A stretch of 64,000 nt of DNA from Laetmonice hystrix (GCA_965235115.1 OZ249436.1:19718001-19782000), one strand, 5' to 3'; shown: positions 1 to 64,000, numbered from the stretch's first letter. The notes: generated by a model not told the origin, from the letters alone. Made by a program: numbers and translations.

Positions 1-368
1 CTCGAGTGATTTTATCCCAGGTTCAGAGCACTCCCGAGTGATTTTGCCCTAGCTTCAGAGCACTCGAGTGATTTTGCCCTAGGTTCAGAGCACTCCCGAG
101 TGATTTTGCCCTAGGTTCAGAGCACTCCCGAGTGATTTCGTCCTGGGTTCAGAGCACTCGAGTGATTTTGCCCTAGGTTCAGAGCACTCGAGTGATTTTG
201 CCCTAGGTTCAGGGCACTCGAGTGATTTTGCCCTAGGTTCAGAGCACTGGAGTAATCTTGTCCTAGGTTCAGAGCACTCGAGTGATTTTGTCCTAGGTTC
301 AGAGCACTCTCCAGTGATTTCGTCCTAGATTCCGAGCACTCGAGTGATTTTGCCCTAGGTTCAGAGCA
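1..368. repeat. Minisatellite, 30-32 bp unit (ctcgagtgattttgccctaggttcagagca), about 12 copies, runs off the window start
   Basis: Direct tandem periodicity in the sequence. Confidence 0.95.
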
Positions 369-2095
369 CTCTAGAATGATTTTATACGAGGTAGTAGTTT
401 GATACTCCTACACCGGTCCTTCTGATCTGAGATTTGTCTATAACCGGCAATATTAATGTTATAAAACATTCTGGTCCTACATGACTTAATAACATATAGT
501 CGCGTCCCATCTTACTATGGTCTGGTTATTAACGATATCGTTTATTTACATAGGAGTCGATGACAGACCAACTGATTTTAACTGGTGGCCTCCCATTCAC
601 TACCTAATGATATCGTTATAAACGAAACCTTTGTAAGACGTCAGGCAATCACAGAGCCCGCGCCAGCGCTCCGCAGGGTTTCAAAGCGGCGGATCGTACG
701 GCCAATTCTCATTGACTCTACTATAAAGTAGTTTTATTTACGATACTAGAACCTGCCAACGTGCTCTTGGCGCAACACAAAATAGTAATTGTCTGGCGCC
801 ATGAAATAGGGCAACTCCTAGCGGCAAGTGTACATGACTAGATGGATTGACCGTGTGATCTGGTTCATGCTTTGAACCATGTTTGCCGGACAGGAGCAGG
901 AAGGGCCTAGTATGAACATGATTCTCACATTGTCATCAATTCCATGATGCAGCACGCCTGGGAAATCATAACTTTGCCACACGCAATTAACCGCGCATCT
1001 CAAATTAGATCGCAAGTGATGACTCGTATCGGAAATGTCGATGTAAACTTCTATAATTGCTAACCCCTCCTAATTAATCAGACTTAGTTGAGTGCCAATG
1101 CACTGCGTGTTTATTATTATTCACTAGGATCATTTCTAATCTGAGCAAAACAATCAACAGTAAACAAGAATTAACAACGAATAAGCATTTATTAACTTTT
1201 ATCTACATGTATATTCGACCCGCTGAGCCATGGGGCGGACTCTTTGTTAAGTGGACACCCCCCCCCCCATATTTTTTCTATACGGTGCTTACAAAGTGTT
1301 TGCAAACCGAGGGAGTGGGACCTACTGTTGGAACTGCCTATAGCGTACAATACATGTTCCGACGCTTCCATAGGAGCTCATAGTTAACGTCGCCTCAACC
1401 TGTAACGTGTACAATCAAATCAGTTCGTATGGAACACGCGTTCCATACGGACCACCATATTGAACCCCCCCCCCCCTTGAATGGCACTGGTAGAAACAAT
1501 GCGCATAATCCGTAGGCCTACAATCTGAAAATATGATTATAAGCCCTACGCGTCTGTATGCAAGTCTCAGTGTACAGCGTACTCGTGCATAGGGCAGCTC
1601 ATTTACTGTGGGTCTATTACGTACGTGTGACTAAACGGAGCGTGGCAATACCGCCATGCAAGGGGCCAACACCCGACTTGCGCGCCACCTGCCGGGTGTT
1701 GTCAGCATTTATCAAGCGCCCCAACTCCTTCAGACGAAAAAAACCCCGAAAACTCCGATAGGAATCCACTGAACTTGACCCTCGCCTGCTCTGGGCAATT
1801 ACTGCCGGGTATGGTGGGGCACGTGACCTTTGGAAAGTGGACGACACTAGAGATTAAAGGTTGACACTAAAACGAGAATCGGTCAATGGACAAGGTCAAG
1901 GCCATACAGTTAAGGAAGCGAAGTTTCCTGCCCAAAACGCTCCATTTTCTGACTAACGGAACTGGTTTTAATACAATTTATATTTTCATCCCTCAATATT
2001 TCCTCTTTTTTTCCATCGATCTAGTTATTTTGAAACATAACCGAGTTAGTATAGGTATAAGTGTGCCTACACAAAGGCCCTAGTTCTGTTGTTAA

Positions 2096-2414
2096 AGGGG
2101 CACAATTTTTTTTCGATTGACTTTGCGCTTTGATACCATAAAGAGGTCCGAAATAAATATTCCTACCCTGGAAATAGCATTGATTGGCCTGTAATCAAGC
2201 CACAGGCGGCACCCAAAGTGAAATTCGGTGTAGGCCCTACCCCCAAATTCATTCGTCAAGCATTGTGGAGACCCCGTTGGAAGTTATGCCATTTCTCTGC
2301 CAAGGCAACGGGTATCACCTAATTTTTTTATGTTTTACATTTAACTATAGAATTCCTCACAAAAGATTCAAGACCGTTCGAAAGTGTGATTCTTCCAATT
2401 CCAATTGTGCCTCT
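2096..2414. mobile_element. Kolobok-like MITE
   Basis: TTAA on both sides; 12-bp TIR aggggcacaatt / aattgtgcctct with one mismatch. Confidence 0.6.
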
Positions 2415-3419
2415 TTAAAAGGGCACTATCCCCCACTAAGGCTGGTGGCCGGCGCCAAAATGGTGACATTGTAAGTTTTATGTTAAGCCATAGTAAAAAA
2501 ATGAGAATCCATATTGCGTTATGTACACATTTTAATAACATGAACTATACGCTCATCGAAATGAGGCCAACCACTCCAATGCATTTTCTGAATCGGCTGA
2601 TAGGCCGCGGCAGGGCGGCAGACTGAGAGGGCAAGGATTCCACCCATCTGTGTTGTTCTTTCGAACACATTTAGATATATTTTGTCATGTAGACAAATCA
2701 TGAGCTGGACAATAATTTTTCACACGTACCAAATCATTTAGTGATTTGGTCGGCAATTCCTCAGGAAGGGCCATGGCAGTTTGAACATCCAAACCTTGCA
2801 ATTAAAATTGTTTCTTCGTCTAGGATAGCTCCACGGGGAACCTTAATGACTGCCTTACATGAATGATTAATTAACTAAAACAATTTGTCAGAACTAGAAA
2901 GGCAGTACATGATCTTGCAGTCATGGTTGTTCCAAAATGTTCGTGGTTATAGTATGGATAAAGGCCATATATACCCCACCCCTACGTACACCCAATAACC
3001 CTCTTAATTGACCTATCAGGAGTATATAGAAAGTTTTTCCCCACAGTATTCAATCATCCAGCAGTCAGACTCCCACGGTACTCAGACAGCCTTGTATGTA
3101 GACCTTCACAACTGGAGTTAGCGATGGGGAACTGGCCTTGATGCCAACCCCAGAACGTAATGTAATGAAACTAATCCAATTGTTGTTGACGATCGGTCCG
3201 ACCATGATGTCAGGGGCGGCCAGTGGGCGGTCCGACCATGGAGTCGAGTTTGACCACCAGGGGGCGGGCCAGACTCAAGTCGCCATGGCCGCTGGTTGAT
3301 CACTTGTTGGCCGGCACAAACACGGCACATCACTATCTGTCTTGATCGACAGGCTAGCGCCGATGGTCGTTAATGATTCACGAGTGCGACCATAGGTGGC
3401 GCGCTGCCACCCGTCACCT

Positions 3420-6400
3420 TCACAAAACACTCTCGTTCTTTCTGCTGGAATCAGACAGTACTGTCTGCACGAGCACATACAACAATTCTCTTCATCATCA
3501 AGGTTATAATACATGTGCGCTGTATATATTAATTCAAAGGGAAGCCAACATAGAAATACAAATTCCATATCCCCTAACTTTAATTGAACAGTAAAAATTA
3601 AAGCAAACTGACTAGCCTTTAATTATAGTACTCAAAGATATGGAATCAGGGGCGCCGGAAGCAAATTATTATTGGAGGGGGTAAGAGAGCTGAAGCGAAA
3701 GTCATAGGCTACAACATGTTTAGTAAAGCAGGGTCGGAGGCCCTCCCCGAGAAAATTTTGAAAACTACACACCCTAAAACGCTTTTCTACACCATTTTGA
3801 GGCAGAATTGTTTATGTTTTGAAGGCGTGAATGAATAGATTACAATGTACCGTTAGGACAATCGACCCAGTATTTGACGCACCCAAGTCATGGTTTCAAC
3901 GGGCCTATACTGTATAGATCTATTATGTGGAAAAACCTGCCTTTTTTCATTCATGATCACAGATTATTGGGGGCGATGCCCCCAATCAGATTATTGAGGG
4001 GGCGCTCGCCCCCCTGCCCCCCCCCCCCTCTTCTGGCGCCTATGTGTGGAATAGTGGTTACACAATACACTTAAATATCAGCAACGTAACCACGACTCAG
4101 ACCTAGAGAATGCAACATTAATGACGATTCTATCGCGTATTTGGCTTGTATCTTCATCACAAATTCATTAATGATTTAAAATTCTGTCAGAGGGCATACA
4201 AAGAACGAGTACAAATCGCCAAGCGCACTTCACCAAACATTCCGATGCGCCTGCGCCCGAAGCTCTCATTGGTCGAGGCGAAGTGGTATGTACATGGTAT
4301 ACAAAGGTGCATGATGCGGCTCACCACAGCGTACTGATTACACAGTTGGCTGCCGTCTGCCAAGGTCCGCTGATCGCAACTTGGATCACGCCAAGCCGTG
4401 CAGCCACCACGCTCTTCCCCGCCCTTCCCCGCCCTGCTCGCACAGGCTGCGGCTGTCTGGTCGGCCTGCCAGCTATAGTCGAGGTCATACTACAGTACGT
4501 CTGGAGGGGCACGGAATGAGCCTGCAACTTTCCCGCCAAATCTCCACCAGAGTATGATTTGAATAGTTTTGAACAAGTTTCACTGGGTGCATATTGAGAG
4601 GACAATGTCCCAGAAATGCGACATTTTCGACATGTTGAATGGCACCAACATTATGAGAATGGATTGTCATGATCCTTGAAGAACTACCTGTGATTCAGCA
4701 ACTCTGTGTGTGCGGTGTGTACTTGAACGCCTTGCCTAGTTATGGGCTGAGGTAACGACTCCAAACATGCGCTGGACGTTAGGAGCTGTTGGGCTTTCGT
4801 TGGCGGTCCTCTGGATAACAGTCCAAATCGGTAAGTAATCCCTTGTGTCTGGTATATAGAGGTTATAATATATAATTGTTCGCAAGATATCAGTATCAAG
4901 TTACTTCATTAGATGTATCCACAGACGGGATATCAGTATCAAGTTACTACATTAGATGTATCCACAGACGGGATATCAGTATCATGTTACTACATTAGAT
5001 GTAGCCACAGACGGGATATTAGTATCAAGTTACTACATTAGATGTATCCACAGACGGGATATCAGTATCAAGTTACTACATTAGATGTATCCACAGACGG
5101 GATATCAGTATCATGTTACTACATTAGATGTATCCACAGACGGGATATCAGTATCATGTTACTACATTAGATGTAGCCACAGACGGGATATCAGTATCAT
5201 GTTATTACATTAGATGTATCCACAGACGGGATATCAGTATCAAGTTACTACATTATCCACAGACGGAATATCAGTATCATGTTACGACATTAGATGTATC
5301 CACAGACGGGATATCAGTATCATGTTACTACATTAGATGTATCCAGAGACGGGATATCAGTATCATGTTACTACATTAGATGTATCCACAGACGGGATAT
5401 CAGTATCATGTTACGACATTAGATGTATCCACAGACGGGATATCAGTATCATGTTACTACATTAGATGTATCCACAGACGGGATATCAGTATCAAGTTAC
5501 TACATTAGATGTATCCACAGACGGGATATCAGTATCATGTTACTACATTATCCACAGACGGGATATCAGTATCATGTTACTGCATTAGATGTATCCACAG
5601 ACGGGATATCAGTATCAAGTTACTACATTAGATGTATCCACAGACGCGATATCAGTATCATGTTACTACATTAGATGTATCCACAGACGGGATATCAGTA
5701 TCATGTTACTACATTAGACGTATCCACAGACGGGATATCAGTATCATGTTACTACATTAGATGTATCCACAGACGGGATATCAGTATCATGTTACTACAT
5801 TAGATGTAGCCACAGACGGGATATCAGTATCATGTTACTACATTAGATGTATCCACGAACGGGATATCAGTATCATGTTACTACATTAGACGTATCCACA
5901 GACGGGATATCAGTATCATGTTACTACATTAGATGTAGCCACAGACGGGATATTAGTATCATGTTACTACATTAGATGTATCCACAGACGGGATATCAGT
6001 ATCATGTTACTACATTAGACGTATCCACAGACGGGATATCAGTATCATGTTACTACATTAGATGTATCCACAGACGGGATATCAGTATCATGTTACTACA
6101 TTAGATGTAGCCACAGACGGGATATCAGTATCATGTTACTACATTAGATGTATCCACAGACGGGATATCAGTATCATGTTACTACATTAGATGTATCCAC
6201 AGACGGGATATCAGTATCATGTTACTACATTAGATGTATCCACAGACGGGATATCAGTATCATGTTACTACATTATCCACAGACGGAATATCAGTATCAT
6301 GTTACGACATTAGATGTATCCACAGACGGGATATCAGTAGCATGTATCAGTATCAAAACTTTTTTTGATATACACCCTGTACAAAGCGCGTAACGGGATG

Positions 6401-7433
6401 AGGGTTCTTCATTACGGGAAAGTATGGAACTCGATGCCTGGCACATGAATACGGCAGCACACCCAAGGTGAAGTGCCGCATACTTTCCCGCGGTGAAGGA
6501 GCTGACTCCCGTAACGTGTTTATTACATGCGCTTGACCTTACCTCTATATATAGTTTATCTGTGAGGCCACGGGAGTGGGGGGGGGGGGGGGGGTTGTTG
6601 TTGTTAGGTTCTCCCTCCCATCCCTCTACACGGTGCTCATAAAATGGTAGCAAACTGAGGGTGGGCCTGCTGTTGGAACAGCCTAGCGTAATTTATATTA
6701 CATGTACCGGTGTCCCAATTTCAGATTACCCCCTATCAGATTGCCGGGGGTAACCTGAAGCTAGCTTCAAATTACCCCCCGGTAATCTGAAGCTGGTGTC
6801 AAGAAGCCCCTCGGTTAGGGTTAAGGTAAGTTTAGGGTTAGGTCTATTTGAATTAACGCGCTAAACATTTTTTATCCGAAGTTTATTTTATGTAACTTAA
6901 AACTGGGGGGAAGGGGGGGGGGTAATTTGAAGCTAGCTTCAGATTACCGGGGGTAACTTCAATGGGGGGGGGGGTAATCTGAAACTGTTACACCGGCGCT
7001 TTCATAGGAATGCATAGTTAACGTCGCATCACTCCGTAATCAAATTAGTCCGTATGGAACACGCGTTCCATACCGACCACCATATGCCGCCCCCCCCCCC
7101 CGGCAAATAGAATGCGCAAATAGACTTTGTATTTGCTCGCAAAGTCCTAACCAAGACTCCCACAAAGCTTTTATAGAAACGTTTTACACAGACCCTGGCA
7201 ACCAAAGAGCATACCTCGAGATGAGCATGAAGTCCTTGCGCCCTCCCCAACCTGGATACAGTGACTAGGCCTGCCGTGAGTCAATCGGAACGACTGAGCC
7301 ATTTCCGGTTTACTTTCCTTTCGGGAACTGGACTCGGGCACATTCGGCTCACCTCGGAACTGTCGTTGCAGTAAGTGCACGGTACGGAAACTCCCGAGGT
7401 TTGCCGAATGGACTCGGACAATGAAAACGCCAT
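3420..7433 (-). CDS. Tentative small 3-exon gene (exons 7353-7433, 4325-4489, 3420-3464; about 96 aa; unknown product)
   Basis: caagATGGCG start in a CpG-rich zone with TGACGTCA just upstream. Exons 1 and 2 end in GTGAGC donors, acceptors are AG, all joins are phase 0 and the frame is open. No recognisable homology; exon 3 is a guess. Confidence 0.3.
3647..4044. mobile_element. hAT-like MITE (intact copy)
   Basis: Ends caggggcgcc...ggcgcctatg; 8-bp TSD tatggaat/tgtggaat; a second, interrupted copy lies at 30399-32442. Confidence 0.8.
4887..6338. repeat. Minisatellite, 43-bp unit (gatatcagtatcatgttactacattagatgtatccacagacgg), about 34 copies
   Basis: Direct tandem periodicity. Confidence 0.97.
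6707..6996. mobile_element. Palindromic MITE with internal ggttaggg-like tract
   Basis: TIRs ccggtgt..tttcagattacccc / ggggtaatctgaaac..acaccgg. A related stretch at about 1305-1470 lacks the insertion (empty site). Confidence 0.75.
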
Positions 7434-8069
7434 CTTGCTTTGCTGACGTCACCAAACTATTTTCAGTATGTAAGAACAGACATTATGTTGGGGGGAATAG
7501 GGGGCCTATACGCGGCGTATGAGCCCCGGCCGACGCGATGTGAGCCCGTCACTTCAGCCCGCCGGGTTAAACCCAGCTAGGGTCCCATCAAACCAGACGA
7601 TAACAACTCACCGCGAGCAGTCGGGGCCCCCCGAGCCCGGGCCGAGGGGCTCGATCGAGACAAGACACCACGCGTGCACCTGCCAGTGTGACATGCTGTC
7701 CCATCCTTCCCCGCTCGGGGTTGAACCGCTTCCAGTGATTCAACCCCTCCCGCCTGCCCCTCTATTCTCAGAAACGCGTAGCTCGCAGCGCCATCTGTTT
7801 TCCATCTGCTACGGTACCCCGTAGACCAATCAGATTACAGCACTGCCTGAGGCGCGATTAATAAAAATTAGCGTGCATTTCTGGTTAGCCAATTGGAACG
7901 TCCCCGGCCCAGAGGCCGAGAACGACAGCCAGCGCCAGCGCTAGCGACACCGGGCCGCGAGCAGGCCAGTGTAGGCCTAATGTTTGGATGCCAGCGCGAA
8001 GCGACGATGACAGGGGAGCTAAACTTTGGAATTTCGCGTGTTGTGGTCTCGGACCTCGCAACCCATAGA

Positions 8070-8231
8070 TATGGAATACCGGCGACGACATGCGAGATGC
8101 GAGACAGTGTGTTTGGGTTAGGGTAAAGGTTAGGCCTAGGGTTAGTGTTAGTTTTCACTTTAGCCCCAAAATTATTGTTAAATAGGCACTAATTGAGCAG
8201 TGGATATTGATATCGGTGTCAATAAGAAACA
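8070..8231. mobile_element. Truncated copy of the TATGG-ended MITE at 17274-17512
   Basis: Near-identical to the left part of 17274-17512. Confidence 0.75.
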
Positions 8232-8519
8232 TTCTATTCACGCAGAATGGGGGGAGGGGGGTTGTCGGTTACAGCTATGAAAATGGAGAGCCTCAACGGG
8301 CATGTGCGCGTCACGTGACACCAGGGAATTCCCCCGTCGGTCCCAGTTCAACTGGCGTCTAAATGCGCAAAAACTGGTTTACGGTGAACGACTGACGAAT
8401 TCATGTTAATATGTCCAGATTGTCATTCTTTTCTCAGGTAAAAGGCAGGTATTACCTATGATATAGTTTCTGCTCGATGTTGAAAGCGTTTGGAGAAATA
8501 TAGGAAAAGTGTTAAACCT

Positions 8520-8821
8520 ACAGCAAAAGTTCCTCACTAACGTACCTTTGAACACCAGTAACACCATATAAAGTGTCTAATGTCACACCGATAAGTGGAA
8601 CACTGTCTACGGCGACTTTTTAAAAATACCGCCCGGGTCATTCGCTATTTCTCACGCGAGACAGCGGTAGCAATGCCTATTAATAGATTGAGATAACGGC
8701 CAAGTAGGGTAAACAAACCGACGAAGCCAGCGGGAGAATGTCTCTACATTTCGGTTGCTTATTCCTTTATTAAAGATCAGATAATCACAGAATTGTAGGT
8801 AAGAACAAGCTTGTTCATGCT
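8520..8821. repeat. Dispersed repeat; inverted, internally deleted copy of 41535-42092
   Basis: Two blocks match the reverse complement of about 41968-42092 and 41535-41658. Confidence 0.75.
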
Positions 8822-9562
8822 GAACACCCTTATATTGATAGTTTGAACTTTTCTAATCCCTTTAACATTGGATGTAATATATTCGTTTAATAAATGCTAT
8901 GACTTACCGAATGTCATCAAATATTTACGCGCTCAGTCAGGGTATAGGTTGCAATACCTCCACCCATCTAACATGGCTGCCCTTGGTCGTTTGTTACGGG
9001 GACTCTCATTGGTGGAATCGACCGGTGTCTCAAGGCTGACGTCCTCAAATAATCTTGTTTAAACTAACCCGGACTAATGAGAGACTTTAGGTATGGTCTA
9101 CATTACGTAGATGGTTGGAATACAATGGGCGAAAATGCATCAATGCATCTATAAATTTATAGATTTATACAATCTATACCCTGCCCTAGTCAAGTAGATC
9201 TCTTTATATTGGATGGTGATCCAGGACGACATGGAAATGGTTTTATATAAGCCTTTATCCATTTTAAACTCCGATAAAAGTTGGTGTAATATTCCGGTGG
9301 TGATAAAGGACCAGGAACCCCGGTAAACGCCCTCCCTATCGTCCCAATGCAACATCCGGGTAAAGTGTCGTTTTCAAACAGGAGCCTATTTATAGTTTAG
9401 AAAATGAGATGCATTATTACCACTTGGCACTGTCGCGGGGGGGGGGGGGGGGGACTTTATGGATGCATAATACGACGACGGCGTGAGTGATAGACAAGTG
9501 TGATGTGGGTGCCCTAAGTCGGTTCATGGAGAGATTTGCTGCGGGTGTCGTAAATCGTCTCA

Positions 9563-11926
9563 GGGTCATTCCATACCAAGTCACCCAGGGCCTCCCAGTT
9601 CAAATCATAGATTTTGATGAAATTTTACTCATAAAAACGTCGATCCAATTCATGGGGCCATGCAAAATTTTATTTCTGTACTCCAAATAGTTTTCGAGAT
9701 ATGAATTTTTAAGTTGGTCACCCCTTGGACCCTTTCCAGACTTAAGTTTCGCTGATTTTTGTGCCGATTTTGAGGACCTATAACAGCACAATTATAAGAG
9801 TGAGCATTCCCATATTTCATTAACTTACTATCCGTGGTGGGTATATGCTAAATACAAGACAACAGGTTCATCCTGGGAATATTTTTTCTGTACGAGTGGT
9901 GCCAAAATGGCGTTTTGGCCAATTTTTACCTAAAATATTTAGCTGCGCTACAGGTTTTTTTCCATTTGAAAAGGCATATTTTCTTTAATTTTTCATAGAT
10001 CTTCACAAAACTTTCAGGGAATGCTTACTGGCCATATTCCTATATAATCATAGTCCAAAATGGTTCACTTATGCTAAAAAGTCCTAGTTCTTCGACCTTA
10101 AGCATAGTGATATCCGACTTTTTGGAGGAGATGGATATTTCTGAAAGTTTAAAGTGCTCTAGAAAAGTGAGTTTTTAATATTTTTATTTTAAATTTGGCA
10201 CATGGATAGTCTATGGAGAGGTCTTTTAGGAAAATACATTACAAGTTTCGAACTTGGATTAGACTTTTAATGAAGTCCTATCAAAAATGGCAAAAAATGA
10301 AAAATATGGTATCGGGCCCCACATAGAAAAAATTGTCACACAAAAGGGATTGAGAGCACAGTCTCCAAACTTTTTTCAAATAATAAGGACATATATGTGT
10401 ACAGTTGACAAGGAAATCAGTAATGTGTTAACTTTCCTTCCAGTCTTTAATGTATGATGAATACAGCCATCTTTTTGACATTCGCAGGTGGGTCATTCCA
10501 TGTTGAACCAATGGCAAAAAAGTTGATGTCTCCGAATTTCTTTAAATTTTAACCACATATTTGACAGCTATATTTGGCCACTTCTGCAAAATTGCTAAGC
10601 ATTTAGATAAAAATTGTGTCTCTGGGGCCTCCAAATATGAGGTAGGGGGTTGTCGACAAAAGCGCACCACTAATTCTGAGTAGGTTTTGAAATACCTGTA
10701 ACTTTAAGGCTTTTACATCTAGAAGGCTGAAATTTGCTCTGCTTACAGACAGTTTGGTGTAGAATAAGCCCACAAAAGATAAGAGATATATGAAAGGATC
10801 TTGGCAGCATAATTGTCTGAAAATGGGAAGAAAATAAGTTTTACTAATTCTGGTTGCTCAATAATTTTTTTCGTGCAAATGCTTAGCAATTTTGCAGAGG
10901 TGGCCAAATATAGCTGTCAAATATGTGGTTAAAATTTAAAGAAATTCGGAGACATCAACTTTTTTGCCATTGGTTCAACATGGAATGACCCACCTGCGAA
11001 TGTGAAAAAATTGCTGTATTCATCATACATTAAAGACTGAAAGGAAAGCTAGCACATTACTCATTTTTTTGTCAACTGTACACATGTATGTCCTTGTTAT
11101 TTAAAAAAAGTTTGGAGACTGTACTCTCAATCCCTTTTGTGTGACAATTTTTTATATGTGGGGCCCAATACCATATTTTTCATTTTTTGCCATTTTTGAT
11201 AGGACTTCATTAAAAATCTAATCCAAGTTCGAAACTTGTAATGTATTTTCCTAAAGGACCTCTCCATAGACTATCCATGTGCCAAATTTAAAATAAAAAT
11301 AATAAAAACTCACTTTTCTAGAGCACTTTAAACTTTCAGAAATATCCATCTCCTCCAAAAAGTCGGATATCACTATGCTTAAGGTCGAAGAACTAGGACT
11401 TTTTAGCATAAGTGAACCATTTTGGACTATGATTATATAGGAATATGGCCAGTAAGCATTCCCTGAAGGTTTTGTGAAGATCTATAAAGAATTGAAGAAA
11501 ATATGCCTTTTCAAATGGAAAAAACCCTGTTGCGCAGCTAAATATTTTAGGTAAAAATTGGCCAAAACGCCATTTTGGCACCACTCGTACAGAATAAATA
11601 TTCCCAGGATGAACCTGTTGTCTTGTATTTTGCAAATACCCACCACGGATAGTAAGTTAATGAAATATGGGAATGCTCACTCTTATAATTGTGCTGTTAT
11701 AGGTCCTCAAAATCGGCACAAAAATAAGCGAAACTTAAGTCTGAAAAGGGTCCAAGGGGTGACCAATTTAAAAATTCATATCTCGAAAACTATTTGGAGT
11801 ACAAAAATAAAATTTTGCATGGCCCCATGAATTGGATCAAAGTTTTTATGAGTAAAATTTCATCAAAATCTATGATTTGAACTGGGAAAATTTCCTGTTT
11901 CTGGGTGATTTGGTATGGAATGACCC
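9563..11926. mobile_element. 2.36-kb foldback DNA element: about 1.04-kb inverted arms, GGGTCATTCCA termini, no ORF
   Basis: 9563-~10604 is the reverse complement of ~10877-11926 with scattered substitutions; spacer about 270 bp. Confidence 0.9.
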
Positions 11927-13770
11927 ATATTGGGTGCTACGTAGGTAGTGCTCTGAGTCAAAACAAGGCAGTCCACTGTATTTTGCAGAGTAAACTTTTA
12001 TTCACCTATTGATCCACAGAGTAGGCTAAATCAAAAAGGTACTCCACCGTGCGGCACAGCAAAGTTTATGTAGCTTCTATTGTAAATGTCATGAAAAGCT
12101 ACAGAAAGCCAGCAGTGTCAAAGTTTGATATTGTTACCATGCCAACGCTATTGCCACAGCAACAGTAATTCCCCTTTTGGCTAGTGTCTGATGGTATCGA
12201 TACATTATTGATTAAACCAGAGGTAGAATTGTTCTGAGAGAAGAGATATACACTGGTTCAATGCCAGTTTCAATGCACCCCATCCTGGCCCTGTCAGCCG
12301 CATCGATTCCTGTTTTGACTATTAATGAAAAGAACATGAGCAAATTATTTTGGCTCCATTGGATTTCCTCGCATATCAACATAAAATGACAAAGAGCTAA
12401 TGCCACCCGTCAGTCCTGAAATCACTTGTACACGTTATAAAAAAAGGCACTCTGTGAGTTTTGAAATGCTTATTGTGTTGCCCCTATATTTCTTTATGTT
12501 CGAACTACCACTGTCAAGATAAGGAAATGGTTGAACTCTCTACTGTGTGACTGCCCTAACACCATTTCACGCACACAAAGCTACAAGGTCTGCGCCCAGA
12601 ACATATAGACTCAGTATGATCCATAATTCATAGAGCCCTGCTGTTTTTGTAGACGAACCCACCCCTTGCAGAGGTTAGTAGAAACGTCAACATGGCTTTT
12701 TCATGCATGGATCGATTTGAGTATTTAATCCTCCTTGACTCGCAGTCGGCCCTGATGGTCGTATAGCTCTAAAGTAAGGATAGCTACCATGATTCAGAAT
12801 ATTGACCTCAGATCAGATCTAAAAACGTCAGGGCTCGTATACTGACAATGAACCGAAATGTACGGAGGTGTGGGGATGAGGGCTGGGATGGGGGGGGGGG
12901 GGGGTTACAAAGGGTGAGGGTGAAGGGTGGGGTACGGAGGGATGGGGGTGGGGGCTGGGGTACGGTGGGTGCGGGTATGTGGAGGTGAGGGGTTTGGTGG
13001 GGAGGAGAAGGGTGCGGACGGCGGCCTCATGAAACGATGTCCGACATTCACAATGCATGCACGGGTAACATGTAAAAACGCTTAGAGTTAATGTCAGTTA
13101 TCATGATACATCCTATGTTCCAATCGCAATAATTGGCGGCGTCTGTCCCACATGCTGTTATTCACTTCTGTATACCTCCACCTCCAGCCCTCGGGGTTCG
13201 TCTTTGTCCCAAGGAACATACCGGGCAGGTGCAGCTTCAAATATATATATGGGATACATAACATTCAATAAATCGATCGCTCACGTCATGGGCTCATACT
13301 GATACAGTTCAAATGGAAATTTCAGTGAAAATTACCACAAAAAAGTTCGCATTGTAATATATTTATAATGGATTTTATGAAGTGAAAATATTCGAACACT
13401 CACAAAATACCCGAGTATTTCGCCAGTTTCGCCAGTACGTCGATTTTATCGTCTGCCTTGGTGTACATTTACATTATTTTTACATTTATAAGTAGACGTC
13501 AATCACGGAGAACCGATACAACCTTGCCCTACTGAAAATATATTCGCGAAGCATGCCTACCCCTGTCCAGGGGGACCCCCTACCCTCAGGCCATCTACCA
13601 AACAATTCGGGGCACCGAGCCATGTCAGGCAATCTGAATCTTCGTCATGCAAACAGACAATCAAAGGAAATCTCCGCCACGTGGCGCTGCAGTCTGCCCG
13701 GACACCCGGTGACGTTTTAACGTTTGTTCACTCTTAGCGGATCTTACGCCATTTTACACACTTTAGTGAT

Positions 13771-14660
13771 GATAACTCCCGACAACAGCTCAACCAATCA
13801 GAGAAGCTGGTACAGAGCTAAAGATAACTCCTGACATCAGCTTAACCAATCAGAGAAGCGGCTACAGAACTAAAGATAACTCCTGACAACAGCTCAACCA
13901 ATCAGATAAGCGGCTACAGAACTAAAGATAACTCCTGACAATAGCTCAACCAATCAGATAAGCGGGTATACATAGCTAAAGATAACTCATGACACTAGCT
14001 CAACCAATCAGAGAAGCTGGTACAGAGCTAAAGATAACTCCTGACACCAGCTCAACCAATCAGAGAAGCGGCTATAGAACTAAAGATAACTCCTGACACC
14101 AGCTCAACCAATCAGAGAAGCTGGTACAGAACTAAAGATAACTCCTGACAACAGCTCAACCAATCAGAGAAGCGGCTACAGAGCTAAAGATAACTCCTGA
14201 CACCAGCTCAACCAATCAGAGAAGCTGGTACAGAGCTAAAGATAACTCCTGACACCAGCTCAACCAATCAGAGAAGCGGCTACAGAACTAAAGATAACTC
14301 CTGACACCAGCTCAACCAATCAGAGAAGCTGGTACAGAGCTAAAGATAACTCCTGACACCAGCTCAACCAATCAGAGAAGCGGCTACAGAACTAAAGATA
14401 ACTCCTGACAACAGCTCAACCAATCAGATAAGCGGGTATACATAGCTAAAGATAACTCATGACACTAGCTCGACCAATCAGAGAAGCTTGTACAGAGCTA
14501 AAGATAACTCCTGACATCAGCTTAACCAATCAGAGAAGCTGCTACAGAGCTAAAGATAACTCCTGACACCAGCTCAACCAATCAGAGAAGCGGGTATACA
14601 TAGCTAAAGATAACTCCTGACACCAGCTCAACCAATCAGAGAAGCTGGTACAGAACTAAA
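13771..14660. repeat. Minisatellite, 52-bp unit, 17 copies, each with CCAATCAG and (A)GATAA
   Basis: Unit gataactcctgacaccagctcaaccaatcagagaagctggtacagagctaaa; ends about 250 bp before the Ly6 ATG. Confidence 0.95.
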
Positions 14661-14910
14661 GTGACCAGATTTTGTTGGCGATTTCATCGAGATAACAATG
14701 TAGCTAGGTGTGGCCGGGTTTGGTCGAGGGTGCAAAAGTTACAGATGAAAGTGTGGTATCACTGTATCGTATAGGCCAAATTTCCATGTTATCATGTTAT
14801 TGCCAGGTCGTGGGAGGGATTCTTCCTGGCAACCAGCCCAATGAACATTTTTATTAAAGTAACTAAGTAGTTTCTCCCTACGTCACAAGTCTCCGGGAAT
14901 CTCGTGAAGA

Positions 14911-14971
14911 ATGGCGGTAATTAGTTTGGGTCTGTTGTTCTTGCTGTTATTGGAGTCACGTGGTTGGAGAG
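14911..14971 (+). CDS. Ly6/uPAR (three-finger) protein, coding exon 1: signal peptide MAVISLGLLFLLLLESRGWR
   Basis: agaATGG start, hydrophobic core, G|GTAGGC phase-1 donor that joins exon 2 in frame. Confidence 0.8.
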
Positions 14972-15128
14972 GTAGGCAGTGGTAGGTCTTGATTAGAGCT
15001 GCCTGAACGACGACCCGATGATGTTTGGCTGTCTAGTTCGGATGTTGGGGGCCTACGATCAGCTGCGCCGGTAAATGAAATTAACAGTGACGAAAATTAA
15101 TCACGCCAGACACAAGAGGCTTGTTTCC

Positions 15129-15409
15129 ATGGTGCCCTTTCACATCATCACAACTACCACTGACTCGAAACATGGGGCCCTGACGTCTGTCTGTCGGTAT
15201 GTCTTAGCGCATGTCTGTCTGTATGTCTGTCTCTCTGTCTGTCTCTCTGTCTGTCTCCATGGTGCCCTTTCACATCATCACAACTACCACTGACTCGAAA
15301 CATGGGGCCCTGACGTCTGTCTGTCGGTATGTCTTGCCGCATGTCTGTCTGTCTGTATGTCTGTCTGTCTCTCTCTCTCTCTCTGTCTGTCTCTCTGTCT
15401 GTCTCTCTG

Positions 15410-15461
<52 letters not shown>

Positions 15462-15471
15462 TCTCTGTCTC

Positions 15472-15521
<50 letters not shown>
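15129..15521. repeat. Duplicated ~130-bp unit plus (CTGT)n/(CT)n microsatellite in Ly6 intron 1
   Basis: Visible directly. Confidence 0.85.
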
Positions 15522-15524
<3 letters not shown>

Positions 15525-15713
15525 GGCCTACATATTGCCATACCAAGTATATGTAAAACTGGCGACGTCGTCGACTGCCCAGCGCGCGTAGTCGCCAAGT
15601 CGCAGAGATCGCCCGGCGGTCTATATCCTCTGAGAACTATATACGTCGCCACACTGTCGGCCTCAGAGTTGTCAGTCGACGACGGTCGGCGACTATGACT
15701 CAATCGTAACTTA

Positions 15714-16440
15714 AGCCCCAGTCACACAAGAGGTACGACCAACTGCCGACAAGCTGCGACCAACGACAACCACTTTTGAAGACTGATGAACAACCGTTCG
15801 TGGGAATGTTGGCAAATTGTCGGTAACTGCTTGGCGATTTATCGGCGACAATTAACAACTGGTTGCAGATTAGTGGCCGATGTTTGTACGGCTCTCGGCA
15901 ATCTTTTAAAGATTTTAAAGAACGACCGTTTGTGGGAATGTTGGCAAATGGTCGGCAATTGCTCGGTAAAAAGCTATGGAAAGATTGTCGGCTGCTCCGC
16001 GCACAGATTTATACTCTCCTGTTACTTGGTTCGCGAACGGTAGACAAAAGGTCGCCGAGTGGTTGCTGTTGCTTGTCAATGTTTGGCGAACGTTTGGCGA
16101 ATGATCGGCGATCGATCGTGTATTTTTCGCCAATTGGTTGCCGATCAGTTGCTGAACTTTGCCGACCAAAGACTGCTCGGCCAGAGCCAGCAATCACTGA
16201 AGACTAGTCTGAGATCAGTCCGAGAACTGTCGCCCACCCTCTGACAACCGACTAAAGACAGGTTTTAGATGCAGCAGCGTACCTCCAGCCGACCAAAATG
16301 CTCGAACAACCACTTGCCGGACACTGACAACCTTTTACAGACTGCGAAAAACGTCTCTACAACCTCTGACAACCAACTACCGACCATGCATTGGTTGTCG
16401 GAGGTCGGCAATTGGTCGTACCTGTTGCGTGACTGGGGCT
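15714..16440. mobile_element. PIF/Harbinger-type MITE
   Basis: TIR of about 37 bp (agccccagtcacacaagaggtacgaccaactgccgac) and TTA TSD on both sides. Confidence 0.85.
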
Positions 16441-16448
16441 TTAATTGT

Positions 16449-16489
<41 letters not shown>

Positions 16490-17273
16490 CGTGCGATCAC
16501 CTACGATTACCTAAGATTACCTACGATTGTCAAGGAACAATCGTAAGAATGGCCAGGTTTACCCGTGCGATAGTCATGGGAATAACTTGCAGTAGCAACT
16601 AGTCGCAGGACAAGTTGTGCGATGGTCTTGTCATGACTGTGCGACTGTCACCAGCCACGATAAGGCACGACCACCCCCGACCATCGCAGGACCATCGCAC
16701 GACTATGTAAGAGCGTAAAAAATCGTAGACATGTTCAAAATCGTAGACTGGATTTTGAACATGTTCAAAATCCGCGCTACGACAAATTTCACCTTCCGAT
16801 CTCCCACGATCACTCATGACCTGTCGTACGATTTTTTTAAGATATACGGCGATTTATTGCGTTTGCTCACCGTAGGTAGATCTACTCATAAACCCGTCGT
16901 AACCCCTCGTATCCCCTAGTGTGACTGGGCCTTAGCCGAGCCGAGGTTTAGGGTGGCCGAGCCGAGGTTTTACAGTACGCCGAGCCGCGGTGCACCTCTC
17001 GGCCACAGTAGGGAGAGAGGGGGTAGGCCTACGCGTACTCGCATCTATAGGCCGTTGCGAACAAATGAGATCGTTGGAAGTAAAAGAGAGAGAGGATACA
17101 TGCCTGGCTTGTATTCATAACCGCGCCACATGTAACGGTGAAATCAATCACTCCGCCACGGGCCGCTTTCGGGGGCGTACTGTGAACCCCCAAGGATGAT
17201 TCCGTGTAGGTTCGGTTAGTGTCTGTGACGGAGAGACCAACCAACTCGCTTGGCATGGGTAGGGGTGGTCTGG

Positions 17274-17512
17274 TATGGAATACCGGCGACGACATGCGAG
17301 ATGCGAGACAGTGTGTTTGGGTTAGGGTAAAGGTTAGGCCTAGGGTTAGTGTTAGTTTTCACTTTAGGCTCCAACATTGTTGTTAAATATATATGCACTA
17401 ATTGAGCAGTGGATCTTGATGTCGGTGTCAATAAGAAACATATGTGCTAAATTGACACTGTTCGGTTCCATGTCGCTTCTCGCATCTCGCATGTCGTCGC
17501 CGGTATTCCATA
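17274..17512. mobile_element. MITE with TATGG...CCATA ends and a telomere-like internal tract (superfamily uncertain, possibly IS3EU-like)
   Basis: TIR of about 35 bp; flanking direct repeat ggtctgg on both sides. Confidence 0.8.
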
Positions 17513-17534
17513 GGTCTGGTATACGAGCTCGCTT

Positions 17535-17569
17535 CTTCCTCTCTCTGTTTCTCTGTCTCTGTCTCTCGG

Positions 17570-17604
<35 letters not shown>

Positions 17605-17870
17605 GTCTGTGTCTGGATGTGTCCTGCCTCTATTTCTGTCTGCCTGTCTGTCTCTGTATGTGAATGTTAGTGTGTTCGTATGTATACGTCTGTCCATCTC
17701 CCTCTGTCTCTTGTCGGTCTGTCTCTTCTGTCTGTCTCTCTGCCTGTCTGTCTCTGTCTGTCTCTGTCTCTCTGTCTGTGTGTGTCTGTGTCCGTCTGTC
17801 TGTCTCTCGTCTGTCTCTCGTCTGTCTCTGTCAGTCTTTCTCTGTCACCCTCTCTGTCTCTCTCTTTCTT
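17535..17870. repeat. Degenerate (CT)/(CTGT) low-complexity tract
   Basis: Visible directly. Confidence 0.85.
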
Positions 17871-18561
17871 AGAATTACCCGTAAACAATTTAACAAGTTA
17901 AGTACAGAAAGCAATGTTGTGGAGACAGGGAGCCTGAAGGATATGTTCGTCCCTGTTCTGACCTTGCTTTCGTGATTCAGGCAACTTCAGCCGGGAGGGA
18001 GACATACAGACAGACAAACGGGCCACAGGAAAAAAGACCCAGGTAGCCTAGTCCAAGAAAAGGTTATAGGCTGTGTAATAATGGCCTGTGTGTACCAGCC
18101 AGTTCCAGCTGAGCCTTCAGTCAGGGCCTAATGAAAGCCGTCCATCACCTGGGCCCTCGCCCCCGGGACGCCCTCATCCTCCCGCGGTGCCCCCTGACAC
18201 GGCCACCGACCCCTGGGATTCCGGGACGGTCAACACACCTGCCAGCTACCTGAGGTTCTTATTATAGACCCTCGCCTTCTAAACATCCTGAATCCGCTCC
18301 CTGTGGGCCACATATACTCGCCCTGAGCGCCCCCTTCCTCCAGGAGAGTTTGCGAAATTGTAACTAAAAAACAACCAATATGTCCAGTGTGCATTCAGGG
18401 GGCACCCTATTCCCATCCCTGAAAAAAAATCTGGGGGAGGGCCCCCAGACCCCTCGAAAATGATTATTTGTCATTATTTATCCTGAAATCATGGATCCGC
18501 CACTGATGTCTGTGGACTTACGACAGTCCGACAAAATGGCGTATGCTTCTATGCCCCTCCA

Positions 18562-18900
18562 ATGGAGAGGGGGACCGGGGTGGCGCAGTGGTTAGAGCAC
18601 GGGACCGTTGATCCAAGGGTCCTGGGTTCGATCCGCGGCCGCGCCGGACTTTCCTGCATAAGCAGTGCTGCCGACTGCTTTATCAAAGGCCGGCCGTGTC
18701 ACGATACGTCTATGTGGAGGGGCACGTTAAAGATCCCTTGGAACCTATCGATAAGAGTAGGGGTTCGCCCCGATGCCAGGTTTCCTCCTATCATCTCATT
18801 ATCACCCAATGGATTTCACCGACTGAGTTAGTTACCTTGTTCTCGCCCTGAAATAGCTGAAATACTGCTGACTGGGCGTTAAACACCAACTACTCACTCA
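18562..18900 (+). mobile_element. tRNA-derived SINE with a Deu/Nin-like central domain
   Basis: A box TGGCGCAGTGG, B box GGTTCGATCC, central ttaaagatcccttgg..taagagtagggg..ccccg motif, actcactca tail, 8-bp flanking direct repeat cccctcca (18554-18561 and 18901-18908). Confidence 0.85.
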
Positions 18901-19155
18901 CCCCTCCACAGGGGCAAGGTGCATTCAGATAACTATGATAAGAGCTTAGGAGGCAGTCTTATATTTCTATACTGTATTTCTATTGCCTATTCTTTATTGG
19001 GGACTTTGACCCAACTTGCATGGACTGCCTGGACCGCGACTGGAGAGTCCCAGGAAATGTCAAAGTTGGAGGATGTCGCCGGGAATGGATATTTTTTCAG
19101 CGAGACATACCAGTGGATATGGCTCTTATGTTACCGTTGTGTTGTCGTGTTTCAG

Positions 19156-19323
19156 GGAAGGCGATCGACTGTTTCGACTGTTACTCACTAGCCGGCAGTA
19201 TAAGGGACTGTGAGGACGAGTTTGGACCTCACAATAAGACGGCACATCTCATACGACGCTCATGTAAAGTCGGCTACCTCCGCTTCAAGGCCCACTACTG
19301 CGTCAAAATAAAGGGTATTAAAG
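19156..19323 (+). CDS. Ly6/uPAR protein, coding exon 2 (KAIDCFDCYS...YCVKIKGIK)
   Basis: tttcag acceptor, GTGAGA donor, phase 1-1; CxxC start of the LU domain; 5 Cys. Confidence 0.92.
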
Positions 19324-19342
19324 GTGAGATCACACTCAGGAA

Positions 19343-19391
19343 TCTTCTTCTTCTTCTTCTTCTTCTTCTTCTTCTTCTTCTTCTTCTTCTT

Positions 19392-19440
<49 letters not shown>
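19343..19440. repeat. (CTT)n(CTA)n compound microsatellite
   Basis: Visible directly; starts about 20 bp after the exon 2 donor. Confidence 0.95.
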
Positions 19441-21842
19441 GTAACAATATCTTTGCTACTATACGGGATCCCCCCACGTGACCTATGACTCTATACGTTA
19501 GCCGTCCCGTTCCTGTCGCGAGTGGCACCAGCGATTCCTCAAAATAATACGTACTATTGAAACCCAGGCCAGCGCGGGCTGAGAACCAGCGGTAATATAT
19601 TTATAGATCACAGAGTATGGCAGCGGAATCGGCGTGGAATCCGCTTTTCACATTCTGGGGGGGGGGGGGGGTTGAGGTAAATTAGAGAGGTACAGGGGGA
19701 TTCCGGTATTTAGTCAGTTTCCCTTTTCTCCAATGTCAAATCCGGGAAAGTCCGGCGGATTCCAATGTGTCCTGGAATACTCTGGGGGTTTCTGAATCTA
19801 AATCCGGGGAATTCCGGTAAATTCCTGGGTAATCCCGGGGATTCCGGTAAATTCCGGGGGATTCCGGTAAATTTCAAGAGATTCCGGGGGATTCCGGTAT
19901 TTAGTCACACTCGTTGAATGCTACCGACAGAGCGTAAGCTACAGATTCCTTTGACGACCACCAACGCCTCCCTTATATTGTGGCCGTGGCCGATTTCCTA
20001 TAGACGTTGATACTTATCTGACGCGAATAGTGCAGGGAACTTGCGGCCAAAGTTCGATTCCATTAAAGGTGCTATAGAATTGTCTCTTTCCGGACATATA
20101 TGAAAGTGAAACCTAGCTGATACCCGTGCTCAGTGGATATAGACTCCTACAAAACACTCTGCCATACACCGACTGTCGAAATTAGCTTTGTTCAGCAGAT
20201 CGACCCGATAATACGACGTTTGGGGTGGTACGGTCAATACGGCTCGTCAGTGCCCCCTGGCGACAGACACAGGCACTTCGTACGCCACACTGCATACAGA
20301 TGGCCCTAGGTTATATGCCCGAGCGTTCGGGGTTACTTGTGGGAATAGTTTTAATAATAGATGAACAACCACTAATTTGATTACACATGACAGAGATCCA
20401 ACTCACCAAAGACTGCAATTGTATATTATGGCTGAGACGAACATTATGACTAACCTACATACAACAATATTGCATGGGATACGTCGAGTTGCTGGTTGCA
20501 GGCGGTGTGTATCAGGTGTAAATACTGAAGCTGTGTACACATGTAGCATTTTTGCGGCAACGGTAACGATAATGCGGCAATGCGGCAGCGGCAAAAAATG
20601 TCGCCAAAAATCCAGTGAAAGTGTACACCTAAGTTGGTCCTGAGCAGAGGGGGGGGGTCCGGACCCCCTGGACCCCCCCCCCCCCCCCCGGATCCGCGCC
20701 TGCTGGCGATGGCCGTTTCTTTCAAGCGACGAAAATCAATGTATCCAACGGAATCAGCTATAAAGCTGAACAGGATAGCGGAAGTAGATCACCTGCGCGG
20801 GCATAGGGGAATTTCCCTGTTGACCGGTTATCCAAAATGGCCAAGCAGTTCAAAGATAGATAAATCTATGCGCCCCACCCCCCTCTCCCAGGAAGTTTTC
20901 AGGCGCCCTATGTTGGTCCTGGTAGGATTTTGAGATGCAGTAAGCCAGCGGTAAGTGGATGTTATCAGGCAATTTCCTTGGACGATCAGGAACAAATATA
21001 TAACAGTTTCCCAAGATGTCACTGGGCTTATTTCTACTCGGTTTAGTCAACATTCCAAATAAGCACGCATGTTGTGTCGAATGGAGGAGTCCACGCGGAC
21101 TGCCTGTGTTACACGCTGGTAAGTCGATTTGCCCTCTAGATGAGGGGACGCCCTCTAATGAGGGCAACGCCCTCTGGTGTGGTTTGCAACGCATCCTGGC
21201 AGAGGTAAAATTTCGACACGCCAGGGGTAGCTTCACAAAACCTGATGAAAAGCAAGGAAGGACGGGAAGGTAAGATTTATGATAAAGTGCCATTGAATAA
21301 GCAAGAATTTAGAGTGAGTCAAAAAGGCCCATTGTTAAAAGGCCCATTGTTTTATTGTGTACCAATATATACAATATATTTTTGCTTGTACTTATGCAGC
21401 AATTCTTCCTGCATCTTTTGGTACCAGTCATGCGTGATTGGTTTTCATGCATGACCGCACAGGAGACAATTAAGGGACAAGGGTGAAATCTGACCTGCGC
21501 CAACTGATCAGAGCTGAATATGAACAAAAATCAACGAAGGCTATTTGCTGAGGAGTGAATTGTGGACGCACCATACTGCTATGCAGTGCCAAGAAGGCCT
21601 AATGAGGCCTATGAGCAAGTGTGTGTGATTTGAATTAACTGATTAAACCAGGGGCATGAAAATTACTTGGCTATCCATTTCATATAGCTATTCATTGAAC
21701 GGCGACCAGTGTCCTAACAAACATTAGCAATCCCTATTTTCTTCAAATGATTTTCATTAGGGGGAGGGGGTGTCATCACAGGGGCGTCTTTCTGGACGAA
21801 TCAGGATACGGTTGGTTTATTAAGTCTTGACGGGAATGACAT

Positions 21843-21845
<3 letters not shown>

Positions 21846-21884
<39 letters not shown>

Positions 21885-22130
21885 CTCTCCTCTCTCTCTC
21901 CTCTCTCTCTCTCCTCTCTCTCTCTCCTCTCTCTCTCTCCTCTCTCTCTCTCCTCTCTCTCTCCTCTCTCTCTCTCCTCTCTCTCTCCTCTCTCTCTCTC
22001 TCCTCTCTCTCTCCTCTCTCTCTCTCCTCTCTCTCTCTCCTCTCTCTCTCTCCTCTCTCTCCTCTCTCTCTCTCCTCTCTCTCTCTCCTCTCTCTCTCTC
22101 CTCTCTCTCTCTCCTCACTTTTCTCTCCTC
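21846..22130. repeat. (CT)n microsatellite
   Basis: Visible directly. Confidence 0.95.
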
Positions 22131-22354
22131 ACTTTTCTCTCCCACTTTTCTCTCTCATCATTGTCTTTCTTTTATCTTTTACGTATAAAATCCTTCGTAC
22201 ATGAAAGACCCGAGGCTTTAAAAAGACCTGAGCTGCAGTCGTATAGAAATGAAGTAAGTTCGCTGGACTAGTTTCTATGTTTAATGTGCATGCACATTTT
22301 TAAATCGGCACAGATAGGCCTACCCTTATAACTTTATACATATGTCTATTTCAG

Positions 22355-22605
22355 AGAACGGTCAGCATATTTTAATTCGTACGTGTGCAGTGGAGAACTG
22401 GGGCACACAGTGTGGCGACCTCCTTTTCGAACAGGGAGATAAGCTAGAACCAATCACAGGGTGCCTTGCAACGTGTGATTACGATGGATGTAACACTGGA
22501 TCTCATTTGATTGGCTCGCCTATTCAACTATGCACCCTTTTCCTCTGCTATATAGCCTTACTGTCTACCATGAGCACGGCCACTTTGTGCGGTATCACTT
22601 CATGA
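22355..22605 (+). CDS. Ly6/uPAR protein, coding exon 3 (…RTC…CLATCDYDGCN plus hydrophobic GPI-like tail)
   Basis: tttcag acceptor; C-x3-GCN end of the LU domain. The joined CDS is 480 nt (159 aa) with 10 domain Cys. Confidence 0.92.
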
Positions 22606-22630
22606 TTGGTCCTATTTCTAGATAAATGGA

Positions 22631-22636
22631 AATAAA
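22631..22636 (+). terminator. Candidate polyadenylation signal of the Ly6 gene
   Basis: AATAAA 25 nt after the stop codon. Confidence 0.45.
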
Positions 22637-23323
22637 CAATTAAACAAATCTAAATTGGTGACTTCCATATTCTGTTATTTGCAATATAGTGAACTCTATA
22701 TTTAACGTTATTATACTATTACAGTTACATTATTTTCAACAGAACAATTCCCGGTAGGCCTACCCACTGGTATAATAACGGGCAATGATTTTAACCCCCT
22801 TCTTATCATTGGCTCCTATAAATTAAAATCACAGATCTATTTATTTTAAAATGTGATTCAAATATAAAGTAGACCATTAAACTTTTCCACGCATAAAAGT
22901 CGCACCCGATGTAGGCCGGGTTTAGTCAGAGTTGCCTATGTCACATTTAGGCAACGTACTTTTAAACATTTTTATTGAAATTGGCCTCGGCATAATTATT
23001 ATGGCGGGTCAAAATTAGTAAAATGCCACGCGGCACACATGGCTAATTGATTACCATGTCACCGCGGATAGCTGGTAGGGGACCGGGGGATATTGGCCAC
23101 CTAGTTTTTTTTTTTTTCTTTTACCCTAGTTCTCTCTACTGTCATCAACTAATATTGTCGTTGATAACTATAGGTTAGGACTTTTATTAAATAAAAGTTG
23201 GATCATACTTGGGCGTCCTACAAAAGTTGGCTAATAGCATCTATGTGGGCACTATTACGCTAATAAAAAGTTCTTTCCATTAACACTAGATGTCGTCTGT
23301 TTTTCTACAATCGCGGCATTTAA

Positions 23324-23905
23324 AGGGAAATGTGCGTGTTCAAAGTGCCGCGTAGTGAGTTGCGTTGGTACTACTGGGGAAATGGGAGTGTTCAAGGCGC
23401 CGCGTAGTGAGCTTTAACAGAAAAATGTTTGGCTTATTTATGCAGTCAACTAGTTTAATGTGGAAATCAGTAGTATTTTTTAAACCATGAACCAAACTGT
23501 GTGCCAGAACTTGTCTACTCCATTGAATGCTATAGTTAAGAGCCGTGTTTTACCAAGGCACTGACTGTTTGGCAGGCTGTAACTTTTTTTTAATTTGGTG
23601 ACCCCCTTTTTTTGGTTTTAAACTATTAGTCCTGGTCCACTTTATCTTGTCACCGAGTTTCAGGAGAAAATCAGTGTTTTTTTAACTATTAGTCAGAGTG
23701 TATGAAAAATCCTGTTTTTCCCATTGAAACCTATAGTGAAGTCCAATTTTTTTACGGAGGCCTGTATAAAAAAAATCTAATTCGGTGACATATGATTTTT
23801 TTGTTTCTTTGTAGGCCTACTCCTAAGGATAAAGGCTATCCCCATTAAAAATATTTTGAAAATTCTAGTGGTCAATCAAATTCCGTCGAACACTCACATT
23901 TCCCT
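23324..23905. mobile_element. Kolobok-like MITE
   Basis: TTAA TSD and TIR agggaaatgtg(c/a)gtgttc. Inverted second copy at 60101-60673 and a fragment near 31107-31260. Confidence 0.85.
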
Positions 23906-24332
23906 TTAAATGGCGTCTGGCCCTTCTCAACTCTTGCTATATGTAGATCTACCCTGTTTAGCATGCTGGATCATCATTTCTGAGCAAGAGCAACGTTATG
24001 GGCCGTCACAATAATATTTTCGATAGTGAAGCAGAATTGGGGTCACCAGAAACCCTGTATAAAACGTACTACCGTTAGCTGAGAATCTCACCCTGCGTGG
24101 TGGACCCTCTCACTTGTCGTAACGTCAACCGCCAAAATATAGGGGCCTATAGGCGATCTCTGGCGGATCATAGAGATACTAGGGTATTCGTTAAAGGCAA
24201 CTGTCCGCAAATACCCCCTGTTCTTATGGTCGGTAGAAACTGGAAAGAAAATGTCCTCCCTTTGCATTTAACACGTCAATAAGGCAGACATGCCGTGTTA
24301 TTTACATGCAACTTTGACAACGAGGGCGCTTA

Positions 24333-24603
24333 AGATGTCATTTACATGAAACACTGACAAAGAGTTATTTTTATACTTTATTTCTATAGTTGCATAAAAA
24401 TCCATACGGATTACATTTGTATTAGCTTCCTGGCAATACGACAGGCCACTAATTTAACTAGGTCAACTATTGATCTAACTAAGTTAACTATTGACCTAAT
24501 TACAGTGCCATTATTACTGTCTTCCGTGGTCACGTGTCAATAACACGAGTTGGACACCAGATGGCGTGAGACCAGTTACTGAAGGGAACCGATGGGTCCA
24601 GAG
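24333..24603 (-). repeat. Diverged older copy of the sequence downstream of the EGF-gene stop codon (3' UTR-like)
   Basis: Aligns by eye with about 26970-27240 and 28170-28440. Confidence 0.75.
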
Positions 24604-25242
24604 CCCTGACCATCAAGCATGTCACCGGGGATAATTGGTAGAGCTCGGTAGATTTGCAGAAATTTGAAAGAATATTTTTCCCCTTTTTATTTTTAACACG
24701 TCCTTAAGGCAGACATGCCGTAGAATGAGGCATTAAATGAAGTACTTTGAACAGAATAATTAACAACTCTTCTGTAGCGAAACGATCTGACGATCATGTA
24801 GGCCTAAACATCCAAAATATTGACATACCAAAAGGTCATCGACCCTACATTCCCGTGGTGAGTTAACAAACGTAGCTTAGGTCTGCTTACATACTTATGA
24901 AATAAACCACTAATCGACATGAAGGACATTAACTAGAACTTACGCCAGCAGAAGAAAGAAAGAAAAGGAAAGGATCGAAGCGGGTGCTGCCATCTATAGG
25001 CTATTCTAGGACCTGCTCAATGATACTGCCAATAGTGACAGATGAAAAATATGGACGAAAAGGACACACAATGTATAAATATATGAATATGTTTAGATAA
25101 TTATAATTATTATTATCGATGCGGACAATGACTACAGCCCAATCAGATTGTTGGGTTGTTTTTTTGTTTTTTTTTGTTTGTTGTGACGGCATTCGCCGGT
25201 CTGGGTCATCTAAATCTGGTTTATAATAATGAGCAGGAGATT

Positions 25243-26556
25243 CGTATCTACAGCATCTCTCAGTCATACAACGGCATTGCCAACACCATCAGTCAGACAA
25301 TCGCTGTATCAATACCATCTTTCAGTCATACAACGGCAGTATCTACACAATCACTCAGTCAGACAACTGCAGTATTTACATCATCTCTCAGTCAGACAAC
25401 GTTCGGCATTATCTACACCATCTCTCAGTCATACAACAGCATTGTCAACACCATCAGTCAGACAATCGCTGTATCAACACCATCTCTCAGTCAGACAATG
25501 GCTGTATCAACACCATCTCTCAATCATACAACCGCAGTATCTACACCATCTCTAAGTCAGACAATCGTCGTATTTACACCATCTCTCAGTCATACAACGG
25601 CAGTATCTACACAATCACTCAGTCAGACAACTGCAGTATTTACATCATCTCTCAGTCAGACAACAGCATTATCTACACCATCTCTCAGTCAGACAATCGT
25701 CGTATTTACACTATCTCTCAGTCATACAACGGCAGTATCTACACAATCACTCAGTCAGACAACTGCAGTATTTACATCATCTCTCAGTCAGACAACAGCA
25801 TTATCTACATCATCTCTCAGTCAGACAATCGCTGTATCAACATCATCTTTCAGTCAGACAATGGCTGTATCAATATCATCTTTCAGTCAGACAATGGCTG
25901 TATCAACACCATCTCTCAGTCAGACAATGGCTGTATCAACACCATCTGTCAGTCAGACAATGGCTGTATCAACACCATCTCGCAATCATACAACCGCAGT
26001 ATCTACACCATCTCTAAGTCAGACAATCGTCGTATTTACACCATCTCTCAGTCATACAACGGCAGTATCTACACAATCACTCAGTCAGACAACTGCAGTA
26101 TTTACATCATCTCTCAGTCAGACAACAGCATTATCTACACCATCTCTCAGTCAGACAATCGCTGTATCAACATCATCTTTCAGTCAGACAATGGCTGTAT
26201 CAATATCATCTTTCAGTCAGACAATGGCTGTATCAACACCATCTCTCAGTCAGACAACAGCATTATCTACATCATCTCTCAGTCAGACAATGGCTGTATC
26301 AACATCATCTTTCAGTCAGACAATGGCTGTATCAATATCATCTTTCAGTCAGACAATGGCTGTATCAACACCATCTCTCAGTCAGACAATCGCTGTATCA
26401 ACACCATCTGTCAGTCAGACAATGGCTGTATCAACACCATCTCGCAATCATACAACCGCAGTATCTACACCATCTCTAAGTCAGACAATCGTCGTATTTA
26501 CACCATCTCTCAGTCAGACAACCGCAGTATCAACACCATCACTCAGTCAGACAACC
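25243..26556. repeat. Minisatellite, 33-bp unit (gtatcaacaccatctctcagtcagacaatggct), about 40 copies
   Basis: Direct periodicity; explains the 481-aa Ser/Thr-rich ORF. Confidence 0.93.
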
Positions 26557-26557
26557 T

Positions 26558-26732
26558 CTAGATGTCATTTACGTGAAACATTGACAAGGAGGACGTTCTA
26601 GATGTCATTTACGTGAAACATTGACAAGGAGGACGCTCTAGATGTCATTTACGTGAAACATTGACAAGGAGGACGCTCTATATGTCATTTACGTGAAACA
26701 TTTACAAGGAGGACGTTCTAGATGTCATTTAC
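26558..26732. repeat. 40-bp tandem repeat (tctagatgtcatttacgtgaaacattgacaaggaggacg[c/t]); resumes after the MITE, to about 27000
   Basis: Direct periodicity. Confidence 0.9.
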
Positions 26733-26936
26733 GGGTTCTTCCCTCATGATAACTTTCCCACGAAATGTTTGGGCAGGGGTTAGGGTTAAGGTCAGGGATA
26801 GGGATAGGGATAGCATAGGGATATGATTTTGGGAGGTGTAGGGACTGGGGTTAGGGGTTAGGGATAAGGTCAGGGCCATGGATCTTTACTTTCGACCAAA
26901 TTTCGTGGGGTTTAGGTTATCATGGGCGATATACCC
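26733..26936. mobile_element. 204-bp MITE with GGG...CCC ends and 6-bp TSD ATTTAC (copied to 27931-28134)
   Basis: Imperfect TIR ending catgataac / gttatcatg; atttac on both sides; interrupts the 40-bp repeat. Confidence 0.8.
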
Positions 26937-27236
26937 ATTTACGTGATACATTTACAAGGAGGACGCTCTAGATGTCATTTACGTAAAACATTGACAAGGA
27001 GTTATTTTTATTTCCACAGTTGCATAGAAATCCATACTGGTTAAATTTTTATTAATAGTTACTCGGCAACAGGCCGGTAATTTACCTATTGATCTAACTA
27101 GGCCAACTATTAACCTAATTACAGTGATTCCATTAAGGCTCCATTCTGCCCATAATCGAACTTCTTCCGTGGTCAGGTGACAATAACACGAGTCTCGTCT
27201 CACGCCATCTGGTGTTACTGGAGAGAACCGCTGGGT

Positions 27237-27340
27237 TCAGAGAGGTTGGGTACAGACGATTACCAGACTAGTCGTGCCGACCACTTTACATACCCCGGCC
27301 AAGCAGTTGCTTGGACCACTGTCACAGGCCGTTGGAGAGG
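27237..27340 (-). CDS. Duplicate copy of the EGF-gene terminal exon
   Basis: Same sequence as 28435-28538, including the acceptor and TGA. Confidence 0.45.
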
Positions 27341-27443
27341 CTACAATCAAAAAGCATCTTTAAATAATAAGTTATACCAATATTGGACACTTTTACAGGC
27401 GCTACGGTAGTAGTTGTCCCGTTAAAGCCATTCACGATTATCG

Positions 27444-27925
27444 GGTCAGTGTCACTTGTCCCCCAGGTCAGTGTCACTTGTCCCCCAGGTCAGTGCCGCT
27501 CGTCGTCAGGTCAGTGTCACTTGCCCCTCAGGTCAGTGCCTGACATGCTCCCCATGTCAGTGCCACTTGTCCCCCAGGTCAGTGTCACTTGTCCCCCAGG
27601 TCAGTGCCTCATATGTCCCCCAGGTCAGTGCCGCCCGTCCCCCAGGTCAATGCCTGACATGCCCCCATGTCAGTGCCTCACATGTCTCCCAGGTCAGTGC
27701 CTCACATGTCCCCCAGGTCAGTGTCACCTGCCCCCTAGCCAGTGCCTCACACGTCCCCCAAGTCAGTGTCATTTGTACCCCAGGTCAGTGCGACTTGTCT
27801 CCCAGGTCAGTGCCACTTGTCCCCCAAGTCAGTGTCATTTGTACCCCAGGTCAGTGCGACTTGTCTCCCAGGTCAGTGCCACTTGTCCCCCAGGTCAGTG
27901 TCACTTGTCCCCCAGGTCAGTGTCA
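27444..27925. repeat. 22-bp minisatellite (gtcagtgtcacttgtcccccag)
   Basis: Direct periodicity. Confidence 0.93.
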
Positions 27926-28434
27926 TTTACGGGTTCTTCCCTCATGATAACTTTCCCACGAAATGTTTGGGCAGGGGTTAGGGTTAAGGTCAGGGATAGG
28001 GATAGGGATAGCATAGGGATATGATTTTGGGAGGTGTAGGGACTGGGGTTAGGGGTTAGGGATAAGGTCAGGGCCATGGATCTTTACTTTCGACCAAATT
28101 TCGTGGGGTTTAAGTTATCATGGGCGATATACCCATTTACGTGATACATTTACAAGGAGGACGCTCTAGATGTCATTTACGTAAAACATTGACAAGGAGT
28201 TATTTTTATTTCCACAGTTGCATAGAAATCCATACTGGTTAAATTTTTATTAATAGTTACTCGGCAACAGGCCGGTAATTTACCTATTGATCTAACTAGG
28301 CCAACTATTAACCTAATTACAGTGATTCCATTAAGGCTCCATTCTGCCCATAATCGAACTTCTTCCGTGGTCAGGTGACAATAACACGAGTCTCGTCTCA
28401 CGCCATCTGGTGTTACTGGAGAGAACCGCTGGGT

Positions 28435-28538
28435 TCAGAGAGGTTGGGTACAGACGATTACCAGACTAGTCGTGCCGACCACTTTACATACCCCGGCCAA
28501 GCAGTTGCTTGGACCACTGTCACAGGCCGTTGGAGAGG
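28435..28538 (-). CDS. EGF-repeat gene, putative terminal exon (PSPTACDSGPSNCLAGVCKVVGTTSLVIVCTQPL*)
   Basis: tttttgattgtag acceptor; phase 1 matches the 29730 donor; 4 Cys; minus-strand AATAAA about 190 nt downstream. Confidence 0.65.
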
Positions 28539-28642
28539 CTACAATCAAAAAGCATCTTTAAATAATAAGTTATACCAATATTGGACACTTTTACAGGCGC
28601 TACGGTAGTAGTTGTCCCGTTAAAGCCATTCACGATTATCGG

Positions 28643-29690
28643 GTCAGTGTCACTTGTCCCCCAGGTCAGTGTCACTTGTCCCCCAGGTCAGTGCCGCTCG
28701 TCGTCAGGTCAGTGTCACTTGCCCCTCAGGTCAGTGCCTGACATGCTCCCCATGTCAGTGCCTCACTTGTCCCCCAGGTCAGTGCCTCACATGTCCCCCA
28801 AGTCAGTGTCATTTGTCCTCCAGGTCAGTGCTGCTCGTCCCCCAGGTAAGTGCCACTTGTCCCCCAGGTCAGTGTCACTTGTCTCCCAGGTCAGTGTCAC
28901 TTGTCCCCCAGGTCAGTGTCTTATGTCCCCCAGGTCAGTGTCACTTATCCCTCAGGTCAGTGCCTCACATGTCCCCCAAGTCAGTGCCACTTGTCCCCCA
29001 GGTCAGTGCCACTTGTCCCCCAGGTCAGTGTCACTTGTCCCCCAGGTCAGTGCCTCATATGTCCCCCAGGTCAGTGCCGCCCGTCCCCCAGGTCAATGCC
29101 TGACATGCCCCCATGTCAGTGCCTCACATGTCTCCCAGGTCAGTGCCTCACATGTCCCCCAGGTCAGTGTCACCTGCCCCCTAGCCAGTGCCTCACACGT
29201 CCCCCAAGTCAGTGTCATTTGTACCCCAGGTCAGTGCGACTTGTCTCCCAGGTCAGTTCCACTTGTCCCCCAGGTCAGTGTCACTTGTCCCCCAGGTCAG
29301 TGTCTCATATGTCAGCCAGGTCAGTGCCTCATATGTCAGCCAGGTTAGTGCCGCCCGTCCCTCAGGTCGGTGCCTGACATGTCCCCCATGTCAGTGCCTG
29401 ACATGTCCCCCAGGTCAGTGCCTCACAGCATGTCCCCCAGGTCAGTGTCACCTGCCCCCCAGTCAGTGCCTCACATGTCCCCCAGGTCAATGTCACCTTC
29501 CCCCGGTCAGTGCCTAACATGTCCCCCAGGTCAGTGCCTGACATGTCCCCCAGGTCAGTGCCTCACAGCATGTCCCCCAGGTCAGTGTCACTTGTCCCCC
29601 CCAGGTCAGTGCCTCACAGGTCCCCCAGGTCAGTGCCTCACATGTCCCCCGGTCAGTGTCACATGTCCTCCAGATCAGTGCCTCACATGC
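28643..29690. repeat. 22-bp minisatellite, longer array in the last intron
   Basis: Direct periodicity. Confidence 0.93.
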
Positions 29691-29729
29691 CCCCCGGAAC
29701 CATAGGTTATAACGAAGGAAGGTGCCTAC

Positions 29730-29834
29730 GGTTGCAGGTGAGACATGAACAGACGAATCCGCCGGCAGTGTTTGTACAGTCACCCGGTACGAAGGGACTG
29801 CTGCACGGGTTGGCGGTAGTACACTCGTCGATAT
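29730..29834 (-). CDS. EGF exon DIDECTTANPCSSPFVPGDCTNTAGGFVCSCLTCN
   Basis: tttcag acceptor, GTAGGC donor, 105 nt, phase 1-1. Confidence 0.85.
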
Positions 29835-30041
29835 CTGAAACACACAACGGACCTAGACTATCTCGATAGTAAACTTCGACATGCACTACTACCATCTCTA
29901 AATATTTGGGTATTGCTATTTCAGGAAGTGATACATTAGTTTTTATAGACGATTTTCCTATGATATCAGGTATTTTGAGTCGAATTTGCCATTTAGTAGA
30001 TTTGCCGGAGATCTAGTGAAACATCCGAATGGCTGTCCTAC

Positions 30042-30167
30042 CGGTCTCGCAGGAGTCGCCCGTCCATCCGGCCGGACAATTGCAGGTAATTGATTTGATC
30101 CCGTCTATACAGGTACCACCATTCTGGCAGTCACCATTACCACAGGTACAAGTGCAGTCAGGGGTAT
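30042..30167 (-). CDS. EGF exon with 8 Cys: NTPDCTCTCGNGDCQNGGTCIDGIKSITCNCPAGWTGDSCET
   Basis: AG/GT flanks, 126 nt, phase 1-1. Confidence 0.9.
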
Positions 30168-30443
30168 CTGTGCAAAATATCAATCATCAGAAAGGGCGAC
30201 GAGAGCAGATCCTCCGTATATGTATATCAAGGTATGGCCATATTGGCAGGCTGTAACACACAGGCGCAGGAAGATATTCACGGCTGGGAGGGCCAAGACC
30301 AAAGTCGATGGTCATTTCCTATCTAATTCCCAGACCAGGTCAGGTCAGGAGGGTGGCAATGCCCCCAGTCTCCGCGCTCCTGTTACATTTATTTCAATCA
30401 GGGGCGCCGGAAGCAAATTATTATTGGGAGGGCAAGAGAGCTG

Positions 30444-32083
30444 GGGCATGTTGCACAATCAACGACAGTACAATAACGAAAAATGGGTAGATGTTCGTTG
30501 ACCGTACGACAATGGCAACGACATGTCGTAGATTCTGTTGCATAAAGTCCATCGTTGATTTCTTGCTGGAACGATGTTTTCTGTCGTAGCCTGGTCCCCT
30601 GCCTACCAGACGCATCCGCTATGTTAGGCCAGGTGCTGGCTGGCAGCAGTCTCCATGACAGAGATCGTTCACTTCATTCAACCTCTGCCACACCCTGGGT
30701 CCTCCCTACTGCCGTTTCAGTGACCCCTGACCTGACCCCCCGGGTATAAACCAGGCTATAGCCCAAAGTATACCCCCCAGCCCAGATTATACCCCCATGG
30801 CAGAATATCCACAGTTTATTTCATACAGTTTTTGAATGTTTCAATCGAAATAACTACATACCAACTTCTTGTTTTAAAATTGTATGTGGGATTTGTATAT
30901 GGGTGTCGTATAAACTGGGCTGCGGGGGGGGGGGGGGTTATAGGCCTAATCTGGGCTAGCCTAGTTTGTACCCCGGGGCCTAGCTCAGAATAACCCCGGG
31001 TATACTCTAGGATAGCCCAGATTATACCCGGGTATAGTCTGGTGGGGGTATACTCCAGGCTCCTGCGTATGTCATTATTATACTGCAACCTCTGACTACG
31101 CGCGTTTAAGGGAAATTGGGAGTGTGCAAAGTGCCACCCAGTGCCGCGCGTTGTTACCACATCACCATGTTCAGCAAGACGCTGAATGTTTACCAGGCTG
31201 TAACCTTTAAAATTGATGGGTGACCCCGCCCCTCATTCTTTTCTTCTAAAACTAGTACTCAGGCCCGTAACCGGGGGCTGGCTGGGGAGGGGGGTTTAGA
31301 CCCCCCCCCCCCCCACCCCCGACCCAAAAGTCCATGTATAGGCCACACTTATCCAATACTAACTAGTGTATAGTGTTAAAACATATCTAAGTTGAAGTGA
31401 AAAATATAGGTTAGGCGTACTATTTTAGGCATATGGGCCTATGTTTATACAACAGGTAGGGAATAAAGACACCTTAAAGTTTATGCAACAGATTCTGGAG
31501 GATTTCGGACATATGCTGGCATTAAATTATATTCCTCTATAACAGTAGAGTCTTTACTTTGATTCATTTTAAGTCTTTACTTAATTTTCTCATTTTGAAA
31601 TGTAAACAAATGATATTTATACCCGTTGTTGTGCGGTGATCCCCCCTCCGCGTCGGTCTCCTGCGGTAGAGCAGAAGCCCGACTGCAAAGGCCAGGCTGA
31701 GCCGAACCACCGACTGCTTATCTAAGCGATATCGACGGATAAACTGCTCCGAGTCGAAGTATGTGACGGGATCTATATGTGAAAAGAACCGTCGTCTTTT
31801 CCCATGACGTTCCATGACTGTTTTCCCTCCCCCAAAAAAGATTTTAGACTTTCGGTGGATTTAACGAACACCTTTTTGGTGTTCGTAATTTGCGACAGTG
31901 AAAAGGGAATAAAGACACCTTGAACGACACCGTCAGAACAACGAAAAGTTTATGCAACAGATTCTGGAGGATTTCGGGGTATCGTAACTTACGACACGTC
32001 GTAGAACAAGAACGATTTTTTATGCAACGGCTACTGTCGTTGTTCATGAAAAATCTGATCTTTGTTGTTTATGCAACAGGCCC
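30444..32083. mobile_element. Harbinger-derived element carrying further nested MITEs
   Basis: TIR gggc(a/c)tgttgca and 3-bp TSD CTG; the intact host copy reads gagagctgaagcgaaag at this site. Confidence 0.8.
31690..31815 (-). pseudogene. Fragment resembling the N-terminus of a Harbinger/HARBI1-type nuclease
   Basis: RRRFFSHIDPVTYFDSEQFIRRYRLDKQSVVRL resembles, from memory, the R-x-F..DP...D..F..RYRL motif; it lies inside a Harbinger-type element. Confidence 0.55.
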
Positions 32084-32630
32084 CTGAAGCGAAAGTCATA
32101 GGCTACAACATGCTTAGTAAAGCAGGATCGGAGGCCCTCCCCAAGAAAATTTTAAAAACTACACACCTTAAAACGCTTTTCTACGCCATTTTGAGGCAGG
32201 ATTTATTATGTTGTGAAGGCGTAAATGAATAAATTACAATGTATCAATGTATCATTAGGACAATCGACCCAGTCTTTGACGCACCCAAGTCATGGTTTCA
32301 ACAGGCCTACTGTATGTGGAAAAAGCCTGCCTTTTTTCATTCATAAACACAGATTATTTGGGGGGCGATGCCCCCCCCCCAACCAGATTATTGAGGGGCG
32401 GTCGCCCCCCTGCCCCCCCCCCCCCGGCTTCTGGCGCCTATGATTTTAATTCGTGATTACATGCTAATGATGTTGCATACATTAATTCGTATACATGCCA
32501 CAGGCCCCACATTAATACCGTTGACACACCGACGTTCCAAAGCGCTTCAAATCGCGTCAGTTCGCATTGATACGGTTCGTGACATACCCAGCACGGTTCC
32601 CAATCGCATTGAACCCAAACCACATCAATA

Positions 32631-32771
32631 CACTCTAAAAACAGATTGGTTGAAACAACCAATATTGATTGAAATGTATCCAACCAATGTGGATTGCTTG
32701 GACACATTTCAATCAATATTGGTTGATTCAACCAATATCTTGGCAATTTCAACCAATCTGTTCTTAGAGTG
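32631..32771. mobile_element. Palindromic CACT-ended MITE (EnSpm/CACTA-like)
   Basis: cactctaaaaacagattggtt TIRs; 2-bp TSD TA. Confidence 0.8.
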
Positions 32772-34810
32772 TATGTGGATTCAATGCGCATCGAAGGGAT
32801 ATCTTTGACATTATTTTCTTGCATTTCGTTGGTCAAATAGTCCAATAGGCCTATTACTGGACGACATTCCTAACAGGCGCGGATCCAGGATTTCTTGAAG
32901 GCAGGCCTTCCAGCAGTCCTACTTTTCCTACTTTTTCCTACCTTTTTGGCCTTGCTCCTACTTTTCCTACTTTTTTCTTGAAATTCCTTCTTTTTCCTAC
33001 TTTTTCCTGATACATCTCAATTTTTAGCTCTGCTGACTATAGTATAGTAAGGCATAGTTTATCTAATTTTAATATGTAATCATCTTTGTAGAATCATTTT
33101 GAAACATTTAACATAATACATAAATCATGTAAATGCAAGGCTATAATGTGCAGGAGTAGTGAGTAGTTACTGTAGGTCCAAAGCTGTAGACCGGCTGCAC
33201 CACACCTTCACCTTCACCTTCAACTATGACTCTGCATCGTACAGCACCAAGCCTGTTGAAAAAGAGGTCTCTGTTTCCTGTGAAGCCATCCTTGTTCGAA
33301 TTATGTTATTCAACGTTGGTAAAGGACGAAAACTACTCCTGCAAGCCTGCAAAACTCCTAATTTTATCCTACTTTTTATCCCTACTTTTTCATCAGGGTC
33401 TGCTGGAAGGCCTGTGAAGGGTGGGGTTCAGGGTCTTCTCAAAGGGCACCTGCCTACAGAACAGGCGGGGATACAGCACTGCAAGGGGGGGGGGGTGCCC
33501 TCGAGCGCTAAAGGCGAACATCTGCAGGGGAGGGTCTGTGCACCTCCCCCAGAAAATATTTGAATTTAGAAGACAAGAATATTTCCTATTTCCTGAAATC
33601 TGGAGATAGGAATGCGAAAGTTTCTCAAAGCATTTAGGCTTAGCCTATACCAATAATTTTTATCACTTCTTCAAAAAAGGGGAGCGTGCGCCACTGCACC
33701 TTCCCTAGCCCTTGGATCCGCGCCTGCAAAAGTTAGCCAAGAAGCGCACTTTGGGGCCCAAGGGGGATTCGAACCCCTCTCCACCGAGTCCCCCCCCCCT
33801 CTGGATCTGCGCCTGATAGGATCTGATAGGGAGTGCAAGTCTCGTGTCAGATATGAATCGGCAGAAATAGCCTCGAAACGCGTCACAATGGTCCCTAACC
33901 GATTGCTACGTCACAATATCTCCATTGGTTTAACATGGGAGGAGAAAAGACATTTTTAAACATCGACCAGATTTTTGTAAATTTGGACATCTAGAAAATG
34001 AAATAATAATATTGATAAGTTGAGAGTGGCCGGCTTCTATGGGATTGGCAATGCTAAAGTGACGAGATTTCGACCACGTTGGGACCAAACTAGCCGGGTC
34101 CCCAGCTCTATATTAACTTCGTATATAGAGCCTGGTGATGGCCAATCGAAGCAAGCGTTGTGATTGGCCCATCGAAAACATGGACGCAAACGAGGTATAG
34201 TTCCGTACCCTCCGTATTTCTCCAACAAGACACAATTTTTTTCGTCAATCCCTTTAAAATACAAGTGTTAAATGTCCTCGCTTTTCTGGATGTAAACATA
34301 GCGTCAGCAGTCCCCACACCTGCTACGGTCTGCATACGCAGGGGCATGTTGCTATTGTTGGCCACTCCCGGCCACGCTCCAAGCAGAAGTCAATCACTCT
34401 GTTAACGCTGACCAACGGACCGGAGGCGGAAGTGATTAGCTCCGAGGCGGAAGTGCTTGGAGATCACCACTTCCGTTTTACAGCTTTCTGTTAGCCATCA
34501 CCGGGCCTAACATCAAGCGGATGCGTATGGTAAGGCACCGGGGACCAGGCTAGGACCAAACTCGGCTGTTATCGCGTTTTCTCGTGTTCTCTCTTGACAA
34601 ACTTGCACACCCTATTGCGTGAGAATTAGCATGCCTGCGTGAGAGCGTGAGATGCAGAATGCGTCAGTCTCACGCTCAATGCGTGAGTCTCAATGCGTGA
34701 GAGTTGGTAGGTTTTAGATTGTTTCTGGTTACAGCAGCCATAACACCACACTGTCTTCACCACAACTTCATTCAACACTAGTATTAGATGTAGATGTAGT
34801 ATAGGCCTAC

Positions 34811-34930
34811 TTATTTCACACAAAGTCCCCTCGAATCCTGTATCGCCGCAGTCACAAGAAAATGAGTTGACGTCGGGTGTAGAACAAGTTCCTCCATTCT
34901 GGCAAGGACTGGTAGTGCATTCGTCAAAAT
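34811..34930 (-). CDS. EGF exon [40 protein letters not shown]
   Basis: ttacag/GTAGGC flanks, 120 nt, phase 1-1. Confidence 0.92.
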
Positions 34931-35123
34931 CTGTAAATAAACAGTGTTTCCGTTTTTACGTGTTCCACCTCGATTTCACCAGTAGCGATCTTTTTCTTAC
35001 TGTAATAAATGTTGTTTTCTATACGTAAACTTCTTGGTTGCTGTACGACCAATAGGAGCGGAAGTTTAGGCCTTATATCTTCACATAGGGTCTATTGTAT
35101 TTCTAAAGTATTTAAAGGTTTAC

Positions 35124-35240
35124 CTGTAGTACAGGTGCTGCCTGTGAATCCTGTGCCCGTGCATGAGCATGTAAAGCTGTCAAATCCGTCTATGCATGCC
35201 CCCCCATTCTGACAAGGATTAGGACTGCATTCATCACTGT
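35124..35240 (-). CDS. EGF exon [39 protein letters not shown]
   Basis: AG/GT flanks, 117 nt, phase 1-1. Confidence 0.92.
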
Positions 35241-35789
35241 CTGTCACATACAAATGATAGTAGTATACCAGGGTGTTACTAGGAGAGGTGTCCTCCCCGA
35301 GAGAGATGGTAGCGACAACTTAGAAATGTAACACAGTTCTATTTTATTGGCACTTCCTGTCATTTCAACTAGGCAGACTTCTTTGACTTTGCTGACAATT
35401 TAAGGGGCAGAAACATTTTAAGGGCCCTATCCATTAAGGCGATTGTCCTTGCGACGCCAATGCGATTTTGACACCACCCTTTTATTTTACTATAATTTTG
35501 AGATTGAAAGATGGAACCCATTTCCTGAAACGGAGAAGGCCAGCCAGGGAAGATTTCACAGTGAAATTCCACCATTAAATCGAAAATCGCATGGCCGTCG
35601 TAAAGGGAATCGTCTTCGTGGATATAGGGCCCTATTATAGGTCTTGGCAGTTCGTACTCTTGATTACAAACAACATCTCCAATTGGACATGACTATTTTA
35701 AGGACCCCCAGACTTCCCGAAAACTGTATATTTAGGGCGCTAAGCCCCATATCAAAACACCCGTTTTCGACAGCAATCCAGGGCCCTTA

Positions 35790-36145
35790 TGCGGGATTTC
35801 CACCGGACGCGAGCGAGCGATATTATCTGTCACAGCCGCGCGCCTGTCAGCACAACGCGAGCGCATCATCTTTGACCATTTCCACCAGGTGCGAGCGCAA
35901 ACCCCAACATGGCAGTGTCCAGTCTTCTGTCGCGAAGATTTCCTAGTTCACAATCTCGTTACGTCGAGCGAGCGAGCGCAAAAAATTGAAAGTTGACCAA
36001 CTTTAAAAAATCGCGCGCGCGACAGATAGCATGATGTGCGCGCGCGTCTGGTGGAAATTACTGCAATCACTTCAACTATTTCTACTTTTGAAGCGCGCGC
36101 GCACCAAAACAATTCGCTCGCTCGCGTCCGGTGGAAATCCCCGCA
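35790..36145. mobile_element. PIF/Harbinger-type MITE
   Basis: TIR of about 30 bp (tgcgggatttccaccggacgcgagcgagcga); TTA on both sides. Confidence 0.8.
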
Positions 36146-37260
36146 TTAGCTTATAAACTTACCCAGGGGTGTACGTACACCCCCACCCATCTATGGTTTT
36201 CATATGAATGAGAAACTACATCCAGACGTCATCCTTTGCATTTTTCTAATTTACAATGCATGTTTTAGGCCTATACTGTAGGCCTACTAGATACACGGAA
36301 TGACAACGACACTACCACTTCTGACAATAACTTGAAATGAGGTCTGATTACTTCTGGTTTATGTATGTTCAGTTGGTGGCACACGTTTCGATTCTGGCTA
36401 CGCTAGGACTCGCGTCAATCATGCGATATCGTGTGATAGCAGCTCAGTTCGTGCCGCAGCGTGTAAGTCCTCACATTCTGCCATTCAATATAATAATCAA
36501 ACTAATGGAAATTATATACAAATATTGGATGGCGGCGAGTCCACTATATAGTTTACTGGACGAAGAAAAGCGATAATTGACGAAGCCAAGCCTAGTCCAT
36601 TATCGCTTTCCAGAGTCGCGTAAACTGTATAGTGGACGAGCTGCCATCCAACATTTGCTATATTATAATTCTGTGCTATGTCATCAATTTGCTATATTAC
36701 ACAGCTTCCTCCCTGTCCGACGTTGCTTCTACTTTGACGTCGTTTCTATGGTTTCCAAAGCGAATCGTCCCATATCGTATTTTCGGGACGGTCACGTGGT
36801 ACAAATGGACCAATCAGATTGCTTAGCTGCACCAGGTGTACAATATTGAAAGTAGTAGCGTTTTTGTAAATGTGTACATATGTTTTTCCTAATGTATGTG
36901 ATACGACCAGATGGTTTCTTATCGTGGCGTAAACTCGCTCACATTATACAAATATTGGATCCACTATACAGTTTACGGGACGAAGAAAAGCGATATTAGA
37001 AGAGGTAACGTCGAGTCCAATATCATCTTTTTTGTCCCATAAACTGTGTAATGGACGAGCTACCATCCAACCGTGACGTTGTTTTTATCATAGTATATTA
37101 TCAAATGGACCAATCAGATTGCTTCGCTGCGCCTATTATGTGATATTGTGCAAACATTGTACAATACTGGGCATGGCTATGTTCCTCGGGCAAAGTCGTA
37201 GCCAAAGTCGAAACGTGTGTGATTGGCTTATATATTTCTAGAGTATACTTAAAGCTGCAC

Positions 37261-37374
37261 CTGCGTCGCATAAAGTGCCTGCGAATCCTGTTGCGCAATC
37301 ACATGTAAAACCGTTAACCTCGTCGTTACATGTTGCCCCATTCTGACATGGATTCGATAGGCACTCGTCAATGT
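37261..37374 (-). CDS. EGF exon [38 protein letters not shown]
   Basis: ttacag acceptor, weak GTGCAG donor, 114 nt. Confidence 0.88.
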
Positions 37375-37604
37375 CTGTAAAATAAACATATTACTATTTC
37401 TATAAGAGCGAGGCACTGTATAAAAACACGTAACAAAATGAGGGTTTTTATTATATGCTAGATTTCTAGTTGTCACTCGCAGATTTCATGGAGATGAGGG
37501 ATAGATTCTCGATAGGAATCCCTGGGGCGATCGCAGCTTAAAAAAAGCGTCTTTTGTCCATTTACCCTTGGAAGTTTATTGCGTTGACCCAAGATTATTC
37601 TTAC

Positions 37605-37721
37605 TTGTTTGACACAGCGTCCCGGTATATCCGTCCGCGCAGTCACAACTGAAGGAGTTGATCGCAGGTTCTGAACATGTCCCGCCATTTTGACAGGGAT
37701 TAGATGAGCACTCGTCAATAT
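37605..37721 (-). CDS. EGF exon [39 protein letters not shown]
   Basis: AG/GTAAG flanks, 117 nt. Confidence 0.92.
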
Positions 37722-37812
37722 CTGTACAGGTGGTAATAGATAGAGGTACTGTATGAGTTACATCATATGGCACATATGAAGTATCGCGAGGCCATATTGT
37801 TAACATTCGTTA

Positions 37813-37859
37813 ACATGCCCCGCCATTTAGACAGGGATCAGGTGAGCACTCGTCAATAT
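37813..37859 (-). pseudogene. Half EGF exon DIDECSPDPCLNGGAC followed directly by TAA
   Basis: Intact acceptor; truncated at a duplication junction. Confidence 0.8.
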
Positions 37860-37899
37860 CTGTACAGGTGGTAAATTAATTCTATGAGTTACAGCTTAA

Positions 37900-38426
37900 A
37901 GGGGCATATTATGAGGAAATGTGAAAATCCGTATTTTAAAGAACTTTTGCTGTTTTCATAAAGACTTCCTTCATTACAATTGCTTGGTAAACAAAGACAG
38001 ACTTATTAGTTTCATTTTGCGTGAGAAATCGAAGTTTATGAAGCTCCCTTGCCCGCTTCTCTGCCGATTTCGTAAAATATTTTTTTGGGTGGCATTCTGA
38101 TGCCAGACGATCGAGTGCAACTGATGAATTGTTTACAACTAAACGAAGCACGTGAACAAGCACATGCAGAGAGTGCACACGCAGGAGGTGACGCAGTATG
38201 CAAATACACGGGTCGATGGTAGGTTGTCTACCAAATTATGGCGGGAGATGTGCTATCGGGAGAAATCTATAGGTTTGGTCGTATGGAACCTACTTGTGTT
38301 GCATACGCAGCGAAAACACGTCGGAGGACAAAATGCTGTGGTAGGATTATTTACTTGGATCCCTAGTACACGGTCATTTGGATAATTGCCGGAAATCCTC
38401 AAAAACGTGTTCCATAGCATGCCCCT
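37900..38426. mobile_element. Kolobok-like MITE
   Basis: TTAA TSD and TIR aggggcat(a/g)(t/c)tatg. The paralogous introns near 37750 and 39035 lack it. Confidence 0.8.
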
Positions 38427-38885
38427 TTAACTTTTTAGCACATATGAAGTCTCGCGATGCCATATTGTCACACATAGTCATAGGAGGCGGGGGGGGGGGG
38501 GTCAAGGTGCATATACCCACTGCCAATGTGACATAGATCGTTTTTCCCGTGTCATGATGCCGATAATGGGGTTAATGACTACTTATAATGTCAAAGGGAT
38601 ACTTAGTAAATTACATGTGAATGAAAATAACCTCTAGAGGTAATGTCAACACGGTAGTGTCAGGTATATACCTTTTGAATCAGTTGGCGGAATCACAGGA
38701 CAGTCAAATTAAAAGAGAATGTAGGTAATGATAGAAAACCATTTGGGACATAGGATCATACCTGTATTATTTGGCAATCAGAGTTTCTAGTTATGATTTA
38801 GCATCACATGTCACATGACATCTGACATGTAACACCAAGGGATGGGCTCCATCGTTGTCAAAACAACGACAGATCTAGTTCTTAC

Positions 38886-39002
38886 CCGTTTCACACATCG
38901 TCCCTTCATATCCGTCCACGCAGGCACAGCTGAAGGTGTTGATCGCAGGTTCTGAACATGTCCCGCCATTTTGACAGGGATTAGGTGAGCACTCGTTAAT
39001 AT
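38886..39002 (-). CDS. EGF exon [39 protein letters not shown]
   Basis: AG/GTAAG flanks, 117 nt. Confidence 0.92.
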
Positions 39003-39112
39003 CTGTACAGGTGGTAATAGATAGAGGTACTGTATGAGTTACATCATATGGCACATATGAAGTATCGCGAGGCCATATTGTTAACATTCGTTAACGTCTA
39101 TAAAATACATAT

Positions 39113-40259
39113 ACCTTAATCCCCACTTACCTGTCCTATTCCCTAGCGCATAAAATTTCAATTTTCAACCAGCTCAGCATGTCCTATTCAAAATGTGACA
39201 GATATACGACCTGTTTTTGATAGGGATGTTCTGTTATCGGTTGTTACCGCCGACCAATGCAGTACCTTTTCGGACTTAGACAATTTTCGGCCACTTCGAG
39301 AATAGGACACACTCTAAAAACAGATTGGTTAAAACAACCAGGATCCTGGTTAAAATCAACCAATCTTCTGCATGGATATGTGTCCAATCGATCTCATGGT
39401 CAAAATAACCAATCCAATATCGTTACCCTATCAACCAATGTGGATTGGGTGGTTGTTGACCAATATGCACCGTCATCGCAACCATTATTTTGGTTAATAC
39501 CCAGCAGGCAAAACTCATGGCTTTCCCGTGGAATACGTGTGGGTATGACCCGTGGAATACGCGTGGGAAACTGTAATTTGAAAGAGTAATCCACGTGGAT
39601 ATGTCCACGTGGATTAAAAGTGTCGTTTTCCATGTCATATCCCTCAGTTTTTCATTTCATATACCCTAGGTTTCCACATCATACACACCGTGGGTCTGAT
39701 ATCAGGCTATTTTTAGCCATGATATGGCCGCCATGGTTGAGTGGTCACTGACTCCGAAACCCTTATGCCTTTTTGGCGCTGCTGGTGGGACTCGAATCGT
39801 GGATCTCCTGATCACAGGTCCGCGCCTCTGACCAATCGGCCACGCTTGTAGCTTGTATTTTGCACGGTTGGAATCCTGTTTTTCCTCGCGTTAGCGAGGG
39901 GGTTTATTGATAGCACCCCTCGGTTGATTATTCTTTTCTCTCGAAAAAAAAAATCCAAGGAGTTCTAGACACAAAATTAACTTCTTATGTAAATAATTTG
40001 GTGAAAGTAAACAAAGAATCTAGAGGGGTGTTCATAGCCTGGTCCCCTGCCTACCAGATATACGTAGCAGTCAGACCTGGGGACCAGGCTAGGGTGTTTA
40101 GAGAACACGAGACCCGTCGACTAGTTTTGTTGGTTGAAACCTGAACCAAAAATATTGGTTAGCTGCCAATGGACTGTATTGGTCAATAAGTATCAACCAT
40201 ATTGGTTGTTTTGTTAACCAGTCTGTTTTTAGAGTGCAGGTAAGTGGGGGTTTAAGGTA
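39113..40259. mobile_element. MITE whose right TIR is split by a CACT-ended element (39310-40236, 2-bp TSD CA)
   Basis: Left end ccttaatccccacttacctgtcctattc; right end gaataggaca[insert]caggtaagtgggggtttaagg. Confidence 0.8.
39774..39850 (-). pseudogene. tRNA-like sequence (GTG in the anticodon-loop position); tRNA pseudogene or SINE head
   Basis: TGGCCGATTGG A box and GATTCGAGTCC B-box-like motif, but the acceptor stem does not pair. Confidence 0.5.
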
Positions 40260-40353
40260 ACCTTATTTCTATAAGAGCGAGGTAAGGTATAACTTGGAAC
40301 GCCTTCCTTGAAAGCGCACTCAGCATCAATTAACAAGTTTGGAAAATTTGGGT

Positions 40354-40397
40354 TGTTCCTCCATTCTGGCAAGGCATGTGATTACATTCGTCAATAT
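40354..40397 (-). pseudogene. Half EGF exon DIDECNHMPCQNGGT, then non-EGF sequence and a stop
   Basis: ttacag acceptor; its upstream intron resembles that of the 34930 exon. Confidence 0.8.
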
Positions 40398-40519
40398 CTG
40401 TAAATGAAGAATATTTCCGTTGTTTACGTACTTCGGGTGGATACAAGGTAATAATAGATCTATTGCGTATAATTTAGGTAAAAATATTACATTTCCTGTT
40501 TCTCCTCTTCTTTTCTCTC

Positions 40520-41535
40520 GTCAAATAAAGGTATTGTGTCAAATAAAGTAGCATCTAGGACTTTCTATTCGTGTTAAACAGTAACTATGGCCCTACCTGG
40601 GACCATTTACGAGTTATAGCCAGAGATATCGACAGTAACCCATCTTCAAAACTTTACGGTCACGTGGTTGAGCGAAAATATGTCAAAGCGCTTATCCGTG
40701 CAGTTCTTGTGGAGCTCTCGTTACAGAGTGCTGCTGCCAAATATTGTCAACTTTTATCAAAAAATAGCGAGTAGCGAATTGACCGATTTGTGGTCTCCCT
40801 AAGGTCAAATTTCAAAGGTCAAATGAAGGGTCCGATTGAGGCAACACCCTTGCCTGACTATAACGCCATGACGGGTTTTGGAAATTCCCAAGGTGAGCTT
40901 GTGAGCTTCAAAAATGGCCTAAAAGCACAAAACACGTTTAACGTCATGACGTGACGTCACGTGACGCCATGACGTACTGTGAGATCAGAGTTTGTTATTG
41001 TCAAGACGTATGCTAAGGTCCATTTAGATATCTTGGAAAATGACTGAGATACATAGGTTAACTACTACTACAGGAATAAAAATAGAGAAGATGAAACCAA
41101 ACAATTTTAAGATCCCGTCCCCTATCGGGGGAAGGGATAACTAGATACGTTGTGGTGATACCACAATAGATCCCATTCCCGGGGTGTCCGGTCCAACATG
41201 TTCTGAGAAGGGATAACTATGGTGCTATCTTGCACCCGTGACGACGTATAAGCCTTAGTAGATGCAAATTACATTATTATGACCTATGACGTGATGTTAT
41301 GACAGTTACAAAAGGTCAATGACATCATAATGACGTAACACGTCATGGTACGTAATGAATCTTGGTGTCAATTAAAAGAGCATGTATTACATGTATGACT
41401 TCCTACTCGTGTTCAGTATAGTAACTGTGGCGCTTACTTCTACCATCTACAAGTTATAACTTTAACCATTTTCAAGTTATAACCCTGAAAATATGGATGA
41501 CATCGATATGATGTCATAGATCACGTGACAAAATA
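40520..41535 (+). mobile_element. Two Helentron/HINE-like non-autonomous pieces joined tail-to-head at 41140
   Basis: (ACT)n tract and 3' hairpin atcccgtcccctatcgggggaagggat, followed directly by the head actagatacgttgtgg..ccacaa. Confidence 0.6.
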
Positions 41536-42207
41536 GCATGAACAAGCTTGTTCCTACCTACAATCCTGTGATGGTCTGATCTTTAATAAAGAAATAATCA
41601 ACTGAAATGTAGCTAGACATTCTCCCCCTGGCTTCGTCTGCTTGTCTGCCCTACTTGTCCACAAATCGTTATGTGGCCGCCAGGCGGAACGAACCACGCA
41701 GATTCCCGGCCAGAGGGCCGCTATCCAAGTACCGCCGCGATTCCACTTTTACCAGAAACATGCCCATGATGGCGACAGATTCATTGACGATTTCAGAGAG
41801 GGTTGCAAACGATAGCTGCACACAAACTCTGTATTTGTTAACATGCCCCAATAAAGGTGTCAAGAGACAGAAAAAGGTGTCTGCTGTCACCGGCAAGAGT
41901 ACACAGTCAGTAGTGTGATAGTGAGTGAGTGAGAGTCCCATGAAGCCCGTAGGGGGTAATGCGTCTGAAAATAGCGAATGACCCATACGGTATTGTTAAA
42001 AGTCGCCTTAGGCAGTGTTCCACTTATCGGCGCGACCTTAGACATTTCACATGGTGTTACTGGTGTTCAAAGATACGTTAGTGAGGAACTTTGCCTGCCT
42101 CTTTAACTCAGTCACAATTTTATAGTCTTTTCTCCTTTTTAAACATGAAAAGGCCCTTAATTCCCGTACTGCACCCAGCTCTTAAATCGCAGATACTGTT
42201 GTGATAT

Positions 42208-42670
42208 GGGTCATTCCACGTCAAATCGACAAATATTCAGAAAAATCCCCGGGTGAACCCCTTAGAATTCAAACATTTTTTGCATACATGTGCTACAACA
42301 AATATTAGGAACCCCTGCAAACTTTTAGGGCAAAATACCCAATAGTTTTGAAGATGTGACCCTTTAAACATGCCGGGGGGGGTGCGAATTTCGTGCGCTT
42401 TTTTTCGCGTGTTATTTTTCATGTCATGTTCAAGTCCCTATAACCTTTGATCCAGAATCTTTTAATTCATTAACTATTGATTGATATCTCCTGATAGCAG
42501 CCTGTGAGATGAACCAATCCTGAAAATTTCAGAACTCTACTTCTTCTGGATCAAAAGTTATAGGGACTTGAACATGACATGAAAAATAACACGCAAAGAA
42601 AAGCTTGCGAAATTTGCAACCCCCCCCCCCCCCCGGCATGTTTAAAAGGTCATATCTTCAAAACTATTGG
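42208..42670. mobile_element. Truncated foldback MITE with a GGGTCATTCCA terminus
   Basis: Terminus at 42208; inverted arms at about 42338-42460 and 42544-42670. Confidence 0.7.
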
Positions 42671-42810
42671 ATATATTGTGACTAAATCTGTTCTGCTAAC
42701 CTAACCTTACTAATATATTTAATTATGAAGACATACTTCTTCTATCAGAGTACAACGTACTTGATTATTGTCGAGTAAGTAGATGGTGTAGATACGACAT
42801 ATCGACCTAC

Positions 42811-42924
42811 CTGTTTCACAATTCGTTCCCGTGTATCCGTCAGCACAGTTACAATTCGCCGTATCTATTCCGTCTACACACGTACCCCCATTCATACACA
42901 CGACTGCTACACAGTCGTCAATGT
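42811..42924 (-). CDS. EGF exon [38 protein letters not shown]
   Basis: ccacag/GTAGGT flanks, 114 nt. Confidence 0.92.
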
Positions 42925-43221
42925 CTGTGGAAAGATGAATAAAAAGGTACATATAGATATGACCAAAGTACATATAGATGGTGGAATTATGGTGACGTGG
43001 GGACTGTCCCTATCACTTTATTCAACTTTAAGGGCCTATCCTAGAATTATTGTTGCCATTTGTAGATCTTTAATATTGCTATAATTATCTATGCCTAGTC
43101 CTAGATCATGTTCCATTGCGCACCTAACGCTAAGCCCCACCGCATCCAATATGAGCCTATTATTTCTTCCGCCGCCATTGCAGTGTTAACTGAAGTTAAC
43201 CACTTGACGCTTATAGCATTG

Positions 43222-45297
43222 ACCCATGCAGTCACAACTGACCCAAGACGTCATTACTCTTACTCGTATCACAGAGTGTCCCAGTAAATCCACCCATACA
43301 GTCACAACTGACCCAAGACGTCATTACTCTTACTCGTTTCACAGATTGTCCCAGTAAATCCACCCATGCAGTCACTACTGACCCAAGACGTCATTACTCT
43401 TACTCGTATCACAGAGTGTCCCAGTAAATCCACCCATACAGTCACAACTGACCCAAGACGTCATTACTCTTACTCGTTTCACAGATTGTCTCAGTAAATC
43501 CACCCAAACAGTCACAACTGACCCAAGACGTCATTACTCTTACTCGTATCACAGAGTGTCCCAGTAAATCCACCCATGCAGTCACTACAGACCCAAGACG
43601 TCATTACTCTTACTCGTATCACAGAGTGTCCCAGTAAATCCATCCATACAGTCACTACTGACCCAAGACGTCATTACTCTTACTCGTTTCACAGATTGTC
43701 CCAGTAAATCCACCCATGCAGTCACTACAGACCCAAGACGTCATTACTCTTACTCGTATCACAGAGTGTCCCAGTGAATCCACCCATGCAGTCACTACTG
43801 ACCCAAGACGTCATTACTCTTACTCGTTTCACAGATTGTCCCAGTAAATCCACCCAAACAGTCACAACTGACCCAAGACGTCATTACTCTTACTCGTATC
43901 ACAGAGTGTCCCAGTAAATCCACCCATGCAGTCACTACTGACCCAAGACGTCATTACTCTTACTCGTATCACAGAGTGTCCCAGTAAATCCACCCAAACA
44001 GTCACTACTGACCCAAGACGTCATTACTCTTACTCGTATCACAGAGTGTCCCAATAAATCCATCCATACAGTCACTACTGACCCAAGACGTCATTACTCT
44101 TACTCGTATCACAGATTGTCTCAGTAAATCCACCCATACAGTCACAACTGACCCAAGACGTCATTACTCTTACTCGTATCACAGAGTGTCCCAGTAAATC
44201 CACCCATACAGTCACTACTGACCCAAGACGTCATTACTCTTACTCGTATCACAGAGTGTCCCAGTAAATCCACCCATGCAGTCACTACTGACCCAAGACG
44301 TCATTACTCTTACTCGTATCACAGAGTGTCCCAGTAAATCCACCCAAACAGTCACAACTGACCCAAGACGTCATTACTCTTACTCGTATCACAGAGTGTC
44401 CCAGTAAATCCACCCAAACAGTCACAACTGACCCAAGACGTCATTACTCTTACTCGTATCACAGAGTGTCCCAGTAAATCCACGCAAACAGTCACAACTG
44501 ACCCAAGACGTCATTACTCTTACTCGTATCACAGATTGTCCCAGTAAATCCACCCATACAGTCACTACTGACCCAAGACGTCATTACTCTTACTCGTATC
44601 ACAGAGTGTCCCAGTAAATCCACCCATACAGTCACTACTGACCCAAGACGTCATTACTCTTACTCGTATCACAGATTGTCCCAGTAAATCCACCCAAACA
44701 GTCACTACTGGCCCAAGACGTCATTACTCTTACTCGTATCACAGATTGTCCCAGTAAATCCACCCATGCAGTCACTACTGACCCAAGACGTCATTACTCT
44801 TACTCGTATCACAGAGTGTCCCAGTAAATCCACCCATGCAGTCACTACTGACCCAAGACGTCATTACTCTTACTCGTATCACAGATTGTCTCAGTAAATC
44901 CACCCATACAGTCACTACTGACCCAAGACGTCATTACTCTTACTCGTATCACAGATTGTCTCAGTAAATCCACCCATACAGTCACTACTGACCCAAGACG
45001 TCATTACTCTTACTCGTATCACAGATTGTCCCAGTAAATCCACCCATGTACAGTCACAACTGACCCAAGACGTCATTACTCTTACTCGTATCACAGAGTG
45101 TCCTAGTAAATCCACCCATGTACAGTCACAACTGACCCAAGACGTCATTACTCTTACTCGTATCACAGAGTGTCCCAGTAAATCCACCCATACAGTCACT
45201 ACTGACCCAAGACGTCATTACTCTTACTCGTTTCACAGATTGTCCCAGTAAATCCACCCATACAGTCACAACTGACCCAAGACGTCATTACTCTTAC
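43222..45297 (-). repeat. 70-bp tandem array, about 30 copies; each unit is the 3' half of an EGF exon plus a splice donor
   Basis: Minus-strand unit GTAAGAGTAATGACGTCTTGGGTCAG TTGTGACTGTATGGGTGGATTTACTGGGACAATCTGTGAAACGA, encoding [14 protein letters not shown]. Confidence 0.95.
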
Positions 45298-45414
45298 TTG
45301 TTTCACACATCGTCCCTGTAAATCCGGTCACGCAGTCACACATGAAACTGTTGAATGCAGGTGTTGTACATGTCCCGCTATTATTACAGGGAGTAGATGA
45401 GCACTCGTCAAAAT
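45298..45414 (-). CDS. EGF exon [39 protein letters not shown]
   Basis: ttacag/GTAAG flanks, 117 nt. Confidence 0.92.
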
Positions 45415-46605
45415 CTGTAAATATGGCAACCAGAATAATTCATTCAACTTATGGTCAACATTTAAATGACTATATTTTCCCTACTTTAAAAGTGTCAAAT
45501 TTCACCCTCAGAAGGCACGATTTGATGCCGATTCTGGAGGGAGTATGCCCCTAGACCACCGGAAGAGTTGTCTTCGCCTCGTCTGGTTACGGCCTTGACT
45601 TATCGTGAAAAGGGTCGAGTGAAATGATCGCTTTTAACTCCAGAGGATCCATAGGCCTAATTTCCCAAAGCTTCAAATTATCGTTTGATAAATTTTGAGA
45701 GAGAGGCATATTTGAATTGCTCTTCTTGATTTTTCGCGTTTCTCGGGGGCACTGGTGGCGCCGCCTATCATGGGAAGAGGTTCCACCTTACACACCCAGC
45801 CTCAGATAACCAAGTCGGGGGGGGGGGGGGGTCACAACATACTCCCCCCATCCCTCCCCGTCACCCCCACAATACTTGCTATCAGAATAATGACGGATTT
45901 ATCGCTGTATTTCTTTACGTACTATCATTCCACATTTAACACCCGCACACAAACAGCATCGAGACGTTATCCAGTGTTTATAATCGACCTGTTTGACTCA
46001 TTGTTTAAAATCTGGGGGTGGTTTCATTTAAAAAAAAAACATATCTGAAGAGTTCAAATAGAGTGCCGTTGGGTTTAAGAAATACCCGGGTTCGAACGGG
46101 GGACAATTTTAAGGCAGGTTGTACATCTATAACGGTTGTCCACTTTTCCTTTTGCAATTTCTTCCTGGTGTACGAAGTGAAGATGACAAAATGTGTGTAT
46201 TCAGCAAAACAAATCATGCAGAGGGAAAATATTCACCATCTCTAATTTCATATATTTCTATTTTTTAGAATTGAAGACGCGTCACAGCGAACGCACACTA
46301 ATAACGCACAAGTGCGTTATTAGCGAACGATGAAGATAGCGATCGTTGCGTTAAAGTGTTTCACAAGCATTTGCGTAATTGTCCCCGGACTCCCTTACTT
46401 TTCAATTTAAGTATCCACATTACGTATTTTCGTAGAATTGCCACCTTTATATTTCACAATGGGAAATTAGCGCAGACCCTTATAGGTGCGCGTTAATTAA
46501 ACGATTTTAGAGCCAGACAACGCGCGCTATGAACGCATAGTGCGTTGCGTTATTTGCGTATCTGCGTTAATAACGCAGCTGCGTTATTAGTTATGAAACG
46601 AGGCC

Positions 46606-47340
46606 CTGTATCGCATAACACGCCTCCGTATCCTGCGACACACTGGCATGAAAACCCGTTAACCGCGTCCATACAGGCGCCACCATTCTGACAGATGTAG
46701 AATTTGCGTGGGCGGGTGAGCGTGAGGGAGAGCGTGAGGGAAAGCGTGAGGGAGTGAGGGAGAGCGTGAGGGAGAGCGTGGGGGAGTGAGGGAGAGCGTG
46801 AGGGAGAGCGTGAGGGAGAGCGTGAGGGAGAGCGTGAGGGAGAGCGTGAGGGAGAGCGTGAGGGAGAGCGTGAGGGAGAGCGTGTGGGAGAGCGTGACGG
46901 AGAGCGTGACGGAGAGCGTGACGGGGAGCGTGACGGAGAGCGTGACGGAGAGCGTGAGGGAGAGCGTGAGGGAGAGCGTGGGGGAGAGCGTGAGGAAGAG
47001 CGTGAGGGAGAGCGTGAGGGAGAGCGTGACGGAGAGCGTGAGGGAGAGCGTGAGGGAGAGCGTGACGGAGAGCGTGACGGAGAGCGTGACGGAGAGCGTG
47101 ACGGGGAGCGTGACGGAGAGCGTGACGGAGAGCGTGACGGAGAGCGTGAAGGAGAGCGTGGGGGAGAGCGTGAGGGAGAGCGTGTGGGAGAGCGTGTGGG
47201 AAAGCGTGACGGAGAGCGTGAGGGAGAGCGTGAGGGAGCGCGTGACGGAGAGCGTGACGGAGAGCGTGACGGAGAGCGTGACGGGGAGCGTGACGGAGAG
47301 CGTGACGGAGAGTAAGAACTGATGCAATTATGTAGACATC
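46606..47340 (-). pseudogene. EGF exon interrupted in frame by a 12-bp repeat; donor site lost
   Basis: Reads HNC-ISSY-(SPSR)n-...[30 protein letters not shown], followed by GG rather than GT. Confidence 0.7.
46716..47312. repeat. 12-bp minisatellite gagagcgtga(c/g)g, about 50 copies
   Basis: Direct periodicity. Confidence 0.95.
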
Positions 47341-47743
47341 CTGTTCTACTAATATTTGTGTGCCCTTTATTATTCGGTGCGAATCCGTGCATAGAACATT
47401 GTTAAAGTAGCGTTCAGAGGAGGAAGATGATAACATAACGATATGGGATGAAAATGATGACGATGGCGGATAAGATGATGATGGGACGAAAAAGAAAAGG
47501 CAGAGGAAGAAGAAACAAATAAAGTGAAAGAAGAAGAAGCTGAGCAAAAAGTAAAAGATGAAGGGGAAGGAAAAAATGAAGGAGAAGGATGACATGATGG
47601 CAATGATGGCGATGATGATGAAGAAGACGGAGGAGAAAGAGACGAAGGGGTAGGAGAAGCTAAAGAAGCAGAAAAAATGTCAGTCAGAGTGATTAAGACG
47701 AATTGTGTATCCCCTCAAACTGTCCTTTCGATTCGTCACCTAC

Positions 47744-47842
47744 TTGTTTGACAGAGATTGCACGTGAATCCTGGCGGACCGTCACATGAGAAACTTGCGA
47801 TTACTACTGCAGTTCTAACTGCATCGCGAATACATTATTAAT
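47744..47842 (-). pseudogene. Decayed EGF exon (99 nt; TAA TAA near the start; ends FSCDGPPGFTCNLCQT|GTAG)
   Basis: AG/GT retained but with in-frame stops and Cys changes; second copy at 57022-57120. Confidence 0.7.
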
Positions 47843-47900
47843 CTGATGACAATGTAAGAAGATGTAAGTGACTAGAAGTAATGATTTCTAAACCACCCAC

Positions 47901-48014
47901 CTGTTTCGCAGATGTCGCCAGTATAGCCGGCGACACATTGGCAGGTATACATGTTGACTTCATCCATACACGTACCACCATTAGTACACGGCATGGACAG
48001 ACACTCATCAATGT
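47901..48014 (-). CDS. EGF exon [38 protein letters not shown]
   Basis: ttttag/GTGGGT flanks, 114 nt. Confidence 0.92.
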
Positions 48015-48327
48015 CTAAAAATGGTAAAAGGATTTGTTCCTTATAATGGTTGACCCCGGGCTTTAACTTGCAATAGGATTATAAGTCATCTACACAAGCA
48101 TTGCACTAAGCATTAACTACAATCAGGTGTGTCCTCATGCTACGAAGAGATTGTCTTCTAGAATATACGGATAGCCACTTTCAACCGGGCTACCTACTAT
48201 CGACTATATGTATAGTATAGACATAGGCATAGACACCAAGAATTGGAAGTCACCACAGTCAATGTCTTCTGACATTGGGAAATACACCTATATCGGTCTA
48301 ATAATACATGCGGGGGTTGAATAGCTT

Positions 48328-48349
48328 AGAAGAAGAAGAAGAAGAAGAA

Positions 48350-48381
<32 letters not shown>

Positions 48382-48457
48382 AGAAAGAGACGAAGGGGTT
48401 GGAGAAGTTAAAGAAGAAGAAGTTAAAGAAGAAGAAGAAGAAGAAGAAGAAGAAGAA

Positions 48458-48488
<31 letters not shown>

Positions 48489-48754
48489 AAGAAGAAGAAG
48501 AAGAAGAAGAAGAAGAAGAAGAAGAAAGAGACGAAAGGGTTGGAGAAGTTAAAGAAGAAGAAGAAGAAGAAGAAGAAGAAGAAGAAGAAGAAGAAGAAGA
48601 ACAAGAACAAGAACAAGAACAAGAACAAGAAGAAGAAGAAAGAGACGAAGGGGTTGGAGAAGAAGAAGAAGAAGAAGAAGAACAAGAAGAACAAGAACAA
48701 GAAGAACAAGAAGAACAAGAACAAGAAGAACCAGAAGAACAAGAACAAGAAGAA
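48328..48754. repeat. (GAA)n-based microsatellite
   Basis: Visible directly. Confidence 0.95.
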
Positions 48755-51700
48755 CTAGATACGTTGTGGAGTACCACAATGGATCCCATCCCCGGGGTGT
48801 CCCATGTAACATGTTCTGAATAGGGATAACTATGGTACTATCTTGCACCCGTGACGACTTATGAGCCTTAGAAGATGGAAGTTACGTCATTATGACGTTA
48901 TGCTACGTCATAAATATTGATCTCAATGGACTTCCTATTCATGTTCAAAAATAACTATAGGTGTATCTAGCACCGTTTACTAGTTACAGGCTTCTACCAA
49001 TCCTTAGAAGGGCTCAGTTACGTCATAAGGATGTAATAGATCACACAACAGAATAAATCTTGGTATCAATTGAAAAAACATAATGAGGACTTCCTGTTTA
49101 TATTCAATACTAACTATGGGTCTAACTCCTACCATTTACAAGTTAAAACCCTGAGAAAATATCGATGACATCTTTATGTCATGGGTCACGTGACCTAAGA
49201 AATAATGATGCCAAACGAAAGAGTATACATGACTTCCTATTCGTGTTCAATAGTAACTATGGGTCTAACTTCAAGCATTAACAAGTTATATCCCTTAGAA
49301 AATATCGATGACATCTTTACGACGTCACAGGTCACGTGACCTTAAGGATGACGATACCAAGTGATAGCAAGTTATAGCCCTCACAAAATATAGGTTCACT
49401 GGCTGTGGTAATCAGTACCAGTTCAATCCAGTATTAGCTTGTCAGATGGCGTAGCACTGGCGATAAGTGTCTTGACTCACATGCTATGGGTCGCCGGTTC
49501 AATCCCAGGCCGAGTCGCCTATTTTTTTGGACTTCTACCGGAAGGGTCCCGCGTTCAATCCCAGGCCGAGTCACGTTTCTTTTTCTTTTTGTTTTTTCCC
49601 TCTAATTTTTAAAAATGGTCACGTGACCTCAAAAAAAAAATATCATAAAAGAGCATAATGACTTCTTATCTGTGTTTAATAGTAACCAATGCCAAATCTG
49701 GCACCGTTTACAAGTTCTAGAAAATTGACAATTTTTCGAAATTTCAAAGTCACGTGATTCAGCGAATATTAGTCAAATCGCTTATCTTTTGATGATTTGA
49801 GACAAGCTCATGTTAGAGAGTCCTTCTGTCTAATATTGTTGAATTTTACCAAAAAATGAAGAAGGAGTAGCGATTTAAGAGATTTGTGACTGAGGACCCA
49901 GTTCTCCCAAAGTTCAAGGTCAAATGACAAATGAAGGGTCCATGTTAGACTAGACCCTTGCCTGATTAAAACGCCATGATGGGGTTTGGAAATTCCCAAT
50001 ATGAACGTCATGACGTGACGTCATACGTCACGTCACGTGATATGTCACAACTCATTGTCTGACCAGTCCTTGTCATGGTCAAGATGTGTGCCAAATTTGA
50101 TTGAGATATCTTGAAAACTGACTGAGATAGACGTCACTGTTTACTACTACTACTACTACTACTACTACGACGCAAAGAACTAGACACGTTGTGGCGATAC
50201 CACAATTGATCCCATCCCCGGGGAGTCACGTGATATATGACTTCCTATTCCTGTTCAATAGTAACCATGGCTCAATCTTTCACCGTTTACGAGTTGGAGG
50301 CTTAAGAAAATAATGTTAACATCATTATAATCTCATACGTCATGATCCTGCTTTCATGCAGGCTTAGATCCAGTACCGCAAGAAAGGAGGGGCACCAAAG
50401 GTGCAAGGCGAACATGGGCGCGGGGGGGACTTGAATATAGAAAGTCAAAGAACGTTACTTCTGGAGCTAGATGTGAAGTTTCTCAAAGTATTTCAGGCGC
50501 ATGTAGGGGTCCGGGGGTTGGACCCCCTCTCCTGCTCCCCCAGAGCATAGATTCATTTTTCCTTAGATTCAGCGGGACACCATCGAACGAACAGGTGCAA
50601 AGCCTTCTGCCTATTTTAAACTGGTTGAGTGATGAATAGGCCTACACAAAATATGGTGCACTAAATGGGTCCATAAAAGGCTTCTAATTTAAAAAAAAAA
50701 CATTTCGGCGACCACCCTGCTGAAAATCCTAGATACGTGGCTGTATTTAGACCTAGCCTAACAATAATGTCAATTCTTCAAAAAGAAAGAGTGCAGATAC
50801 GCCCCTGACATGTCGAAAGGGATCATAGAGATCTACTGCATGGTATATCTACCTATTTTGATATTTTAATCATTGTGGAAGGATACATTAAAATCGTAAT
50901 TATATCTAGAGACTCTGATTGCCAAGCAATACAGGTAGGTCCCATTTCCCGAATGGTTTTCTATCATTACCTATATTTTTCTCTCATTTAATTATTGTCC
51001 CAACAATAGCGTCATTTCCATTCACATGGAAGTTACTAAGTATCCTTTTGACATTATGAAATATTATAGTCCTTATGGATTATATGGATTATACCCGTTA
51101 CGGGCATCATGAAAAATCTCACAGACTCAAGAACAATAGGTGCGAATGTCATCCACACCAGGCTGTTGGCTCACGCTGAAACCAAGTGCAGCTGGCCAAA
51201 AGTTTGCCGTGTCTCTTGAACTCCACAGCCAACAATCAGTAGTAGCCTAGTGTTTTATTCAGCTCTCCTATGTAAGATTTAAAAACAAATGCATTAGACA
51301 GTTATATCTACAGTTCAAAGGCACAGCTAATTCAGTTATGTCAGTTCTGAATACACAATCATCCTCCACCAAACCGACCCTGACTGGGAGGGAGGGGGCG
51401 GAGTCACAACCCGCCTGCCGACCCGGCCGCCTGGCCGGCCCTTATCACCAGCGCTTACGTAACCCTCTGCCGACCCTGGCTCTGGCCTCCCAGCAGGTGA
51501 TTTGTGTATTCAGAGATGCCACCTGTCAGAGTGTAAAAATATTATAGTGAAGACTATACCCATTAAAACTTACAATTCTGGCCATATTACCTTTCCAAAA
51601 CAAGAACTAAACAGTCAGTGGTATACCTGAATCTATACACTTTGTAATTGTTGTATTTGTATATGGCTATCTTAAACAGGTTTAAGGTAGAGCCTGTCAA

Positions 51701-54700
51701 CGTCAGATTACATTATTTCATCATAAATAAAAAAATATTGGTAAATTTATGAAAAGAAATATGCAAAGTGACCAATCGTGAATAGCAGCACATATCTAGT
51801 GACCAAATACACGATTCCTATATGACTAAAGCAGTTTTAGAAAAAAATGTCAAAAGTGACAAACTTCAAAGTCACGTGGTTCGGCGAAAATAGGTCAAAT
51901 CGCTAATCCTTGGAATCGTATTGTGAACCTTTCGTTAGAGAGTGTTTTTGCCGAATATTGTCGAATTTTACCAAAAAATAGAGAAGGAGAAGCAATTTAA
52001 CCGATTTGTGACCAATGACCCAGTTCACCCTAAGGTCAAAGGTCAAAGGTCAAATCAAGACTCAAATTGAGGCAGCACCTTTGGCCCATTATGAGGGCAT
52101 GACGGGTTTTTTAAAAAAATTCCCAATATGAGCTTAAAAATGGCTTCAATTTTCATAAGACGTTTGACGTCATCACGTCATGACGTGACGTCACATGACG
52201 TCAGGATTCGATGCCTGACCATACTTTGTCATTGTCAAGATGTGTGCCAAATTTCATTTTGATATTTTGAAAATTGACTGAGATAGACATACAAGTTTAC
52301 TACTACTACTACTACTACTACTACAACTACGACGCCAAAAATAATACAGAAGACGAAACCACACAATTTCTAAATCCCATCCCCTCCGTAGGGGATGGGA
52401 TAACTAGACACGTTGTGGCGATACCACAATTGATCCCATCCCCGGGGAGTCACGTGATATATGACTTCCTATTCCTGTTCAATAGTAACCATGGCTCAAT
52501 CTTTCACCGTTTACGAGTTGGAGGCTTAGGAAAATAATTTTAATATCATTATAATCTCATACGTCATGATCCTGCTTTCATGCAGGCTCAGATCCAGTAC
52601 CGCAAGAAAGGAGGGGCACCAAAGGTGCAAGGCGAACATGGGCGCGGGGGGGGGGGACTTGAATTTAGAAAGTCAAAGAACGTTACTTCTGGAGCTAGAT
52701 GTGAAGTTTCTCAAAGTATTTCAGGCGCATGTAGGGGTCCGGGGGTTGGACCCCCTCTCCTGCTCCCCCAGAGCATAGATTCATTTTTCCTTAGATTCAG
52801 CGGGACACCATCGAACGAAGAGGTGCAAAGCATTCTGCCTATTTTAAACTGGTTGAGTGATGAATAGGCCTACACAAAATATAGTGCACTAAATGGGTCC
52901 ATAAAAGGCTTCTAATTTAAAAAAAAAACATTTCGGCGACCACCCTGCTGAAAATCCTAGATACGTGGCTGTATTTAGACCTAGCCTAACAATAATGTCA
53001 ATTCTTCAAAAAGAAAGAGTGCAGATACGCCCCTGACATGTCGAAAGGGATCATAGAGATCTACTGCATGGTATATCTACCTATTTTGATATATTAATCA
53101 TTGTGGAAGGATACATTAAAATCGTAATTATATCTAGAGACTCTGATTGCCAAGCAATACAGGTAGGTCCCATTTCCCGAATGGTTTTCTATCATTACCT
53201 ATATTTTTCTCTCATTTAATTATTGTCCCAACAATAGCGTCATTTCCATTCACATGGAAGTTACTAAGTATCCTTTTGACATTATGAAATATTATAGTCC
53301 TGATGGATTATATGGATTATACCCGTTACGGGCATCATGAAAAATATCACAGACTCAAGAACAATAGGTGCGAATGTCATCCACACCAGGCTGTTGGCTC
53401 ACGCTGAAACCAAGTGCAGCTGGCCAAAAGTTTGCCGTGTCTCTTGAACTCCACAGCCAACAATCAGTAGTAGCCTAGTGTTTTATTCAGCTCTCCTATG
53501 TAAGATTTAAAAACAAATGCATTAGACAGTTATATCTACAGTTCAAAGGCACAGCTAATTCAGTTATGTCAGTTCTGAATACACAATCATCCTCCACCAA
53601 ACCGACCCTGACTGGGAGGGAGGGGGCGGAGTCACAACCCGCCTGCCGACCCGGCCGCCTGGCCGGCCCTTATCACCAGCGCTTACGTAACCCTCTGCCG
53701 ACCCTGGCTCTGGCCTCCCAGCAGGTGATTTGTGTATTCAGAGATGCCACCTGTCAGAGTGTAAAAATATTATAGTGAAGACTATACCCATTAAAACTTA
53801 CAATTCTGGCCATATTACCTTTCCAAAACAAGAACTAAACAGTCAGTGGTATACCTGAATCTATACACTTTGTAATTGTTGTATTTGTATATGGCTATCT
53901 TAAACAGGTTTAAGGTAGAGCCTGTCAACGTCAGATTACATTATTTCATCATAAATAAAAAAGATATTGGTAAATTTATGAAAAGAAATATGCAAAGTGA
54001 CCAATCGTCAATAGCAGCACATATCTAGTGACCAAATACACGATTCCTATATGACTAAAGCAGTTTTAGAAAAAAATGTCAAAAGTGACAAACTTCAAAG
54101 TCACGTGGTTCGGCGAAAATAGGTCAAATCGCTAATCCTTGGAATCGTATTGTGAACCTTTCGTTAGAGAGTGTTTTTGCCGAATATTGTCGAATTTTAC
54201 CAAAAAATAGAGAAGGAGAAGCAATTTAACCGATTTGTGACCAATGACCCAGTTCACCCTAAGGTAAAAGGTCAAAGGTCAAATCAAGACTCAAATTAAG
54301 GCAGCACCTTTGGCCGATTATGAGGGCATGACGGGTTTTTAAAAAAAATTCCCAATATGAGCTTAAAAATGGCTTCAATTTTCATAATACGTTTGACGTC
54401 ATCACGTCATGACGTGACGTTACATGACGTCAGGATTCGATGCCTGACCATACTTTGTCATTGTCAAGATGTGTGCCAAATTTCATTTTGATATTTTGAA
54501 AATTGACTGAGATAGACATACAAGTTTACTACTACTACTACTACAACTACGACGCCAAAAACTAGACACGTTGTGGCGATACCACAATTGATCCCATCCC
54601 CGGGGAGTCACGTGATATATGACTTCCTATTCCTGTTCAATAGTAACCATGGCTCAATCTTTCACCGTTTACGAGTTGGAGGCTTAGGAAAATAATGTTA

Positions 54701-56906
54701 ATATCATTATAATCTCATACGTCATGATCCTGCTTTCATGCAGGCTCAGATCCAGTACCGCAAGAAAGGAGGGGCACCAAAGGTGCAAGGCGAACATGGG
54801 CGCGGGGGGGGACTTGAATTTAGAAAGTCAAAGAACGTTACTTCTGGAGCTAGATGTGAAGTTTCTCAAAGTATTTCAGGCGCATGTAGGGGTCCGGGGG
54901 TTGGACCCCCTCTCCTGCTCCCCCAGAGCATAGATTCATTTTTCCTTAGATTCAGCGGGACACCATCGAACGAACAGGTGCAAAGCATTCTGCCTATTTT
55001 AAACTGGTTGAGTGATGAATAGGCCTACACAAAATATAGTGCACTAAATGGGTCCATAAAAGGCTTCTAATTTAAAAAAAAACATTTCGGCGACCACCCT
55101 GCTGAAAATCCTAGATACGTGGCTGTATTTAGACCTAGCCTAACAATAATGTCAATTCTTTAAAAAGAAAGAGTGCAGATACGCCCCTGACATGTCGAAA
55201 GGGATCATAGAGATCTACTGCATGGTATATCTACCTATTTTGATATATTAATCATTGTGGAAGGATACATTAAAATCGTAATTATATCTAGAGACTCTGA
55301 TTGCCAAGCAATACAGGTAGGTCCCATTTCCCGAATGGTTTTCTATCATTACCTATATTTTTCTCTCATTTAATTATTGTCCCAACAATAGCGTCATTTC
55401 CATTCACATGGAAGTTACTAAGTATTCTTTTGACATTATGAAATATTATAGTCCTGATGGATTATATGGATTATACCCGTTACGGGCATCATGACAAATA
55501 TCACAGACTCAAGAACAATAGGTGCGAATGCCATCCACACCAGGCTGTTGGCTCACGCTGAAACCAAGTGCAGCTGGCCAAAAGTTTGCCGTGTCTCTTG
55601 AACTCCACAGCCAACAATCAGTAGTAGCCTAGTGTTTTATTCAGCTCTCCTATGTAAGATTTAAAAACAAATGCATTAGACAGTTATATCTACAGTTCAA
55701 AGGCACAGCTAATTCAGTTATGTCAGTTCTGAATACACAATCATCCTCCACCAAACCGACCCTGACTGGGAGGGAGGGGGCGGAGTCACAACCCGCCTGC
55801 CGACCCGGCCGCCTGGCCGGCCCTTATCACCAGCGCTTACGTAACCCTCTGCCGACCCTGGCTCTGGCCTCCCAGCAGGTGATTTGTGTATTCAGAGATG
55901 CCACCTGTCAGAGTGTAAAAATATTATAGTGGAGACTATACCCATTAAAACTTACAATTCTGGCCATATTACCTTTCCAAAACAAGAACTAAACAGTCAG
56001 TGGTATACCTGAATCTATACACTTTGTAATTGTTGTATTTGTATATGGCTATCTTAAACAGGTTTAAGGTAGAGCCTGTCAACGTCAGATTACATTATTT
56101 CATCATAAATAAAAAAGATATTGGTAAATTTATGAAAAGAAATATGCAAAGTGACCAATCGTCAATAGCAGCACATATCTAGTGACCAAATACACGATTC
56201 CTATATGACTAAAGCAGTTTTAGAAAAAAATGTCAAAAGTGACAAACTTCAAAGTCACGTGGTTCGGCGAAAATAGGTCAAATCGCTAATCCTTGGAATC
56301 GTATTGTGAACCTTTCGTTAGAGAGTGTTTTTGCCGAATATTGTCGAATTTTACCAAAAAATAGAGAAGGAGAAGCAATTTAACCGATTTGTGACCAATG
56401 ACCCAGTTCACCCTAAGGTCAAAGGTCAAAGGTCAAATCAAGACTCAAATTGAGGCAGCACCTTTAGCCGATTATGAGGGCATGACGGGTTTTTAAAAAA
56501 AATTCCCAATATGAGCTTAAAAATGGCTTCAATTTTCATAATACGTTTGACGTCATCACGTCATGACGTGACGTTACATGACGTCAGGATTCGATGCCTG
56601 ACCATACTTTGTCATTGTCAAGATGTGTGCCAAATTTCATTTTGATATTTTGAAAATTGACTGAGATAGACATACAAGTTTACTACTACTACTACTACTA
56701 CAACTACGACGCCAAAAATAATACAGAAGACGAAACCACACAATTTCTAAATCCCATCCCCTCCGTAGGGGATGGGATAATAATACAGAAGACGAAACCA
56801 CACAATTTCTAAATCCCATCCCCTCCGTAGGGGATGGGATAATAATAATAGGGAAGACGAAACCGTACAATCTGAAGATCCCATCCCCCTGTAGGGGATG
56901 GGATAA
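48755..56906 (+). mobile_element. Head-to-tail array of Helentron/HINE-like elements, including three near-identical ~2.2-kb units (starting at about 50180, 52404 and 54561)
   Basis: Repeated head actaga(t/c)acgttgtgg..ccacaa, (ACT)n tract and 3' hairpin atcccatcccctccgtaggggatgggat; unit offsets 2228 and 2154 bp. Confidence 0.75.
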
Positions 56907-57021
56907 CAAGAAAGAGACGAAGGGGTAGGAGAAGTTAAAGAAGAAGTAGAAGAAATGTCAGTCAGAGTGATTAAGACGAATTGCGTATCCCCTCAAACTG
57001 TCCTTTCGATTCATCACCGAC

Positions 57022-57120
57022 TTGTTTGACAGAGATTGCATGTGAATCCTGGCGGACCGTCACATGAGAAACTTGCGATTACTACTGCAGTTCTAACTGC
57101 ATCGCGAATACATTATTAAT
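57022..57120 (-). pseudogene. Decayed EGF exon, duplicate of 47744-47842
   Basis: Same lesions as the other copy. Confidence 0.7.
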
Positions 57121-57178
57121 CTGATGACAATGTAAGAAGATGTAAGTAACTAGAAGTAATGATTTCTAAACCACCCAC

Positions 57179-57292
57179 CTGTTTCGCAGTTGTCGCCAGT
57201 GAAGCCGGCGACACATTGGCAGGTATACATGTTGACTTCATCCATACACGTACCACCATTAGTACACGGCATGGACATACACTCATCAATGT
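57179..57292 (-). CDS. EGF exon [38 protein letters not shown]
   Basis: ttctag/GTGGGT flanks, 114 nt. Confidence 0.92.
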
Positions 57293-57595
57293 CTAGAAAT
57301 GGTAAAAGGATTTTTTTCTGCAATAATTTAATTTGCAACAGGCCTATAACTATAGCTCTACACAAGCATTAGCATTGACTACAATCAGGTGTGCCCACAT
57401 ACTACAAAGAGATTGTCTTCTAGAATTTACCGATAGCCACTTTCAACCGGGCTACCTACTATCGACTCTGTCCCTATATGTAAGTAGACATCGGCATAGA
57501 CACCAAGAATTGGAAGTCACCACAGTCAATTTCTTCTGACATTGGGAAATACACCTATATCGGTCTAATAATGCATGTGGGGGTTAAATAGCTTA

Positions 57596-57778
57596 GAAGA
57601 AGAAGAAGAAGAAGAAGAAGAAGAAGAACAGAAGAAGAAGGAGAAGAAGAAGGAGGAGGAGGAGAAGGAGGAGAAGAAGTGTCGGTGGATTTACAACGGC
57701 AAGCATAAGGCCATCTCCCGGACAGTGGTAGTAGTAGTAGTAATAGTAGTAGTAGTAGGAGTAGTAGTGGTAGTGATG

Positions 57779-57827
<49 letters not shown>

Positions 57828-57962
57828 TAGTAGTAATAGTAATAGTAGTAGTGGAAGTAGTAGTAGTAGAAGTAGTAGTAGTAGTGGTAGTAGTAGTGGT
57901 AGTAGTAATAGTAATAGTAGTAGTGGTAGTGGTAGTAGTAGTAGTAGTAGTAGTAGTAGTAA

Positions 57963-58019
<57 letters not shown>

Positions 58020-58043
58020 TGGTAGTAGTGGTAGTAGTAGCAG
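57596..58043. repeat. (GAA)n and (GTA)n microsatellites
   Basis: Visible directly. Confidence 0.95.
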
Positions 58044-58171
58044 TATGTGGTCGTAGTCCCTATTTACCGTTGATGCGATGCAGTTAAACCTACATTTGTA
58101 ATCTAATGACTATGTAAGAAGATGTAAGTAGTCAGAAAGTAGGCATATGTAATGATTTAAAGATCACCCAC

Positions 58172-58285
58172 TTGTTTCGCAGTTGTCGCCATTGAAACCG
58201 TCGGCACATTGGCAGGTATACATGTTGACTTCATCCATACACGTACCACCATTAGCACACGGCGTGGACATACACTCATCAATGT
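58172..58285 (-). CDS. EGF exon [38 protein letters not shown]
   Basis: ttctag/GTGGGT flanks, 114 nt. Confidence 0.92.
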
Positions 58286-58757
58286 CTAGAAATGGTAAAA
58301 GGATTTTTTCTGCAATAATTTAATTTGCAACAGGCCTATAACTATAGCTCTACACAAGCATTAGCATTGACTACAATCAGGTGTGCCCATATACTACAAA
58401 GAGATTGTCTTCTAGAATTTACCGATAGCCACTTTCAACCGGGCTACCTACTATCGACTCTGTCCCTATATGTAAGCAGACATCGGCATAGACACCAAGA
58501 ATTGGAAGTCACCACAGTCAATTTCTTCTGACATTGGCAAATACGGCTCATATAGCGGTCTAATAATACATGCGGGGGTTAAATAGCTTCTTTTACTAGC
58601 CCTAAACCTGAACTGATCCTATAACCTCGTTTCGAAGACCTCCCCCAAAGAAATCCCCCCTATTCCTAGCCCCTGTTCCTAGTTGTATTCCCAATGTTCA
58701 CGGGAATGTCACCATGGGCTAAATGTTAGGCCTAATAACCGCAATTAAAGCACTTAC

Positions 58758-58871
58758 TTGTTTCACAGCTTGTACCAGTGAATCCGTCCACACACATGCA
58801 GCTGAAAAGGTCGATTCCTTCCGTGCACGTCCCGCCATTCTCGCAGGGGTCGCTCATACATTCGTCAATGT
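58758..58871 (-). CDS. EGF exon DIDECMSDPCENGGTCTEGIDLFSCMCVDGFTGTSCET
   Basis: AG/GTAAGT flanks, 114 nt. Confidence 0.92.
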
Positions 58872-60100
58872 CTTTCAAACATCAAATAAATTAGGCTGGC
58901 GTATATCGATAGAAATTACATGTCGTCCACGCCAGGCGCGGATTCAGGGGGCCGGGGAGTACGTGCCCCCCTAGACCCTCAAAAGTGACCGATCCCCGTT
59001 CTATATTTCAGGTATTTTTTACCCTTAGGATTCCGGCTATGCCTCCTAGCCCTAGGTCATACCTTCTGACTGTGTCCCCCTGTAGGGCACACCTTCTGCA
59101 GGCGTTTCAATGCGCTTATTGAAACACCCCCTAAATCCGGCCCTGTGCATTTAACACACGCTGAGCGACTAAAGCCAGGAATCTATGTGTACGTAGTCTG
59201 GGCGTGATGCGTACTGCCTATTACGTAATGCGTATTGATGTGTGCGTCACAGAGCTTTCGCTGACATTTACAGAGGTGGGTTTTATTTCTTTTTCTGTAG
59301 AAAATGTGTGCTACATTCTGTGAGGAAGTATTATGTTAAAGTAATGGTAAATTCCCGAATTTTCTCCAGTTCACTCTGGTTCTGTCTTATCCTAACTAAA
59401 GAGAAACATAACATGTATTTTTACCAAATCTGCCCCAAACGCCATCTATTTACTCTTGATTCTTGCGAATGGGCAAATTTGATGGGCAAACATGCACCCT
59501 TTGATGGGCTATGAAAAACGCGGCATGCGTTTTTCAGTAGGATGTTTGCAACACGCAACAGAAGTAATCCAGATCTAACTCGTATTTTATATTACAAATA
59601 CACATCTCGTATTCACATTATGTAGACAGGAGGGGGAGGGACGAGTCGGCCTCCAACGGTGATATTTTTTGCTGTTGACAATCCAGCATGAGAGGGTTTC
59701 ACCGGTTGCAATCTCCCTCGGCATGTAGGCCTACGCCCGGCCCTTCAGTTCAAATACAATGGTGGTTGAATCATAGCACGTTTTTCTTTCGATTGATCGC
59801 GATTTTCGGTTATACTGCAAGTAACACGCAGGTATTGTCCCTATTAGACATGGCAAATATTTGTACACGTCTTTGGTAACATGCAGGGAGTAATATTAGA
59901 AAATCGTTAAAATTTTCCTACATTCTACGCTATAATATAACTTTAAAAAATATACTCACAATGATCAGTGTGTGAAATTAAGGGGGGAAAGCTGCCGGTC
60001 AGAAGTTACCGGTCCTTCGGGACTGTCCAAAATTATGTAACCAGATTTGTCCGGTTTTGTCCATTTCGATAATATTATTTGAAGAGACTTTCTCTTTTAA

Positions 60101-60673
60101 AGGGAAATGTGAGTGTTCGAATCTACAACTAGAATTTTCTAAATATTTTTATGGGGGATAGCCTTTGTCCTTAGGAGTACAAAGAAACAAAAAAAATCAT
60201 TATGTCACCGAATTAGATTTTTTTATACAGGCCTCCGTAAAAAATGGGTCTTTACTATAGGTTTCAATGGGAAAAACAGGAGTTTTCAGACATTTTGACT
60301 AATAGTTAAAAAATGACCACGAATTTTCTCCTGAAACTCGGTGACAAGATAAAGTGGATCAGGACTAATAGTTTAAAACAAAATAAATTGGGGGTCACCG
60401 AATCAACAAAAAAGTTACAGCCTGCCAAACAGTGAGTGCCTTGGTAAAACACGGGTCTTAACTATAGCATTCAATGGAGTAGACAGGTTCTGGCACACAG
60501 TTTGGTTCATCATTTAAAAAATACTACTGATTTCCACGTCAAACTAGTTGACTGCATAAATAAGTCAAACATATTTCTGTTAAAGCTCACTACGCGGCGC
60601 TTTGAATACTCACATTTCCCCCGTGGTACCAACGCGACTCACTAGGTGGCGCTTTGAACACTCACATTTCCCT
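60101..60673. mobile_element. Kolobok-like MITE, inverted copy of 23324-23905
   Basis: Reverse-complement match; flanks TTAA and TCAA. Confidence 0.85.
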
Positions 60674-61236
60674 TCAAATCAGTATAGGCTTGGATTCCCT
60701 ATTTCCCGTGTGCTTAATGTAAGCATGATGCGTGTTCGAACGACCCCCGAGGCGTTCTGGTAATTGCGCGCTACGCAATGAGCACAATATGGATTCCCGG
60801 CCTAACAATGCATTTAGCATCGACTACGAGTGCACTCATTAAAGCATAATGTCCACCGGGTCATTCTGACATTCTATTTTATTTTTTCTATTTTTCTTCG
60901 AATGTTCTAAGGCTCCGTACTGGATGTTGAGACCGTCATCGGACACGAGCATTTCGACCTTTATGATGTGAAGGAAATTCTATGAAACCCTTTGGACTGC
61001 ACGCGTCTTTATCCAATATTCTCCTAAATACAATGATGCAAATTGATTTTTAACGTGATAGTGCTATGTAGGCCTAACGGTAGGAAACGCCAATGTTTAG
61101 AAACATTAGTGTCTCCCCACATATCAACGGATCCAGGGCTTCGGAGGGGGGGGGGGGCTTAGATCGGGGGGGGGAGGGCTTAACCCCCCCCCCCCATCTA
61201 ACCCCCACTTGAAACATCCTGGATCCGCTCCTGATA

Positions 61237-62100
61237 TATCGGGTGGATAAAAAAAAACGCCCCGAACTTTAAACTACAATATTTAAAAAAGTAGTGATTG
61301 TAATTTAATGAAATTTTTCTTAATATCACTTCATGATGTTGTCTCTTAGTTATTAATGCTACAACTCAATAGCTTGGATAATATTTCCGTGGCGCTAAAA
61401 ACAAAAATCATTGTACAAAAGCGCAGTGCCGGGCTAAAGCGAGTTGTAGTCGCACCAAGAGTGCCTGGCCTCACACTATAGTAGGTGGTCAATCGGTCCC
61501 CCGTTTTCACTTCATACTGCTCTCAGTCTCTTTTTCCATGAGCCAATTCACTTCCTGATCTCTGATAGGGAAATATCTTCCCAACATTGGGAAATACGCA
61601 ACGTTCTGAACGTGTTGTAAACGTGATTATGATACGATTTCCCTTGAACTTCTGGTTAGAGTCATATCGTCCTAATGTTGCAGTTTCTCTCTATGGTTTG
61701 GCACATTAAACATCTGGTTTTCTCTAGAAGTACTAGGAATGGCACATATTTTATTATATCTAGTGGTCAACAACATTATACATATTGTAAAACGTGCAAA
61801 AACTAAATATTGATTTTTTTTACCCAAGGTACAATGCGGTGCATCAAACAGGTGTCAAAATGGACACCTGGCAGCTGCAAGGATATTTGACTTAATTCCG
61901 GCATTGCGTCTTTAGACACTGATTTTTGTTTTTAGTGCCACGGGATTCATATCAAAGCTATTGAGCTGAAGCTTTAACATATACCAACGATAATATCATA
62001 AAGTCATGAGTGATATTACGGGAAATTTTATTGACTTATAACGCATAGTTTTTGAAATATCAAAGTTTGAAGTTCGGGCCTTTTTGATATCCACCCGATA
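61237..62100. mobile_element. Non-autonomous DNA element with long diverged TIRs (possibly Tc1/mariner-like)
   Basis: Ends tatcgggtggata.. / ..tatccacccgata; inverted similarity continues about 200 bp inward. Confidence 0.65.
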
Positions 62101-62971
62101 TTTGTATTTAGTCACCATGTGGCAGTTTTCGAGCTTATTATCAAGCGCCATGGTTGAGTGGACACGGGCGAATCCCAACGAGGAGCACCACCACAGAAGT
62201 GGTGGCAACCTCTATTGGGATCGCTCGTGTCGGTATTGGTAGACAGCCTCGGCTCACCTCGGCTGTCTACCAATACCGCCACTCGCTTGTACACCTCATC
62301 AACCTCGGTGGACCTCAACACTCGGGGTTACACCCTCTTGTTTCGTCCCACCTCGGTATGATGTGACACATAGGTGGACCTCAACACCCTGGGTTGACAC
62401 CCTATTGTCTTGGCCCACCTCGCGTCACGAGGCGACATGTCGCTTTAATCTCTGCAGACGACTGAGAAGCGTCAATTGAACAGCCCTTGTCCCGACTCCT
62501 ATAGCGTAAAGTAGACTACTTGTACAGTGGTGTGTAAGCTTGGTAGAACACATTTTTCACGATTTGCGTCGAATATAATGTAAGAAACCTAGAAGGTTCT
62601 AACCGCACATAACAAATAATATATTTTTAATTATCTAAATATTTGAAAACGTAATGGATCGAAGTATTTATTAAATATATGAGAAAATATACACGGACTC
62701 GTCTTATGATACAGCTCACTAGAGGCGCTGCTAAACCACGTGCAAGAAATTGCCCATTTTTATTCCAACTCAAATGCTCAGAAAGCCGTCGAGATTGATC
62801 ATTGGCACCACCATGAAAAGGTGGTGGTCACACCGGTCACGGTTCTTGACTTTCTATGGCCGGTTAGGGCCAGTCGGACGAGTCCAAGATCCAAATATAT
62901 TCAACTGGACCAACGGACCCAGCGTCATTTAGGGGTGTTCGCCGTTCATTCTCAAACTGCCAACGTGATTA

Positions 62972-63501
62972 AGGCCGGCCACACAGAGCCGACTACCCCC
63001 AACCCGATGGTCGGAGGCCTGGGGGGTCCAAATCGGCCAACTACTTAGTCAATCTGATATATGCCCAACCATGCCACACTGAATGCGATCCGAAAGTCGG
63101 GAGTGGGATGCCACACTAGCGACACCACTCGTGACCAGTATATACTATTGTAACTATTCATTCCCCTAGCGGTAGTTCCCACTCCGCCATGTTGTTTGTG
63201 TTGTCCCGCTCGCAGGGTATCTTGGGAGTAGCGTTTGTATGGTGCGCGCTGTGATTGGCTGGTAAGCAGCCCGACTGTTGAGTCTGGTCGGTAGGTACGC
63301 CACACAGGCCCGACTAGGCCCGACTAGACCAAACCGTTTGGTCGCTCATCTTGTGCAGGACAAGATGAACGACCGGACTGGTCAGTCGGTGAAAAACACC
63401 CGACTACGGCCGACTGACCATGCCAGACAGGGCCGACTACCCCCGACTCGACTCCCCCAGACCATCGGGTCGGGAGTAGTCGGCCCTGTGTGGCCGGGCC
63501 T
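62972..63501. mobile_element. PIF/Harbinger-type MITE
   Basis: TIR of about 40 bp (aggccggccacacagagccgactac..); TTA/TAA flanks. Confidence 0.8.
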
Positions 63502-63709
63502 TAACCCATTTGCAAATGGGTCTGACTCAATAATGAATTCACAGATGGGTTGCTCATTTGCAAATGGCGGCTGGTCGGATCTGCAGGTTAAAACACCAAA
63601 AGGGGATATATTCCTTATTAGTTAAAAAAAGAGAGACTATTTCACTTCCCTTTTTTCCAATTCTTGTGCGGTAAATTCTTCCTTTAACAGCCGGTACTGA
63701 GTAGCCTAC

Positions 63710-63829
63710 CTGTTTCACAAATGTCCCCAGTATATCCTGGTGCACAGTTACACGTGAATTTGTTAGCTCCATCCACACAAGTCGCTCCGTTTAGACAGTT
63801 TTCCCCAGGACACGTGCAATCATCAATAT
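63710..63829 (-). CDS. EGF exon with 7 Cys: [40 protein letters not shown] (most 5' intact exon in the window)
   Basis: ccatag/GTAGGC flanks, 120 nt, phase 1-1. Confidence 0.92.
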
Positions 63830-63914
63830 CTATGGATGCAAAAATCGACGATAAAGGCACCAGGGGCATGTGGCCCACTCCATCAAGCATACACATATAC
63901 ATACATGTACTTAC

Positions 63915-63950
63915 CATTTATACAATTTGCTCGCAGGCAGTCGTCAATGT
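63915..63950 (-). pseudogene. 36-nt EGF exon remnant [13 protein letters not shown]
   Basis: Strong GTAAGT donor, but GG where the acceptor AG should be. Confidence 0.55.
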
Positions 63951-64000
63951 CCATCAAATAAAATGAATACAAGTTAGGCTTCGTGAGGTTAATAGCAATT

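What the first reader, a model, noticed from the sequence alone, without database searches (positions are those of the whole stretch)
43222..45414. A satellite made from an exon-intron junction: about 30 tandem half-EGF exons, each with its own splice donor
Seen: on the gene's strand each 70-bp unit is 26 nt of intron (GTAAG...CAG) plus 44 nt reading [10 protein letters not shown](I/L)-C-(E/D)-T. That is EGF Cys4 to Cys6 ending at a phase-1 GTAAG donor, and the array starts exactly at the donor of the real exon at 45298. Most differences from that exon are at third codon positions (TGC/TGT, ACA/ACT, ACG/ACA, ACA/ACG). Inference: the unit came from a paralogous, formerly selected exon rather than from this one. 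The intron now holds about 30 competing 5' splice sites. Neither 70 nor 44 is a multiple of 3, so using them would mostly frameshift; the array could act as a copy-number-dependent splicing or NMD modulator, or be neutral.
Basis: partly seen in the sequence, partly recalled or inferred. Interest (0 to 1): 0.8.

Follow-up and report, generated by a model that had tools for sequence, protein, structure and literature searches.

The report
Splice-junction minisatellite in an EGF gene
An intron of a many-EGF-domain animal gene is filled with 29 tandem copies of half an exon plus its splice signal, a curiosity already known from human factor VII and from amphioxus "mirages", and most likely harmless.

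Summary
On the minus strand, the EGF exon at 45414-45298 is followed by 29 full units and a 42-nt stump, down to 43222. Of the 29 units, 27 are 70 nt and 2 are 72 nt. Each unit is 26 nt of intron start followed by 44 nt of EGF Cys4-to-Cys6. The word GTAAGAGTAATGACGTC occurs 30 times: one real donor and 29 pseudo-donors.

The unit is locus-specific. Whole-genome searches find it only here and as one decayed copy at the same intron position in a paralogous EGF gene about 19.6 Mb away. The founding copy is therefore older than the paralogue split, while the amplification (units 95.8% alike) is recent.

The proposed splicing or NMD role could not be tested, because no RNA run was listed. Any pseudo-donor use would meet a stop codon 10-11 codons past the exon end.

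This is a known kind. In human F7 intron 7, LMNB2 and PDGF, and in amphioxus "mirages", such copies are reported to leave splicing unaffected. Verdict: a new member of a known kind, probably near-neutral, of modest interest. The same gene family holds several more splice-junction arrays and dead half-exons.

The parts
45298..45414 (-). Authentic EGF exon (117 nt, phase 1 at both ends; [38 protein letters not shown]). Its last 44 nt act as the diverged 'zeroth' copy of the array.
   Evidence: Read. Pfam EGF PF00008, E 1.9e-08. 85.6% identical to the paralogous exon in L013. Last 44 nt match the commonest unit (my reference string) at 32/44; last 43 nt differ from the first unit at 9 positions.
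45272..45297 (-). Authentic 5' splice site CAA|GTAAGAG and the first 26 nt of the intron. Identical to the intron part of the array units.
   Evidence: 26/26 identity to the unit; sequence read.
43264..45271 (-). 29 half-EGF pieces of 44 nt (2 of 46), separated by 28 copies of the 26-nt intron part. The 29th pseudo-donor (G at 43263) opens the stump listed next, so each piece is followed by a pseudo-donor CGA|GTAAGAG.
   Evidence: Mean pairwise unit identity 95.8%. Minor-allele cells 3 of 754 in the intron part and 53 of 1276 in the exon part. No higher-order period.
43222..43263 (-). Terminal stump: 26-nt intron part plus TTGTGACTGCATGGGT, joined to unique intron at a shared TGGGT word.
   Evidence: The deletion or misaligned exchange at TGGGT is my inference from the sequence.
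42925..43221 (-). Unique remainder of the intron (297 nt), with a pyrimidine-rich tract and acceptor CAG.
   Evidence: Homologous stretches found only at two paralogous loci on the same contig. The first 40 nt match the paralogue's intron at 33/40.
42811..42924 (-). Next EGF exon (N-I-D-D-C-V-A-V-V-C-M-N-G-G-T-C-...).
   Evidence: Pfam EGF, E 6.5e-08.
46604..46696 (-). Context: a dead, decapitated EGF exon in the upstream intron. This shows that half-exons are left behind in this gene.
   Evidence: Alignment with the intact paralogous exon shows a deletion of about 70 nt that removes the acceptor and Cys1, and a donor GT changed to GG. ORF listing.

Best explanation
This is a splice-junction minisatellite: the 'mirage' of amphioxus genes, or the type seen in human F7 intron 7. 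It lies inside a 2373-nt intron of a multi-EGF gene.

**Step 1 (shown).** Before the gene family's paralogues split, one extra copy of 'EGF Cys4-to-Cys6 plus GTAAG donor' already lay 26 nt behind the real donor. A decayed copy with the same unit-specific bases sits at the same place in the paralogue.

**Step 2 (inferred, about 55%).** That extra copy was the 3' half of a neighbouring EGF exon that lost its 5' half and acceptor by deletion, rather than a slipped copy of the present exon.

**Step 3 (inferred from 95.8% unit identity against about 78-83% between the paralogous introns).** Unequal exchange or replication slippage between the two 26-nt donor-bearing repeats recently expanded the pair to 29 units, at this locus only.

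**Step 4 (inferred from published precedent, not tested here).** The spliceosome uses the first, authentic donor, and the whole array leaves with the intron. Rare use of a pseudo-donor would add 70n nt and meet TGA or TAG 10-11 codons past the exon end. Such transcripts would be nonsense-mediated-decay targets. The array is therefore tolerated and close to neutral.
For: **Structure.** Array anatomy.

**Locus specificity.** A 210-nt array query hits only this array and one 52-nt stretch at C1:167120-167172. The 26-nt pattern gives 30 hits here, 2 at that relic and 0 in the control. Exon-part patterns give 27 of 27 hits in the array.

**Age of the founding copy.**
- L013 is colinear with window 47312-38880.
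- At the homologous intron it holds ...TGGGACAATCTGTAAAAACGA|GTAAAAGTAATGACGTCTTGGGTCAG, followed by flank homologous to window 43221 onward (33/40).
- The relic shares the unit-specific bases (ACT, ACA, ATC, ACG) where the real exon of the window and the homologous real exon of the paralogous locus both read ACA, ACG, ATG, ACA. The second real exon of that locus agrees at two of these codons but reads ACG (not ATG) and ATA (not ACA) at the others.

**Recent amplification.** Mean pairwise unit identity is 95.8%. Paralogous intron pieces are 78-83% identical.

**Not coding, not structured.**
- Read-through gives ...[13 protein letters not shown].
- No ORF of 110 aa or more.
- RNA fold z = -0.06.
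- No Rfam match.

**Half-exon relics in the same gene.** Decapitated exon at 46696-46604; tail-less exon near 40397-40354.

**Minisatellite-rich setting.** Tandem repeats cover 16.5% of the window.

**Precedent.**
- PMC1557585 (abstract, introduction and discussion read): in F7, LMNB2 and PDGF only the authentic donor is used.
- PMC3087553 (section 16 read): amphioxus mirages do not disturb splicing by RT-PCR.
- PMC3902484 (one passage read): reports the same for further amphioxus genes.
Against: - No RNA evidence for this gene could be obtained, so use of the first donor is an extrapolation.
- The pseudo-donors (CGA|GTAAGAG) differ from the real one (CAA|GTAAGAG) only at position -2, so they are nearly as good.
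- In two of the human precedents (IFI6, CBS) the two proximal pseudo-sites are used constitutively (PMC1557585, introduction).
- The donor-bearing 26 nt are about ten times less variable among units than the exon part (3/754 against 53/1276 cells; 0 of 26 against 6 of 44 common polymorphic columns). This could mean constraint. However, the cells are not independent, and the related 63-bp arrays show at most a twofold contrast in the same direction: 7/754 against 23/1073, 5/208 against 8/296 and 6/338 against 9/481.
- Junction-anchored arrays recur in the family more often than I would have guessed. A purely neutral account leaves this unexplained unless this genome is generally prone to them.
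Confidence: 0.75

Rival explanations
1. The 29 pseudo-donors compete with the real donor, so the array acts as a copy-number-dependent dial of productive splicing or nonsense-mediated decay.
For: - The pseudo-donors are almost identical to the real donor.
- Every pseudo-donor product would carry an early stop.
- The donor part is less variable than the exon part.
- IFI6 and CBS use proximal pseudo-sites (PMC1557585, introduction).
- A human survey links tandem-repeat length to splicing (PMC10078293; only the start of the abstract was seen, in the listing).
Against: - In F7, LMNB2, PDGF and the amphioxus Adh3, globin and TnC mirages, only the authentic site is used (PMC1557585, PMC3087553, PMC3902484).
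- The paralogue carries only one decayed copy of this unit, so a large copy number is not conserved.
- Within-array variation looks neutral.
- No expression data could be had.
Confidence: 0.1
2. Rival for origin only. The founding copy was a slipped in-situ duplicate of this same exon's junction, not a piece of a paralogous exon. Its 20% divergence from the exon is simply age.
For: - Slippage duplication is the usual birth of a minisatellite.
- The unit is no closer to any living exon than to the adjacent one: 32/44 to both 45298 and 37605.
- No other exon in the genome lies within 3 mismatches.
- Recent in-situ junction duplicates exist in the family, for example 43 of 45 identical at 37874-37830.
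Against: - A neutral copy should not keep all six EGF key residues (simulated P 0.023) with 5 of 8 changes at third positions (P 0.065; joint 0.0045). This test is post hoc.
- The three real exons compared have barely changed in the same 43 nt: each differs from their majority consensus at 1 or 2 positions. The changes therefore cannot be placed on the selected lineage.
- The junction is seamless, with a 5-nt overlap (TCAGT), if the source exon read F-S-C-D-C as exon 37721-37605 does. With the adjacent exon it has no overlap (my reading).
Confidence: 0.4
3. The array is a copy of a dispersed satellite or of a transposon-borne repeat that merely landed beside the exon.
For: Tandem repeats cover 16.5% of the window. 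A related 63-bp array occurs at three places.
Against: - Whole-genome searches place the unit only here and at the paralogue's relic.
- The three 63-bp arrays all lie in paralogous EGF-gene introns, and their unit is the first 63 nt of the same ancestral intron: 21/23 and 25/40 to the window, 44/63 to the paralogue.
Confidence: 0.02
4. The array is an assembly artefact, or its length is grossly wrong.
For: No contig of the three runs laid spans it. Those runs are one sample and may be the assembly's own source.
Against: - Contigs reach into the array from unique sequence on each side, with few differences (records at 42649-43258 and 45269-46280).
- The units carry a non-periodic pattern of variants, unlike a collapsed or looped assembly.
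Confidence: 0.03
5. The array works at the DNA level. Thirty copies of TGACGTCT, one base from the cAMP-response-element palindrome as I recall it, would form an intronic enhancer.
For: The motif lies in the nearly invariant 26-nt part.
Against: - The resemblance is recalled, not tested.
- The paralogue's 63-bp units read TAACGTCT instead.
- No chromatin or expression data were available.
Confidence: 0.04

Closest known systems
Amphioxus 'mirages': minisatellite-like tandem duplications of exon-intron boundaries in Adh3, globin, troponin C and PGBD5 genes (PMC3087553, section 16 read; PMC3902484, one passage read; the original Adh3 paper, PMC117041, is not held)
   Same: - Tandem units that include an exon end and its splice signal.
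- Unit sizes in the same range (Adh3 10-72 bp).
- Concerted evolution inside the array, with the boundary copy left out of it.
- Several such arrays in one genome, at both donor and acceptor sides.
- Reported not to disturb splicing.
   Different: - Here the exon share is large (44 of 70 nt, half an EGF domain) and there are 29 full units, against the 3-6 reported for the globin gene.
- The exon part seems to come from a different, now lost exon.
- I did not establish that this genome is a cephalochordate.
Human F7 intron 7 37-bp VNTR, and the similar arrays in IFI6 (6-16), CBS, LMNB2 and PDGF (PMC1557585; abstract, introduction and discussion read)
   Same: - The first monomer spans the exon-intron boundary.
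- The authentic donor is followed by many pseudo-donors of (nearly) the same sequence.
- The unit length is not a multiple of three.
   Different: - F7 repeats only 4 nt of exon and has 5-9 copies. Here there are 44 nt of exon and 29 full units.
- In F7 the pseudo-sites are strictly identical to the real site. Here they differ at -2.
- In F7 the silence of the pseudo-sites was shown by experiment. Here nothing is known.
Intron gain by tandem duplication across AG|GT proto-splice sites (the Rogers model, as described in PMC3087553 section 16 and PMC2812944 discussion passages)
   Same: A duplicated exon piece with its own splice signal sits in an intron and could in principle be recruited.
   Different: - Nothing suggests recruitment. 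The 44-nt pieces are out of frame with one another and carry stops.
- Eighteen of 29 have lost Cys4.
- The CAG in front of each piece has a poor pyrimidine tract (my reading).

Membership tests
Splice-junction minisatellite ('mirage' / F7 IVS7 type) | Head-to-tail tandem array with a minisatellite-sized unit | tested here: met
   Period 70, 30.0 copies, 95% matches, score 3724. Spacings are 27 of 70 nt and 2 of 72 nt.
Splice-junction minisatellite ('mirage' / F7 IVS7 type) | The first monomer spans an exon-intron boundary, so the donor sequence is reiterated in the intron | tested here: met
   The real exon's last 44 nt plus the next 26 nt align with the commonest unit at 32/44 and 26/26; against the first unit the last 43 nt differ at 9 positions. 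GTAAGAGTAATGACGTC occurs 30 times.
Splice-junction minisatellite ('mirage' / F7 IVS7 type) | Locus-specific, not a dispersed repeat | tested here: met
   Genome-wide, the 26-nt part gives 30 hits in the array, 2 at the paralogue's relic and 0 in the control. The exon part gives 27 of 27 hits in the array.
Splice-junction minisatellite ('mirage' / F7 IVS7 type) | Only the authentic (most upstream) donor is used in mature mRNA | not testable with these tools
   No RNA holder was listed for the stretch. The runs laid are DNA-like contigs.
Splice-junction minisatellite ('mirage' / F7 IVS7 type) | Copy number polymorphic among alleles or individuals | not testable with these tools
   Three runs of one sample; no contig spans the array.
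EGF-like domain (Pfam PF00008), for the repeated piece | Six cysteines with the C-x-C-x5-G-aromatic-x-G-x2-C spacing, in an open frame | tested here: not met
   The piece covers only Cys4-Cys6. Eighteen of 29 pieces read Ser for Cys4, and 2 carry a frameshifting CA insertion. The six real exons tested all match PF00008 (6 of 6).
Coding tandem repeat | An open reading frame through the array | tested here: not met
   No ORF of 110 aa or more overlaps 43222-45297 on either strand. Read-through from the exon stops after 10 further codons.
Recursive-splicing ratchet site | Juxtaposed acceptor and donor, AG|GTAAGT (definition recalled) | tested here: not met
   Each donor is preceded by CGA, not AG.
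Known structured RNA family (Rfam) | Match at gathering score | tested here: not met
   0 matches in 42000-48200 on both strands. Fold z-score -0.06.

The most novel reading that the evidence does not exclude
In this EGF gene family, splice-junction minisatellites may not be random accidents. They may be the regular afterlife of dying exons. Because each EGF exon is phase 1 at both ends, a module can be lost without breaking the frame. A half-exon left behind with its own splice site forms a short direct repeat with the neighbouring junction, and this repeat then seeds an array.

This would account for four observations:
- The selection-like divergence of the unit from the adjacent exon.
- The dead half-exons seen in the same gene.
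- The several donor-anchored arrays found in about 112 kb of three paralogous loci.
- The sharp start of the array at the real donor.

A bolder version: the nearly invariant donor-bearing 26 nt are kept because a row of U1-binding sites helps define the short upstream exon.
Probability: 0.15. Interest if true: 0.5.

Novelty: new member of a known kind. Interest (0 to 1): 0.27.

Why it matters
If the authentic donor is chosen here out of 30 near-identical sites spread over 2 kb, this would be an extreme natural test of how a spliceosome picks the first of many equivalent 5' splice sites. The published F7 case has 5-9 sites.

The paralogue relic gives an unusual dated history for such an array: the founding copy is old and the expansion is young. 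The dead half-exons nearby suggest a link between module loss in EGF-repeat genes and the birth of minisatellites.

In practice, arrays like this mislead gene predictors by offering many false donors and half-domains.

None of this changes the main point. The kind is already described and is probably neutral.

Tried and rejected
- **RNA evidence.** The look-up of sequencing runs listed no RNA holder, only three DNA-like runs from one sample and one study. Laying them gave contigs that enter the array from both sides but do not span it. I did not use the depth figures for copy number, because summed contig depth is no copy number.
- **Whole genome file.** I worked with searches and 10-kb stretches instead.
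- **Related species.** The tool states that this genome has no relatives held, so no orthologue comparison was possible.
- **Living source exon.** Exact-letter and codon-degenerate patterns with up to 3 mismatches hit only the array. Exons more than about 10% diverged would be missed.
- **Third paralogous locus (L014+L015).** It is rearranged and lacks the homologous exon, so it could not polarise the history.
- **RNA structure.** Three units fold no better than shuffles (z -0.06). No Rfam family matches.
- **Donor-part conservation as a general rule.** At most weakly seen in the 63-bp arrays: 7/754 against 23/1073, 5/208 against 8/296 and 6/338 against 9/481.
- **Higher-order periodicity or a gradient of similarity to the exon along the array.** None: identity by lag is flat at 0.953-0.964.
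- **Naming the gene by homologue search.** The single exon (38 aa) is below the tool's minimum. I did not pursue it.
- **The original 'mirage' paper (PMC117041).** Not held.
- **Earlier notes of this scan.** Nothing for this genome. Similar cases in other genomes appear.

Full report
**1. What is there**

The minus strand of the window carries a gene made of single-exon EGF modules.
- A cysteine-pattern scan finds 13 EGF modules on that strand.
- Six of six tested exons match Pfam EGF PF00008.
- The exon at 45414-45298 is bounded by ...ttacag| and |gtaagag. The next exon starts at 42924, behind a pyrimidine-rich ...ccacag|.

The 2373-nt intron between these two exons is 87% tandem repeat.
- TRF gives period 70, 30.0 copies, 95% matches and score 3724 at 43222-45325.
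- The exact word GTAAGAGTAATGACGTC occurs 30 times on the gene strand, with 27 spacings of 70 nt and 2 of 72 nt.
- Each unit is 26 nt identical to the start of the intron (GTAAGAG...GGGTCAG), followed by 44 nt that read as EGF Cys4 to Cys6 and end in phase 1 at the next GTAAGAG.

There are 29 complete pieces and a final stump that runs into unique intron at 43222.

- 18 of 29 pieces read AGT (Ser) where Cys4 should be.
- Two pieces carry a CA insertion.
- The last piece has no donor.

**2. It is not coding and not a known RNA**

- Reading on from the real exon gives ...[17 protein letters not shown].
- No ORF of 110 aa or more crosses the array on either strand.
- Three units fold no better than shuffled sequence (z -0.06).
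- Rfam gives nothing at gathering score.

**3. It is locus-specific**

The window lies at C1:19718001-19782000 of a 627-Mb assembly.
- A 210-nt query from the array hits only the array itself and one 52-nt stretch at C1:167120-167172.
- The 26-nt intron part, with up to 3 mismatches, occurs 30 times in the array and twice at that distant spot. A reversed control gives 0.
- A 30-nt exon-part pattern and a 35-place codon-degenerate pattern hit only the array, 27 of 27 each.

**4. The distant spot is a paralogous gene, and it dates the founding copy**

L013 (C1:162000-171999) is colinear with window 47312 to 38880 on the gene strand. It has the same 12-bp array, the same EGF exons (80-87% identical) and the same intron pieces (78-83%).

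Behind the exon homologous to 45414-45298 it carries three things in order:
- A different array: 63 bp x 8.2.
- One decayed copy of the present unit: CAGTTTTGAC...TGGGACAATCTGTAAAAACGA|GTAAAAGTAATGACGTCTTGGGTCAG.
- Flank that matches the window just past the array at 33/40.

The relic shares the unit-specific bases (ACT, ACA, ATC, ACG). At those places the window's real exon and the homologous real exon of the paralogous locus both read ACA, ACG, ATG, ACA. The second real exon of that locus agrees at two of these codons but reads ACG (not ATG) and ATA (not ACA) at the others.

One extra half-exon with its own donor therefore already sat behind the real donor before the two loci diverged. The units of the array are 95.8% identical on average, so the expansion to 29 units is several-fold younger.

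The 63-bp unit of the paralogue is the first 63 nt of the same ancestral intron. It matches the window at 21/23 and 25/40, and the paralogue's own intron at 44/63. It occurs at only three places in the genome, all in paralogous loci.

**5. Where the half-exon came from**

The first unit differs from the adjacent real exon at 9 of 43 positions, 6 of them third codon positions. Three further observations bear on the origin.

*The real exons have barely changed.* The three real exons compared each differ from their majority consensus at only 1 or 2 of those 43 nt. So almost all of the divergence lies on the lineage of the copy.
- Eight random substitutions in 42 nt keep all six EGF key residues in 2.3% of simulations.
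- They reach 5 third positions in 6.5% of simulations, and do both in 0.45%.
- This test is post hoc. I chose the unit nearest the exon and I defined the key residues myself.

*Present-day variation among units is unbiased.* The 11 variable columns fall 5, 3 and 3 on codon positions 1, 2 and 3.

*The junction matches a different exon.* The 5' junction of the unit, TCAGTTGTGACTG, is letter for letter the F-S-C-D-C stretch of paralogous exon 37721-37605. The adjacent exon reads F-M-C-D-C.

The same gene also shows that half-exons get left behind.
- The exon at 46696-46604 has lost its acceptor and Cys1 through a deletion of about 70 nt, and its donor is GG.
- An exon near 40397-40354 keeps only its acceptor and 5' half.

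No such exon survives within 3 mismatches anywhere in the genome. An old in-situ slip (about 40%) is not excluded.

**6. How it most likely behaves**

I could not test splicing. No RNA run was listed, and the three DNA-like runs of one sample only confirm the two edges.

The pseudo-donors read CGA|GTAAGAG and the real donor reads CAA|GTAAGAG. They differ at one position only.

Published cases of this very arrangement say what to expect.
- In human F7 intron 7 the first 37-bp monomer spans the exon-intron boundary. The 4-8 identical pseudo-sites are functional but silent, because the most upstream site wins.
- LMNB2 and PDGF behave likewise. IFI6 and CBS also use the two nearest pseudo-sites (PMC1557585; abstract, introduction and discussion read).
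- In amphioxus, minisatellite-like duplications of exon-intron boundaries, called "mirages", are reported in Adh3, globin and other genes. They occur at both donor and acceptor sides, are length-unstable and have no effect on splicing by RT-PCR (PMC3087553, section 16 read; PMC3902484, one passage read).

By analogy, the donor at 45297 is used and the array is spliced out. Occasional use of the first pseudo-sites would yield early-stop transcripts.

**7. What speaks against a purely neutral reading**

- The 26-nt donor part is much less variable than the exon part (3 of 754 against 53 of 1276 minor-allele cells). However, the cells are not independent. By columns the contrast is weak (0 of 26 against 6 of 44 common polymorphic columns). 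The 63-bp arrays show at most a twofold contrast in the same direction.
- Junction-anchored arrays recur in the family:
  - A 57-bp unit made of 14 nt of intron start plus 43 nt that match the exon end at 29/43. None of 20000 shuffles reaches that match.
  - A 65/68-bp unit made of the last 23 nt of an exon plus the intron start, with 7 further junction-spanning copies.
  - The 63-bp arrays that begin at real donors.
  - One duplicated acceptor with half an exon in the window (43 of 45 identical).

With tandem repeats covering 16.5% of the window, some overlap with junctions is expected. I did not make a genome-wide test.

**8. Verdict**

The origin inference is partly supported. The functional inference is untested and is disfavoured by precedent.

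The structure is a new, large member of a known kind. Earlier notes of this scan describe the same kind in a shark and in an annelid, with the first donor used (unchecked by me).

Its modest interest lies in three points:
- The number of sites: 30 near-identical donors.
- The dated two-step history.
- The hint that dying EGF modules seed such arrays.

Noticed in passing
window 46604-46696 (-): Dead, decapitated EGF exon. Compared with the intact paralogous exon in L013, a deletion of about 70 nt removed the acceptor and the D-x-D-E-C...P stretch, and the donor GT is GG. It directly follows the 12-bp array and is in frame with it in one ORF.
   Followed up: partly
window about 40354-40397 (-): Tail-less EGF exon relic. 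The acceptor and D-I-D-E-C-N-H-M-P-C-Q-N-G-G-T are kept, then homology to the intact exons in L013 and L014 is lost.
   Followed up: partly
window 37812-37874 (-): A 'mirage' at an acceptor. A second copy of the intron end, its AG and the first ~48 nt of exon 37721-37605 lies 138 nt upstream of the real acceptor. It is 43 of 45 identical and runs into a stop.
   Followed up: partly
L013:8358-8640 and L014:9354-9450: A 57-bp array (x3.9, 97%) right behind an EGF exon's donor. Its unit is 14 nt of intron start plus 43 nt matching the exon's Cys4-to-end at 29/43. About two decayed copies lie at the homologous place of the third locus.
   Followed up: partly
L017:167-699: A 65/68-bp array (x8, 98%). 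Its unit is the last 23 nt of EGF exon L017:76-189 plus the first 42-45 nt of its intron. Seven further junction-spanning copies were found.
   Followed up: partly
L013:4599-5113, L013:8824-9699, L014:9465 to L015:1350: A 63-bp satellite found at only these three places in the genome, about 97% alike between places. Two copies start at real donors of paralogous EGF exons. The unit is the first 63 nt of the ancestral intron.
   Followed up: partly
window 46714-47312; L016:6015 to L013:968: A 12-bp array (GGGAGAGCGTGA on the + strand) at the same intron position in both paralogues. It has 50.6 copies in the window and about 417 in the paralogue, and reads S-P-S-R in one frame.
   Followed up: no
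whole window: Tandem repeats with TRF score 100 or more cover 10594 of 64000 bases (16.5%). Many are minisatellites of 22-70 bp in introns of the EGF gene.
   Followed up: no
window 42758-42925: In all three runs laid, a short contig (171-245 nt) covers the exon 42924-42811 with 14 differences, at a depth like that of the matching contig. It may be a diverged allele or a close paralogue.
   Followed up: no
L013:6961-7012: An interstitial run of (AGGGTT) x8.8, telomere-like, inside the paralogue's homologous intron about 169 kb from the contig start.
   Followed up: no
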